Origin: Blastocatellia bacterium
GTDB taxonomy: Bacteria > Acidobacteriota > Blastocatellia > UBA7656 > JADIYM01
Direction of reading: 5' to 3'
DNA length: 64,000 nucleotides
Assembly: GCA_044224215.1 (NCBI GenBank)
Contig: JBGAKX010000002.1
Span: 10,759 to 74,758 of the forward strand
A program made the position numbers and the translations under genes. Numbering within the stretch: position 1 is the first letter of the stretch; each line of letters starts with the position of its first letter. Below are positions 1 through 64,000 of this stretch, one piece after another. The notes below the pieces were generated by a model. It was not told where the DNA came from, made no database searches, and worked only from the letters and a program-made list of their open reading frames with translations.

Positions 1-9330: not shown

Positions 9331-9693
9331 ATGTCGAACTATGGACTCAGTGCAATTGCGCCGCGCGTCCTGGCCATTGGCTTCGCGCTCTTTCTTTCAA
9401 TCTTCGCAGCCGATGTGTTCGAGGAAAGGAGTGGCTTCTGGCAGACGATCGGAGCGCTGCTCGTGCACTTACTGCCGGCTTTCCTCGTCCTGCTCGTCCT
9501 TGCTCTGGCGTGGCATCGTGAACTTGTTGGAGGTCTGGTCTTCCTACTGCTCGGCGCGCTGTATCTTCTATTTGCAGTGGGACGCATGCATTGGTCGGCC
9601 CTTGTTGTCGTCTCTGGGCCGCTATTCGCCATCGGGGCACTCTTCGTCTGCAGTTGGTGGTTCACCCGTCATGCAGTGGAAGCGCATCCCTGA
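9331..9693 (+). CDS. small 4-TM membrane protein, unknown function
   Basis: A GGGAGGGA RBS precedes it. There are four hydrophobic segments (LAIGFALFLSIFAA..., LLVHLLPAFLVLLVLALAW...). Confidence 0.5.
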   Translation: MSNYGLSAIAPRVLAIGFALFLSIFAADVFEERSGFWQTIGALLVHLLPAFLVLLVLALAWHRELVGGLVFLLLGALYLLFAVGRMHWSALVVVSGPLFAIGALFVCSWWFTRHAVEAHP

Positions 9694-9750
9694 TGAACGA
9701 TTCGTCGGTGCTCGCTCATACAGGGTGCTCCGCGGCGCCGCTCAGCTGTA

Positions 9751-9836
9751 GCGTCAACGGAGCGCGCGCAGCGAGGGTTGATCGGTTATCCCGACATTGG
9801 TCGCGCGCCCGCCGAAGCAGTGCGTTGGCCCGCGGT
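9751..9836 (+). repeat. attC-like repeat
   Basis: CGTCAACGGAGCGCGCGCAGCGAGGGTTGATCGGTTATCCCGACATTGGTCGCGCGCCCGCCGAAGCAGTGCGTTGGCCCGCGG. A CAAC...GTTGG inverse-core/core pair is at the ends. Confidence 0.6.
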
Positions 9837-10073
9837 ACGGCTTTGCTCCAGGTGAGCAAATGAACGAGAACAGCACCGGCCGACGGGCGGAACGTATCGC
9901 GAGCGCGGGTCACGCGGCCTTTGCTTCGACCCTGGTCGGCCTCGGAGTCCAAGGCTTGATCAAGCGCGATCTCGCGAATCCTACTGCGCCATTCTCTGGT
10001 TTGCCTTGGGCAAGAGGTAGCTACTCGTCATCGACGACGTGGCGGCCTGGCAGCCCGGCCGTATACTCTGGGC

Positions 10074-10388
10074 ATGAGAATCGATCCTGATCACGACGCC
10101 ATACGGCGCACTCGCGCACGGGCTCTCGGAGCCGTAGCCATTGGAGCACAGTCGTCGGGTGCGACGGCGGCCGGCGCTCTCGCGATCGGCGCCATGGCCG
10201 TCGGTGCGGTGGCCATTGGGGCGCTGGCTATCGGCCGTCTGACCGTCAAGCGCTTGTCCGTCCGGCGATCCCGCATCGACCGACTGGAGATCGGCGAGCT
10301 GACCGTGGGCCGACTTCAGGTCGAAGAACTCGTCGTAACGAAGAGGTACGTCGTGCCGGTCGACAACGCCGACAGGGATTCCTTGTGA
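10074..10388 (+). CDS. small low-complexity protein with GA(L/V)AIG repeats and a periodic R/L/V segment
   Basis: ALGAVAIGAQSSGATAAGALAIGAMAVGAVAIGALAIGRLTVKRLSVRRSRIDRLEIGELTVGRLQVEELVV. GC3 is moderately high. No family was recognised. Confidence 0.3.
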   Translation: MRIDPDHDAIRRTRARALGAVAIGAQSSGATAAGALAIGAMAVGAVAIGALAIGRLTVKRLSVRRSRIDRLEIGELTVGRLQVEELVVTKRYVVPVDNADRDSL

Positions 10389-10475
10389 AACATTGGTGAA
10401 CAGGATCGACAGGATTCGACTTCTATCCTGTCCATGCTGGTCATCGATGTTGACTGAGCTCGTTCCGACGTCGAC

Positions 10476-11210
10476 ATGATCTACATCTGCGTGAGGAAGA
10501 CGACGGACTGGGATGACCGAGCGACGTTTCTCAGTCAGCTGAGCGAGGACTTCAGACCAAAGGTCGAGGTCTGGGACGCGACCTTCACGATGCCGTTCCA
10601 TCGCTTTCGCTCCAGGATCAAGGAGATTGCGCAGCTCAATCTCAGCGAGGTCCGGGGTGCCCGGCTCGCCGAGCTCGACGACGTGCCCGACGGGAGCGTC
10701 GTCGTTCCCATCGATGACGACGACTGGCTTGCGCCCGAACTTGTCACCGTCCTGGAGAACGAGCTCGAGGGCAACGTGACCGGATACCACTGGGAGAAGG
10801 ACATCCTGGAACTTCCCCCCAGGATGGTCAACAAGGCAGCGCGCTTCGTGCTGTACACGCTCCTGCGCCGTCCGCGCGTGATATGGACGTGCTCCACGAA
10901 CAGCTACGCACTCGTGAAGAGGGACGCGATGCGCCACCCCTTGATGAGCCACGTCGCCGCGAGCGCCTACTTCGACGGGCAACCGAACGAGGTCAAGCGA
11001 ATTGGCCGCCACCTGAGCATGATGAACAGGAGCCTCGCCTCGCAGACGTCGATGGGTTGGCGCAAGCCCGGTGTGACGAGGAGTGAGTTGACTGCCAAGT
11101 TCCATCGCTACCGGAAGCTCTACGCGGAATTCGAGCATCCGGAAATGGCCTGGACTGGCCGCTACGTGAAGATGATGGCGGACCTGATGGCCGAGTTACA
11201 CGTCAAATAG
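10476..11210 (+). CDS. hypothetical protein (244 aa)
   Basis: GC3 bias is strong and the sequence is not low-complexity. The overlapping large - strand ORF is R/H-rich antisense. Confidence 0.55.
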   Translation: MIYICVRKTTDWDDRATFLSQLSEDFRPKVEVWDATFTMPFHRFRSRIKEIAQLNLSEVRGARLAELDDVPDGSVVVPIDDDDWLAPELVTVLENELEGNVTGYHWEKDILELPPRMVNKAARFVLYTLLRRPRVIWTCSTNSYALVKRDAMRHPLMSHVAASAYFDGQPNEVKRIGRHLSMMNRSLASQTSMGWRKPGVTRSELTAKFHRYRKLYAEFEHPEMAWTGRYVKMMADLMAELHVK

Positions 11211-11306
11211 GCGCGGCGACTTAGCTGCGTTCCCGCGGAGGCAATCTGGCGGATGGCGATGGCGGTGGAGTAACGTTGCAGACACTGAGCCTTGAAAGGT
11301 GGTGAA

Positions 11307-11612
11307 ATGATGGTCACGAAAGCACTCTATGTCAGTCTGAGAGCCAAGCCCGGGAAGGAAGCGGATGTCGAGGCGTTTCTCAAGGGCGGCCTCGCGCTGG
11401 TGAACGACGAGCCGGAAACGACGGCGTGGTTCGCGATGCAGATGGGTCCGGCCACGTTCGGAATATTCGACGCGTTTCCTGACGACGCGGGGCGTGATGC
11501 ACATCTGGCTGGGCGCGTTGCGGAGGCGTTGATGGCAAAGGCCGGCGAGCTCTTGGTAGAACCGCCGGCAATCCACAAGGTCGACGTCATTGCAGCGAAG
11601 CTGCCTGCCTGA
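11307..11612 (+). CDS. antibiotic biosynthesis monooxygenase (ABM) domain protein
   Basis: MVTKALYVSLRAKPGKEADVEAFLKGG...FGIFDAFPDDAGRDAHLAG. An AAAGGTGGTGA RBS precedes it. Confidence 0.7.
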   Translation: MMVTKALYVSLRAKPGKEADVEAFLKGGLALVNDEPETTAWFAMQMGPATFGIFDAFPDDAGRDAHLAGRVAEALMAKAGELLVEPPAIHKVDVIAAKLPA

Positions 11613-11682
11613 AGCGACGGGCGTAGCTCGCGACGTCCGAGGACCTTCGCCGGTACAACGCCTCCGAACTGGCGCATGCAGC

Positions 11683-11756
11683 AGAGCGTGCGCAGCCGAT
11701 CCTGATTCGTACATCCGGCATTGGTGGCGCGCGCCGGTTCACGGAGCGCGTCAGGC
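11683..11756 (+). repeat. attC-like repeat, slightly diverged
   Basis: AGAGCGTGCGCAGCCGATCCTGATTCGTACATCCGGCATTGGTGGCGCGCGCCGGTTCACGGAGCGCG aligns closely to the repeat at 9751. Confidence 0.5.
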
Positions 11757-11774
11757 GTCAATACATAGGAAGGT

Positions 11775-12443
11775 ATGAAAATGGCACGCGTCCGAGTTGA
11801 GAGCTTTACCATCTCGCTTGACGGATACGGAGCTGGTCCGAATCAGGACCTCGGAAATCCGCTCGGCGTGGGCGGAACGGATTTGCACCCGTGGTTAGTC
11901 TCGACACGCACGTTCCAACAGACCCTATTCGGGGTCGACGGTGGCACAACGGGGATCGATGACGACTTCGCTGCGCGGGGCTTCAAGAATGTTGGCGCCT
12001 GGATTCTCGGAAGAAACATGTTCGGACCGATTCGCGGTTCCTGGCCCGACATGAACTGGAAAGGATGGTGGGGGGACAACCCTCCCTATCACGTTCCAAC
12101 GTTCATCTTGACTCATCACGCGCGCCCGCCCATCCAGATGGAAGGCGGAACAACATTCCACTTCGTCACGGGCGGGATTCACGAGGCGCTTGACCGGGCG
12201 CGCGAGGCAGCCAATGGCACGGATGTGCGCATTGGCGGCGGGGCGAACACGATCCAGCAATATCTTCGTACGGGCCTGATCGATGAGCTGCACGTCGCCA
12301 TCGCACCGGTCCTGCTGGGCGGCGGAGAGCGACTCTTTGAGGGGATTGACATGCGCGCTCTCGGATACGAATGCATACAGTTCGTTGCGTCGGAGAAGGC
12401 CACGCATGTTGTGCTCCGGCGCCACGGGCACCGTGACGCCTAG
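11775..12443 (+). CDS. dihydrofolate reductase-family protein (RibD_C)
   Basis: MKMARVRVESFTISLDGYGAGPNQ...IDELHVAIAPVLLGGGERLF. An AGGAAGG RBS precedes it. Confidence 0.75.
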   Translation: MKMARVRVESFTISLDGYGAGPNQDLGNPLGVGGTDLHPWLVSTRTFQQTLFGVDGGTTGIDDDFAARGFKNVGAWILGRNMFGPIRGSWPDMNWKGWWGDNPPYHVPTFILTHHARPPIQMEGGTTFHFVTGGIHEALDRAREAANGTDVRIGGGANTIQQYLRTGLIDELHVAIAPVLLGGGERLFEGIDMRALGYECIQFVASEKATHVVLRRHGHRDA

Positions 12444-12444
12444 C

Positions 12445-12538
12445 GGCGATTGAACCGGGTCGGGCGCCGCGGACATTGAAGGTAGCCAAGATTTGGTGGC
12501 GGCTTCGCGCCCGTTGAACCTGATCGCTGGGCGCGGGT
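12445..12538 (+). repeat. attC-like repeat, diverged
   Basis: ...ATTTGGTGGCGGCTTCGCGCCCGTTGAACCTGATCGCTGGGCGCGGG matches the right half of the family. Confidence 0.35.
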
Positions 12539-12563
12539 CATATCACCTTTGGAGTGGAGAGAA

Positions 12564-13019
12564 ATGAATAGGGCGATTCTCGCAGTCGCAGTATTGGTTC
12601 TCGCGGCAATACCATCGGCGATGACCTGGGCCAGGCAAGAGAGTAAGAGCGTCGTCGTCTTTACCCCGGAGCACGTGCGGTGGTTCACGCCGCCCTACTA
12701 CAAGGACGGGCGGCAACGGGCGCAGTTGTATGGCGACTCAAGTCAGGGCGGAGCGTGGGTGGATCGGGTGAAGATACCCGCCGGCGGGCGTGTCCTCGCG
12801 CATACACACCCGCACGACGAACTGGTTACAGTTCTCGAAGGGACCTGGTATCTGGGTGAGGGGACGAAGTTCGACCCGACTAAGCTGACGGGCTACCCGA
12901 CAGGGAGTTTTATCGTCATCCCGGCCGGCACCCCACATTTCGTAGCTGCGAAGGACGGTGCCGTGATAGTTCAGTTGAGTGGCGCTGGCAAATTCGGCAC
13001 GGACTACCTTGAGAAGTAA
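12564..13019 (+). CDS. secreted cupin-domain protein
   Basis: Signal peptide is MNRAILAVAVLVLAAIPSAMTWA. The cupin motifs are AHTHPHDELVTVLEGT...PAGTPHF. A GGAGTGGAGAG RBS precedes it. Confidence 0.7.
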   Translation: MNRAILAVAVLVLAAIPSAMTWARQESKSVVVFTPEHVRWFTPPYYKDGRQRAQLYGDSSQGGAWVDRVKIPAGGRVLAHTHPHDELVTVLEGTWYLGEGTKFDPTKLTGYPTGSFIVIPAGTPHFVAAKDGAVIVQLSGAGKFGTDYLEK

Positions 13020-13054
13020 GCGAATACAATCTTTGGCCCATCCGAGAAGCGCCG

Positions 13055-13134
13055 AACGAACGCGCGCAGCTGACGGTGATCGATTATCCTTTGGTGGATC
13101 GCACGAGACCGGTGAATCAGCGCGCTATGTGGCC
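13055..13134 (+). repeat. attC-like repeat
   Basis: GAACGAACGCGCGCAGCTGACGGTGATCGATTATCCTTTGGTGGATCGCACGAGACCGGTGAATCAGCGCGCTATGTGGCC. Confidence 0.6.
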
Positions 13135-13175
13135 ACATCCGGGCAGGTATCGCCGTGGTCAAAAGGAGGCGAGCA

Positions 13176-13871
13176 ATGCCGCTGCGTCACAACGAACGTC
13201 ACCGATCGGAACGAATTGGATGGCTTCGGGCCGCAGTTCTTGGCGCCAACGACGGCATTGTCTCAACGGCGAGCCTCGTCTTGGGTGTTGCAGCCGGGGG
13301 CGCTACACGGAGCGGTGTGGCGATCGCCGGTGTCGCCGGCCTTGTCGCGGGCGCTATGTCGATGGCGGCTGGCGAATATGTGTCGGTCAGCTCGCAGGTG
13401 GACACTGAAGACGCTGACCTGGCGACGGAGCGTCGGGAACTGGCGACCGATAACGCCTCCGAGCGATTGGAGTTGGCCGCAATCTACGTCGCGCGAGGCG
13501 TCGAGCGGGCTCTCGCACAACAGGTTGCCGATCAATTGATGGCGCGCGATGCTCTCGGGGCCCACGCACGGGATGAACTGGGGATCTCGGAAATCACGCG
13601 AGCCCGACCAATCCAGGCGGCACTAGCGTCCGCGGCAACGTTCTCTGCGGGTGCCGCACTGCCGCTGCTCGTCGCGCTCGTGGTCCCTGCCAGCGTATTC
13701 GCTCCGGCGGTCACGGGAACCTCGCTCGTGTTCCTGGCAACGCTCGGCGGGCTCGCCGCGCGAACTGGCGGCGCATCCGCAACAGTGGGTGCGATGCGGG
13801 TAACCTTCTGGGGCGCGCTCGCGATGGCGCTTACGTATGGCGTTGGCGCACTCTTCGGTGCCGTAGTGTGA
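13176..13871 (+). CDS. VIT1/CCC1-family (vacuolar iron transporter-like) membrane protein
   Basis: RIGWLRAAVLGANDGIVSTASLVLGVAAGG fits the VIT family. An AAGGAGG RBS precedes it. Confidence 0.75.
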   Translation: MPLRHNERHRSERIGWLRAAVLGANDGIVSTASLVLGVAAGGATRSGVAIAGVAGLVAGAMSMAAGEYVSVSSQVDTEDADLATERRELATDNASERLELAAIYVARGVERALAQQVADQLMARDALGAHARDELGISEITRARPIQAALASAATFSAGAALPLLVALVVPASVFAPAVTGTSLVFLATLGGLAARTGGASATVGAMRVTFWGALAMALTYGVGALFGAVV

Positions 13872-13936
13872 GATCCGGCGCATAACACGTGATACGCTCG
13901 CACACTGCCCTCTCAACGCTACTGAAAGGAACCAAT

Positions 13937-14245
13937 ATGGCAACAGCACTCGCGCTCTACAACACCCCGACGAATCCTGCCGAATTCGACGCGTACTACT
14001 TGCTGAAACACGCACCACTCGCGAAGGGTCTCCCTGGATTGCGCTCCTACGAGATTAGCGCCGGAGCTGTGCTGACTCCTGCCGGGTCGGCCCCGTATCA
14101 CTTGATCGCGGTCCTACGATTCGACACGATGAGTGACCTTCAGGCTGCGCTAGCTTCGCCGACCGGGCAAGAGGTTGTGGCGGACCTGGAGAACTTTGCA
14201 ACAGGCGGCGTCTCGGTGTTGCTCTTCGACGATCAGCCCGTCTGA
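13937..14245 (+). CDS. EthD-domain-like small protein
   Basis: MATALALYNTPTNPAEFDAYYLLKHAPLAKGLPGLRSYEIS...LENFATGG. An AAAGGA RBS precedes it. Confidence 0.55.
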   Translation: MATALALYNTPTNPAEFDAYYLLKHAPLAKGLPGLRSYEISAGAVLTPAGSAPYHLIAVLRFDTMSDLQAALASPTGQEVVADLENFATGGVSVLLFDDQPV

Positions 14246-14345
14246 TCTTTGTCCGTACGCCCGTGTAGTCCGTGTACCTGCAACGCGGTCACAATGGTGC
14301 GCGGCAGAAGCAGGCGCAATCAGAACGCCGCCGAACCAGCGACTC

Positions 14346-14432
14346 GAGCGGAGCGCGCGCAGCTGAAGTTGATAGGTGATCCCATGGTTGGTCGCGCGCG
14401 CCCTGTCAATCAGAGCATACGGCGCGCTCGCC
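14346..14432 (+). repeat. attC-like repeat
   Basis: GAGCGGAGCGCGCGCAGCTGAAGTTGATAGGTGATCCCATGGTTGGTCGCGCGCGCCCTGTCAATCAGAGCATACGGCGCGCTCGCC. The outer GAGCGCGC / GCGCGCTC boxes are inverted repeats. Confidence 0.6.
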
Positions 14433-14494
14433 TTTAATCACAAAACCACACCCATTGGTGGCAATCGCGGATTCTGATCGTACTGGAACAGGCC

Positions 14495-14782
14495 ATGTGT
14501 AGGAACATCAAGACCCTCTTCAACTTCGAGCCACCAGCGACCGAGGAGGAGATCCGTGCAGCCTCGCTCCAATTCGTTCGCAAGCTCAGCGGGTTCACGA
14601 ATCCATCGCGAGCCAATCGGGCGGCCTTTGACCGCGCGGTCGAGGAGGTAACTGTTGTTGCCGCGAGGTTGATCGACTCGTTGGTGACAACGGCCGAGCC
14701 CAGAGATCGCGCGATTGAGGTGGAGCGACTCCGTGCGCGAGCCGCCAGTCGATTCGGTCGGAATCCATCGGGCGGCCGATGA
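14495..14782 (+). CDS. DUF2277-like small protein
   Basis: MCRNIKTLFNFEPPATEEEIRAASLQFVRKLSGFTNPS is a conserved N-terminal motif I associate with DUF2277. Confidence 0.55.
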   Translation: MCRNIKTLFNFEPPATEEEIRAASLQFVRKLSGFTNPSRANRAAFDRAVEEVTVVAARLIDSLVTTAEPRDRAIEVERLRARAASRFGRNPSGGR

Positions 14783-14825
14783 ACGCCCGCGCGGTTCGAA
14801 TCGTATCCGCAACGGAGCGGCACGA

Positions 14826-15266
14826 ATGACACAACCCACAATATCGGGCGTCTCGCCGTTCTTTATTGTTGCCGATGTCCGGGCAACGCTCGCGTCTTAT
14901 CGAGACGCGCTGGGTTCTGAAGTCACGTTTCGAGGTCCTGCGCCTGATGACGAATTTTTCGGAATTGTCCGGCGTGATGGGGCGATGATCATGTTCAAGG
15001 CGCTGGGCGAAGTCTCAGGCGGCAAAGAAGTCGTCGTCGAACCAGTCCCGAATTACAACCGTAAACCAGCCTTTAGCTGGGATGCGTATCTCGAGGTCCC
15101 TGATCCGGACGCGTTGGCCACGGAGTTCGCATCGCGAGGCATTCGTTTCTCGGCTCCTGTCGGGGACAATGACGATGGTCTCAGGGGCTTCGTGATCGAG
15201 GACATCGACGGTTACGGGTTGTTCTTCGGGGATCTTCGAGCATCGACCGAACGGCGACATGAGTGA
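14826..15266 (+). CDS. VOC/glyoxalase-bleomycin resistance family protein
   Basis: MTQPTISGVSPFFIVADVRATLASYRDALG...GFVIEDIDGYGLFFG. Confidence 0.7.
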   Translation: MTQPTISGVSPFFIVADVRATLASYRDALGSEVTFRGPAPDDEFFGIVRRDGAMIMFKALGEVSGGKEVVVEPVPNYNRKPAFSWDAYLEVPDPDALATEFASRGIRFSAPVGDNDDGLRGFVIEDIDGYGLFFGDLRASTERRHE

Positions 15267-15323
15267 CAAGACGCTCCTGGGACACGGTTTGCCACGCTGA
15301 CCGATCGGCAGTACGCTCACGTC

Positions 15324-15893
<570 letters not shown>

Positions 15894-16009
15894 TCGTGTG
15901 CGCCCGTGGACGCCGCCTGTTCGGCCGACAGACCCACGTCACCGCCGATATCGATGCCCCGTGTTGCCCATGGGCCAAGGACCATCACTCGAGCCGCAGG
16001 AGGAACACC

Positions 16010-16459
16010 ATGCTCGTTGAAACACAGGTGACCATCAACGGATCCAGGGCGGCGATCTGGGCCGCGATCACCGACATCGAGAACGCCTCGAAAACCATCA
16101 GCGGAATCGACAACATCGAGGTTATCGAAAAACCGGCAAACGGGCTCGTGGGCCTACGGTGGCGAGAGACCCGAATGCTATTCGGCAAACCAGCCACGGC
16201 GGAAAAGTGGATCACAGATGCTGTTGAGAACGAGTTCTACAAGACCAGAGCGGAAGACAATGGATTTGTATTCTTGTCCACCATGAGTATTTCAGAGAGC
16301 AGTGACGGCATTACATTGACGAGCGCACATGATTCCAAGCCTCAAGGCATCGTGGCAAGAATGATGTCGATCCCCATGACATTATTCTTCAAGGGCGTGG
16401 CGAAAAAGGCCCTCCTGCAGGACCTGAACGATATTAAGGCCGCGGTTGAACGGGCGTGA
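16010..16459 (+). CDS. SRPBCC superfamily (polyketide cyclase/dehydrase-like) protein
   Basis: MLVETQVTINGSRAAIWAAITDIENASKTISG... An AGGAGG RBS precedes it. Confidence 0.65.
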   Translation: MLVETQVTINGSRAAIWAAITDIENASKTISGIDNIEVIEKPANGLVGLRWRETRMLFGKPATAEKWITDAVENEFYKTRAEDNGFVFLSTMSISESSDGITLTSAHDSKPQGIVARMMSIPMTLFFKGVAKKALLQDLNDIKAAVERA

Positions 16460-16900
16460 TCGATTGCGGGCTGACCACGGGATATCGCGTTCGCGGTTAG
16501 CACAGGTGATGCCAAGCGTTCGGCGACGCTCAATGCCTGAGGGCTCGAATTCAGGCAACCGAGATCCCATTCCCTCTCAAACGTAGGATCTCTCTGCAGG
16601 ATGCTCTTCCAACCCGCAAGCGTACCCCGTATCGTGACGGAAGGAGCCTTGTGGCAAGGTTGCACAACGAATCCGAGATAGGCACAGTAGGACCACGGAA
16701 CTGTCGCTTCCTTCGGGTAGAAGGGTTGGCGGATTGCTTTGGGTGCACATGGGGCACCGCGCCGAATGGGCGGGCCACCGGACGCCGCGCAACGGGTCGT
16801 CGGTTTCACCTGCTGGGCTCACGCGGCGCCGGCGCCAGTACCTGATGTTCGGGCCGCAGCAGAGACATTCCTCTCACCACCACCGCGCATCGGAGGTTAC

Positions 16901-17287
16901 ATGAAACGAGTCACTGGCATCGGCGGCATCTTCTTCAAGGCCAAAGACGCTCCATCACTGCGGGCATGGTACAAGCAGCACCTTGGAATCGACGTTCAGG
17001 TCTGGGGCGGAGCCGCCTTCGATTGGACCGACGCCGAGGGCAAGCCGGTTGCAGGCACCACTGCCTGGTTGATCAACCCGCAAGAAAGTGATCACTTTGC
17101 TCCGAGCTCTGCTTCCTTCATGGTCAACTACCGAGTGGAAGACCTTCACGCCTTGGTCAAGGTATTGAAGGAAGAAGGCTGCAATGTGCTCGAGAAGATT
17201 GAAGAATCCGATTTTGGAAAGTTTGCCTGGGTGATCGATCCAGAGGGAAACAAGGTCGAGCTATGGGAGCCGCCTCAAGGCCAATGA
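16901..17287 (+). CDS. VOC/glyoxalase family protein
   Basis: MKRVTGIGGIFFKAKDAPSLRAWYKQHLGIDV...FAWVIDPEGNKVELWEP. A GGAGG RBS precedes it. Confidence 0.7.
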   Translation: MKRVTGIGGIFFKAKDAPSLRAWYKQHLGIDVQVWGGAAFDWTDAEGKPVAGTTAWLINPQESDHFAPSSASFMVNYRVEDLHALVKVLKEEGCNVLEKIEESDFGKFAWVIDPEGNKVELWEPPQGQ

Positions 17288-17385
17288 GCCGGCACGCTTG
17301 TCACGGCCGCGAACTGAGGGTCGTCACGTACCGCCAGAGGGGTTGAACGCAAGCACCTCGACTTGAAGCGGGGTCCGCAGAAGGT

Positions 17386-17874
17386 ATGAAGACGGAGCTC
17401 CAAAGGCTGGAAGAGCAGCTCGAGCGGGCACTCGAGGGAGAGGCGTGGCACGGCCCCTCCGTGCTCGAAGTGCTCGAAGGTGTCAGTGCGCACCAGGCCG
17501 CCGCGCATCCTGTCGCGGGCGCGCACAGCATCTGGGAGCTGGTTCTGCATCTGAGCACCGACTATGGGCTGGTTCTGAGACGGCTCGGTGGGGATGGCAG
17601 GCAGCTGACCGACTCTGAGGGATGGCCCGAGGTGCCTGAACCGAGCGAAGTGAACTGGAGTGAGTCCGTGCGAAAGCTGAAACTGCTCAACGCCGAGCTC
17701 CGGCGGGCAATCGGGAGCTTTCCTCCCGAGCGTCTGGATGAACCGTTGGTGCCTGACGTGCCCTACACGGCATACACGCAGTTCATTGGCGTAACGCAGC
17801 ACCATCTCTATCACGCAGGCCAGATGGCGCTCCTGAAGAAAGCGCTCGGATCAGCCGATCCCGCCACGCCGTAG
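17386..17874 (+). CDS. DinB/YfiT-family (DinB_2) protein
   Basis: GAHSIWELVLHLSTD...QHHLYHAGQMALLKK. Confidence 0.7.
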   Translation: MKTELQRLEEQLERALEGEAWHGPSVLEVLEGVSAHQAAAHPVAGAHSIWELVLHLSTDYGLVLRRLGGDGRQLTDSEGWPEVPEPSEVNWSESVRKLKLLNAELRRAIGSFPPERLDEPLVPDVPYTAYTQFIGVTQHHLYHAGQMALLKKALGSADPATP

Positions 17875-18224
17875 CCGAGCTGGCGATTCGAGTGACGCGC
17901 CCTACGCATATCGCAGGTGGATGAAAGCAGGGTCTTCCACGGAAAGACACTCTTCGCAGATTCCGTGTCCAGTGTCCTCAGAGGCTGCGACGACGTGCGA
18001 AACAGAATGACGTAGGCATCCGGTGAGGGCGGGCAGTCGCACTCAACTCCTCGAGCAGTGCGAAGGTGAGGAGAAGGAGAGTGACCGGAAGCCGTGCCTT
18101 CCACGCTTCCAGTCACTCGTGGCCGGCGCGCGTGAGCGCAACACTCTATGGCTGCAACGCGTTCGACACTCGGCGCCACGCGTGCCGCAGATCTCGGCAA
18201 TAGCCACTCTCTGGACTCAGGCCG

Positions 18225-19091
18225 TCAGAAATCGGTCATGACCCTATTGATGGCTTCCGCCCCCAGTTGTTCGGCACGCGCCGTAAGATGCGTGTATACA
18301 CTGGTGGTCGTTGGCGAGCTGTGCCCCAGATACTCCTGTATCAGCCGCAGGTTCACACCTGCTTCGAGCAAATGAGTCGCCCAACTATGCCGGAGCGTGT
18401 GGACGGAAGCGCGCTTGTGGATGCCGCTCCGCTTGAGTGCCGCGCGGAACGCGTGCTGCACACTGCTCGTGTGCATCGGCGTAGTCGAGGTTGCCAGGTC
18501 CTTGTGCTCTCTTCCCGCGGACGGAAAGATCAGCACCTGGTTGGCATGCATCATACAGTGCTCACGCAGCAGCTCGACCGTCCGCGAAGGCAAAGGGACA
18601 TAGCGATCCTTGTTACCCTTGCCGTGACGCACGTGGATCATCATCCTCGCGATGTCAATATCGGCTACCTGCAGATGGGTCCCTTCCTGCAGACGCAGTC
18701 CGCACGAATAGATCGTCGAAAGACAGACCCTGTAGCTCGACGACCGAACCAGCGACAGAATCGTGCGTACCTCGTCGGCGCCGAGGACGACCGGAAGCTT
18801 CCTTTCACGAGGCGGCCTCACGAGCCTGAACGTCGCGACGCTGCGATTGAGTGTGTGCTCGTAGAAGAATTTGATCCCGCACAAGGCGACGGTGGTCCCG
18901 CTCCGGGACCATTTCTTGACATTCCTGATGTAGAGGAAATACTCTCGGAGTTCTTCTTCCGTAATCAGGTCGGGCGATTTGTTGAAATGCTCGGCGAGTT
19001 GGCGAACAGCCCGAACGTACATTTCCTGTGTGCGTTCGGACAGGCCGCGGAGTTGAAGACACTCGATCATTCTCCTTCGTAGTTCTGTCAT
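18225..19091 (-). CDS. tyrosine site-specific recombinase (phage-integrase/XerCD-like, SAM-like N-domain)
   Basis: LSERTQEMYVRAVRQLAEHF is the N-terminal SAM-like domain. Catalytic motifs are GLRLQEG, HGKGNKDRYVPL, HTLRHSWATHLL and LGHSSPTTTSVYTH (R..K..HxxR..H..Y). At 288 aa, the region between the KGxKDR and HxLRH boxes appears about 30 aa shorter than in IntI1, so the IntI additional domain is apparently absent. Confidence 0.85.
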   Translation of the reverse strand: MTELRRRMIECLQLRGLSERTQEMYVRAVRQLAEHFNKSPDLITEEELREYFLYIRNVKKWSRSGTTVALCGIKFFYEHTLNRSVATFRLVRPPRERKLPVVLGADEVRTILSLVRSSSYRVCLSTIYSCGLRLQEGTHLQVADIDIARMMIHVRHGKGNKDRYVPLPSRTVELLREHCMMHANQVLIFPSAGREHKDLATSTTPMHTSSVQHAFRAALKRSGIHKRASVHTLRHSWATHLLEAGVNLRLIQEYLGHSSPTTTSVYTHLTARAEQLGAEAINRVMTDF

Positions 19092-19235
19092 GGCTACACC
19101 TCCAAATAGAATTCGCGTTTCCGTTGGAAAGTGTAATTGCGCGGATATTCTTGAATGAGAATCGAGCCGGAACCTCGCGGACGGGCGCTCGATCTGCGCA
19201 AAGCGCTCTAGAGGGTGTCACGCATGTGTCGTCCA

Positions 19236-19290
19236 TGTTGATTGTGCGCGCCCGCCGAGTCAGCGCGTTGGGCGTCGCATTCAACCCCGA
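19236..19290 (+). repeat. simple attI-like site (right-half of repeat family) next to the recombinase start
   Basis: TTGATTGTGCGCGCCCGCCGAGTCAGCGCGTTGGGCGTC carries a GTTGGGC core. Only the right half of the attC-like family is present. It sits 145 bp from the recombinase ATG and 28 bp before the first + cassette. Confidence 0.45.
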
Positions 19291-19317
19291 AACTGCCGGT
19301 GCGAGAAGAGAGGCAAT

Positions 19318-19728
19318 TTGTTCGCAATCAAGGCCGACCTCCGCGATTCAAAGGCAAAGTCCTTTGTGTTTCGCGAGCAAAAGACGATGTACGGTGGCAA
19401 GGACATCGCCAAGGGTGACTTGGTCTTTGTCTTCGCGAGCGAAAACGAGGGCGGTCCGGGTCTGGTCGCACGTGGCGTCGTCACATCTGCCGTTGCGAGT
19501 CCTAAGATACCCGGGGGCATGCGGCAAACGCCTCGTGTGAGCATCACCATCCGACGCACCGCGCTCGCGAGGCGTCGCCTTGGACGGAATGAGCTCAAGG
19601 TGTTTTCCACCTGGAAGGATGGTCGACCCGAGACCGAGCTCAACTTCAAGTTCTATCGTCAAGCAACGAACAAGATTGTGGGAATCTCCGATGAAGCGGC
19701 AGCTTTCCTCCAGGGGTTCTTTTCGTAG
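19318..19728 (+). CDS. hypothetical protein, possibly PUA-like (EVE/ASCH-type) fold
   Basis: A TTG start has an AGAGAGG RBS. KGDLVFVFASENEGGPGLVARGVV is reminiscent of an EVE-like beta-barrel. The assignment is tentative. Confidence 0.4.
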   Translation: MFAIKADLRDSKAKSFVFREQKTMYGGKDIAKGDLVFVFASENEGGPGLVARGVVTSAVASPKIPGGMRQTPRVSITIRRTALARRRLGRNELKVFSTWKDGRPETELNFKFYRQATNKIVGISDEAAAFLQGFFS

Positions 19729-19794
19729 GGCCGACTATTGAATGGCCACGTTAGCGCTCCGTTTGTCCAGAATGATGGCGAATTGGCGGACGCG

Positions 19795-19822
19795 GCTGCG
19801 CGCGCGCGTCCGTTGACTCAGC
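19795..19822 (+). repeat. attC-like remnant (right-half)
   Basis: GCTGCGCGCGCGCGTCCGTTGACTCAGC. Confidence 0.35.
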
Positions 19823-19866
19823 TCGTCGCAGTGCCCAAACTGGGATGCGAGCATTGCGAGACCCTG

Positions 19867-20262
19867 ATGAACCGAAGCACAAGACTGCGCGTTGCCCGTC
19901 CTACGGACCGTCTCGACGAGGTCGTGCAGTTCTACGTCGCTGGTCTCGGTCTTTCCGTGTTGGGCTCATTCAATGATCACGATGGATTTGATGGTGTAAT
20001 GATCGGAGTTGCGAACGCGCCGTACCATCTTGAGTTCACTCGGCACCACTCGCACGAGGCCGGGCGCGCGCCGACCCAGGACAATCTGCTCGTGTTCTAT
20101 CTCCCCGACGAGCACGAATGGCAGGCCGCGGTCGACCGCATGGTCGCTGCCGGATACGCTCCCGTTCCCTCGTTCAATCCGTACTGGGATCTGAACGGAC
20201 GCACATTCGAGGATCCCGACGGCTACCGCGTGGTGCTTCAGAACGGTCCTTGGGCTGGATGA
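19867..20262 (+). CDS. VOC/glyoxalase family protein
   Basis: MNRSTRLRVARPTDRLDEVVQFYVAGLGL...FEDPDGYRVVLQ. An internal start was chosen downstream of the repeat remnant. Confidence 0.65.
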   Translation: MNRSTRLRVARPTDRLDEVVQFYVAGLGLSVLGSFNDHDGFDGVMIGVANAPYHLEFTRHHSHEAGRAPTQDNLLVFYLPDEHEWQAAVDRMVAAGYAPVPSFNPYWDLNGRTFEDPDGYRVVLQNGPWAG

Positions 20263-20457
20263 AACTACGGTCGATCAAACACGCCGATTCAGCCATCGGG
20301 ACAGTCGAACTCGCGCAGGCAGCGGAGCGCGCGCCAGCCAAATCGTGTCACGCCGATGCGCCGTTCTTCGCGTCGGAGTTGAATGTGCCGGTCCGAAACT
20401 TCGAGACCGCGAACAAGTAGTAGCATAAGCTCGTTCAACCGGCGTGGAGGCCCGACA

Positions 20458-21024
20458 ATGGCGAATACGAACTCTCGCGTAACGATACACATGGTGGCGA
20501 GCCTCGACGGCTTCATCGCGCGAAGCGACGGACGCGTGGACTGGCTCGAGACCTCAGACACATTCGAGGGCGGGGAGACCATGTCCCCGGAGTTCGTGGC
20601 AGAGTTCCTCAAGACGATCGACTGCTACGTGATGGGATCGCGAACCTATGAAACCGCGCTGGGGTTCGAGGCCAAGGGATTCGGGTGGTCTTACGGTGAC
20701 AAGCCAACCTTCGTCCTCACAAGTCGCGACCTGCCACGGACAAGGGATACCGTCGAGCTTTACTCGGGGGACCTTGCGCGACTGGTAAATGAACGATTGA
20801 AGCCAGTCTTCCGGAGCATCTGGTTTGTCGGAGGGGGTGCGGTCTCCGGTGAATGCCTTCGCCTCGGGCTCGCCGACGAGATTCGATATTCGATAGTGCC
20901 CGTCCTCATTGGCGATGGAATTTCATTCTTCGACGGGCTCGACAAGGACGTCGCCCTGCACCTTGTCGAGGCAAAGGCCTACAAGAATGGCATGGTGGCG
21001 CTTCGCCACGAGGTGCGGAAGTAG
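20458..21024 (+). CDS. dihydrofolate reductase-family protein (RibD_C)
   Basis: MANTNSRVTIHMVASLDGFIARSDG...GLADEIRYSIVPVLIGDGISFF. A GGAGG RBS precedes it. Confidence 0.75.
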   Translation: MANTNSRVTIHMVASLDGFIARSDGRVDWLETSDTFEGGETMSPEFVAEFLKTIDCYVMGSRTYETALGFEAKGFGWSYGDKPTFVLTSRDLPRTRDTVELYSGDLARLVNERLKPVFRSIWFVGGGAVSGECLRLGLADEIRYSIVPVLIGDGISFFDGLDKDVALHLVEAKAYKNGMVALRHEVRK

Positions 21025-21062
21025 TCCGGGCCGATAGGGTTATGTGCCCCAAAGGAGATCCC

Positions 21063-21623
21063 GTGTCCGAGTCCGAGCTCTTCTGCCCGAAGTGCGGCTC
21101 CGAAAGCACCGGCGACATCCGGTATTGTCGGCGATGCGGTACGAACCTCGAGGTCGTCACGAAGGCGATGTTGGTTCCCGCTCTCGCCGACGACGAGCTG
21201 GCGCGAGCGCAACGGGCCTTCAGGATGCGGCTCGTACGCGGACTCGGTCTTCTCGTGCTCGCGGCCGGCAGCGGAAAGGCGCTCGTCGGCCTCATCATTG
21301 CTGCTCTCGCTTTTGCGACCGGGCCCCTCTCGCTCTGGGCGGTGCTTGGCCTCATCCTGTTCGGCTTTGTCCCTGCCGGCTTCGGGGCCTTTGCGGTTCG
21401 CGATCTGCTTCACGCCTACGAGCTGAAGAAGGATCCGCGTGGCGCGCTTTCGTCGTTGCCAAGTCGACAGGCTCTCGAGCTGGCCGGAGCCGAAACACGC
21501 GCGTTGGACGCGTCGCGGCTGGAGTACCTCGAGCCGCCAGCGAGCGTCGCCGAGAATACGACCCGATCGCTCGACAGCTCGACGGACGGGGAGAGAAACG
21601 TGCGGCGGTCCGAGCTCGAATAA
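21063..21623 (+). CDS. zinc-ribbon domain membrane protein
   Basis: An AAGGAG RBS lies 5 nt before a GTG. The N-terminal zinc ribbon is CPKCGSE...YCRRCG. Two hydrophobic helices follow. Confidence 0.55.
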   Translation: MSESELFCPKCGSESTGDIRYCRRCGTNLEVVTKAMLVPALADDELARAQRAFRMRLVRGLGLLVLAAGSGKALVGLIIAALAFATGPLSLWAVLGLILFGFVPAGFGAFAVRDLLHAYELKKDPRGALSSLPSRQALELAGAETRALDASRLEYLEPPASVAENTTRSLDSSTDGERNVRRSELE

Positions 21624-21806
21624 GCACAGCGTCGCACACAGGGACTTCGACTCGCCGCGCTGCTTCAACGTGCTCTGGATCTCCGTTGCGCCGAGGCGTG
21701 GGTTCTCACCAATCGGCAGAACGCACCTGCAATGCGGTTGTACGCTTCGCTCGGCGGGAAAGAGGGACCCTCCGGCGATGTGATGTTCACCTTCAAACTG
21801 CCATAA
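21624..21806 (+). pseudogene. GNAT acetyltransferase C-terminal remnant (about 45 codons, no start)
   Basis: ...LAALLQRALDLRCAEAWVLTNRQNAPAMRLYASLGGKEGPSGDVMFTFKLP* continues in frame immediately after the TAA of the upstream gene. This is a typical GNAT C-terminus with no N-terminal half. Confidence 0.4.
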
Positions 21807-21935
21807 CATTGTGTTATCTGTCTGGCCGCTGAACAAGCGCGTTCGGCCCCAGCCGGACAAGGCCCGCTGCAAGGCCCCCGCCGCAGAGGATTCGTGACCT
21901 GAAAGCGCGTGCAGGCGCAGCTTTTGGAGCAAATC

Positions 21936-22637
21936 ATGGCCAAGACAACGACGTTCCATGGCGACGTCTCACGACGAGACTTCCTGGTGGCTGGTGCTCT
22001 GGCGACCGGTCTGTACGGCTCACCCGCGTCCGCGCAGCCTTGTGCGGCGCCAACGTCGAGATTAGCGCGAGGATCAACGATGGATCTCGAACGCTTCGTC
22101 GATGACTGCATTGCCGCGAACAAGGAAGCTGAATCGCAAACGGCGGTCCTCGAAGTGCTTGCTCGCGCCGTGCGCGATTCGGCGGCAGTAAGCGCGGCCG
22201 TTGGCGAACCACGGGAAGCGGGGTTGCGCGTCCTTCATCGATCGACGACGTTGACCATCTTCTGTGCAACGTGGACGCCCCGAATGAGCCTGATGCCGCA
22301 CAATCACCTGATGTGGGCCAATATCGGAATCTACACCGGCCGCGAGGACAACATCCTGTGGCGAAGGGGCTCTGGGCGTATCGACGCATTCGGCGCCAAG
22401 GCGCTCTTTCGCGGTGACGCCGTCGCCCTGCCCGCGGACGTGATTCACTCGGTAACGAACCCGCTCGTGCGATTCACAGGTGGTATCCACATCTATGGCG
22501 GCGACTTCTTTGCAACACCTCGCAGGCAATGGGATCCGGAAACCATGGTCGAAGAGCCGTCCAACGGTGACGTGATTCGCGCCTTATTCAACCGTGAGAA
22601 CGAACTCCTGCGGCGTTGCGGCCAGGGGTCTGACTAA
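21936..22637 (+). CDS. Tat-signal cupin-like protein (cysteine-dioxygenase-like double-stranded beta helix)
   Basis: The twin-arginine motif is SRRDFLVAGALATGLYGSPASAQ. ...LMPHNHLMWANIGIYTGRE...GGIHIYGG is cupin-like. A GGAG RBS precedes it. Confidence 0.5.
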   Translation: MAKTTTFHGDVSRRDFLVAGALATGLYGSPASAQPCAAPTSRLARGSTMDLERFVDDCIAANKEAESQTAVLEVLARAVRDSAAVSAAVGEPREAGLRVLHRSTTLTIFCATWTPRMSLMPHNHLMWANIGIYTGREDNILWRRGSGRIDAFGAKALFRGDAVALPADVIHSVTNPLVRFTGGIHIYGGDFFATPRRQWDPETMVEEPSNGDVIRALFNRENELLRRCGQGSD

Positions 22638-22656
22638 CGGCCGCCGGAGGATCCGC

Positions 22657-23046
22657 ATGAGGCGCACCTGGACGATCATTGGGGTTTCCGACGTGCAAGG
22701 CAGCGTTGCATGGTACCAGTCGCTGCTTGGACTGCCGCAGACGGCTCCCGCCCATGACTACTTCGGGCAGATTCTCGACTCGGACGGAACGGTATTGCTC
22801 TGCCTGCATGAATGGGGTGCTCACGAGCATCCCACCTTGATGAGCCCCGAGCACGCCCAGCCAGGCAACGGCCTCCTGTTGTTCCTTCGTGTCGATGATT
22901 TCGATTCAGCGCTGCCAAGGGCCCGGGCTCTTGTGACTCGCCTCGAAGAGGAGCCCCATGTAAACCCGAGCACTGGAACATCGGAGTTTTCACTCCGGGA
23001 TCCAGACGGGTACTACGTCACGATCAGTGCGCTCACTCCGGCATGA
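22657..23046 (+). CDS. VOC/glyoxalase family protein
   Basis: MRRTWTIIGVSDVQGSVAWYQSLLGL...FSLRDPDGYYVTI. A GGAGG RBS precedes it. Confidence 0.7.
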   Translation: MRRTWTIIGVSDVQGSVAWYQSLLGLPQTAPAHDYFGQILDSDGTVLLCLHEWGAHEHPTLMSPEHAQPGNGLLLFLRVDDFDSALPRARALVTRLEEEPHVNPSTGTSEFSLRDPDGYYVTISALTPA

Positions 23047-23059
23047 CAAGCAATTGTGT

Positions 23060-23110
23060 CGGAGTACACACAGCGAGGGTTGATCGGATCAGGTCCCGAC
23101 ACGATTCGTA
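23060..23110 (+). repeat. attC-like remnant (left half)
   Basis: GGAGTACACACAGCGAGGGTTGATCGGATCAGG. Confidence 0.35.
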
Positions 23111-23115
23111 ACGTC

Positions 23116-23460
23116 ATGGCCAACTGGTACTCAAGGCCGGTCTTCTTTGTCACTGACGCGCGCGCGTCGATGGATTTCTACCGTGACAAGCTGGGCTTTT
23201 CACTCGACTGGAACTATGAGGAAGACGGCCGCCCTTACGTGTGCCAGGTAAGTCGGTTTGGCTTCGAGCTCATTCTCGCCGTTGATTCGTCGAAGGCCGG
23301 TAACGGAAGGGTGTTCATATCGCTCGACGCCGCACAAACGACTGCGCTGCGCGGCGACTTCGAGCGGAACTGCGTTGACGCACGCGATGCTCGCTGGGGA
23401 ATGCCAATTATCGAAGTCCTGGATCCAGACCGAAACGAACTGTATTTCTCGCCACCCTGA
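23116..23460 (+). CDS. VOC/glyoxalase family protein
   Basis: MANWYSRPVFFVTDARASMDFYRDKLGF...IIEVLDPDRNELYF. Confidence 0.65.
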   Translation: MANWYSRPVFFVTDARASMDFYRDKLGFSLDWNYEEDGRPYVCQVSRFGFELILAVDSSKAGNGRVFISLDAAQTTALRGDFERNCVDARDARWGMPIIEVLDPDRNELYFSPP

Positions 23461-23569
23461 TGGGGTGCAGGGGTCCCCTGACTCGAGGACTCGCTCGACC
23501 GTGCGCGGATCGTTGCCAAGTCGAGTAAGCTGGACACGTTGAATCGTTCGAACGATTCCGGAGGTTTGC

Positions 23570-24013
23570 ATGAAGAAGGCGAGCTGGATTCTCCTCACCG
23601 TCCTCGGCGTCGCGATCACGTTGTTGAGCCTGGTCTCGGCTTTCCACGCGTACCGGACCGGGGACGACTTTGGCATCGGGTCGGCGAGGGTGTCGACCAT
23701 CGCCGGTGGCGATGCCGGCCTTGCGACCGCGCTGCGCGCGATCCGGGGCACATCCGCCTCGTTCGGTGCGGCATACGGCGTCCTGTTCCTGGCCGTCGTG
23801 CTCGGACCGTACCGGCGCGGCGAAGTCTGGGCCTGGAATGCGCTGCTCATCGCCGGACTCACCCAGTGTGTGCTCGTCCTGTTGCGCATCCCGATCCTCG
23901 GCACGCAGCTTGGCGTCTCGGCAGCCCTGATTTCGATCGGCGTGCTGGCCGTGGGGCTCGTTCTGGACGTCGGCCGAGTCACTGGGTCGGACGGCCGTCG
24001 AACAAGCGGCTGA
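23570..24013 (+). CDS. multi-pass membrane protein, unknown function
   Basis: A GGAGG RBS precedes it. GC3 is high and there are four hydrophobic helices. Confidence 0.5.
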   Translation: MKKASWILLTVLGVAITLLSLVSAFHAYRTGDDFGIGSARVSTIAGGDAGLATALRAIRGTSASFGAAYGVLFLAVVLGPYRRGEVWAWNALLIAGLTQCVLVLLRIPILGTQLGVSAALISIGVLAVGLVLDVGRVTGSDGRRTSG

Positions 24014-24074
24014 AGCTCGCGGCGACTCGCGGCCGTTCGTCGCGATTCGACTGTGCACGAAAGGAGCGAGAGGC

Positions 24075-24620
24075 ATGAAGGCACAACAGCGTGAAGAGCT
24101 GCTCACAGTACTGAAAGCCCGGTTTGAGAAGAACATGAGCCGCCATAAGGGTCTGGAGTGGGTGAACGTCCACGCAAGGCTGAAGGCGAACGCCGAAAAG
24201 CTGAGGTCGCTCAGCGAAATGGAGAGAACCGGCGGTGAGCCGGATGTCGTTGGTTACGACAAGAAGACAGGTGAGTACATTTTTTATGATTGCTCGGCGG
24301 AGACCCCCAAGGGCCGCAGAAGTGTTTGTTATGACCGTGAAGCGCTGGATTCGAGGAAGGAGTTCAAGCCGAGTGACTCGGCCATCGATATGGCAGTTGC
24401 CATGGGCGTCGAGATTTTGACGGAGGATCAATATCGAGAGATGCAGAAGCTTGGCAAGTTCGATACGAAAACGTCGAGCTGGCTGAAGACGCCTCCTGAA
24501 ATTCGAAAGTTGGGTGGCGCGATCTATGGCGATCGTCGCTACGATCACGTCTTCGTCAGTCACAACGGTGCGTCCTCGTACTATGCCGTCAGGGGGTTTC
24601 GCGGCTCGCTGAGGGTTTGA
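24075..24620 (+). CDS. DUF4256-like protein
   Basis: LKARFEKNMSRHKGLEWVNV...GGEPDVVGYDKKTGEYIFYDCSAE...KTSSWLKTP...YAVRGFRGSLRV. An AAAGGAG RBS precedes it. GC is lower here. Confidence 0.6.
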   Translation: MKAQQREELLTVLKARFEKNMSRHKGLEWVNVHARLKANAEKLRSLSEMERTGGEPDVVGYDKKTGEYIFYDCSAETPKGRRSVCYDREALDSRKEFKPSDSAIDMAVAMGVEILTEDQYREMQKLGKFDTKTSSWLKTPPEIRKLGGAIYGDRRYDHVFVSHNGASSYYAVRGFRGSLRV

Positions 24621-24673
24621 ACGCGTTGCTCATCCCGGGAACTCGTTACGCTCTGCGGACGAATGCACGAGGC

Positions 24674-25210
24674 ATGTTCATGACGTTTCATACGATCCGC
24701 GAGGCGCGTCAGGGCGAGGCCGAGGCAGTATGCACCGTCCTCGAGCAATCGTTCCGCGAGTACGTCGGAATCCTCGATCCGCCGTCCGGGGTATTTGCGG
24801 AGACGGTCGCGTCGCTTGCCGACCGAATCGCCCGGAACGAAATCCTCGTGTGCGATGTTGCCGGCGAACTGGTTGGCTGCGCCTTCTGCACTCCGGACGA
24901 CTCGTTCCTGTATGTCGGGCGCTTCGGAGTGCTCCCTGAATGGCGCCAATCGGGCGTGGGATCGCTTCTGCTCGCCGCGGCGGAGAATCGCGCTCGCGCA
25001 CTCGGGTACCGTCACGCACGGCTCAACGTCCGTGCAAGCCTGCGCGATTTGCAGCAATACTACGAGCGCCGTGGATACCGTCCCGTCGAATTCCTGTCTC
25101 ACGAGGGCTACGCCGGACCAACGTACATGCAAATGGAGAAGGTGCTCGATGAGCAGATCTCCAATCGATCGATCGGACAGGATTCCGAGGGCAAGAGCCG
25201 TTGCCCTTGA
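24674..25210 (+). CDS. GNAT family N-acetyltransferase
   Basis: VGRFGVLPEWRQSGVGSLLL is the acetyl-CoA binding motif. Confidence 0.7.
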   Translation: MFMTFHTIREARQGEAEAVCTVLEQSFREYVGILDPPSGVFAETVASLADRIARNEILVCDVAGELVGCAFCTPDDSFLYVGRFGVLPEWRQSGVGSLLLAAAENRARALGYRHARLNVRASLRDLQQYYERRGYRPVEFLSHEGYAGPTYMQMEKVLDEQISNRSIGQDSEGKSRCP

Positions 25211-25279
25211 CGTTTGACGCCGGCGGGCACATCTTCGCGTGCAGCGATTCACACACGCCGCACAAGGAGACGAGCGACA

Positions 25280-25513
25280 ATGCAATACGCTCCCTGCCCG
25301 AATTGCCAGGACACAAATGCGACCCAGGTCAGCTTTACCTGGTGGGGTGGATTGGTCGGACCAAGGATGCTGTCGCACGTGAAGTGCTCGCGATGTGCGA
25401 CGGCCTACAACGGAAAGACGGGCAAGTCCAACACGATGGGTATCGCGTTGTACGTGGGCGTGAGCGTCGCGCTTCTCGTACTGATCGGCCTTAGCTACGC
25501 GTTGCAACGATAG
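25280..25513 (+). CDS. small zinc-ribbon protein with C-terminal TM helix
   Basis: An AAGGAG RBS precedes it. CPNCQD...CSRCAT is followed by GIALYVGVSVALLVLIGL. Confidence 0.45.
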   Translation: MQYAPCPNCQDTNATQVSFTWWGGLVGPRMLSHVKCSRCATAYNGKTGKSNTMGIALYVGVSVALLVLIGLSYALQR

Positions 25514-25740
25514 CCGCCAGTGTGACTCGCATGCCGATGCTGCATGCATTCGCGACGGCACTTCGACGAGCGCGCAACTCCCTCCAACGAAGCGATCCGA
25601 ACTACACTGGAATTTGACGCGGCGGCCGAACGAGGCATTGCGGCGAAGTGCGCACGAGTTGATTCAGCCTCGTCGGCCTCCAGCTCGCCGGCCGTAAGAA
25701 CCTCATTGCCAATCACGTGTCTGGAGCATCAGGAGAAACC

Positions 25741-26331
25741 ATGACGGAGATTCGACCCACAAAGTTCGCCCACGTCGTGTACCGCACGCGCCGCTTCGAC
25801 CAGATGCTGCACTGGTACCGGGTCGTTTTCGGGGCCCGAGTCCAGTATCAGAATCCGGGCCTGGCGTTCCTGACCTATGACGACGAACACCACCGGTTCG
25901 CATTTGCCAACATGGCGGTCTTTCAGCCTGACGGCGTCGACACCGAACGCCGGGGTGCGATCGGCGTCGACCACGTCGCGTATACCTACGCGTCTCTGCG
26001 CGATCTGCTGGAGAATTACGCACGACTCAAGGAGGAGGGGATCTGTCCGTACTGGTGCGTGCATCACGGGATCACCGCGTCGCTATACTATGCCGACCCC
26101 GACGGCAACCAGATGGAGTTTCAGGTGGACAGCTTTACGTCCAGCGAGGAGGCGAACGCATTCATCCATGCGCACTGGGACGCCAATCCACTAGGCGTCG
26201 AATTCGAACCCGACGAGTGGCTTGTCCGAATGCGCGCCGGGGCTCCCGAGTCGGAATTTCTCGTGCGCCGGGTTCACAAACCCGTGTCTCCGTTGCGCGG
26301 CGAGATCGCAGCGTTGTTGTCGGCGACGTAG
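25741..26331 (+). CDS. VOC family protein (extradiol dioxygenase/glyoxalase fold)
   Basis: MTEIRPTKFAHVVYRTRRFDQMLHWYRVVFGA...DHVAYTYASLRDL. An AGGAG RBS precedes it. Confidence 0.65.
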   Translation: MTEIRPTKFAHVVYRTRRFDQMLHWYRVVFGARVQYQNPGLAFLTYDDEHHRFAFANMAVFQPDGVDTERRGAIGVDHVAYTYASLRDLLENYARLKEEGICPYWCVHHGITASLYYADPDGNQMEFQVDSFTSSEEANAFIHAHWDANPLGVEFEPDEWLVRMRAGAPESEFLVRRVHKPVSPLRGEIAALLSAT

Positions 26332-26374
26332 CGGCGGACAGCGCGGCCACGTTGCACACGCGGGAGCGGCGAGA

Positions 26375-26779
26375 ATGACGATCGAAAACAACAAGCAGGT
26401 GGTCACAGAGTTCTTTGCACGGTTCAGTGCGGGGAACCTGGCCGGCGCGCTCGAGTTGCTTGGCGACGACGCAACGTGGTGGATCGCTGGCGAGCTCGAA
26501 GGTGGCTTCGCGGTCGGTGAACACACGAAGGAGCAGATCGCTCAACTGCTCCGGGGCATGGGGCGACAACTTGCGAACGGTCTTCGCATGACGGTGCATG
26601 GCCTGGTGGCGGAAGGCGAGAAGGTGGCGGCAGAGGTCTCCTCGTACGGCGAGCTGCGCAACGGGAAGATCTACCGCAACCAGTACCACTTCGTGCTGAC
26701 GGTACGTGGTGGCAGAATCACTGCCGTCCGTGAGTACCTGGATACGAAGCACGTTGAGGCGACCTGGGCACGCACATAG
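26375..26779 (+). CDS. SnoaL-like (NTF2-fold) protein
   Basis: NKQVVTEFFARFSAGNLAGALELLGDDATWW...RITAVREYLDT. Confidence 0.65.
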   Translation: MTIENNKQVVTEFFARFSAGNLAGALELLGDDATWWIAGELEGGFAVGEHTKEQIAQLLRGMGRQLANGLRMTVHGLVAEGEKVAAEVSSYGELRNGKIYRNQYHFVLTVRGGRITAVREYLDTKHVEATWART

Positions 26780-26847
26780 CCGCATCCGCTGATGGAGAGC
26801 GTCCGCCCTCCACCACGATCCAGGCGCTATACGTCGAGGAGACAGGC

Positions 26848-28329
26848 ATGGCCCAGTCCCGCCGAGACTTCTTGTACAACTCCGCCCGCGCGAGTGCCGT
26901 TGCGCTCGCCAGTAGCACAGTGCTTTGGCGTATCGCACCTGCTCGAGCCCAAAGCGAACCAGGGAAGGATCTCGCAAAGATGACCATCGTCGAGCTCTCG
27001 AATCTTCTCGCCGGTCGGAAAATCACGAGCCGCCAGCTCGTCGAACAGTCGCTCGCGGCAATCGAAAACCCGGATGGCGAGGGCGCGCGAACGTTCCTCG
27101 TCGTCCATCGCAGCGAAGCGCTGGCGGCCGCAGACCGCGTGGACGCCTTGCGGCGCGACGGCGCGAAGCTCCCCGCTCTCGCCGGCATCCCTATTTCCAT
27201 CAAGGACCTGTTCGACGAGGCCGGTGTCGTCACGCTCGGCGGCTCGACGGTGCTGGTGGGCACGCCGCCCGCGAAACGCGACTCGGCCGTCGTCGAGCGA
27301 TTGAGAGGATCCGATGCCGTGATCATCGGCCGCACGAACCTCACCGAGTTCGCGTACTCTGGGCTCGGCATCAATCCGCACTACGGCACGCCGAGAAACG
27401 TCTACGACCGCACCACGGGACGCATCCCCGGCGGCTCGTCCTCCGGCGCGGCGATTTCGGTTGCCGATGGCATGGCGGCGGGAGCGATCGGCACCGATAC
27501 GGGCGGGTCGGTTCGCATTCCGGCCGCGCTGAACGGTCTGGTCGGCTTCAAACCCACCGCGCGGCGGGTCCCGCTCGACGGTGTCCTGCCGCTGTCCTTC
27601 TCGCTCGATTCGGCGGGACCGATTGCAAAGTCGGTTGCCGACTGCGCGTTGCTGGATCAGGTGCTCGCAGCCGGGAGCGATGGTGTACCACAGCCCGCCG
27701 TGTTGAGCAGCTTGCGACTGGCGGTTCCAAGGTCGGTATTCCAGGATGACCTGTCTCCAGCAGTCGCTACCGCGTTTGCCGAGGCGCTGGGACGCCTGTC
27801 GGCAGCCGGCGCTACCGTCGTTGAACTGCCCATGAACGATTTCGCGCAGGCTGCTTCACTGAACTTGCGTGGCGTGCTGACCACCGCCGAAGCCTATTCG
27901 TGGCACCGGCGATGGATGAAGGACGGAGCCGACAAGTATGACCCGCGGGTCATCATGCGCATTCGACCGGGCGAGACGATCATCGCCGCGGACTACATCG
28001 AAGCACTGCAGTCACGCCAGCGCTTCATCCGAACGATCAACGAGGCTGCGAGCGGCTATGACGCAATGCTGATGCCGACCACTCCCGACACGGCGCCGAC
28101 GATCGCCGAAACCAGTGCGGACGATGCAAGTTATCTTCGACTCAACGGGCGCATGCTGCGCAACACGTCGCTCGTCAATGTCTTTGACGGTTGCGCCCTC
28201 ACGGTTCCCTGCCACGACCCCGGCGCGGCACCGGTCGGGTTGATGATTTCCGGTACGCAGAACACCGACCGCAGAATCCTCGCGATCGGTCTCGCGGTCG
28301 AGGCGGTCGTCACGAACCGGCACCCGTGA
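26848..28329 (+). CDS. amidase-signature family amidase with Tat signal peptide
   Basis: SRRDFLYNSARASAVALA is the twin-arginine signal. GGSSSGAAISVADGMAAGAIGTDTGGSVRIPAA is the AS-family signature. Confidence 0.85.
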   Translation: MAQSRRDFLYNSARASAVALASSTVLWRIAPARAQSEPGKDLAKMTIVELSNLLAGRKITSRQLVEQSLAAIENPDGEGARTFLVVHRSEALAAADRVDALRRDGAKLPALAGIPISIKDLFDEAGVVTLGGSTVLVGTPPAKRDSAVVERLRGSDAVIIGRTNLTEFAYSGLGINPHYGTPRNVYDRTTGRIPGGSSSGAAISVADGMAAGAIGTDTGGSVRIPAALNGLVGFKPTARRVPLDGVLPLSFSLDSAGPIAKSVADCALLDQVLAAGSDGVPQPAVLSSLRLAVPRSVFQDDLSPAVATAFAEALGRLSAAGATVVELPMNDFAQAASLNLRGVLTTAEAYSWHRRWMKDGADKYDPRVIMRIRPGETIIAADYIEALQSRQRFIRTINEAASGYDAMLMPTTPDTAPTIAETSADDASYLRLNGRMLRNTSLVNVFDGCALTVPCHDPGAAPVGLMISGTQNTDRRILAIGLAVEAVVTNRHP

Positions 28330-28348
28330 ATTCCGAGAGGGAGCGACA

Positions 28349-28783
28349 GTGAAGGAACACCTGAATCCTGCCGATCTTCCGAACTGGAGTGAATCGTTCT
28401 CTCAGATCGTCGTGGTGCGGACCGGTACGATCCAAACGATCTACCTCTCGGGTCAAGTGTCCGTCGATGCGGACAACAACGTCGTGGGGCACGGCGACCT
28501 TGGAGGACAGACCCGGATGGCGCTCGAGAACCTCGTGAGGGCCCTTGCAGCCGCAGGCGCAACGGTGGCCGACGTCGTCCGGTTGGGCATCTACGTGAAG
28601 GATTACACCCGGGATCAATCCGCGATAATAGGTTCGGCGCTGCGCGACGTATTCGCCCCGGGACACATGCCTGCCAGCACGTGGCTTGGGGTTTCGTCGC
28701 TTGCACTCGACGAACTCCTCATCGAGATCGAGGCGACGGCGGTGGTCGACGACGAGCCTGTGAAACCCGCGACTGAACGATGA
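28349..28783 (+). CDS. RidA/YjgF-family protein
   Basis: TIYLSGQVSVD...GATVADVVRLGIYVKD. It lies 20 nt after the amidase stop and is probably in an operon with it. Confidence 0.8.
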   Translation: MKEHLNPADLPNWSESFSQIVVVRTGTIQTIYLSGQVSVDADNNVVGHGDLGGQTRMALENLVRALAAAGATVADVVRLGIYVKDYTRDQSAIIGSALRDVFAPGHMPASTWLGVSSLALDELLIEIEATAVVDDEPVKPATER

Positions 28784-28978
28784 GTCCCGGCACGTTGTCC
28801 CGGTGCGCATGCAGGCGTTCGGCGCGACGGCTCAACCGTGATTGAATCGAAGTGCGCTTCGTTGGCTGGCAGGCTCGTTCAACTGCACGACCGCGTGCCA
28901 ACCTGACCGGTGTAACCGCCACGTGGACCGCATCCGTTGACTCCGCCTGAGCAAAGGCTTGCTATACTCCCTCCGCGC

Positions 28979-29527
28979 ATGCAGACGGTATCGCCACCCC
29001 GTGCCCTCCCAGAACGTTGGTCCAGCGCGCTCGTGCGGCACTCGACCGCTGTCGAATCCTACTGCTCGACGGCGCGGAGCATAGACGAAACGACCTGGAA
29101 CGCGCCGATTGCTGACGGCAAGTGGTCCCCCGCCGAGATCACCGAGCACCTCAACCGCACGTACGACGTCACCCTGGACCAGTTAAACGGCGGTCAGGGA
29201 ATTCGCGTGCGCACCAATTGGTTCGTGCGTTCGATGCTCAGGGCGACCGCGCTGCGTTGGATCTTTCGAATGCGGGCCTTGCCTCGGGGCGCAAAGGCGC
29301 CACGCGAAGTCAAACCTGATTGCGTTGTCGATTCGCGCGTCGACGCCATAGCGCGGATGGTTCTGCTTTCATCCCGGTTTGAGAACCTCGTCGCGGAACG
29401 CCACCGAGATGCGGGGCTCAAGCTCACGCACCACATCTTTGGCGAGATCGACCTCCTGCGCGCGATCGACTTCGTGGCGATTCACATCGAGCACCATCAC
29501 CGCCAGATCGAGGCCGTGGCAGGGTAG
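28979..29527 (+). CDS. DinB-family (DinB_2-like) protein
   Basis: WSPAEITEHLNRTYD...ERHRDAGLKLTHHIFGEIDLLRAIDFVAIHIEHHHRQIEAV. Confidence 0.6.
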   Translation: MQTVSPPRALPERWSSALVRHSTAVESYCSTARSIDETTWNAPIADGKWSPAEITEHLNRTYDVTLDQLNGGQGIRVRTNWFVRSMLRATALRWIFRMRALPRGAKAPREVKPDCVVDSRVDAIARMVLLSSRFENLVAERHRDAGLKLTHHIFGEIDLLRAIDFVAIHIEHHHRQIEAVAG

Positions 29528-29552
29528 CGACGTGACGTATCGTGACGGAACG

Positions 29553-30290
29553 ATGAAGGAGCTCGGACACGTCAGCGACCTTGTGCGGTATCCCGTCAAG
29601 TCGATGGCAGGTACCGCAACGGAGTCCGCATTTCTCGGGTGGCACGGTTTCGTTGGTGACCGGCGCTTCGCCTTTCGGCGCCTGGGAGATGACAGTGGAT
29701 TCCCGTGGCTCTCCGCGACCCGCGTTGCCGAACTTCTGCTGTACCACCCGGTGGGCGTCGACGAGAGTTCGGGCGAGCCCCTGCCAACGCACGTCCGCTC
29801 ACCCGCAGGAGCGCACCTGGAGCTTCGCAGCGAGGAGCTTCAGAACGAGATCGCCGAGCGCCTCGGCAGCGGCGTCGAATTGATGAAACTCAAGCACGGG
29901 ATATTCGACGATGCACCGGTGTCCGTGATCAGCCTTGCGACCATTGCCGGCATCGGCGTCGAGGTCGGCGCGGACCTCGATCGAAGGCGCTTCCGGGCAA
30001 ACATAGTGCTCGATACGCTCGACCGCGAGCCGTTTCTCGAGGATGGCTGGATTGGCGGGACGCTTGTCTTCGGCAACGGCGAGCCTCGACCGGCCGTGCG
30101 CGTGACGGTGCGCGACGTGCGTTGCATGATGATCAACCTCGATCCGGACACGGTCGCACAGGACGCGCGCATTCAGAAGACTGTCGTCCGGCTGAACAAG
30201 AACAACGCCGGCGTGTACGGGACGGTTGTGCAAACCGGCACGGTTTGCGTTGGCGACCCGGTGAGCCTTGTGCTCGACGCGCATCGCTGA
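29553..30290 (+). CDS. MOSC-domain protein (MOSC N-terminal beta-barrel + MOSC)
   Basis: VSDLVRYPVKSMAG...DRRFAF...FDDAPVSVISLATIAGI... and a conserved Cys near the C-terminus. Confidence 0.75.
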   Translation: MKELGHVSDLVRYPVKSMAGTATESAFLGWHGFVGDRRFAFRRLGDDSGFPWLSATRVAELLLYHPVGVDESSGEPLPTHVRSPAGAHLELRSEELQNEIAERLGSGVELMKLKHGIFDDAPVSVISLATIAGIGVEVGADLDRRRFRANIVLDTLDREPFLEDGWIGGTLVFGNGEPRPAVRVTVRDVRCMMINLDPDTVAQDARIQKTVVRLNKNNAGVYGTVVQTGTVCVGDPVSLVLDAHR

Positions 30291-30384
30291 AGGCACGTTT
30301 CGGGCTTGTCGCGCCGCCGAGTCCCTCCTCGAGACGCACCGGTTGACACCGAACGCGCGCGTGCGCGCGTCGCGGCGCCGCTCG

Positions 30385-30576
30385 TCAGACGCGTACGGTT
30401 CCCGCTGTCGCCTCGAACCTCTGCTTCACGGACTCGATCAGCTCGATACGGCGCTTCAACAACGCCTTGTAGTCACGACTATCCGTGTGGTGAAGGCCGT
30501 GCAGTGCCCGCTTGAGCTCTTCGTCGAGGATCTCTACCAGGAGCTCTCTCTCTTCATTTGACACGTCCGTCATCAT
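30385..30576 (-). CDS. small hypothetical protein (63 aa)
   Basis: An AAGGAGG RBS lies 6 nt upstream on the - strand. It sits in a lower-GC pocket. The sequence MMTDVSNEERELLVEILDEELKRALHGL is charged and probably helical. Confidence 0.45.
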   Translation of the reverse strand: MMTDVSNEERELLVEILDEELKRALHGLHHTDSRDYKALLKRRIELIESVKQRFEATAGTVRV

Positions 30577-30681
30577 GGCCTGGACCTCCTTTCGTGGTCG
30601 CGCGGCGCGTCAACTTCCATCCATCTTGAGAATACAACCCTGCGAGTTGCCGTGCCAGCCGTGCCGCAGTGCGGCGCGAGG

Positions 30682-31659
30682 TCAGGTGTCGCCGTGATGC
30701 TCGACGGTTATGACGATCTTTCCTCGGGCATGCTCTTCCAGGACATAGCGGACAGCCTCGGCCACGTCGCTCAACGGATAACGTCTGTCAATGACGGGCG
30801 CGAGCTTGCCGGAAGCGACAAGCTCCCCCAGGATGTCCAGGTCCGAACTGGTCACCTTGGCCATGACGAAGCGCATCTTCTTGCTCCCGATCACCGAGAG
30901 GAACGGTCCGAGGAGCATCCCCTGGAGCATCTGGGCCCCGCCGCCCCCTGCTATGACATAGATTCCATCCGGGTTCAGCGACCGCCTGTAGTCAAAGATC
31001 GAGTGGTACGCGTTTGCTGCAAGGATAAGGTCGTACCGTTGCCCGCTTTGCGTGAAGTCCTCCCGCGTGTAGTCGATCACATGGTCTGCGCCGATCGATC
31101 GCGCCGTCTCGACGTTCCTCGTGCTGCACACGGCGGTGACGTCGGCCCCGGACGCCCTGGCGATCTGCACCGCAAACGTGCCCACGCCACCCGACGCGCC
31201 GTCGACCAGAACATGCTGGCCACCCTTGATGTGCGCGACGTCGCGAAGAGCCTGGAGCGCGGTGAGTCCGGCCACCGGAGTCGCGGCCGCATCGTCGAAA
31301 GACACGCCGGCAGGCTTCATCGCGAGCTTGTCTTCGCGGGCACATCCGTACTCGGCAAACGATCCTCGACACGCACCGAACACCATGTCGCCGGGTTTGA
31401 ACCGCGTCACGCTGGCGCCGATTGCCTCCACCTCGCCTGAAACGTCGACGCCCAGTCTCGTCACCTTCGGTCGGCGCAGTCCCCCGGTAAACAGGCGGGC
31501 AAACAAGGGCTTTCCAGCCACCATGCGCCAGTCGAGCGCGTTGATGGATGCCGCGCGAATTCGTATCAGGACCTCGTCGTCCTTCGGGGCAGGTTTTGGT
31601 ACCTCCACGAGTCTGAGGACGTCCGGCGGTCCGTATTCCGTGTATTCGATCGCTCTCAT
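30682..31659 (-). CDS. NAD(P)H:quinone oxidoreductase / zinc-type alcohol dehydrogenase-like (MDR family)
   Basis: MRAIEYTEYGPPDVLRLVEVPKP...VLVDGASGGVGTFAVQIARASGA is the Rossmann GxGxxG of the QOR subfamily. Confidence 0.85.
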   Translation of the reverse strand: MRAIEYTEYGPPDVLRLVEVPKPAPKDDEVLIRIRAASINALDWRMVAGKPLFARLFTGGLRRPKVTRLGVDVSGEVEAIGASVTRFKPGDMVFGACRGSFAEYGCAREDKLAMKPAGVSFDDAAATPVAGLTALQALRDVAHIKGGQHVLVDGASGGVGTFAVQIARASGADVTAVCSTRNVETARSIGADHVIDYTREDFTQSGQRYDLILAANAYHSIFDYRRSLNPDGIYVIAGGGGAQMLQGMLLGPFLSVIGSKKMRFVMAKVTSSDLDILGELVASGKLAPVIDRRYPLSDVAEAVRYVLEEHARGKIVITVEHHGDT

Positions 31660-31923
31660 CGAAGATCCGCGAGCGCTCGCTCGATCCAGGAAGGGTTCGG
31701 GCGCGAGAGGTCCGGAAAGGTCTCGACTCGCGCAAGCATGCAGACCACAAGTCAAACAGGGCCTTTAGTTTATCATGACTCGAGCGGGCCGGGACCGCGG
31801 GTTGTGAGACGCGCGCTGGCCTGGTTCGAGCCATTTGAAACCGATCCGCTACTCGGCCTCGCGCCCGCACAACCAACCCGTTCCGCGCTTGTTTCCTGAG
31901 AGCACTCGGGCCACCCTAGAGCA

Positions 31924-32427
31924 ATGCTTCGCGAGTACATTTGCAGACTGCTTATCTTGGCTGCCTGCGCGACGGCCTTTGCATCCGCCGTCGCGGCGAG
32001 CGCTCCACGTGCGACAACGGAGCCCGCACGTCAGTCGACGACTGGCTTTGTGCTGGGAACGTGGACCGGAACATCGACGTGCGTTGGGGTCCGTCCGGCG
32101 TGCAAGAACGAGACGGTGGTCTATCGGTTCGTTGCGATCGACGGTCATCCGCATCAGGTACGCCTGCTCGCCGACAAGATCATCGACGGCAAACGGGTCG
32201 CGATGGGCGCGCTCGTTCTCGACGTCGATGAAAAGGCCGGAACGCTACGCGGCGAATTCGTCCGCGGACACACGCACGGCGTGTGGTCCTACTCGGTCGA
32301 GGGCGACTCCATGAAGGGCACGCTGGTGATACTGCCGGAAGGAACCGTCGGGCGCGACGTCAAGGCACGCCGCGCGAAGGACGACGAGGTACCCGCAGCA
32401 CCGCCGCTCAGTGACTATGACGAGTGA
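31924..32427 (+). CDS. secreted hypothetical protein
   Basis: Signal peptide is MLREYICRLLILAACATAFASAVAA. GC3 is high. Confidence 0.5.
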   Translation: MLREYICRLLILAACATAFASAVAASAPRATTEPARQSTTGFVLGTWTGTSTCVGVRPACKNETVVYRFVAIDGHPHQVRLLADKIIDGKRVAMGALVLDVDEKAGTLRGEFVRGHTHGVWSYSVEGDSMKGTLVILPEGTVGRDVKARRAKDDEVPAAPPLSDYDE

Positions 32428-32436
32428 TCCTCACCG

Positions 32437-32862
32437 ATGTATGCACTCGCTCTGACGACCACCGTCGTTCTGGCGTGCCTGTCGCTGCTCCACGTCTACT
32501 GGGCAGCCGGCGGTGTCGCCGGCATCGATTCGGTCATACCGACGGTCGACGGGAAGCGGACGCTCGATCCGTCGCCTCTCGCGTCGGTCGTCGTGGCGAC
32601 CGCGCTCGCCGTTGCCGCAGCAGTTGTGTTCGCCTCGACGGGAACGCTCCGATCCGTCGCGCCGATGTGGTTCGTTCGAGTTGGGCTCGTCGTGCTTGCG
32701 ATGGTGTTTCTCGCCAGGGCGATCGGTGACTTTCGGATCATCGGGTTCACAAAGCGAATTCGGGACACGCGATTCGCCCGAATGGACTACCTGGTGTTCT
32801 CGCCGCTGTGCGCGAGTCTTTCCATCGCCTGCGGAACGTTGGCGGTGTACGGCACGCCATAA
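32437..32862 (+). CDS. DUF3995-like membrane protein
   Basis: LHVYWAAGG is the motif. There are four TM helices. Confidence 0.6.
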   Translation: MYALALTTTVVLACLSLLHVYWAAGGVAGIDSVIPTVDGKRTLDPSPLASVVVATALAVAAAVVFASTGTLRSVAPMWFVRVGLVVLAMVFLARAIGDFRIIGFTKRIRDTRFARMDYLVFSPLCASLSIACGTLAVYGTP

Positions 32863-32920
32863 CCTGTTTCGGAACTGTGGTTGCCGGAAACGTCGACAAC
32901 TGGGCCATATGTCCGAAGCC

Positions 32921-32992
32921 CACGTTGAACGGGTTGGCAGGTTGTCGTATCGATGCTTGCGCGCGCCACTTGATACTGGTCGTTGGGCGGCG
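32921..32992 (+). repeat. attC-like repeat, diverged
   Basis: GTTGAACGGGTTGGCAGGTTGTCGTATCGATGCTTGCGCGCGCCACTTGATACTGGTCGTTGGGCGGCG ends with a GTTGGGC core. Confidence 0.4.
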
Positions 32993-33007
32993 TAGGAATC
33001 TGCACGT

Positions 33008-33328
33008 ATGGCATTCGGATTCCCCGCACGCTTTGCACGGAGCCACTCCTATCGACTCGGCGAAGCCGAACTGCTCGAGGTTGCGAAGGCCGCGCTCACG
33101 AATCTGGACTGGCCTTACGAGGCGCGGTCAGGAACGGAAGTCCGCGCCCGCCCAGCGCGAGACGCCAGGTCGTGGGGCGAAGAGATGCGGGTTGCGATAC
33201 TTCCGGGCGGCGTGATGCGTGCCGAGAGTCGGTGTGCCGGCGTGCGCTTCCAGATCTTTGACTTTGGAAAGAACAGGAGCAATGTCGACGCCTTCTTCGC
33301 ACGGGTCGACGGGCTGATCGGTTTGTAG
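33008..33328 (+). CDS. hypothetical protein (106 aa)
   Basis: GC3 is moderate. No recognisable domain. Confidence 0.3.
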   Translation: MAFGFPARFARSHSYRLGEAELLEVAKAALTNLDWPYEARSGTEVRARPARDARSWGEEMRVAILPGGVMRAESRCAGVRFQIFDFGKNRSNVDAFFARVDGLIGL

Positions 33329-33397
33329 GAGCGACTGACAGACCGGGAGCTCTTGCGCGTTCATCCAGAGCCGTCACATGCATACGAGGATCGCATC

Positions 33398-34099
33398 ATG
33401 ACACGACACATCGGAATCGTCGGGTGCTCGGCAGAGGGGGCTTCCCTGTGCTATCGAACGATCTGTGCCGAGGGCGCACGAGTCCTTGGTCCCCACGCCC
33501 ATCCGGAGGTGTCCATGCATACTCCGTCATTCAGGGAGTATGTCGACTGTCTCGATCGAGACGACCTCCAGGGTGTTGCCGAGCTGATGCTCGAGTCGGC
33601 GCGAAAGCTGGCTGCAATCGGCGCCGACTTCCTGATCTGCCCGGACAACACGATCCACTCGGCGTTCGGCCTTGTCGAGCCGCGTTCGCCGCGCCCGTGG
33701 CTGCACATCGCGGCGGTCGTGGCCGATGAGGCGGTCTCGCGCGGGTACAGGCACGTGGGCATCACGGGGACCGAGTGGCTCGTAAACAGCTCCGTCTACC
33801 CGGAGCAGCTCACGGCCAGGGGACTCGAGTACACGCGTCCAGGCGAGGCCGAGCGGCGGGAAATCCACCGGATCATCATGGACGAGCTGGTCGCCGGAGT
33901 CTTCGCGCCGCGTTCGGTCGAGTACTTTCAGCACGTTATTCAGCAATTGGCCGGGAACGGCTGCGATTCGGTCGCCCTGGGCTGTACGGAGATCCCGCTC
34001 ATCATCAACGATCAGAATTCTCCGCTTCCCACGCTTGACAGCACGCGCCTTCTCGCCAGGGCGGCTCTCAAACGCGCGGTGGAAGGCGAGAGCGTATAG
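33398..34099 (+). CDS. Asp/Glu/hydantoin racemase family protein (aspartate racemase-like)
   Basis: MTRHIGIVGCSAEGASLCY...DSVALGCTEIPLII, with two conserved Cys. Confidence 0.75.
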   Translation: MTRHIGIVGCSAEGASLCYRTICAEGARVLGPHAHPEVSMHTPSFREYVDCLDRDDLQGVAELMLESARKLAAIGADFLICPDNTIHSAFGLVEPRSPRPWLHIAAVVADEAVSRGYRHVGITGTEWLVNSSVYPEQLTARGLEYTRPGEAERREIHRIIMDELVAGVFAPRSVEYFQHVIQQLAGNGCDSVALGCTEIPLIINDQNSPLPTLDSTRLLARAALKRAVEGESV

Positions 34100-34174
34100 T
34101 GACCGTGCATCGGCGATCGCACCGGTGCGCGCGTTGGATCATTACATTCGGCGACTGAATATGAGGCGACTCGC

Positions 34175-34711
34175 ATGACGGTCTCGGTCTTTGTCGGTAC
34201 AAGCGTGGATGGCTTTATCGCGCGGCGGAACGGTGATTTTGACTTCCTGCCCGAAGGCGGAGGCGAGCCCCACGGATACGACGAATTCATGGCAAGCGTC
34301 GATGCGCTTGTCATCGGCCGCATGACCTTTGAGAAGGTCGTGACGTTTGAGGCGTGGCCATATGGTGCAAAGCGCGTCGTGGTCCTGAGTAGTCGCCCGG
34401 TCGACCTCTCCGCGGCCCGAGGCGGCATTGTTGAGCAGATGGCCGGGCCCCCGGCCGAAATCGTGTCGCAACTCGCCGCTCGTGGGATGCACCACCTCTA
34501 CGTCGATGGCGGGGTCACGATTCAGCGATTCCTCAGCGCGGGGCTCGTTCAACGTCTGATCATCACGCGGGTACCTGTGCTCATTGGGGATGGAATTCCA
34601 CTCTTCGGTGCCCTTCCGCACGATGTTCGACTCCATCACATTGCGACGCGGCACTATCCGAGTGGTCTGGTCCAGAGCGAGTACCACGTCCTCGAGGGCC
34701 TTGGAATTTGA
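34175..34711 (+). CDS. dihydrofolate reductase-family protein (RibD_C)
   Basis: MTVSVFVGTSVDGFIARRNGDFDFL...RLIITRVPVLIGDGIPLF. Confidence 0.75.
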   Translation: MTVSVFVGTSVDGFIARRNGDFDFLPEGGGEPHGYDEFMASVDALVIGRMTFEKVVTFEAWPYGAKRVVVLSSRPVDLSAARGGIVEQMAGPPAEIVSQLAARGMHHLYVDGGVTIQRFLSAGLVQRLIITRVPVLIGDGIPLFGALPHDVRLHHIATRHYPSGLVQSEYHVLEGLGI

Positions 34712-34721
34712 GTGAAGCACC

Positions 34722-35084
34722 GTGAAGATCCTCGGACTCGACCACATACAAGTTGCCATTCCGCCGGACGGAGAAGATCGGGCGCGCCGTTTCTACGGCG
34801 GCGTCCTCGGACTCGCAGAAATCCCGAAGCCGCCCGACCTGGCAGTTCGCGGCGGCCTCTGGTTCGAATGTGGATCGCAGCAGCTTCATCTCGGCGTCGA
34901 GATGGACTTTCGGCCCGCGCGCAAGGCGCACCCGGCGCTGCTCGTCGACGGGCTCGTCGACCTGATGGGCACGCTTGCGGACGCAGGTTGCGTGGTGAAG
35001 CCCGGTGAGAGCCTTCGTGGCGTGCGCCGGTGCTTCGTCGACGATCCCTTTGGAAACCGCATCGAGTTGATGGAACACGAATAG
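34722..35084 (+). CDS. VOC/glyoxalase family protein
   Basis: A GTG start is used. ILGLDHIQVAIPPDGEDRARRFYGGVLGL...FVDDPFGNRIELME. Confidence 0.7.
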   Translation: MKILGLDHIQVAIPPDGEDRARRFYGGVLGLAEIPKPPDLAVRGGLWFECGSQQLHLGVEMDFRPARKAHPALLVDGLVDLMGTLADAGCVVKPGESLRGVRRCFVDDPFGNRIELMEHE

Positions 35085-35188
35085 ACAGGCGCAACTGCTG
35101 AATTCAGTCTCCCTGCGGCTGTTCGTCGTATGCGCTCCTTGCGTGAAGGCGGGCTCAGGCACAGACTTGAAGCAAGGGGGGAAGCGAG

Positions 35189-35386
35189 ATGAAGACATCA
35201 GCTCTTACACTTCCTGAGGTCTGGCTGATTGCCGCCACGCGCGGCATGCTGGGGGCGGGTATCGGCTTGCTTGTTGCGCATCGGTTGAGTGATCGAAAGC
35301 GACGGACGATCGGACGAACCCTGGTTGCAATCGGGGCGCTGACGACGATTCCACTGGTCGTCGACGTGCTGTCCAAGCGGCGATAG
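35189..35386 (+). CDS. small membrane protein (65 aa)
   Basis: A GGGGGGAAGCGAG RBS precedes it. Two hydrophobic stretches are present. Confidence 0.4.
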   Translation: MKTSALTLPEVWLIAATRGMLGAGIGLLVAHRLSDRKRRTIGRTLVAIGALTTIPLVVDVLSKRR

Positions 35387-35481
35387 GTTTGCAGCTGGCG
35401 TCACGGCACGACCGGTCGGGGCCGGACCGACGAGCGCTCGGCAACATCGGCCGATGAGCGCGCGCCCGTCACACAGTCGAC

Positions 35482-36003
35482 ATGCGAAAGATCTCGAGAC
35501 CATCTCCCGGTGAATATGCGCCGCAGGCGGAGGCGTACATCCAACTCGTTCCCCATACGGATCTCGTCCTCGAGTGCCTGCTCGATAGTCTTACGACAAC
35601 GCGGGACCTCGTGGCCGCTCTCTCGCCCGAACAGCTCGCATACCGGTACGCGCCCGGCAAATGGACCATCAAGCAGATCGTGGCGCATCTGTGTGACGAC
35701 GAACGAATCTACGTGTACCGGGCGCTGAGATTCGCTCGTGGCGATTCCACGCCGCTGCCCGGGTTCGATCAGGATCTCTTTGCCGAAATGTCGAACGCGG
35801 ACGAGCGCGACATCGGCGATCTCCTCGAAGAGCTCAGCAGGGTGCGCCTGGCATCGGTCTCGTTCTTCGACGGGCTCGCAGACGACGCGCTCTCGCGTCG
35901 GGGGACGGCGGACGGGTCCACCATGACGGTGGGCGCCATTGCCTATCACATTGCGGGGCACGAGCTGCGCCATCTGCAGGTTGTCAGGGAACGGTATCTG
36001 TAG
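35482..36003 (+). CDS. DinB/YfiT-family (DinB_2) protein
   Basis: WTIKQIVAHLCDDERIY...AYHIAGHELRHLQVVRE. Confidence 0.7.
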   Translation: MRKISRPSPGEYAPQAEAYIQLVPHTDLVLECLLDSLTTTRDLVAALSPEQLAYRYAPGKWTIKQIVAHLCDDERIYVYRALRFARGDSTPLPGFDQDLFAEMSNADERDIGDLLEELSRVRLASVSFFDGLADDALSRRGTADGSTMTVGAIAYHIAGHELRHLQVVRERYL

Positions 36004-36167
36004 CCGCGTTGCTCTGGGACGTGACGGTCGACGTGGCACGGGGCGGTTCCGATTTCGTGCATTGCGACCCGTGTGATGTGGGCGCGGGAGTCCCCTGGCG
36101 CCTCACGCACGGCGATCGCACGTCACGCGGCGCCGACGGTCGGCCTCGTCCTGTATCATCTGGCGCC

Positions 36168-36815
36168 ATGAAGCTCATATCGATCAACGTTGGACTGCCC
36201 CGCGAGATCGTCTGGCGCGACACAACCGTCACGACGGGGATCTTCAAGCAACCCGTCGAGGGACCGGTGATGGTGCGGACACTGAATCTCGATGGCGACC
36301 GGCAAGCCGATCTCTCAGTCCACGGCGGAGTCGACAAGGCAATTTACGCCTACCCGGGCGAGCACTATGGCTACTGGCGCGGCGAGCTGGAGAACACCGA
36401 GTTGCCGTGGGGGATGTTCGGCGAGAACTTCACCGTTGAGGGGTTGCACGAGGACTCGGTGTACATCGGGGACCGCTACGGCATTGGCGACGTCGAGGTG
36501 GCCGTCACACAACCGCGGCTGCCATGCTACAAGCTCGGCGCACGGTTCGGTCGTGCGGATTTCGTGAAGAGATTTCTCGCAAGTCGACGCACCGGCTTCT
36601 ACTTCTCAGTGAGGAAGGAAGGGCTCGCACAGGCCGGCGACGCAATACAACTCCTTGACCGGCCGCAAACACGAATCAGCGTGTCCGACATCACGCGAGT
36701 TTATGCATTCGAGAAGGACGATCTCGATACGATTCGGGAGGCGTTGCGTGTAGAGGCGCTCCCGGAGAGTTGGAGAAGCTACTTTCAGCATCAGCTCGAG
36801 AAGCGAGCCGGGTAG
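36168..36815 (+). CDS. MOSC-domain protein (YiiM-like)
   Basis: MKLISINVGLPREIVW...SVHGGVDKAIYAY...PRLPCYKLG. Confidence 0.75.
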   Translation: MKLISINVGLPREIVWRDTTVTTGIFKQPVEGPVMVRTLNLDGDRQADLSVHGGVDKAIYAYPGEHYGYWRGELENTELPWGMFGENFTVEGLHEDSVYIGDRYGIGDVEVAVTQPRLPCYKLGARFGRADFVKRFLASRRTGFYFSVRKEGLAQAGDAIQLLDRPQTRISVSDITRVYAFEKDDLDTIREALRVEALPESWRSYFQHQLEKRAG

Positions 36816-36943
36816 TCGCGTCGCGCGAGCCGGCATCGCGCGTCGCATCGAGTTGCTGGACCACACGTCGCACGAGCAGCGATGTCGCACGAACGACCGC
36901 GGATTTCGCTCGTGTCATTTTCGCGCTAGACTCGATTTCGATT

Positions 36944-37399
36944 ATGGATCTTCACGAACTGCTTCTCGAAAACCGCGCGCGTGCCGTCGACGAAGCGCTT
37001 GTCGGCCTGTCTCGCTCGGCGTTGCCGCACTACTCGGTTGAACGGACTGCACAGAACCGTGTCCGCCTCGAGCGGCTCTACGACCTGTGTCTCCAGTGCA
37101 TTGCGGACCGTTCCCTTACGCCGATATGCGACTATGCGCGCCAGGTCGCCGGCGAGCGACATCGGGAAGGCATCGATCTTCGTGAAGTTCACACGGCGTT
37201 CAATGTTCTGGAAGAGTCGATCTGGCGCCTCATCACCGCGAACATGCAGCCGCCCGAGGTGGTCAGGGCGTTGGGTCAGGCGAGCACCGTTCTGGGGGCG
37301 GGTAAGCAGGCCCTAGCCATCGAGTATGTGAATCTCGCCGGTCACCACGACCCTGGCCAGTCGCTCGACTTGACCGAGCTGTTCAAGGGCACGACGTAG
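36944..37399 (+). CDS. hypothetical protein (possibly RsbR-N-like sensor globin fold)
   Basis: GC3 is high. No confident family assignment. Confidence 0.4.
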   Translation: MDLHELLLENRARAVDEALVGLSRSALPHYSVERTAQNRVRLERLYDLCLQCIADRSLTPICDYARQVAGERHREGIDLREVHTAFNVLEESIWRLITANMQPPEVVRALGQASTVLGAGKQALAIEYVNLAGHHDPGQSLDLTELFKGTT

Positions 37400-37416
37400 T
37401 CACGGTTCTTTCGCTC

Positions 37417-37929
37417 ATGGGGATACCGGGCATGACCCGTACTCGCACAACGCGCGGAACGCTTCTCGCACTCGCAAGCATTTTATTTGCAGTACTTACG
37501 GCGGGTGGCCAGGTGGTTCCGGGGCAGTCCGGCTACACGATCGAGCCGGGCGAACCGTCCGACCTCCACGGCGTCAAGACGGTGTTCGTTGCCATCGTTG
37601 CGACCGACGTGGAGCGTGCACGTTTCACCCAGGCACTCGAAGCGCTCGACCTGACCGTCGTAGACGACCAGGACACGGCGGATGTCACGTTGCTGCTCGC
37701 TTCTCCGGTCACGAGCGTCGGCGGTGTGCCGGTCGCCTCGGGCAGCAGCACGTTGTCCAACGGCGCCGAGAACGCACCCCACATCACGGTCGCGATCATC
37801 CGTGCGGCGGGAAAGGACCACGGACGCATCGTGTACACGAGACGCTTCCCGGTCGGTGGCTCGGAGGCTCCACTGGCGAACCTGCTGGAGCGGTTTCGCG
37901 AAATCTACAAGAGCGCGAATCCCACGTAG
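37417..37929 (+). CDS. secreted hypothetical protein
   Basis: The signal-like N-terminus is TRGTLLALASILFAVLTAGGQ. Confidence 0.5.
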   Translation: MGIPGMTRTRTTRGTLLALASILFAVLTAGGQVVPGQSGYTIEPGEPSDLHGVKTVFVAIVATDVERARFTQALEALDLTVVDDQDTADVTLLLASPVTSVGGVPVASGSSTLSNGAENAPHITVAIIRAAGKDHGRIVYTRRFPVGGSEAPLANLLERFREIYKSANPT

Positions 37930-37968
37930 CGCCGGGTGCGATGCGGCGCACTGCGGGCGGCGCGCGTG

Positions 37969-38406
37969 TTACGAAGCCGGGTGCAAGGGAAGCCCGAAGT
38001 GGTGGCACTCGATCCGCATCCGCTTCAGCAGATAGAAGCGATGGGCCGCAAAGCGATGAACCCCCGAGTCCAGGTGCAGCTCGTCGCAGTTGTCCTCCCT
38101 GGCATACGCCACGATCCAGTCAAAGAGCGCGCCCCCGTAGCCCTTCGAACGGTCCGCGCTCGCGCACACAAGGTCATCGACATAGAGAAAGCGGCCCCAC
38201 GCCAGACACTCCGAGACGCGGAATCCGGCGACCGCTCTGACCTCCCCGTCGAGGACATACGCAAGCTGGTAGGCCGCGATCTCGCCTTGTCGCCGCACGC
38301 GACGCAGAAACTCGTCGGGTTGCACGTGCGGGCGCAACTCGCTCATCACCGGATAGCAACTTTGAATCTCGCCATCGGAGCGGGCGATTCGAATGTCGTG
38401 CGCCAT
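37969..38406 (-). CDS. GNAT family N-acetyltransferase
   Basis: The start was moved to the third in-frame ATG because a GGAGGA RBS precedes it by 5 nt. FRVSECLAWGRFLYVDDLVCASADRSKGYGGALF is the GNAT core. Confidence 0.7.
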   Translation of the reverse strand: MAHDIRIARSDGEIQSCYPVMSELRPHVQPDEFLRRVRRQGEIAAYQLAYVLDGEVRAVAGFRVSECLAWGRFLYVDDLVCASADRSKGYGGALFDWIVAYAREDNCDELHLDSGVHRFAAHRFYLLKRMRIECHHFGLPLHPAS

Positions 38407-38674
38407 GTGATCCTCCATCAACGTGAACGTGAACGTGAGGATAGCGACGCCTTCCCCGTGGGCATAGGACCATTGACTGCGGCCGTAGCGATACCAATTG
38501 CCGTTCCGGCCGAGAACGCGGCCCGTGTGACGCGAATCAAGCGAATGCTGGACGGATTGTGCGGTCCGTCGAGCGCAAGCGACGTGTACTACGGGGACTG
38601 TGATCCGTGATAAGAGGAATCATCCGGTCGCGCCCAAGGCTCAACCAAGGCGTCGACACTCGAGTGAGACAACC

Positions 38675-39040
38675 ATGAAGATGAACAGGCTGATCCCGAT
38701 GCTGCCGGTCAGGAGCATGCCGGCAAGCGTGAACTACTACTGCGGAATGCTGGGTTTTGAGGTCGAGACGCGCAATGACGACTGGGGCTGGGCAATGCTG
38801 CGTTTCGACGAGTGCCGGTTGATGCTGGATCAATCGATCAACGCGCACCCGGCGTCGCCTCGGGACGCGATCCTCTACCTGTACCCGGACGACATTGTCG
38901 AGTATCACAACCAAGTTCGGAAGAACGGCCTGGTCGTGCCCGATCTCGACGTCACGTTCTACGGCCTCACCGAATTTCGGATAGACGATCCGGACGGGAA
39001 CCGGTTGTGGATCGGCCAGGACACGTCGACCGGGGAGTAG
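38675..39040 (+). CDS. VOC/glyoxalase-bleomycin resistance family protein
   Basis: MKMNRLIPMLPVRSMPASVNYYCGMLGFEV...FRIDDPDGNRLWIGQ. Confidence 0.7.
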   Translation: MKMNRLIPMLPVRSMPASVNYYCGMLGFEVETRNDDWGWAMLRFDECRLMLDQSINAHPASPRDAILYLYPDDIVEYHNQVRKNGLVVPDLDVTFYGLTEFRIDDPDGNRLWIGQDTSTGE

Positions 39041-39097
39041 CCGTTCGGCGCCGCGCCGCCGAGGCTGATCGGCTATTTTCCTGTGAATCGTGTGCCA

Positions 39098-39850
39098 ATG
39101 AGTCACCAGTCGGTTGCGCTCCATGACATCGAGCTGCACTTTGACGTCCGGGGCGACGGCGAGCCTCTGATCCTGCTGCACGGAGGCGGCGGCGTCGGGT
39201 CGAACTGGAGCGTTTTGTTTCCAGAGCCACCTGCAGGCTTTCGCCTCGTCATTCCCGACCTGCGCGGGCACGGGAAGTCGACGAATCCATCGGGGCAGTT
39301 CACATTCCGCCAGTTTGCGCTCGATGTCCTCGCACTGCTCGACCACCTGGAGATCGAGCGGTGCAAGGCTATCGGCGTAAGCCTTGGCGCCAAGACGCTG
39401 CTTCACGTGGCGACGCAGCAACCGGCTCGACTCGATGCAATGGTGCTCGCGAGCGCCGCACCATATTTTCCGGAGCAGGCGAGGGCGCTGATGCGCGACA
39501 TGCGACCGGACAATCGAACCGACGCAGAATGGAAGCAGATGCGGTCGTGGCACCGGGATGACGACCAGATCAGGGCGCTGTGGGGCATGGCGCGCGCGTT
39601 TGCAGAAGACCATGACGATCACAACTTCACGCCGTTGCAGCTCTCGACGATCACGGCACGAACGCTGATCGTGCACGGGGATCGCGATGAACTGTACCCG
39701 GTGAGGCTGGCGGTGGAGTTGTACGAATCGATCCAGCGTGCGTCGCTGTGGGTCGTCCCGAACGCGGGTCACGGACTGATATTCGGTGCGATGGCGGCGC
39801 AGTTCGTGGCGACGGCCCTCGCGTTTCTGAGTGAGGACGCGATTCCATGA
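39098..39850 (+). CDS. alpha/beta-fold hydrolase
   Basis: LILLHGGGG is the HGGG region. GVSLGA is the nucleophile elbow. HGDRDELYP...NAGHG follows. Confidence 0.8.
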   Translation: MSHQSVALHDIELHFDVRGDGEPLILLHGGGGVGSNWSVLFPEPPAGFRLVIPDLRGHGKSTNPSGQFTFRQFALDVLALLDHLEIERCKAIGVSLGAKTLLHVATQQPARLDAMVLASAAPYFPEQARALMRDMRPDNRTDAEWKQMRSWHRDDDQIRALWGMARAFAEDHDDHNFTPLQLSTITARTLIVHGDRDELYPVRLAVELYESIQRASLWVVPNAGHGLIFGAMAAQFVATALAFLSEDAIP

Positions 39851-40683
39851 GCGTGCGCAATGCCCTTCGAATCCTTGCAGTCCTCGCCGTCGCGGGATCC
39901 GCGACGTTCGCGCGCGCGCAATCGCCGGCACCGTCGTCGCCGCTCTCGACTCCGGCCCAGATCGACGCGAGCCTTCACAAGGTCCCCTGCGACAACGACA
40001 TGCGGCTCGAGGCCGTCAAGCAGCTGTTCCTCGCAAACGGCGCGACGCAGTCCGATCTCTGCCTCGACGAGTTCAGAGAGACGACAAACCTGGTGGTGAC
40101 GGTTCGTGGCACCGGCTCGGGCTATGTCGTCGTTGGCGCGCACTACGACAAGGTCGCGCACGGTTGCGGTGCGATCGACAACTGGACCGGCATCGTGCTG
40201 CTCGCGCACCTCTACGGGACCGTGCGGCAGACTGCGCCGTCCAAGACGTACCTGTTCGTTGCGTTCGGCCGCGAGGAATCCGGGCTGGTCGGCTCCAAGG
40301 CAATGGTCAACGCAATGTCGAAACAGGAGCGCAAGCTCTACTGCGCGATGATCAACCTCGACAGCTTTGGCCTTGCGCGCCCGCAGGTGCTCCGAAACGT
40401 CTCGTCGGCGGATCTCACGGAGTTCGTTTCAAAGGTCGCAAAGGAGCTGTCCGTACCGTTTGCTTCCGCCTCGGCGTACGCGGATGCCGACTCTACCCCG
40501 TTCAGGACCAACGGAATCCCGGCGGTAACACTGCACGCGCTCTCGAACGACTGGGCGCAGATTCTGCACTCGACGAGCGACACGCTCGACAGGATCAACC
40601 TTGGCAGCGTGTACCAGAGCTACTACCTCGCGCTCAACGTGCTCGCTCGCCTGGATGGCTGCGATTGCAATCAGTTCAGATGA
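39847..40683 (+). CDS. M28-family zinc peptidase (aminopeptidase-like), secreted
   Basis: Signal peptide is present. GAHYDKV...DNWTGIV...FGREESGLVGS are the metal-binding motifs. Its ATGA start overlaps the upstream gene. Confidence 0.75.
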   Translation: MSVRNALRILAVLAVAGSATFARAQSPAPSSPLSTPAQIDASLHKVPCDNDMRLEAVKQLFLANGATQSDLCLDEFRETTNLVVTVRGTGSGYVVVGAHYDKVAHGCGAIDNWTGIVLLAHLYGTVRQTAPSKTYLFVAFGREESGLVGSKAMVNAMSKQERKLYCAMINLDSFGLARPQVLRNVSSADLTEFVSKVAKELSVPFASASAYADADSTPFRTNGIPAVTLHALSNDWAQILHSTSDTLDRINLGSVYQSYYLALNVLARLDGCDCNQFR

Positions 40684-40802
40684 ATGCTGGCAAACTTTTG
40701 AATGTACCGGAGCGTCTGGAATGGTCGTGATAAGGTTCGGGAAGCCCTCGCCGACTGTCGCGGGCGCGGCTGGGCAAGTCACAGGCAAGGAGCGATACAG
40801 TC

Positions 40803-41066
40803 ATGGAGCGAACACTCTCACGCCGTCACGCGGTCGGCAGGTTGCTGGCGGTGGCAGGCGCCGGAATGGTGGCGGCCTCGTCCGGGCAGGCTGCGGACGA
40901 GCAGCCGCACATGAGGGCCGCGCTGGAGGCGCTGCGCAAGGCAGAGGCTGAACTGTCGGTAGCGACAGCCGACAAGGGCGGACATCGCGTCGCAGCCGAG
41001 AAGCTGGTGCGCCAGGCGATCAGTGAAGTCCAGGCAGGAATCGGCTACGACAATCGACACCCATAG
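40803..41066 (+). CDS. small secreted hypothetical protein (87 aa)
   Basis: An AAGGAG RBS precedes it. The N-terminus SRRHAVGRLLAVAGAGMVAA is Tat-like. Confidence 0.4.
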   Translation: MERTLSRRHAVGRLLAVAGAGMVAASSGQAADEQPHMRAALEALRKAEAELSVATADKGGHRVAAEKLVRQAISEVQAGIGYDNRHP

Positions 41067-41174
41067 AACGGGTTTGCCGCTCACAGGCGATCCCGAAGGT
41101 GACGACCGGGGCCGGAGCAACCGTGACCGATTCATCCGCGGCCGTCGCGCCGGCCCCTTGAGCCTTCGCGGCCG

Positions 41175-41678
41175 GTGTCCTTCATCGTTACCAGCATCAG
41201 GGGCGACACGGTGATTCTCGGCATCCTCTCTGACACGCACGGTCTGCTTCGGCCGGAAGCGATCTCGGCACTCGGCGGTTCGGACCTCATCCTGCACGCT
41301 GGCGACGTCGGCAAACCCGAAGTGCTCGCGCAACTCGAACGAATTGCCCCGACGATTGCGGTGCGAGGCAACAACGATCGCGGGTCGTGGGCTCTCGAAC
41401 TGGAAGAAGCCAGGCGCATCGAGGTGCGCGAGACCTTCGTGTACCTGTTGCATGATCTCGGCGACCTCGCCATCGATCCGGAGGCGACGGGTATCGGGAT
41501 CGTCGTAAGCGGGCATTCCCACAAGCCGAAGGCAGAAGTCCGCAACGACGTGCTCTATCTGAACCCCGGCAGCGCGGGACCTCGGAGGTTCCGGCTCCCG
41601 GTCACGCTGGCACGAGTGAGACTCGACGGTGCCGGCATCGCGCACGAGATCATCGATCTCGTCGGCGCCGATCGGTAG
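41175..41678 (+). CDS. metallophosphoesterase (YfcE-like phosphodiesterase)
   Basis: VILGILSDTHG...LILHAGDVG...GNND...GHSHKP are the MPP motifs. The true start may be the GTG at 41211. Confidence 0.75.
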   Translation: MSFIVTSIRGDTVILGILSDTHGLLRPEAISALGGSDLILHAGDVGKPEVLAQLERIAPTIAVRGNNDRGSWALELEEARRIEVRETFVYLLHDLGDLAIDPEATGIGIVVSGHSHKPKAEVRNDVLYLNPGSAGPRRFRLPVTLARVRLDGAGIAHEIIDLVGADR

Positions 41679-41834
41679 GGCGCGGGGAACCCGGGGACGC
41701 AACGCGTCGGAACGCCTCGGGAGCTTATCGTTGCGCTTGCGGCGGGCGTCCGTATGATCAATGCTGACACGACGGCCTGGTTCGCACGTATCAGGTCATA
41801 GCTTGTTCGTCGATGCAGAGGTAACCGGAACGCC

Positions 41835-42317
41835 ATGTATTGCCCGAAATGCGGATCACAGACCCTCGACGAAGCGAAGTTCTGCCGTGGATGCGGCGCG
41901 GACGTGAGCCTTGTCCCGATGGCAATCACCGGCCAGCTCACGCCGGTGTCCATGCCTCCGCCGCCGTCCCGCGACATCCAGCGCAGCCAGGCAAGAGCTA
42001 TCACGAACACGATGACGGGCTTTGGCTTTCTGGTCGTCGCGTTTTCGGCTCTTATCTTCGCGCCGGCTGGCCACTTGTGGTGGTTCTGGATGCTGATCCC
42101 GGCGTTCGCTCTCATGGGAACCGGGCTCGCGGCGTACGCGCGCTATCGGACCATGATTCGAGGTATCCCCGGAATGCCATTGCTCCCCACATCGGACGAT
42201 TTGGCGAACGGTCGGGCGTCGTTGAAGAGCGGATTCACGGGCGCGCTCCCACCGCCGAGCGTGAGCGAGGTCACGACACGTCATCTTGGCGACCGCATTG
42301 ACAGGTCGACCGAATAG
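41835..42317 (+). CDS. zinc-ribbon domain membrane protein
   Basis: MYCPKCGSQTLDEAKFCRGCGA is followed by two TM helices. It is a paralogue-like architecture of the gene at 21063-21623. Confidence 0.55.
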   Translation: MYCPKCGSQTLDEAKFCRGCGADVSLVPMAITGQLTPVSMPPPPSRDIQRSQARAITNTMTGFGFLVVAFSALIFAPAGHLWWFWMLIPAFALMGTGLAAYARYRTMIRGIPGMPLLPTSDDLANGRASLKSGFTGALPPPSVSEVTTRHLGDRIDRSTE

Positions 42318-42388
42318 CGATCGACCCGCGGTGCGCGACGGATCTTCGACGGCACGGCTCGATTGCACGAACACGACAGGAGGAACGC

Positions 42389-42799
42389 ATGCGCCCGCAA
42401 CCTCTGATCGCCGTCTCGGATGTCGAGGCGAGCAGTCGCTGGTACCAGGAGCTCCTCGGCTGCCGCAGTGCCCACGGCGGCCCCGAGTACGAGCGTCTCG
42501 AGGTGGATGGCGTCCTCGTCATGCAGCTGCACCGGTTCGAGGTTGACCATCATCACGGTCCGATCGGGAACGCGGACGACAAGCCGTACGGTAACGGCGT
42601 GCTGCTGTGGTTCGAGATCGACGATTTCGACGCTGCAGCTTTACGCGCGTCGGCGATGAAGGCGGAGGTTGTGTTGCCGCGGCACCGGAACCCGCCCGAT
42701 GGAAACGGAGGTCCGAACCACTGGGAAATCTGGCTTCGCGACCCGGATGGATACACGGTGGTGCTTGCGAGCCCGGACGGCAGCGCCGGCCCGGCATAG
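42389..42799 (+). CDS. VOC/glyoxalase family protein
   Basis: A CAGGAGGAAC RBS precedes it. LIAVSDVEASSRWYQELLGC...WEIWLRDPDGYTVVL. Confidence 0.7.
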   Translation: MRPQPLIAVSDVEASSRWYQELLGCRSAHGGPEYERLEVDGVLVMQLHRFEVDHHHGPIGNADDKPYGNGVLLWFEIDDFDAAALRASAMKAEVVLPRHRNPPDGNGGPNHWEIWLRDPDGYTVVLASPDGSAGPA

Positions 42800-42812
42800 C
42801 TGGAGCGTGACA

Positions 42813-43043
42813 ATGGATACGGACGACGAGGTTCGCGAACGACTTCAACGACTCGAGCGCAAGGTCGAGTTTCTGCTTCGCCATTTTGAGCTCACGGAAC
42901 AGGCACAGTATGGCCAGCAGGCGTACGGCGAGGTCCTGACCCTGAAACGTGCTGGCCGACTGATCGATGCGATCAAGCTGTATCGTGAATTGACCGGCGT
43001 CGGGCTTGCCGAGGCCAAGGCCTATGTCGATCGCCTGCAGTGA
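42813..43043 (+). CDS. small protein with ribosomal L7/L12 C-terminal-like domain
   Basis: RLIDAIKLYRELTGVGLAEAKAYVDRL. Confidence 0.4.
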   Translation: MDTDDEVRERLQRLERKVEFLLRHFELTEQAQYGQQAYGEVLTLKRAGRLIDAIKLYRELTGVGLAEAKAYVDRLQ

Positions 43044-43095
43044 ACCCCGGGTCAACCGATGCTGACCGGGAGATCAACCTCGCGGGGATGGCACC

Positions 43096-43518
43096 ATGTC
43101 TGAAGTGTCGACGTTCCGCCTCTACCTGTTGCGAGCCACGTATCTGTTGCTCGTCGTCGGACTGGGACTCTCGATATGGCCGGGGATTCTCCATCCGCCG
43201 CGAGACCTGGCGCTCATGCGCGGTGTGGTTCGCGGTCTCCTCGGGGCGGTCTCGCTCCTGGCGGTCCTGGGGATTCGGTATCCGCTCAAGATGCTGCCGC
43301 TGCTCATGTTCGAGCTTGTGTGGAAGTCGATCTGGGTTCTGGTGTTCGGACTTCCCCTGTGGTCTGCTCAACAGATGGACCCGGACACGCACGAAACGTG
43401 GAATGCCTGCCTGATGGGTCTTGTGGTGTTTCCGATCGCGATCCCGTGGCGCTATGTGTTTGACCATTACGTAAGGGCCCCCGGCGACAGGTGGGGCAAG
43501 CCGCCGGCTGATAAATGA
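43096..43518 (+). CDS. membrane protein, unknown function
   Basis: There are four hydrophobic helices and GC3 is high. Confidence 0.45.
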   Translation: MSEVSTFRLYLLRATYLLLVVGLGLSIWPGILHPPRDLALMRGVVRGLLGAVSLLAVLGIRYPLKMLPLLMFELVWKSIWVLVFGLPLWSAQQMDPDTHETWNACLMGLVVFPIAIPWRYVFDHYVRAPGDRWGKPPADK

Positions 43519-43519
43519 C

Positions 43520-43870
43520 ATGAACGGCAACGAGCCACTGAAGCCACTCGCGGAGTACGGTCGGTTGCATCCCGCACCGGCTGCCTTGTCGATCTTTGAG
43601 TTCCTTGTTGCCGGGTTACCGACGGCGCTGTATCTGGCCCAAGCCGTCGATGCGCAACAGGCTGTGGCCTTTGGATGCAAGTGCCTCGTCGTGTTCCTGA
43701 TCACGGGGCTGTTTCGTCACGGCTGCGGCTGGAGCACGCGGCCGACGCTTCTCGCGAGCGTCGTCCTCTTCCTTCCCGCTCTTGTCTGGGTGTATCACGC
43801 TGCGGTGCCAGGTCCTCCGCCAAACGCCACAGCGGCGGCGCTCGTCCATCGAATCTCAACGACCGTGTGA
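43520..43870 (+). CDS. possible membrane protein
   Basis: The ORF follows the previous stop by 1 nt. GC3 bias is moderate. This is a weak call. Confidence 0.3.
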   Translation: MNGNEPLKPLAEYGRLHPAPAALSIFEFLVAGLPTALYLAQAVDAQQAVAFGCKCLVVFLITGLFRHGCGWSTRPTLLASVVLFLPALVWVYHAAVPGPPPNATAAALVHRISTTV

Positions 43871-43914
43871 ACCCGCGTGTCGAGTACGCATCCATCGTTC
43901 TTGCGAATCGAGCC

Positions 43915-44286
43915 ATGAGAATTCTCAGATCCATACTTGCCGTCGTGATCGGCTACATGGTCTTTGCCGTGTCCGCGTTCGCATTCTTTCAGCTTTCCGG
44001 ACGGCCGCCGCATCAAGAGGCGCCGTTCTCGTTCGTGGTCGTCAGCGTTGTGTATGGCATGGCGTTCGCCGCGTTGGGCGGTTATCTGGCGGCGTGGTTG
44101 TCGGGGCGAAGGCCGCTCGCACACGCAGTCGCGGTTGCGACGGTTCTTGCGCTTGGCGCGACGGCTTCGTTGCTCGGTACGCTTGGCAAGGGCGCCGTCT
44201 GGTCGCAGGTTGCCGCACTCGTCTTCATGGCGCCGTGCGCTGCCCTGGGCGGCTGGCTGCGCGCAAGAAGGACGGCCGGTGCGTAA
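43915..44286 (+). CDS. membrane protein, unknown function
   Basis: MRILRSILAVVIGYMVFAVSAFAFFQL..., with four TM helices. Confidence 0.45.
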   Translation: MRILRSILAVVIGYMVFAVSAFAFFQLSGRPPHQEAPFSFVVVSVVYGMAFAALGGYLAAWLSGRRPLAHAVAVATVLALGATASLLGTLGKGAVWSQVAALVFMAPCAALGGWLRARRTAGA

Positions 44287-44389
44287 CTCCGCGTTGATCG
44301 AGAGCCAGTAACATTCCGCCGCGGCAGCGACGTTTCGTTCCCGGCAGAAAGCTCCGCAGCAGTGATCTCAACTTTCAAGGAGTCTGGAT

Positions 44390-45547
44390 ATGGATCGGCG
44401 ACACTTCATGGCCGCCGGCGGGCTGTCGGCCGCAACACCGTTGCTTGCCCGGACGCTTGGAGCACGGACAATGACAGACACTCCATCTGAGGTCTCCACG
44501 CGCATCGATTTCACGTCGGACGGTCTCGGGCTCAACCCCCGCGAGTACGCCGCGCTGTTGCACGAGGCGGTGACGGCTCGAAACCTGGAAGCCGACTACT
44601 ACTCGAACGGCGGATTCATCGCCGAGCTGGAACGGAAGTTTGCTCAGCTCCTGGGCAAGGAAGCCGCGATGTTCGTGTCGACCGGCACGCTGGCGAACCA
44701 TCTCGCCATACGAAAGCTGGCGGGCGGCGACCGCCGGGTCCTGGTGCAGGCCGAGAGCCACTTCTATAACGACAGCGGCGATTGTGCCGAGACGTTGAGC
44801 GGGCTGAACCTCGTCCCGCTCGCGCTTGGCCGCAGCACGATCGACCTCGCGGACGTGAAGCTCTGGGTCGAGCGATCGGCCGGAGGCAGAGTTGAGATGA
44901 AGGTCGGCGTGATCTCCATCGAAAGCCCGGTCCGGCGCAGGGACCACGAGATGGTCGACTTTGCGGAGCTGCAGCGCGTTTGCGGCTACGCGCGCGAGCG
45001 GGGCATCCGTCTGCACCTGGACGGAGCGCGCATGTTCAACCTCCCGTATCATTCCGGAAAGAGCGTCCGGGAGTACGCGGCCCTGTTCGACACCGTGTAC
45101 GTGTCCTTGTGGAAGCACTTCAACGGCGCCTCCGGCGCGATCCTGGCCGGCGACGCAAAGTTCATCGATGGGCTGTTCCACGTTCGGAGGATGTTCGGCG
45201 GCTCGTTGCCCCAGGCGTGGCCGGAAGTCGCATTGGTCACACAATTTGCGGATGGCTACGAAGCGGAATACGCCAGGGCGTGGCAGGCCGCGGATCAGTT
45301 GATCGCGCTGCTCCAGTCCGACGGCCGCTTCAAGGTGCAGAAGGTGCCGAACGGCACGAGCCGGTTCCTGCTGACGGCCGCCGGCGTGGCGCCCGAGGTT
45401 CTGGCCGAGCGAGCGTCGAAGCGGGGCGTGATCCTTCCGCATGCCCGGCCCGACACGGGAGTGTTTCCGCTGCAGGTGAACCCGACGCTCGTGCGGATGC
45501 CCGCCGCGACGCTGGCACGAATCCTGGCCGACTCGATTGAGGGCTGA
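44390..45547 (+). CDS. threonine aldolase / beta-eliminating lyase-family PLP enzyme with Tat-type signal
   Basis: The N-terminus is MDRRHFMAAGGLSAATPLLA. ...FVSTGTLANHLAI...HLDGARMFN...YVSLWKHFN. A CAAGGAG RBS precedes it. Confidence 0.7.
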   Translation: MDRRHFMAAGGLSAATPLLARTLGARTMTDTPSEVSTRIDFTSDGLGLNPREYAALLHEAVTARNLEADYYSNGGFIAELERKFAQLLGKEAAMFVSTGTLANHLAIRKLAGGDRRVLVQAESHFYNDSGDCAETLSGLNLVPLALGRSTIDLADVKLWVERSAGGRVEMKVGVISIESPVRRRDHEMVDFAELQRVCGYARERGIRLHLDGARMFNLPYHSGKSVREYAALFDTVYVSLWKHFNGASGAILAGDAKFIDGLFHVRRMFGGSLPQAWPEVALVTQFADGYEAEYARAWQAADQLIALLQSDGRFKVQKVPNGTSRFLLTAAGVAPEVLAERASKRGVILPHARPDTGVFPLQVNPTLVRMPAATLARILADSIEG

Positions 45548-45548
45548 C

Positions 45549-47132
45549 ATGCTCGACGTGATCATTGTTGGTGGCGGCACCGCGGGATCTGTTCTCGCGG
45601 AGCGGCTCACGCGTTCGGAGAGCCGCCGCGTCATGTTGATCGAGGCGGGCGAGCCTCCCTCGAGCCGATTCGTATCGATCCCCGCAGGCTTCCCCAGGCT
45701 CTTCAAGGGCGATCACGATTGGGCTTTCGAATCCGAGCCGCAGCGTACCGTTGGCGGGCGCACGATCTTCACGCCGCGAGGGAAGATGCTGGGGGGCTCG
45801 TCGAACATGAACGCAATGATGCACCAGTGGTGTCACCCGGCCGACTTTGATGGCTGGGTGGCCGACGGGGCCACGGGTTGGGGCTGGAATGACGTGGTCC
45901 CAACGTTTCGCGAGCAGGAGCGATGGAACGGCGACGACGCGGACCAAGGCCGCGGGCGAAGCGGGCCGATGAACATCGAGCCAAACCGGAATGTTCGCGC
46001 GTTGTCACGCCTCTTCGTCGAAGCTGCACACCGCGTCGGGCTCCCCGAGGATCCGCATTACAACGGTCACGCGTACACGGGCGCGTGGATCGCGGAGCTC
46101 GCCCACCGCGGCGGCAAGCGATTCAGCGCCTGCGACGCGTACCTCGATCCGGCGTCGAAGCGCCCCAACCTCGAAATCGTCACCGGTGCGCATGCCACGA
46201 AGATCGAGATCGTCGACGGCCGCGCCACGGGCGTCACATTTCGACGCGCCGGTGCGGAACGCACCGAATCGGCGCGCGCGGTCGTTCTCGCGGCGGGGGC
46301 GTACGCATCGCCCCAGATCCTCATGCTCTCGGGCATTGGGCCCGCGGCGTCGCTGCAGGAATTCGGAATCCCGGTGGTCGTCGACGCGCCTGACGTCGGT
46401 CAGAATCTCCAGGACCATCCCGTGATTCCGATGGTCTTTGGCGCTCGAACGAGCGACACAATGCGCCGAGCAGAATCGGTTTCGGAGCTTTTGCGCTACG
46501 TGGTGCTCAAGCGGGGAATGCTCGCGTCCAACGGCGTGGAGGCGTTTGCATTCACACAGATCCACGCCGATCCGGTGGATGCGCCCGATCTGGAGCTCCT
46601 GTTTCTGCCATTCGAGTACCGCAACCAGTTTCTCGAGCCGCCTCAGGTGGATGCGTTCAGCATTGCGCCGGCGGTAGTCAAGCCGCGCTCGCGGGGGTGC
46701 GTGCTCCTACGCAGCGCGGATCCGCTCGTCCCGCCTGCAATCGATCCGGCCCTGCTGAGCGATCCGGATGGCGTCGACGCAGCGGTGCTCTGGGAGGGCG
46801 CGCGCCTGTGCCGCACAATCGCGGCGATGTCGCCTCTTGCGGAACAGAATGCCGGCGAGCTTCGCCCCGGGGCGTCCGTCGAGTCCGAACAGGATTTTCT
46901 AGCGTACGCGTGCACCGAACTGCAGACCGTCTATCACCCGACGAGCACATGCCGCATGGGCTCGGACTCGCGTGCGGTCGTGGATCCGCGCCTCGGCGTG
47001 CGCGGGGTCGACGGGCTTTGGGTCGTCGACGCGTCCGTGATGCCGTCGGTTCCGCGCGGACATCCGAATGCCGTCGTTGCGATGATCGCCAACCGTGCCG
47101 CGGAGTGGATCGACGCGGCGACCACACACTGA
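45549..47132 (+). CDS. GMC-family FAD oxidoreductase (choline dehydrogenase-like)
   Basis: MLDVIIVGGGTAGSVLAERL...GGSSNMNAMM...C-terminal HPTSTCRMG...PSVPRGHPN. It starts 2 nt after the upstream stop. Confidence 0.85.
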   Translation: MLDVIIVGGGTAGSVLAERLTRSESRRVMLIEAGEPPSSRFVSIPAGFPRLFKGDHDWAFESEPQRTVGGRTIFTPRGKMLGGSSNMNAMMHQWCHPADFDGWVADGATGWGWNDVVPTFREQERWNGDDADQGRGRSGPMNIEPNRNVRALSRLFVEAAHRVGLPEDPHYNGHAYTGAWIAELAHRGGKRFSACDAYLDPASKRPNLEIVTGAHATKIEIVDGRATGVTFRRAGAERTESARAVVLAAGAYASPQILMLSGIGPAASLQEFGIPVVVDAPDVGQNLQDHPVIPMVFGARTSDTMRRAESVSELLRYVVLKRGMLASNGVEAFAFTQIHADPVDAPDLELLFLPFEYRNQFLEPPQVDAFSIAPAVVKPRSRGCVLLRSADPLVPPAIDPALLSDPDGVDAAVLWEGARLCRTIAAMSPLAEQNAGELRPGASVESEQDFLAYACTELQTVYHPTSTCRMGSDSRAVVDPRLGVRGVDGLWVVDASVMPSVPRGHPNAVVAMIANRAAEWIDAATTH

Positions 47133-47157
47133 GTCTGGATGCTCACCGGGTGATGCA

Positions 47158-47661
47158 ATGAACGCGAACCTGCGACAAGCGACGGTCGCCGACCTTGGCG
47201 AATTGACCGAAATCGCGCACGAATCCAAGCGGCGCTGGAACTACCCGGAGTCGCTCATCTCGCAATGGTCGTCAACCCTCACCTTCGATGAAAGCTCGCT
47301 CGCCGACATGCACGTCGTCGTTGCCGACGGCACTGGGAGCGTTGACGGGTTCTGCGCCGTCGTGCCCGGGCCGGTTCGGTACCAGCTGGAGCACCTCTGG
47401 GTCCGTCCGCGCGCAATGGGTCGCGGACTTGGCCGCGCACTGCTCGAATATGCGACAGGGTACTCGCGGTCGCAGGGCGCAGAAGTCCTTGTGATCGAAG
47501 CAGATCCGAATGCCGAGCCGTTCTATGAACGTATGGGTGCCGTCCGTGTCGATGCCGTCCCGGCACCCATTCCGGACGACCCTGGTCGGGTGCTCCCAAT
47601 TCTCGAGATAGCTCTCGGCGACACATCGCCGGGGGAAGCGGCCGAGCGAACACGGGTCTAG
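47158..47661 (+). CDS. GNAT family N-acetyltransferase
   Basis: LWVRPRAMGRGLGRALL. Confidence 0.7.
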   Translation: MNANLRQATVADLGELTEIAHESKRRWNYPESLISQWSSTLTFDESSLADMHVVVADGTGSVDGFCAVVPGPVRYQLEHLWVRPRAMGRGLGRALLEYATGYSRSQGAEVLVIEADPNAEPFYERMGAVRVDAVPAPIPDDPGRVLPILEIALGDTSPGEAAERTRV

Positions 47662-47695
47662 GTGTGCGAACACCGTGCTGCCGGGACACGAGCGC

Positions 47696-48187
47696 ATGAA
47701 TCTCCACCAAGTCAGCATCCGCTTCATCACGGCAGAAGACGCCCGTCCGATTCGCGGCATGGTGCTCAGGCCGGGACAACCGGCGGCCGCGTCCGTGTAT
47801 CCAGGAGACGAAGATCCCGTGTCGTTTCACCTTGGCGCCTTTCTCGAGCACCGTCTCGTGGCTGTTGCGAGCTTTCTCCCCGAACCCGGCCCCGTTCACG
47901 GGAGTGACCGAGGCTGGCGCCTCAGGGGAATGGCGACCGTCGACGACGTTCGGGGCTGTGGGATCGGCGGCCTCATGTTGGCCCGCGGCATACGGGATAC
48001 CACGGACAGAAGGGGCACAACGCTCTGGTGCTACGGGCGCGCGCAGGCTCGGCCGTTCTATGAACGCCACGGGATGCGTGTGATCGGCGACGAGTTCGAA
48101 CTGCCGAACACGGGTCCGCTCTTCCTGTTCGTGATGGACCTGGACTCCGGAAGTATCGACAGCCCGGATCTCGAGATCACTGGCTAG
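47696..48187 (+). CDS. GNAT family N-acetyltransferase
   Basis: MATVDDVRGCGIGGLML...FYERHGM. Confidence 0.7.
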   Translation: MNLHQVSIRFITAEDARPIRGMVLRPGQPAAASVYPGDEDPVSFHLGAFLEHRLVAVASFLPEPGPVHGSDRGWRLRGMATVDDVRGCGIGGLMLARGIRDTTDRRGTTLWCYGRAQARPFYERHGMRVIGDEFELPNTGPLFLFVMDLDSGSIDSPDLEITG

Positions 48188-48361
48188 CATGCGAACCCAT
48201 GTGTGCGCGGCTCCAATGCGGATATCGGTGATTGTTTCGGGGTGTTCGCAACTTCTGATCGTGGAGTATCGTTCGGTTTGCTGCGCGCCCCCGGGCCGCT
48301 CCGTGCGGCGGGCGGACGACATCAGTGACGAGACCATTCAACGCCACGGGAGGAGATTCCA

Positions 48362-49090
48362 ATGACCGTAACGAACCGCGACTCCGGGACGAATGTTCAC
48401 GAGATTGCCGACGGGATCTACCGAATCAACACGCCTGTCGACATCGAGGGCGCAGGCGGCTTCTCGTTCAACCAGTACGTCATCGCTGACGACGAGCCGC
48501 TGCTGTTTCACACGGGCCCTCGAAAGATGTTCCCTCTCGTGCACGAGGCGGTTGCCAGCATCATGCCCGTCGAGAACCTTCGCTATATTGCGTTCTCGCA
48601 CGTCGAAGCCGACGAGTGTGGCTCGCTCAACAAGTGGCTTGGCGTTGCGCCGAAGGCGGTGCCGTTGTGCGGGACGGTCGCAGCGATGGTCTCGATCGGC
48701 GATCTTGCCGATCGGGCGCCGCGCGCGCTGGCCGATGGAGAGCTTCTGACGCTGGGAACGCACCGCGTGCGCTGGCTCGATGCGCCGCATCTTCCTCACG
48801 CGTGGGAATGCGGTTTTCTGACGGAAGAGCACACGTCCACGCTGCTTTGTGGCGACCTGTTTACGCAGGGCGGGAGCCGCCTTCCGGCGGTGACCGAGTC
48901 GGACATTCTCGATTCGAGCGAAGCGTTCCGGCACCAGATGGATTACTTCTCGCACTGCAGGAACGCCCGAGAGCTGATCGACAAGCTTGCAGCGACGAAC
49001 CCGTCCACGCTTGCGGTCATGCATGGCAGCGTGTGGCGTGGCGATGGAGCAGGACTGCTTCGCGCGCTGGCCGACAGACTGACCGCGTGA
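48362..49090 (+). CDS. MBL-fold (metallo-beta-lactamase superfamily / ODP-like) protein
   Basis: FSHVEADECGSL is a variant HxExD(E) motif. ...WLDAPHLPH. A GGGAGGAG RBS precedes it. Confidence 0.55.
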   Translation: MTVTNRDSGTNVHEIADGIYRINTPVDIEGAGGFSFNQYVIADDEPLLFHTGPRKMFPLVHEAVASIMPVENLRYIAFSHVEADECGSLNKWLGVAPKAVPLCGTVAAMVSIGDLADRAPRALADGELLTLGTHRVRWLDAPHLPHAWECGFLTEEHTSTLLCGDLFTQGGSRLPAVTESDILDSSEAFRHQMDYFSHCRNARELIDKLAATNPSTLAVMHGSVWRGDGAGLLRALADRLTA

Positions 49091-49187
49091 CCTACAGGCA
49101 TGCCAGTTTGGAAGACGGCGAGAGTCGCAACGTGTCCGACGTCGTCAACGACGCTCGCGTGGCGGGTCCGCGTCCCCTCGTACAGCC

Positions 49188-49652
49188 ATGGTGATCGTTG
49201 AACAGGCAACCACTCCCGAGGCGATCGCTGAGGCGCGTCGCCTATTCGAGGAGTATCAGGTATCGCTCGGCGTCGACCTCGCGTTTCAGGGATTTGCAGG
49301 TGAAGTTGCCGCGCTTCCCGGCGACTATTCGCCGCCGGCGGGCAGGCTGCTCCTGGCCCGCATCGACGGGGCAGTGGCCGGGTGCGTCGCCATTCGCGCG
49401 TTCTCGCCCGGCACGTGCGAGATGAAACGCCTCTACATCCGGCCGGAGTTTCGCGCTGCGGGTGCGGGACGCGCACTCGCCGAGCGCGCGATCGGCGACG
49501 CGCGGGCGATCGGCTACGAGCGAATGGTCCTGGACACACTTCCGTCAATGGGCGCGGCCCAGCGGTTATACGAACGACTCGGATTCGTCGACACCGAACC
49601 ATACAGATACAATCCGATCGAAGGGACGCGGTTTCTGTCGCTTGCTCTGTGA
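49188..49652 (+). CDS. GNAT family N-acetyltransferase
   Basis: LYIRPEFRAAGAGRALA...LYERLGF. Confidence 0.75.
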   Translation: MVIVEQATTPEAIAEARRLFEEYQVSLGVDLAFQGFAGEVAALPGDYSPPAGRLLLARIDGAVAGCVAIRAFSPGTCEMKRLYIRPEFRAAGAGRALAERAIGDARAIGYERMVLDTLPSMGAAQRLYERLGFVDTEPYRYNPIEGTRFLSLAL

Positions 49653-49782
49653 TGCGTGTATGTCGCTCTGTGACTTCTTAGAGCATTCGCTGCACCGCGT
49701 TGCTTGTTAGGTCAGCCGATCTCGCGCTCTCACAACAGAAGGTGCCGACGCGTTCGGCAACACGACCGGGGGGTTTGCATCG

Positions 49783-50022
49783 ATGACGGCAGCCACGAGA
49801 AACGATATGGAATGTCCAAAGTGTAGAGGCTCGATGAGCGTCGGCTTTGTCGTGGATTTCACGGCCGGCGGTCACCGACAGGTCGAGAAATGGATTGCCG
49901 GAGAACCGAAGCCGTCGTTCTGGCATGGCGTCGATGTCTCGACGGAGCGTCAGGTCGAGGTCGTGACATATCGATGCGATGCGTGTGGCTACCTGGAGTC
50001 GTACGCGCCCGGACGCGAGTAG
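49783..50022 (+). CDS. small zinc-ribbon protein
   Basis: CPKCRGS...RCDACGY, two CxxC pairs. Confidence 0.45.
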   Translation: MTAATRNDMECPKCRGSMSVGFVVDFTAGGHRQVEKWIAGEPKPSFWHGVDVSTERQVEVVTYRCDACGYLESYAPGRE

Positions 50023-50067
50023 TCGTCAACGCTCACGAGAGCGATTGCGCAAGAAAAGGAGGCAGTC

Positions 50068-50439
50068 ATGGAGTTGGGAAACTTCTCCGTCAGTCTGGCA
50101 GTCAAGGACATCGGGGCGTCAAAGGACTTCTATGAAAAGCTTGGATTTACCGTCTTTGGCGGAAATCAATCGCAGAACTGGCTCATCATGAAGAACGGCG
50201 CATGTGTCATCGGGCTGTTTCAGGGAATGTTCGAGAAGAACATTCTGACGTTCAACCCGGGCTGGAACAGTGATGCCCAGCCGATCGGCGAATTCACGGA
50301 TGTCCGAGAGTTGCAGCGCGAATTGAAGAGCCGCGGTATCGTCATGGTGTCGGAAGCAGACGAGGGTTCGACTGGCCCTGCGAGCTTCGTAATCGTCGAT
50401 CCTGACGGCAACCCGATCCTCGTGGACCAGCACGTGTAG
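50068..50439 (+). CDS. VOC/glyoxalase family protein
   Basis: An AAAAGGAGG RBS precedes it. MELGNFSVSLAVKDIGASKDFYEKLGF...FVIVDPDGNPILV. GC is lower here. Confidence 0.7.
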   Translation: MELGNFSVSLAVKDIGASKDFYEKLGFTVFGGNQSQNWLIMKNGACVIGLFQGMFEKNILTFNPGWNSDAQPIGEFTDVRELQRELKSRGIVMVSEADEGSTGPASFVIVDPDGNPILVDQHV

Positions 50440-50468
50440 CCGGCGCCGGTGACGGCTCGAGACGGACG

Positions 50469-50972
50469 ATGAGTGTCCTGAAGATCCTGATGACGAAGCG
50501 CAGGGACGGCTCGATCGTCACGCGGCTCGAGCGCGAGGATGGAACCGCCACGTGGCAACGCAAGGACGGCCCGAATGCGCGATTCTTCGCGTTTCACGAT
50601 CTGGAGCACTACGCCGTGGAGACAAGCCTCCGATACCGGCGCGGATTCTACGGGCTTGTCCTGGAGGGCTGGGACCTCGCCGACTTCGGGAGCCCGTGGC
50701 CACGCGGCCCGCTCCCGGCCGACGCCGAGCCCGTCGAACTCGTCGTGGGGCTCCTTGCGCGCGAACGCGCGGATAGGGAGTCATTTGCCGCCGGCGATTT
50801 CAATGCGCACATTGCGCAGTACTACGCCGAGCATCACCTTACCGGTCCGCCGTCGTTTGACGACGAAACCCTGGAGAGGCTTCGGGCCGGGATCAGACAG
50901 TTTCACGCGCGGTGGGATGCGCTGCCTGCAGGGGAGACGCTCGAGCTCGACTTTGTCGTCGCTGGCGATTGA
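50469..50972 (+). CDS. hypothetical protein (167 aa)
   Basis: GC3 is high. It contains FFAFHDLEHYAVE. Confidence 0.45.
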   Translation: MSVLKILMTKRRDGSIVTRLEREDGTATWQRKDGPNARFFAFHDLEHYAVETSLRYRRGFYGLVLEGWDLADFGSPWPRGPLPADAEPVELVVGLLARERADRESFAAGDFNAHIAQYYAEHHLTGPPSFDDETLERLRAGIRQFHARWDALPAGETLELDFVVAGD

Positions 50973-51233
50973 TGGCATTCAAGGCAGTTCTGGCGATGCG
51001 TTCGGCGACACGCGATGACTCTAAGGAGCGGCGCCTTGTCATGCGTGACTACGTCGGCTCGCAGGCGCTCGCCGATCAACTGTCGCGCAGGATGCCGTTC
51101 GACGAGCCATAGCAGCGGAGCACCCCCGTGCGACGGGGCGCGGGAGTCTGCCGGACTTTGCGCGCGGGCTTTCCTTGGGGTATCGTCGCGCAATTCCAGA
51201 GGGCATTGCGGGCCCCTGAGTCGAGGAAGCCCC

Positions 51234-51797
51234 ATGAAGAAACACGTGCTGTTGATTGCGGTACTTGCGCTCGCGATCGGCGTGAGCGCTCCGTTCGAGT
51301 CGCTCGCCAAGTCCCATGCGTCGGGCAAGCACGGCGGCAAGCCGCCTGACACCGCAGAAGCCGGAACGTACCCGACGGTCGCCATTCGGAGCGGCAAGGT
51401 CTCGGAGGACAAGGCGGCCGGCGTGATCTACTTCGACGCAAGCCAGCGCGACGCGCGTCGCGTGACGATTCGAGACGGGCTCGTGTACGACACCACCGGC
51501 ACGCTGATCCGCGACACCGAGAGCAAGCACCGCAACCAGAACAATTACGTGATGGACGCGGCAGGCAACTTCTACCTGTTCGACGAGTATTCGAACCCGA
51601 AGATCCGCCACTCGAGCATCCTCGCCGGAGCACCCGTGGCGGGCGCCGGCAACATCCAGATCGAGAACGGGCGAATCGTGTACATCGACTCCAACAGCGG
51701 CCATTACCCGTCCGCGCGTGTCTTCTCGAACGTGCTCGCGGAACTGGCCGCCCATGGTGTGGACGTGGACGCGCTGACGACTGCAAAGGCCAAGTGA
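51234..51797 (+). CDS. secreted hypothetical protein (possible toxin-like / effector domain)
   Basis: Signal peptide is MKKHVLLIAVLALAIGVSAPFESLA. The motifs GVIYFDAS...NYVMDAAGNFYLFD...RHSS...SGHYP are present. No family was recognised. Confidence 0.5.
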   Translation: MKKHVLLIAVLALAIGVSAPFESLAKSHASGKHGGKPPDTAEAGTYPTVAIRSGKVSEDKAAGVIYFDASQRDARRVTIRDGLVYDTTGTLIRDTESKHRNQNNYVMDAAGNFYLFDEYSNPKIRHSSILAGAPVAGAGNIQIENGRIVYIDSNSGHYPSARVFSNVLAELAAHGVDVDALTTAKAK

Positions 51798-51886
51798 ACC
51801 GCGGTGCCGCGGTCCGTCCGTGCATCGAGGTCGTCATCCAGTAGCGGTCGTTGACCGTCGATCAAGACTCCCGAGGAGCGTGCGAG

Positions 51887-52285
51887 ATGGCCGACCCAGC
51901 CAAGGAGATGATCAAGGCTGCCAAGACCGGTGACGTTGACAAGGTTGCGGCGTTGATCGGCGCGGACTCCGGTCTGATGGAGGCACGTGACAAGGATGGT
52001 TCGACAGCGCTGCACTGCGCGACGTGGAAGGGACATCAGGCCGTGGTCGCGCTTCTGCTGAACGCTGGCGCCGACGTCAACGCGCAGAACGAGAACGACC
52101 ACTGGGGAACGACGCCGCTGCACGCTGCCGCCCACGCGAATCAGACCGGTATCGCGCAACTGCTCATCGACCATGGCGCCGACGTCAACGCGCGGGACAT
52201 GAACGGTCGGACTCCGCTCCATCACACGACGTTCCACAAGGCCAAGGCAGCCGCGCGTCTTCTTGAAGCGCACGGGGCCGTTTGA
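51887..52285 (+). CDS. ankyrin-repeat protein
   Basis: There are three ANK repeats: GSTALHCATWKGHQAVVALLLNAGADVNA, TPLHAAAHANQTGIAQLLIDHGADVNA and RTPLHHT. Confidence 0.75.
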   Translation: MADPAKEMIKAAKTGDVDKVAALIGADSGLMEARDKDGSTALHCATWKGHQAVVALLLNAGADVNAQNENDHWGTTPLHAAAHANQTGIAQLLIDHGADVNARDMNGRTPLHHTTFHKAKAAARLLEAHGAV

Positions 52286-52450
52286 TCGCACATGGACCTC
52301 GGGCGGGAACGTCGTCGAGCGAAAGGTTGCGGCACAGCCGGCGTTTCCGTCACTGGAAGTCCTCTCCAACGCCGTTCTGTCGACCCGGCCTTGCGTCGTC
52401 GTGGCCTGCGGCCGGCTCCACCAACGTCCCACACCACGGAGTAGTGAATC

Positions 52451-52930
52451 GTGTTCAAGAGTGCCGCAGTTGCTGTCGTTACGATGTGTCTTCTTCACAC
52501 AGCCTCCGCCGGGCCGCAGGTCAGCGTCAACGACCTCGCGTGGATGCAAGGGTGCTGGGAGGGGCGCGATGGCGCGGCCGTCGTGACCGAGCAGTGGATG
52601 AAGCCGGCCGGCGGCTGCATGCTCGCGATGAGCCGCACGGTCAAAGGCGAGCAGACGGTTGGGTTCGAGTTTCTGCGGGTCTGGCAGGACACAGACGGCG
52701 CGATCTATTTCACGGCTCGCCCTTCGGGTCAGGCGGAGGCCTCGTTCAAACTCGTCCGCGCGTCGAATATGGAGGTCGTCTTCGAGAACCCGGACCATGA
52801 CTTTCCGCAACGCATCATCTACCGATTGGTTGGCGATGGCAGCCTCGTGGCGCGAATCGAAGGAACAAGTGACGGAAAGACTCGCGGCATCGACTATCCG
52901 ATGCAGCGCACGAAATGCGACGCGAATTGA
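52451..52930 (+). CDS. secreted DUF6265-like protein
   Basis: A GTG start with a signal peptide. WMQGCWEG...FENPDHDFPQRIIY. Confidence 0.5.
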   Translation: MFKSAAVAVVTMCLLHTASAGPQVSVNDLAWMQGCWEGRDGAAVVTEQWMKPAGGCMLAMSRTVKGEQTVGFEFLRVWQDTDGAIYFTARPSGQAEASFKLVRASNMEVVFENPDHDFPQRIIYRLVGDGSLVARIEGTSDGKTRGIDYPMQRTKCDAN

Positions 52931-53024
52931 CCGGTTGGTCAGGCGCGCGAACCTACTGCCTTGCAGACGAATGAGGTTGGGGGCATACGGTGACTGAGCT
53001 TGGTCAGCACGTACGACGCGACCG

Positions 53025-53579
53025 ATGCTGTTCGGCGGCTCGTGCTGGAGTCGGCGCGTGATCGCAAACCTCACTGCCGCCGACGTAGCTCGCGAACGTT
53101 CCGCGTTGGTCGCGTTGTTGGTGGACGCCGTCGCGAGCGGCGCCTCGGTCGGGTTCCTGCCGCCGCTCAGCAATGACGACGCGGACCGGTACTGGCGCGA
53201 CATCGAGAACCAGGTCGAAGCCGGCTCCCGGATAGTGCTCGTCGCGCGACTCGAAGGGCGAATTCTCGGCACGGTCCAGCTCGACCTGTGCCTGAAACCG
53301 AACGGCCCGCATCGCGCCGAGGTGCAGCGCCTGCTTGTGCACACCGACGCGCGTCGGAACGGGATCGGGCGGCGTCTGATGCTCGCCGTCGAGACCGAGG
53401 CGCTGAGGATGGGACGCCACATGCTCGTGCTCGACACCCGTCAGGGAGACCCGTCCGAGTCGCTGTATCGCGGGATTGGGTACGTGGAAGCGGGCGCGAT
53501 CCCGAACTATGCGCTGAGCTCGGACGGCTCGTATCACGCGACCGTGCTCATGTACAAAATGCTCGGCGACACGGACTGA
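53025..53579 (+). CDS. GNAT family N-acetyltransferase
   Basis: LLVHTDARRNGIGRRLM. Confidence 0.65.
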   Translation: MLFGGSCWSRRVIANLTAADVARERSALVALLVDAVASGASVGFLPPLSNDDADRYWRDIENQVEAGSRIVLVARLEGRILGTVQLDLCLKPNGPHRAEVQRLLVHTDARRNGIGRRLMLAVETEALRMGRHMLVLDTRQGDPSESLYRGIGYVEAGAIPNYALSSDGSYHATVLMYKMLGDTD

Positions 53580-53584
53580 AACGG

Positions 53585-54343
53585 ATGCGCACGCCCTACG
53601 AAGTACTCCTCATCGCGTTCGAGCTGCATTCCGTCGAACGCATTCGCGCCCTGATCGACGCCGGCTTCGACGTGCGAACGCCTGTCGATGGGAAGACACC
53701 GGTGACGTCGCTTGTCGAGATGTACACGAGGTCGGACCGATTCCCGGAATGCCTCCGGCTGCTGCTCGATCACGGCGCCGTGCTCGACGACCCGTCGATC
53801 GCGCCGGTGCTGCTCGACGACGTGCCGATGCTCGCCGCCGCGGTCGAGGCCAATCCGAATCTTCTGGAACACAGGACATCGATGGCCTCGACGTTCACAC
53901 CGCTGGTGGGGGCCTCGTTGCTGCACGTCGCGGCAGAGTACGGCCACGTGAATGTCGCGCGGGCGCTTCTTGCATTGGGCGCCGACGTCGATGCGCGAGC
54001 GGCAGTCGACGAGTCCGGAATGAATGGCCACACGCCGCTGTTCCACACCGTGAACTCAAACGCGAACCGTTCGGAGCCCCTGATGCGGCTCCTGCTGGAG
54101 GCCGGGGCGCGAGCAGACATTCGGCTTGCGGGCATCACGTGGGGCAAGGGATTCGAGTGGGAAACGACGTGTTTCGACGTTACGCCGATCTCGTATGCCC
54201 AGCTCGGACTTCTCCCGCAGATGCATCGCGACGAGCGTGACGTGTATGCCAACGTGAGAACTCTGCTGAAGGCCGCCGGCAGGACCGTCCCGCCGCTCGA
54301 GAACGTCCCCAACCGGTACCTTCACCCCGAAAGCAGTGAGTGA
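53585..54343 (+). CDS. ankyrin-repeat protein
   Basis: There are multiple ANK repeats, including ASLLHVAAEYGHVNVARALLALGADVDA and HTPLFHTV. Confidence 0.75.
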   Translation: MRTPYEVLLIAFELHSVERIRALIDAGFDVRTPVDGKTPVTSLVEMYTRSDRFPECLRLLLDHGAVLDDPSIAPVLLDDVPMLAAAVEANPNLLEHRTSMASTFTPLVGASLLHVAAEYGHVNVARALLALGADVDARAAVDESGMNGHTPLFHTVNSNANRSEPLMRLLLEAGARADIRLAGITWGKGFEWETTCFDVTPISYAQLGLLPQMHRDERDVYANVRTLLKAAGRTVPPLENVPNRYLHPESSE

Positions 54344-54686
54344 CTCGTCCCACGCGTCCGCTGAACTCCTGGGTCAGGCGGCCGCGACAGGCCGGTCGAT
54401 GCGGGCGATGAAACAGCCGGCCTCGAAGTTCCGGGTGTGGATGGACGCGACGTCGACGTTGGCGAACATAGACTCGATCGTGGGCTCGATCTCGGCGTCA
54501 CTCACTCGGCACCGAGCGCCCGCTCGACGGCGCGAAACCGTCCGTTATACCCCGGCCGGCGAATCGTGGAAGCCGCTCGGGGCGCCATTGACATCGGCGG
54601 GAGCGCGCCCGACACTGGCCGGTGCTCACCTGTCCTGACAATTCGTGCCCGGACGGCGGACGACACCGTTCCGCAAGGAGAATCCG

Positions 54687-55124
54687 ATGATGTTCAAGCT
54701 TCTGGTCGTGCCAGCGTTGATCATTCTGTTCTCGCTGGCTGCACGAGGTGGCGGTGCCACGGACGCCGATACGCTTCAGGGCACCTGGCTGCCATCGGCG
54801 GCCGAGCTCGGCGGGACAATGTTCCCCGACGAGATCCGCAAGACCATCAGTCTGGTGATAGCGGGCGACAAGTACACGGTGACCGTCGGGAAGGCCGTCG
54901 ACCAGGGGACGGTCAAGCTGAATCCCGCGACGAATCCCAGGCAGCTGGACATCACGGGAACCGACGGCCCGAACAAGGGCCGGACGATCCTGGCCATCTA
55001 TGAGCGAGAGGGCGACACGTTGCGGGTGTGTTACGACCTCGCAGGCACGGGTCGGCCGACGGAATTCAAGACCAGTGCAGGCTCCCAACTGTTTCTGGTC
55101 ACGTACAAGCTGCAGACGCCGTAA
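54687..55124 (+). CDS. secreted TIGR03067-like (lipocalin-like) protein
   Basis: Signal peptide is present. LQGTWLPSAAELGG...ILAIYEREGDTLRVCYDL...RPTEF. Confidence 0.55.
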   Translation: MMFKLLVVPALIILFSLAARGGGATDADTLQGTWLPSAAELGGTMFPDEIRKTISLVIAGDKYTVTVGKAVDQGTVKLNPATNPRQLDITGTDGPNKGRTILAIYEREGDTLRVCYDLAGTGRPTEFKTSAGSQLFLVTYKLQTP

Positions 55125-55173
55125 CGGCGTATTCGGCGGATCCGACGAATCCTGACTGTTGAGAGTGCACGAG

Positions 55174-55563
55174 ATGGCTCTGCGCGTCGTACGACTTGGA
55201 TCACCACGCGAATCTGGTGAGGGGTTGCGCATCGGAACGGTGCGCCGCCCTCCGCGCGGCGTGCGCAAGGAGGACTTCGCCCGGCTCGATTTCTTCGACG
55301 TCTGGCTCCCCGACCTCGCGCCGAGTGCCGAGCTCGTGTCGTTCGCGCAAGCGACGCTGGACACGCCGAAGGGGTGGGCACAGTTCGAGCGACGGTACCT
55401 GCAGGAGATGCGTCAGCCCGCCGCGCAGCGGCTACTTGCCCTGCTGGCGGCGCTCTCCGCGACGACGAATCTCTCGGTCGGCTGCTACTGCGAGGACGAG
55501 TCGCGGTGTCACCGCAGCCTGCTGCGACGACTGCTTGTACACCACGGGGCGGTGATGGCCTGA
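55174..55563 (+). CDS. DUF488-family protein
   Basis: MALRVVRLGSPRESGEGLRIGTVRRPPRGV...FDVWLPDLAPS...CYCEDESRCHRSLL. Confidence 0.6.
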   Translation: MALRVVRLGSPRESGEGLRIGTVRRPPRGVRKEDFARLDFFDVWLPDLAPSAELVSFAQATLDTPKGWAQFERRYLQEMRQPAAQRLLALLAALSATTNLSVGCYCEDESRCHRSLLRRLLVHHGAVMA

Positions 55564-55612
55564 TGTGCCCGTGCGTTCTCGCAACTTCAGATGGTGAGGT
55601 CTTCGAATCCCA

Positions 55613-55969
55613 ATGATCAACGTTGCGCCGATTAAGCCTCTCGTATCCGCTGACCTGCTCGATCAGATCGACGTTCGAGTCGGCACCATCGAGGCTGTCG
55701 AGGACATCCCGAACTCGAAGAAACTGGTGCGGCTGATCGTGGACCTCGGCGATCACAAACGAACGATACTCGCCGGCTTGAAGCAGGAGCGCGAGCGACC
55801 GCAGGATATCGTCGGCCGGCAGGCGCTGTTCGTGGTCAATCTCGAGCCGCGTACGATGATGGGCGAACGATCGGACGGAATGCTCTTCGACATCGGGTAT
55901 CCGGACGGGATCGTCCCGGTGCTTGCGGTGCCGGAGAACCCTGTTCCGAACGGGTCGCGCGCGGGGTAG
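55613..55969 (+). CDS. tRNA-binding domain protein (CsaA/EMAP-like)
   Basis: VGTIEAVEDIPNSKKLVRLIVDLGD...LFVVNLEPRTMMGERSDGMLF. Confidence 0.7.
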   Translation: MINVAPIKPLVSADLLDQIDVRVGTIEAVEDIPNSKKLVRLIVDLGDHKRTILAGLKQERERPQDIVGRQALFVVNLEPRTMMGERSDGMLFDIGYPDGIVPVLAVPENPVPNGSRAG

Positions 55970-56043
55970 ATCGCCGCAGTCACGTCTTCGATGAGAATGG
56001 GGCTCGGCGATCGTCGAGCGCGCCGCACGGCGAGGAGGTAGCG

Positions 56044-56406
56044 GTGAACAGTGTCGTGCCAATGATCCATGTGCCCGACGTTGCGGCGACCGCCGAATGG
56101 TACGAGGCAATCGGGTTCACGTTGGTGCGGGCGAACGTGGAGGACGGCGAGATGGACTGGGCGCTTCTGTCGCTTGGCTCGAGCGAGGTGATGTTCAGCG
56201 CGGGAGGCCGCGTGTCGACGGAATTTCGCCGCGAAGTGGACCTCTACATCCACACGGAAGACGTCGACGGCTGGTTCGCGCGGCTCAAGGATCGCGTGGA
56301 AATCGTCGAGGGCCTCCACGACACCTTCTACGGAATGAGGGAGTTCATCATCCGCGACCTCAACAGGTTCTGGCTCACGTTCGGTCAGCCAGTTCAGCGA
56401 ACGTAG
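56044..56406 (+). CDS. VOC/glyoxalase family protein
   Basis: A GGAGG RBS precedes a GTG. VPMIHVPDVAATAEWYEAIGF. Confidence 0.7.
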   Translation: MNSVVPMIHVPDVAATAEWYEAIGFTLVRANVEDGEMDWALLSLGSSEVMFSAGGRVSTEFRREVDLYIHTEDVDGWFARLKDRVEIVEGLHDTFYGMREFIIRDLNRFWLTFGQPVQRT

Positions 56407-56477
56407 ATCGCGCGGTGCCGCGCGCGTGTGGCGGCAACGCGATGTGCGTGACGGGTATCGGCGGAAATAGGCTGTCA

Positions 56478-56927
56478 ATGAACTCCGCTCGTTCGAAAAA
56501 GCCGCTCTGGAAGTGTCCGAAGTGTGGGCACAGGTTCGTTACGGCGAACCTGTGGCACTCGTGTGGAAATTTCCGCCTCGGCGATCATTTTGCCGGAAAG
56601 CCGCCTGACCTCCGGCGCGCGTTCGACGCGTATGTGCGGCTCGCGCGAAGATGCGGCCCTGTGACCGTCTATGCGCAGAAGACACGCATCGTGATCCAGG
56701 CGCGGGTTCGGTTTGCTGGCGCGGTGATCCGCTCGACGTACGTCGATGCGAGCATGTGGCTCAAGTACCAGGCCGAGCATCCGCTACTCGTCCGCGTGGA
56801 GTCATTCGGCAGACTCGGCTACGGGCATCATTTTCGCCTGCAGACTCCCGACGACGTCGACGACGACCTTGGTCTGCTGATGCGCAACGCCTACCTTGTC
56901 GGAGTCCAGATGGATCCACGGCCATAG
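56478..56927 (+). CDS. zinc-ribbon-containing hypothetical protein (DUF5655-like)
   Basis: KCPKCGHRF...WHSCGNF. Confidence 0.45.
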   Translation: MNSARSKKPLWKCPKCGHRFVTANLWHSCGNFRLGDHFAGKPPDLRRAFDAYVRLARRCGPVTVYAQKTRIVIQARVRFAGAVIRSTYVDASMWLKYQAEHPLLVRVESFGRLGYGHHFRLQTPDDVDDDLGLLMRNAYLVGVQMDPRP

Positions 56928-57143
56928 GGTATTGGGGATTTGAATGACTGGCAGTCCGCGGCAGATCGACGTCGGAGCCGGCGCGAGGGAAAGCGATGCT
57001 CGAGTGGCGATGGAACGAATCCTTCGCGTGCTCGCCGAGTGCGGTGATCGTATGACCGTGATCCAGTTGCGGTCAGCACGCGAGGTCGAGCAGTATCTTG
57101 CACGTTTGAACGGTCCCGAACGCGAGCTCTCACCTTCGCGCAT

Positions 57144-57815
57144 TTGAAGCCAATGACCAATCGCCTCGATCAGACTCGCGCCGTCTATGACCAGGTTGCG
57201 ACGGAGTACGCCGCCAGAATCGCCGGCGAGCTCGACGGAAAGCCGCTCGACCGCGCGTTTCTGGAAGCGTTCGCTTCCACGGTGGACGCTGGCGGGCGGG
57301 TCTGCGACGCGGGGTGCGGGCCCGGCCACGTCGCGCGGTTCCTGCACGACCTCGGCGTGAATGTCTACGGCATCGACCTCGCGCCGGCGATGGTTGCCGA
57401 GGCGCTTCGTCTGAACCCCGGCATCGAATTCAGGACGGGCGATCTCACGACCCTGTCCGGCGAGCCGACGGATCTGGCCGGGATCGTCGCATTCTATTCG
57501 CTGATTCACCTCCCCAGAGAACGGGTGGCGTCGGTACTCGAGACCATGCGGCACAAGCTGCGGCCCGGCGGACTCGTGTTCATCGCGTTCCACATCGGAA
57601 CGGACGAGTTGCACATCGACGAGTGGTGGGGCCACGACGTCTCGCTCGATTTCACGTTCTTCGGGATCCAGGAGATGCGCGGATATCTGCTGCAGGCAGG
57701 CTTCGAACTCGACTGGGTCTTCGAGCGTGCGCCGTACCCGGGCGTCGAGCATCCGACGCGGCGCGCGCACATGCTTGCGCGAACGGACGTGCCAACTGGC
57801 GTCGCGTCGACCTGA
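57144..57815 (+). CDS. class I SAM-dependent methyltransferase
   Basis: VCDAGCGPGHVARFL is motif I. IDLAPAMV follows. Confidence 0.8.
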   Translation: MKPMTNRLDQTRAVYDQVATEYAARIAGELDGKPLDRAFLEAFASTVDAGGRVCDAGCGPGHVARFLHDLGVNVYGIDLAPAMVAEALRLNPGIEFRTGDLTTLSGEPTDLAGIVAFYSLIHLPRERVASVLETMRHKLRPGGLVFIAFHIGTDELHIDEWWGHDVSLDFTFFGIQEMRGYLLQAGFELDWVFERAPYPGVEHPTRRAHMLARTDVPTGVAST

Positions 57816-57938
57816 CAATCCGCTCGCGCGTTGATCGCGCCTCGCGCGTCGGCGTATCGTGCACCTGTTGGCAGGTCGTTCTCGACGCCGCCGCTGACTT
57901 GACAGCGACTACAATCCCGAGGATGACCGTATACGGCA

Positions 57939-58054
57939 GCTGCGCGTGCTTGGTTGATAGTTCTGCTGCGGTGGCTTCGGTCACAGGCGAGTCGGTTATC
58001 CTTGCTCGGTCAGTCGCCGGGCGAGTCTGACAGGCGGCGCGCGCTCAACACGCA
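57939..58054 (+). repeat. attC-like repeat, diverged but with conserved TCGGTTATCC box
   Basis: GGTTGATAG...GAGTCGGTTATCCTTGCTCGGTCAG...GGCGGCGCGCGCTCAAC. Confidence 0.4.
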
Positions 58055-58074
58055 TCACAGAGGAGCCTGAAATC

Positions 58075-64000: not shown

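Follow-up and report, generated by a model that had tools for sequence, protein, structure and literature searches.

What is a gene for a tyrosine recombinase doing in the middle of an array of gene cassettes? In the 64-kb stretch of DNA analyzed here (the window), an open reading frame (ORF) of 288 amino acids at 18225-19091 lies on the minus strand, among cassettes that are read from the plus strand. The initial annotation of this locus preferred to see in it a novel, short IntI-like integrase that drives cassette capture, and named as a fallback an inserted recombinase, such as those found on IS91-family elements. It is the fallback that the evidence described below favors. The gene is very probably the integrase gene of a degenerate, two-gene insertion sequence (IS) of the IS91 family that went into an attC of a chromosomal cassette array, the host probably being a member of the Blastocatellia (Acidobacteriota). 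As part of the same explanation, the element would have entered that one attC at its inverse core site (RYYYAA|C, termed R''), pointing against the direction of the cassettes.

To begin with the protein, it consists of two Pfam domains, Phage_int_SAM_4 and Phage_integrase, and all six catalytic residues are present (R133, K158, H231, R234, H257, and Y266), which confirms the full set of XerCD/IntI-clade motifs first read from the letters of the sequence. This RKHRHY set is common to all Xer-like enzymes and therefore does not discriminate IntI. The placement of the protein relative to IntI and Xer rests instead on curated hidden Markov model (HMM) scores and on matches to solved structures in the PDB. 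The initial annotation had proposed an alignment to IntI, XerC, and XerD profiles, and the outcome is that IntI fits best, that every score is below its cutoff, and that the I2 insertion is missing. Specifically, the top curated model is TIGR02249 (IntI), whose match falls into two stretches and scores 191 bits (cutoff, 265), while PRK15417, another integron integrase model, yields 130 against 435. The Xer models are sub-cutoff as well (XerA, 181 bits; XerC, 157 against 335; XerD, 153 against 330). TIGR02249 is also the top model for seven of eight diverse homologues, and the scores of the eight (186 to 200) are all sub-cutoff; the suspected affinity to IntI is thus borne out for the family, always under the cutoff. 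Among solved structures, the best match is VchIntIA/IntI4 (2A3V; E=9e-37). It is split into two blocks, between which residues 179-205 of the recombinase (27 aa) stand opposite residues 181-241 of IntI4 (61 aa), so that about 34 aa of the IntI-specific region, I2, are absent. The segment had been estimated to be about 30 aa shorter than in IntI1, and this holds. The XerA structure 5HXY matches almost as well, in one block. The I2 helix is needed by IntI for the recombination of folded, single-stranded attC sites (PMC4792948, PMC7790495). Its absence therefore argues against a single-strand mechanism of the IntI type, not against recombination of double strands.

Could the gene simply encode a housekeeping XerC/XerD recombinase for dimer resolution, or the integrase of a phage or island? 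The XerA, XerC, and XerD models and structures do all match it, but the scores for XerC and XerD lie far under their cutoffs, phage genes and an att-tRNA context are lacking, and the gene sits within the ends of an IS. An origin of this kind is thus extremely improbable. No dif-like site was identified for the recombinase, and no second tyrosine recombinase was found in the 64-kb window.

What company do the relatives of this protein keep? A protein search returned more than 8,000 homologues, of which the best 120 are 63-99% identical to the recombinase; nearly all of these 120 are exactly 288 aa long, at about 75% identity. In 77 of 80 loci from GTDB genomes, an ORF combining the domains Zn_Tnp_IS91 and Y2_Tnp starts no more than about 70 nt past the integrase stop. 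Two of the other three loci stop at a contig edge, and the third has a truncated transposase. The 80 loci span Acidobacteriota, Desulfobacterota, Chloroflexota, Planctomycetota, and others, and on long contigs the integrase always precedes the transposase ORF, with stop and start codons often overlapping. The homologues that head such two-gene elements are about 55-92% identical, and the elements are roughly 2.4 kb long (median, 2426 bp). One metagenome-assembled genome (MAG) carries at least 11 loci of the element on a 5.3-Mb contig, and eight aligned copies from that contig have sharp common boundaries and unrelated flanks. An annotated example from an isolate is the pair Haur_5165/Haur_5164 on pHAU01 of Herpetosiphon aurantiacus, in which Haur_5165 is 54% identical to the window recombinase. 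Judging from these sequences, the recombinase family is the first gene of a two-gene IS91-family IS, made up of an integrase and a Y2 HUH transposase. The fallback of the initial annotation is supported by this linkage to a transposase and by the multiple copies. Its preferred reading, a novel integrase that captures cassettes, does not agree with homologues that are borne on ISs or with a spacer beside the gene that turns out to be an IS left end.

The ends of the complete elements are themselves reminiscent of integrons, which the initial annotation had not foreseen. At the left, elements begin G|TTGAACTAAGCGC. At the right, they end with GCTTAGTTCAAC, 2-3 nt, a stem of about 16 bp with a variable loop, and then TTAATACG|TTRRRY. 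The stem has one bulged base, on its 3' arm, and the whole right-end site measures 56-92 nt. Covariation backs this stem, with pairing in 93.6% of cells, against 29-43% in slid controls, and compensatory changes in 10 stem pairs; none of 500 shuffles reached the observed score. Sixty-four complete elements carry both ends. A G precedes the crossover in 52 of these 64, and positions +3 to +6 read R-G-G-C; the TT directly after the crossover was fixed by the search pattern for the 64 elements. No target duplication was seen. The consensus of the joints equals the integron core consensus, GTTRRRY. If the two ends were joined in a circle, the joint would read GTTGAAC, the exact complement of the internal GTTCAAC, and the predicted circle junction, as read from the end sequences, is ...TTAATACG|TTGAACTAAGC. 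With a TTGAAC start, an attC-like hairpin at the end, and a GTTGAAC circle joint, the element follows the logic of a gene cassette with its attC.

How much of such an element is left in the window? An IS nucleotide profile built from 14 complete elements matches 19207-18132 over profile positions 9-1078 (E=2e-256) and 18120-17962 over positions 1226-1391 (E=6.9e-13), while positions 1392-2445 have no match in the window. The left end is therefore kept from IS position 9 on; what is missing is the 8-nt left tip, 148 positions inside the transposase gene (tnp), the last two-thirds of tnp, and the entire right end. Along the minus strand, the copy starts with the noncoding left end at 19092..19207 (profile positions 9 to about 125), from which the terminal 8 nt, TTGAACTA, have been deleted. 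These 116 bp, conserved in the IS profile, are all that separates the attC remnant described below from the ATG of the integrase. Next comes the intact integrase gene at 18225..19091 (288 aa, IntI/Xer-like, without I2), followed by two fragments of a decayed Y2 transposase gene. The first, at 18132..18224, extends to profile position 1078 and has 80% nucleotide identity to the tnp start of a relative, L092; by analogy with L092, its putative GTG start lies at 18207. The second, at 17962..18120, corresponds to profile positions 1226-1391 and is matched by blastn to about codons 88-128 of the tnp genes of L010 and L002. A gap of 148 positions in the IS profile separates the two. At the protein level, tblastn with two full transposases detected no transposase in the window, and the remnant was recovered solely by the nucleotide profile. 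A different arrangement, in which the recombinase gene is nested in a single attC with its left half at 18150-18215, was ruled out, because what occupies those positions is the decayed beginning of tnp.

What lies on either side of the remnant? On the far side of the transposase fragments, the plus strand carries a cassette ORF of the DinB_2 family at 17386..17874, so named from the Pfam match of the identical gene in L001 and L087. At its end, 17873..17905 may be the left half (R'', spacer, and L'') of the attC of the DinB cassette. By eye, this stretch aligns with the left half of the attC copy at 14331 at 17 of 23 positions; the attC profile gives just E=24, the IS profile gives no match, and blastn-short gives noise. 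A comparison of 17868-17965 with attC and with the IS right end likewise returned noise only. On the near side, the plus strand at 19208..19275 has a remnant of the targeted attC. The first nucleotide of this remnant (C TAG...) is the inverse-core-site C. Its L'' region is about 20 nt short, and its right half, L' plus R', is intact. The core site R' of this attC (GTTGGGC) occupies 19267..19273, with the cassette boundary G|TT between 19267 and 19268. Beyond it, the ORF of the next cassette (19318..19728, plus strand) encodes 136 aa with no Pfam match and also neighbors the integrase in L088, L090, and L091.

The closest complete relative, L092 (P0002), is 92% identical in amino acids and 90% in nucleotides, and the start of the tnp gene behind its integrase gene is intact. 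At its left end, L092 adjoins an attC that belongs to the same family as those of the window. Read in the direction of the cassettes, the junction is ...GCGCTTAGTTCAA|CTAGCGATTGCACCGGAGCGCGC...GCGCGTTGGGTGGC (that is, GTTCAA|CTAG...). At the same junction, the window reads ...GCGCT|CTAGAGGGTGTCACG...GCGCGTTGGGCG, which is the L092 junction minus TAGTTCAA, an exact deletion of 8 nt. Since the two junctions agree but for the lost tip, the "attI-like site" next to the gene is the scar of the attC that was targeted.

The attC family itself lies on the plus strand, its members are about 100 nt long, and its consensus is GCCGCCGAAC..CGGAGCGCGCGC..loop..GCGCGCGCCCG..GCGCGTTGGGCG. A covariance model of the family (R1) finds 12 full copies in the window, all on the plus strand between 270 and 14427, at 26-96 bits; downstream of 14427 there are partial copies only. 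None of the Rfam families was found anywhere in the window. With a sequence profile, 19236-19275 corresponds to attC model positions 62-101 of 103 (E = 9e-5), which is the right half (L' plus R') only. The full covariance model gives 12 bits (E about 1) at 19208-19275, where, of the foldable R''-L''-loop-L'-R' palindrome, only L', R', and part of the loop are present. The sequence profile marks additional half-sites at 15868-15925, 19796-19826, 20306-20334, and 23046-23089. The 11-mer GCGCGTTGGGC occurs exactly at 19263-19273, though by itself it is not above chance (10 matches versus 5.1 expected). Several details of the initial annotation stand: a right-half-only copy of the repeat does lie 145 bp from the recombinase ATG, the spacer in between is slightly AT-richer (54.2% GC versus 60.5% for the array), and plus-strand cassettes do start shortly after the half-site, the next ORF beginning at 19318. 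What does not stand is its description of 19236-19290 as attI-like. An attI site has in common with attC just the 7-bp core. The half-site is homologous to the right halves of attC over 40 nt, not over the core alone, and so is not attI-like; the spacer, for its part, is the IS left end.

Might the locus be a genuine integron-like module all the same, with a novel short IntI, an attI-like site at 19236-19290, and downstream cassettes that it has captured? The gene is divergent from the plus-strand cassettes, a GTTGGGC core lies in between, and IntI comes first among both the HMMs and the PDB structures. Against this, the site is homologous to attC far beyond the 7-bp core, the spacer is the left end of an IS, and a decayed transposase gene follows the ORF. 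The homologues are multicopy and borne on ISs, and the IntI score is sub-cutoff with I2 absent. Finally, the opposite, upstream side of the gene has 12 intact attC sites, where an integron would have none. A module of this kind is consequently very unlikely.

If the gene belongs to an IS, is its position in an attC, and its orientation against the cassettes, an accident of this one locus? With the attC model of the window, nine genome loci were found to lie within attC arrays, and at these loci every attC is on the strand opposite the integrase gene. At six loci (L002, L007, L008, L009, L012, and L017), the flanks, read by eye, carry the RYYYAA half of R'' on one side of the IS and the C on the other, which shows that the insertion divided an attC within its inverse core site. 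Metagenome contigs were also scanned for the left-end pattern, which gave 99 different left flanks 120 nt or longer, 85 of them ending in G. In 28 of the 99, the last bases of the flank are the 3' edge of an attC-like hairpin starting RYYYAAC; among 9780 GTT sites taken as controls from these contigs, the share was 3.5% (Fisher P=1.5e-17). In one of these 28, L115, the hairpin belongs not to a host attC but to the right end of a second IS copy, a head-to-tail junction that is indirect evidence at most of transposition or a circular intermediate. The other 71 insertions are not beside an attC-like hairpin. A criterion of attC-likeness based on 5/7 R-box complementarity missed obvious attC sites; it was replaced, and the result was cross-checked by profile. 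The top-strand attC profile of the window has five matches among the pooled genome and metagenome flanks, all of them antisense to the integrase gene and all starting at model positions 9-15, at the junction. Since these five copies and the genome loci in arrays are all antisense to the cassettes, a minus-strand gene beside plus-strand cassettes reflects the insertion orientation of this IS family, not an integron. The intI-attI-cassette geometry claimed for the locus is therefore the usual insertion mode of the family.

These same flanks bear on another idea, namely that the recombinase is the cargo of an ordinary gene cassette moved in by a host IntI. Complete elements do open with TTGAAC and close with an attC-like hairpin and a final ...G, and a study of Shewanella calls an IS91-like element beside attC "a new gene cassette structure" (PMC9229058). 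The junctions, though, are at R'' on the opposite strand and not at the IntI crossover in R', 71 of the 99 copies are away from attC-like hairpins, and the eight aligned MAG copies have differing, unrelated flanks. There is accordingly little chance that the element is such a cassette.

How, then, might the present locus have come about? The favored history is that of an IS that inserted into attC and subsequently suffered deletions. These would have taken away 8 nt at the left tip, 148 nt within tnp, the final two-thirds of tnp along with the hairpin right end, and some of the attC. The order of the deletions is partly guesswork, as is some of the deletion history as a whole, because the left breakpoint region, 17875-17961, matches neither attC nor IS. 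Lacking its tip, tnp, and right end, the element is no longer self-mobile. For intact relatives, the rolling-circle mechanism established for the IS91 transposase (reviewed in PMC5714925) offers a model. The Y2 transposase would make a rolling-circle, probably single-stranded intermediate, which would then insert at a G|TT located 3' of a hairpin. Which enzyme would recognize such a target? One option is that the HUH transposase recognizes a hairpin-spacer-G|TT structure that resembles its own end. The other is that the IntI-like recombinase acts on GTTRRRY sites. Either Int or Tnp may make the G|TT joints, as sequence alone fits both.

Has the integrase outlived its element for a reason? The arrangement of DinB cassette, integrase, and 136-aa cassette recurs in 5 contigs from 5 samples or assemblies at about 99.5% identity. 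The solo-integrase locus is on record in 12 contigs; GCA_041912095.1 is among the carriers, and one member of the cluster is labeled Blastocatellia. Compared with L092, the integrase gene has a dS of 0.34, a dN of 0.046, and a dN/dS of 0.135, similar to pairs of active elements. The 96-nt tnp remnant, by comparison with the same relative, has 19 nonsynonymous and 2 synonymous differences and a dN of 0.32, against 0.10-0.20 for active pairs. Near-identical strain copies of the integrase differ by 2 synonymous and 2 nonsynonymous changes, too few for a dN/dS. One pairwise comparison and a 96-nt remnant thus suggest that the integrase stayed constrained, apparently by purifying selection, after the transposase decayed. 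Any present role may lie in action in trans, on related elements or on GTTRRRY or attC-like sites. No complete copy of the window element at 90% identity or more was found in the data for this lineage, so there is no known partner element for a role in trans in these data.

Such constraint invites the suggestion that the IS-derived integrase has been exapted as a solo recombinase, domesticated by the host or the array, that now rearranges, stabilizes, or captures cassettes at attC or GTTRRRY sites in the manner of a short IntI. The intact ORF next to a decayed tnp, the dN/dS of 0.135 next to an unconstrained remnant, and the conservation of the locus over five samples or assemblies would all fit, as would IntI being the best-scoring model of a family whose elements join at GTTRRRY. 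The gene is also the sole tyrosine recombinase in the 64-kb window, with no intI in view. On the other hand, it has no I2 region, which IntI requires to recombine folded single-stranded attC (PMC4792948, PMC7790495), and the attC sites from 14.4 to 23.2 kb are half-sites, which indicates an array in decay and not in use. A promoter scan found no sigma-70-like promoter on the minus strand upstream of the integrase. Moreover, selection could equally mean a role in trans for other IS copies, or the decay could be recent. Domestication is therefore a minority possibility, well behind that of a degenerate IS.

A bolder proposal takes in the whole subgroup with Int and Y2 transposase. Its members might be self-mobilizing mimics of integron cassettes, in which the recombinase joins the attC-like hairpin end to GTTRRRY with a preference for the inverse core site, on the strand of attC left unused by IntI; the solo copy in the window would then be a domesticated array recombinase. 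This proposal is also rather unlikely, yet worth stating for what would follow from it. If it is true, the subgroup would add a third class, with a mechanism of its own, to the elements that target attC, and would be a candidate relative of the ancestral source of integron integrases and attC sites.

The degenerate-IS explanation has its own consequences. As a caution for annotation, an IntI-like recombinase that is divergent to cassettes in a CALIN or integron may turn out to be orfA of an element of the IS91 type, and attC half-sites beside such a recombinase can be insertion scars. The family is of interest in its own right. It pairs an HUH rolling-circle transposase with a non-IntI recombinase that nonetheless scores nearest IntI, it has attC-like ends and joints at the integron core consensus G|TTRRRY, and about 28% of its sampled insertions are at the edge of an attC-like hairpin, antisense wherever a strand could be assigned. 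How would an enzyme lacking the I2 helix, or an HUH enzyme, recognize folded attC strands? How are the recombination sites of integrons related to the ends of ISs? Both questions are now testable, and Herpetosiphon aurantiacus DSM 785 is a cultured carrier of the family.

How does the window compare with known systems? Reports in the literature touch on this group incidentally and include IS91-XerD pairs (PMC11194056) and the IS91-like ISShvi3 adjoining attC (PMC9229058). A description of the attC-like end, the G|TTRRRY joints, and the use of inverse-core attC sites in this IS91 subgroup was not found in the literature searched, though there may be a prior one. The nearest system is the IS91-family IS with an upstream tyrosine recombinase gene, with which the window has protein family, gene order, and, from IS position 9 on, the sequence of the left end in common. 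Examples of this kind are Haur_5165/Haur_5164 and the "IS91-XerD" pairs near tetX (PMC11194056), and PGAP labels such pairs "tyrosine-type recombinase/integrase" and "IS91 family transposase." Complete relatives have the same ends; from the window copy, the transposase and right end are gone, as are the 8 nt of the left tip.

Other systems are alike in some respects and different in others. With IntI, the window gene shares the RKHRHY set, a GTTRRRY core at element junctions, and divergence from the cassettes, but it is without the 34 aa of I2 and without attI, it is borne on a multicopy IS, and its junctions are at R'' and not at R'. XerA, XerC, and XerD are similar to it in length class, two-domain architecture, and HMM scores (XerA, 181 bits), but the window family is sub-cutoff and is not single copy and chromosomal. 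Integron cassettes resemble the element in the TTRRRY (TTGAAC) start and in an imperfect hairpin end of 56-92 nt with a bulged base and a final ...G. The element differs from them in its length of about 2.4 kb, its own two recombinases, its use of the inverse core site, and its antisense orientation. Closest in habit are the IS1111-attC group and the group IIC-attC introns, which also insert into attC with a fixed orientation and position; the latter lie opposite to the direction of cassette transcription and use the folded bottom strand. Their enzymology (a DEDD transposase for IS1111-attC, a ribozyme and a reverse transcriptase for the introns) is unrelated to a Y2 HUH transposase plus a tyrosine recombinase and, unlike both, the IS91 subgroup also uses many G|TTRRRY sites that are not attC. 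As far as its sequence tells, the locus represents a known kind of element in degraded form, the IS91-family IS with an integrase gene.

The character of the attC array shifts along window positions 14400-23200. All 12 intact attCs lie at 270-14427; past this point, up to about 23200, the attCs are only half or degenerate, being represented by right halves at 15868-15925 and 19796-19826, a left half at 20306-20334, and a left half plus loop at 23046-23089. Cassette-like ORFs on the + strand run on throughout 14400-23200, and this stretch looks like the distal part of the array in decay. Far from the array, the profile of the window's attC family has two lone matches: 61628-61711 aligns to model positions 8-85 with E = 3e-5, and 32932-32990 to positions 43-101 with E = 0.005.

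What do the cassettes around the insertion carry? In the window (14715-23046) and at loci L087-L091, small proteins predominate, namely glyoxalase/VOC, DinB_2, RibD_C-like reductase, and SRPBCC/polyketide-cyclase-like proteins, and several of these families are present more than once within the same array. Sigma-70-like hexamers (CTGTCA-16-TAGAAT; 19085-19112, + strand) point out of the IS91-family (IS) remnant toward the cassette at 19318. Transcription of that cassette might thus have a promoter within the IS scar.

Among complete elements (loci L002-L212), position -8 from the crossover is an A in 47 of the 64 targets, on top of the G at -1 and TTRGGC past the crossover. At L037 (~4790-4850 and 7282-7305), one insertion adjoins sequence resembling a tRNA T-arm plus 3' end (GGTTCGATTCC), and the right tip of that element, TTACACTAATTCTTAATACG, is present in duplicate. 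L115 (574-595 and 3144-3165) holds two IS copies head to tail, and their junction, ...AATCCTTAATCG|TTGAAC, has the form expected either of a tandem dimer or of a circle junction in the assembly.

Another form of the element is a 431-amino-acid fusion, in which residues 1-171 of the integrase (Int) are joined in frame to residues 105-361 of the transposase (Tnp), a derivative by internal deletion. It is found in several copies (L002, 3619-4914 and 9637-10932; L003, 1439-2734; L014, ~974-1486), every one of which has its own IS left end. The surroundings are small-ORF arrays that include toxin-antitoxin genes (ParE, BrnT/BrnA). The fusion may be a non-autonomous derivative that is still spreading.

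Three integrase homologues (P0003, P0029, and P0045) are longer, at 387-393 amino acids. The IntI-type insertion is absent from all three; instead, their N-terminal SAM-like DNA-binding domain is duplicated in tandem.
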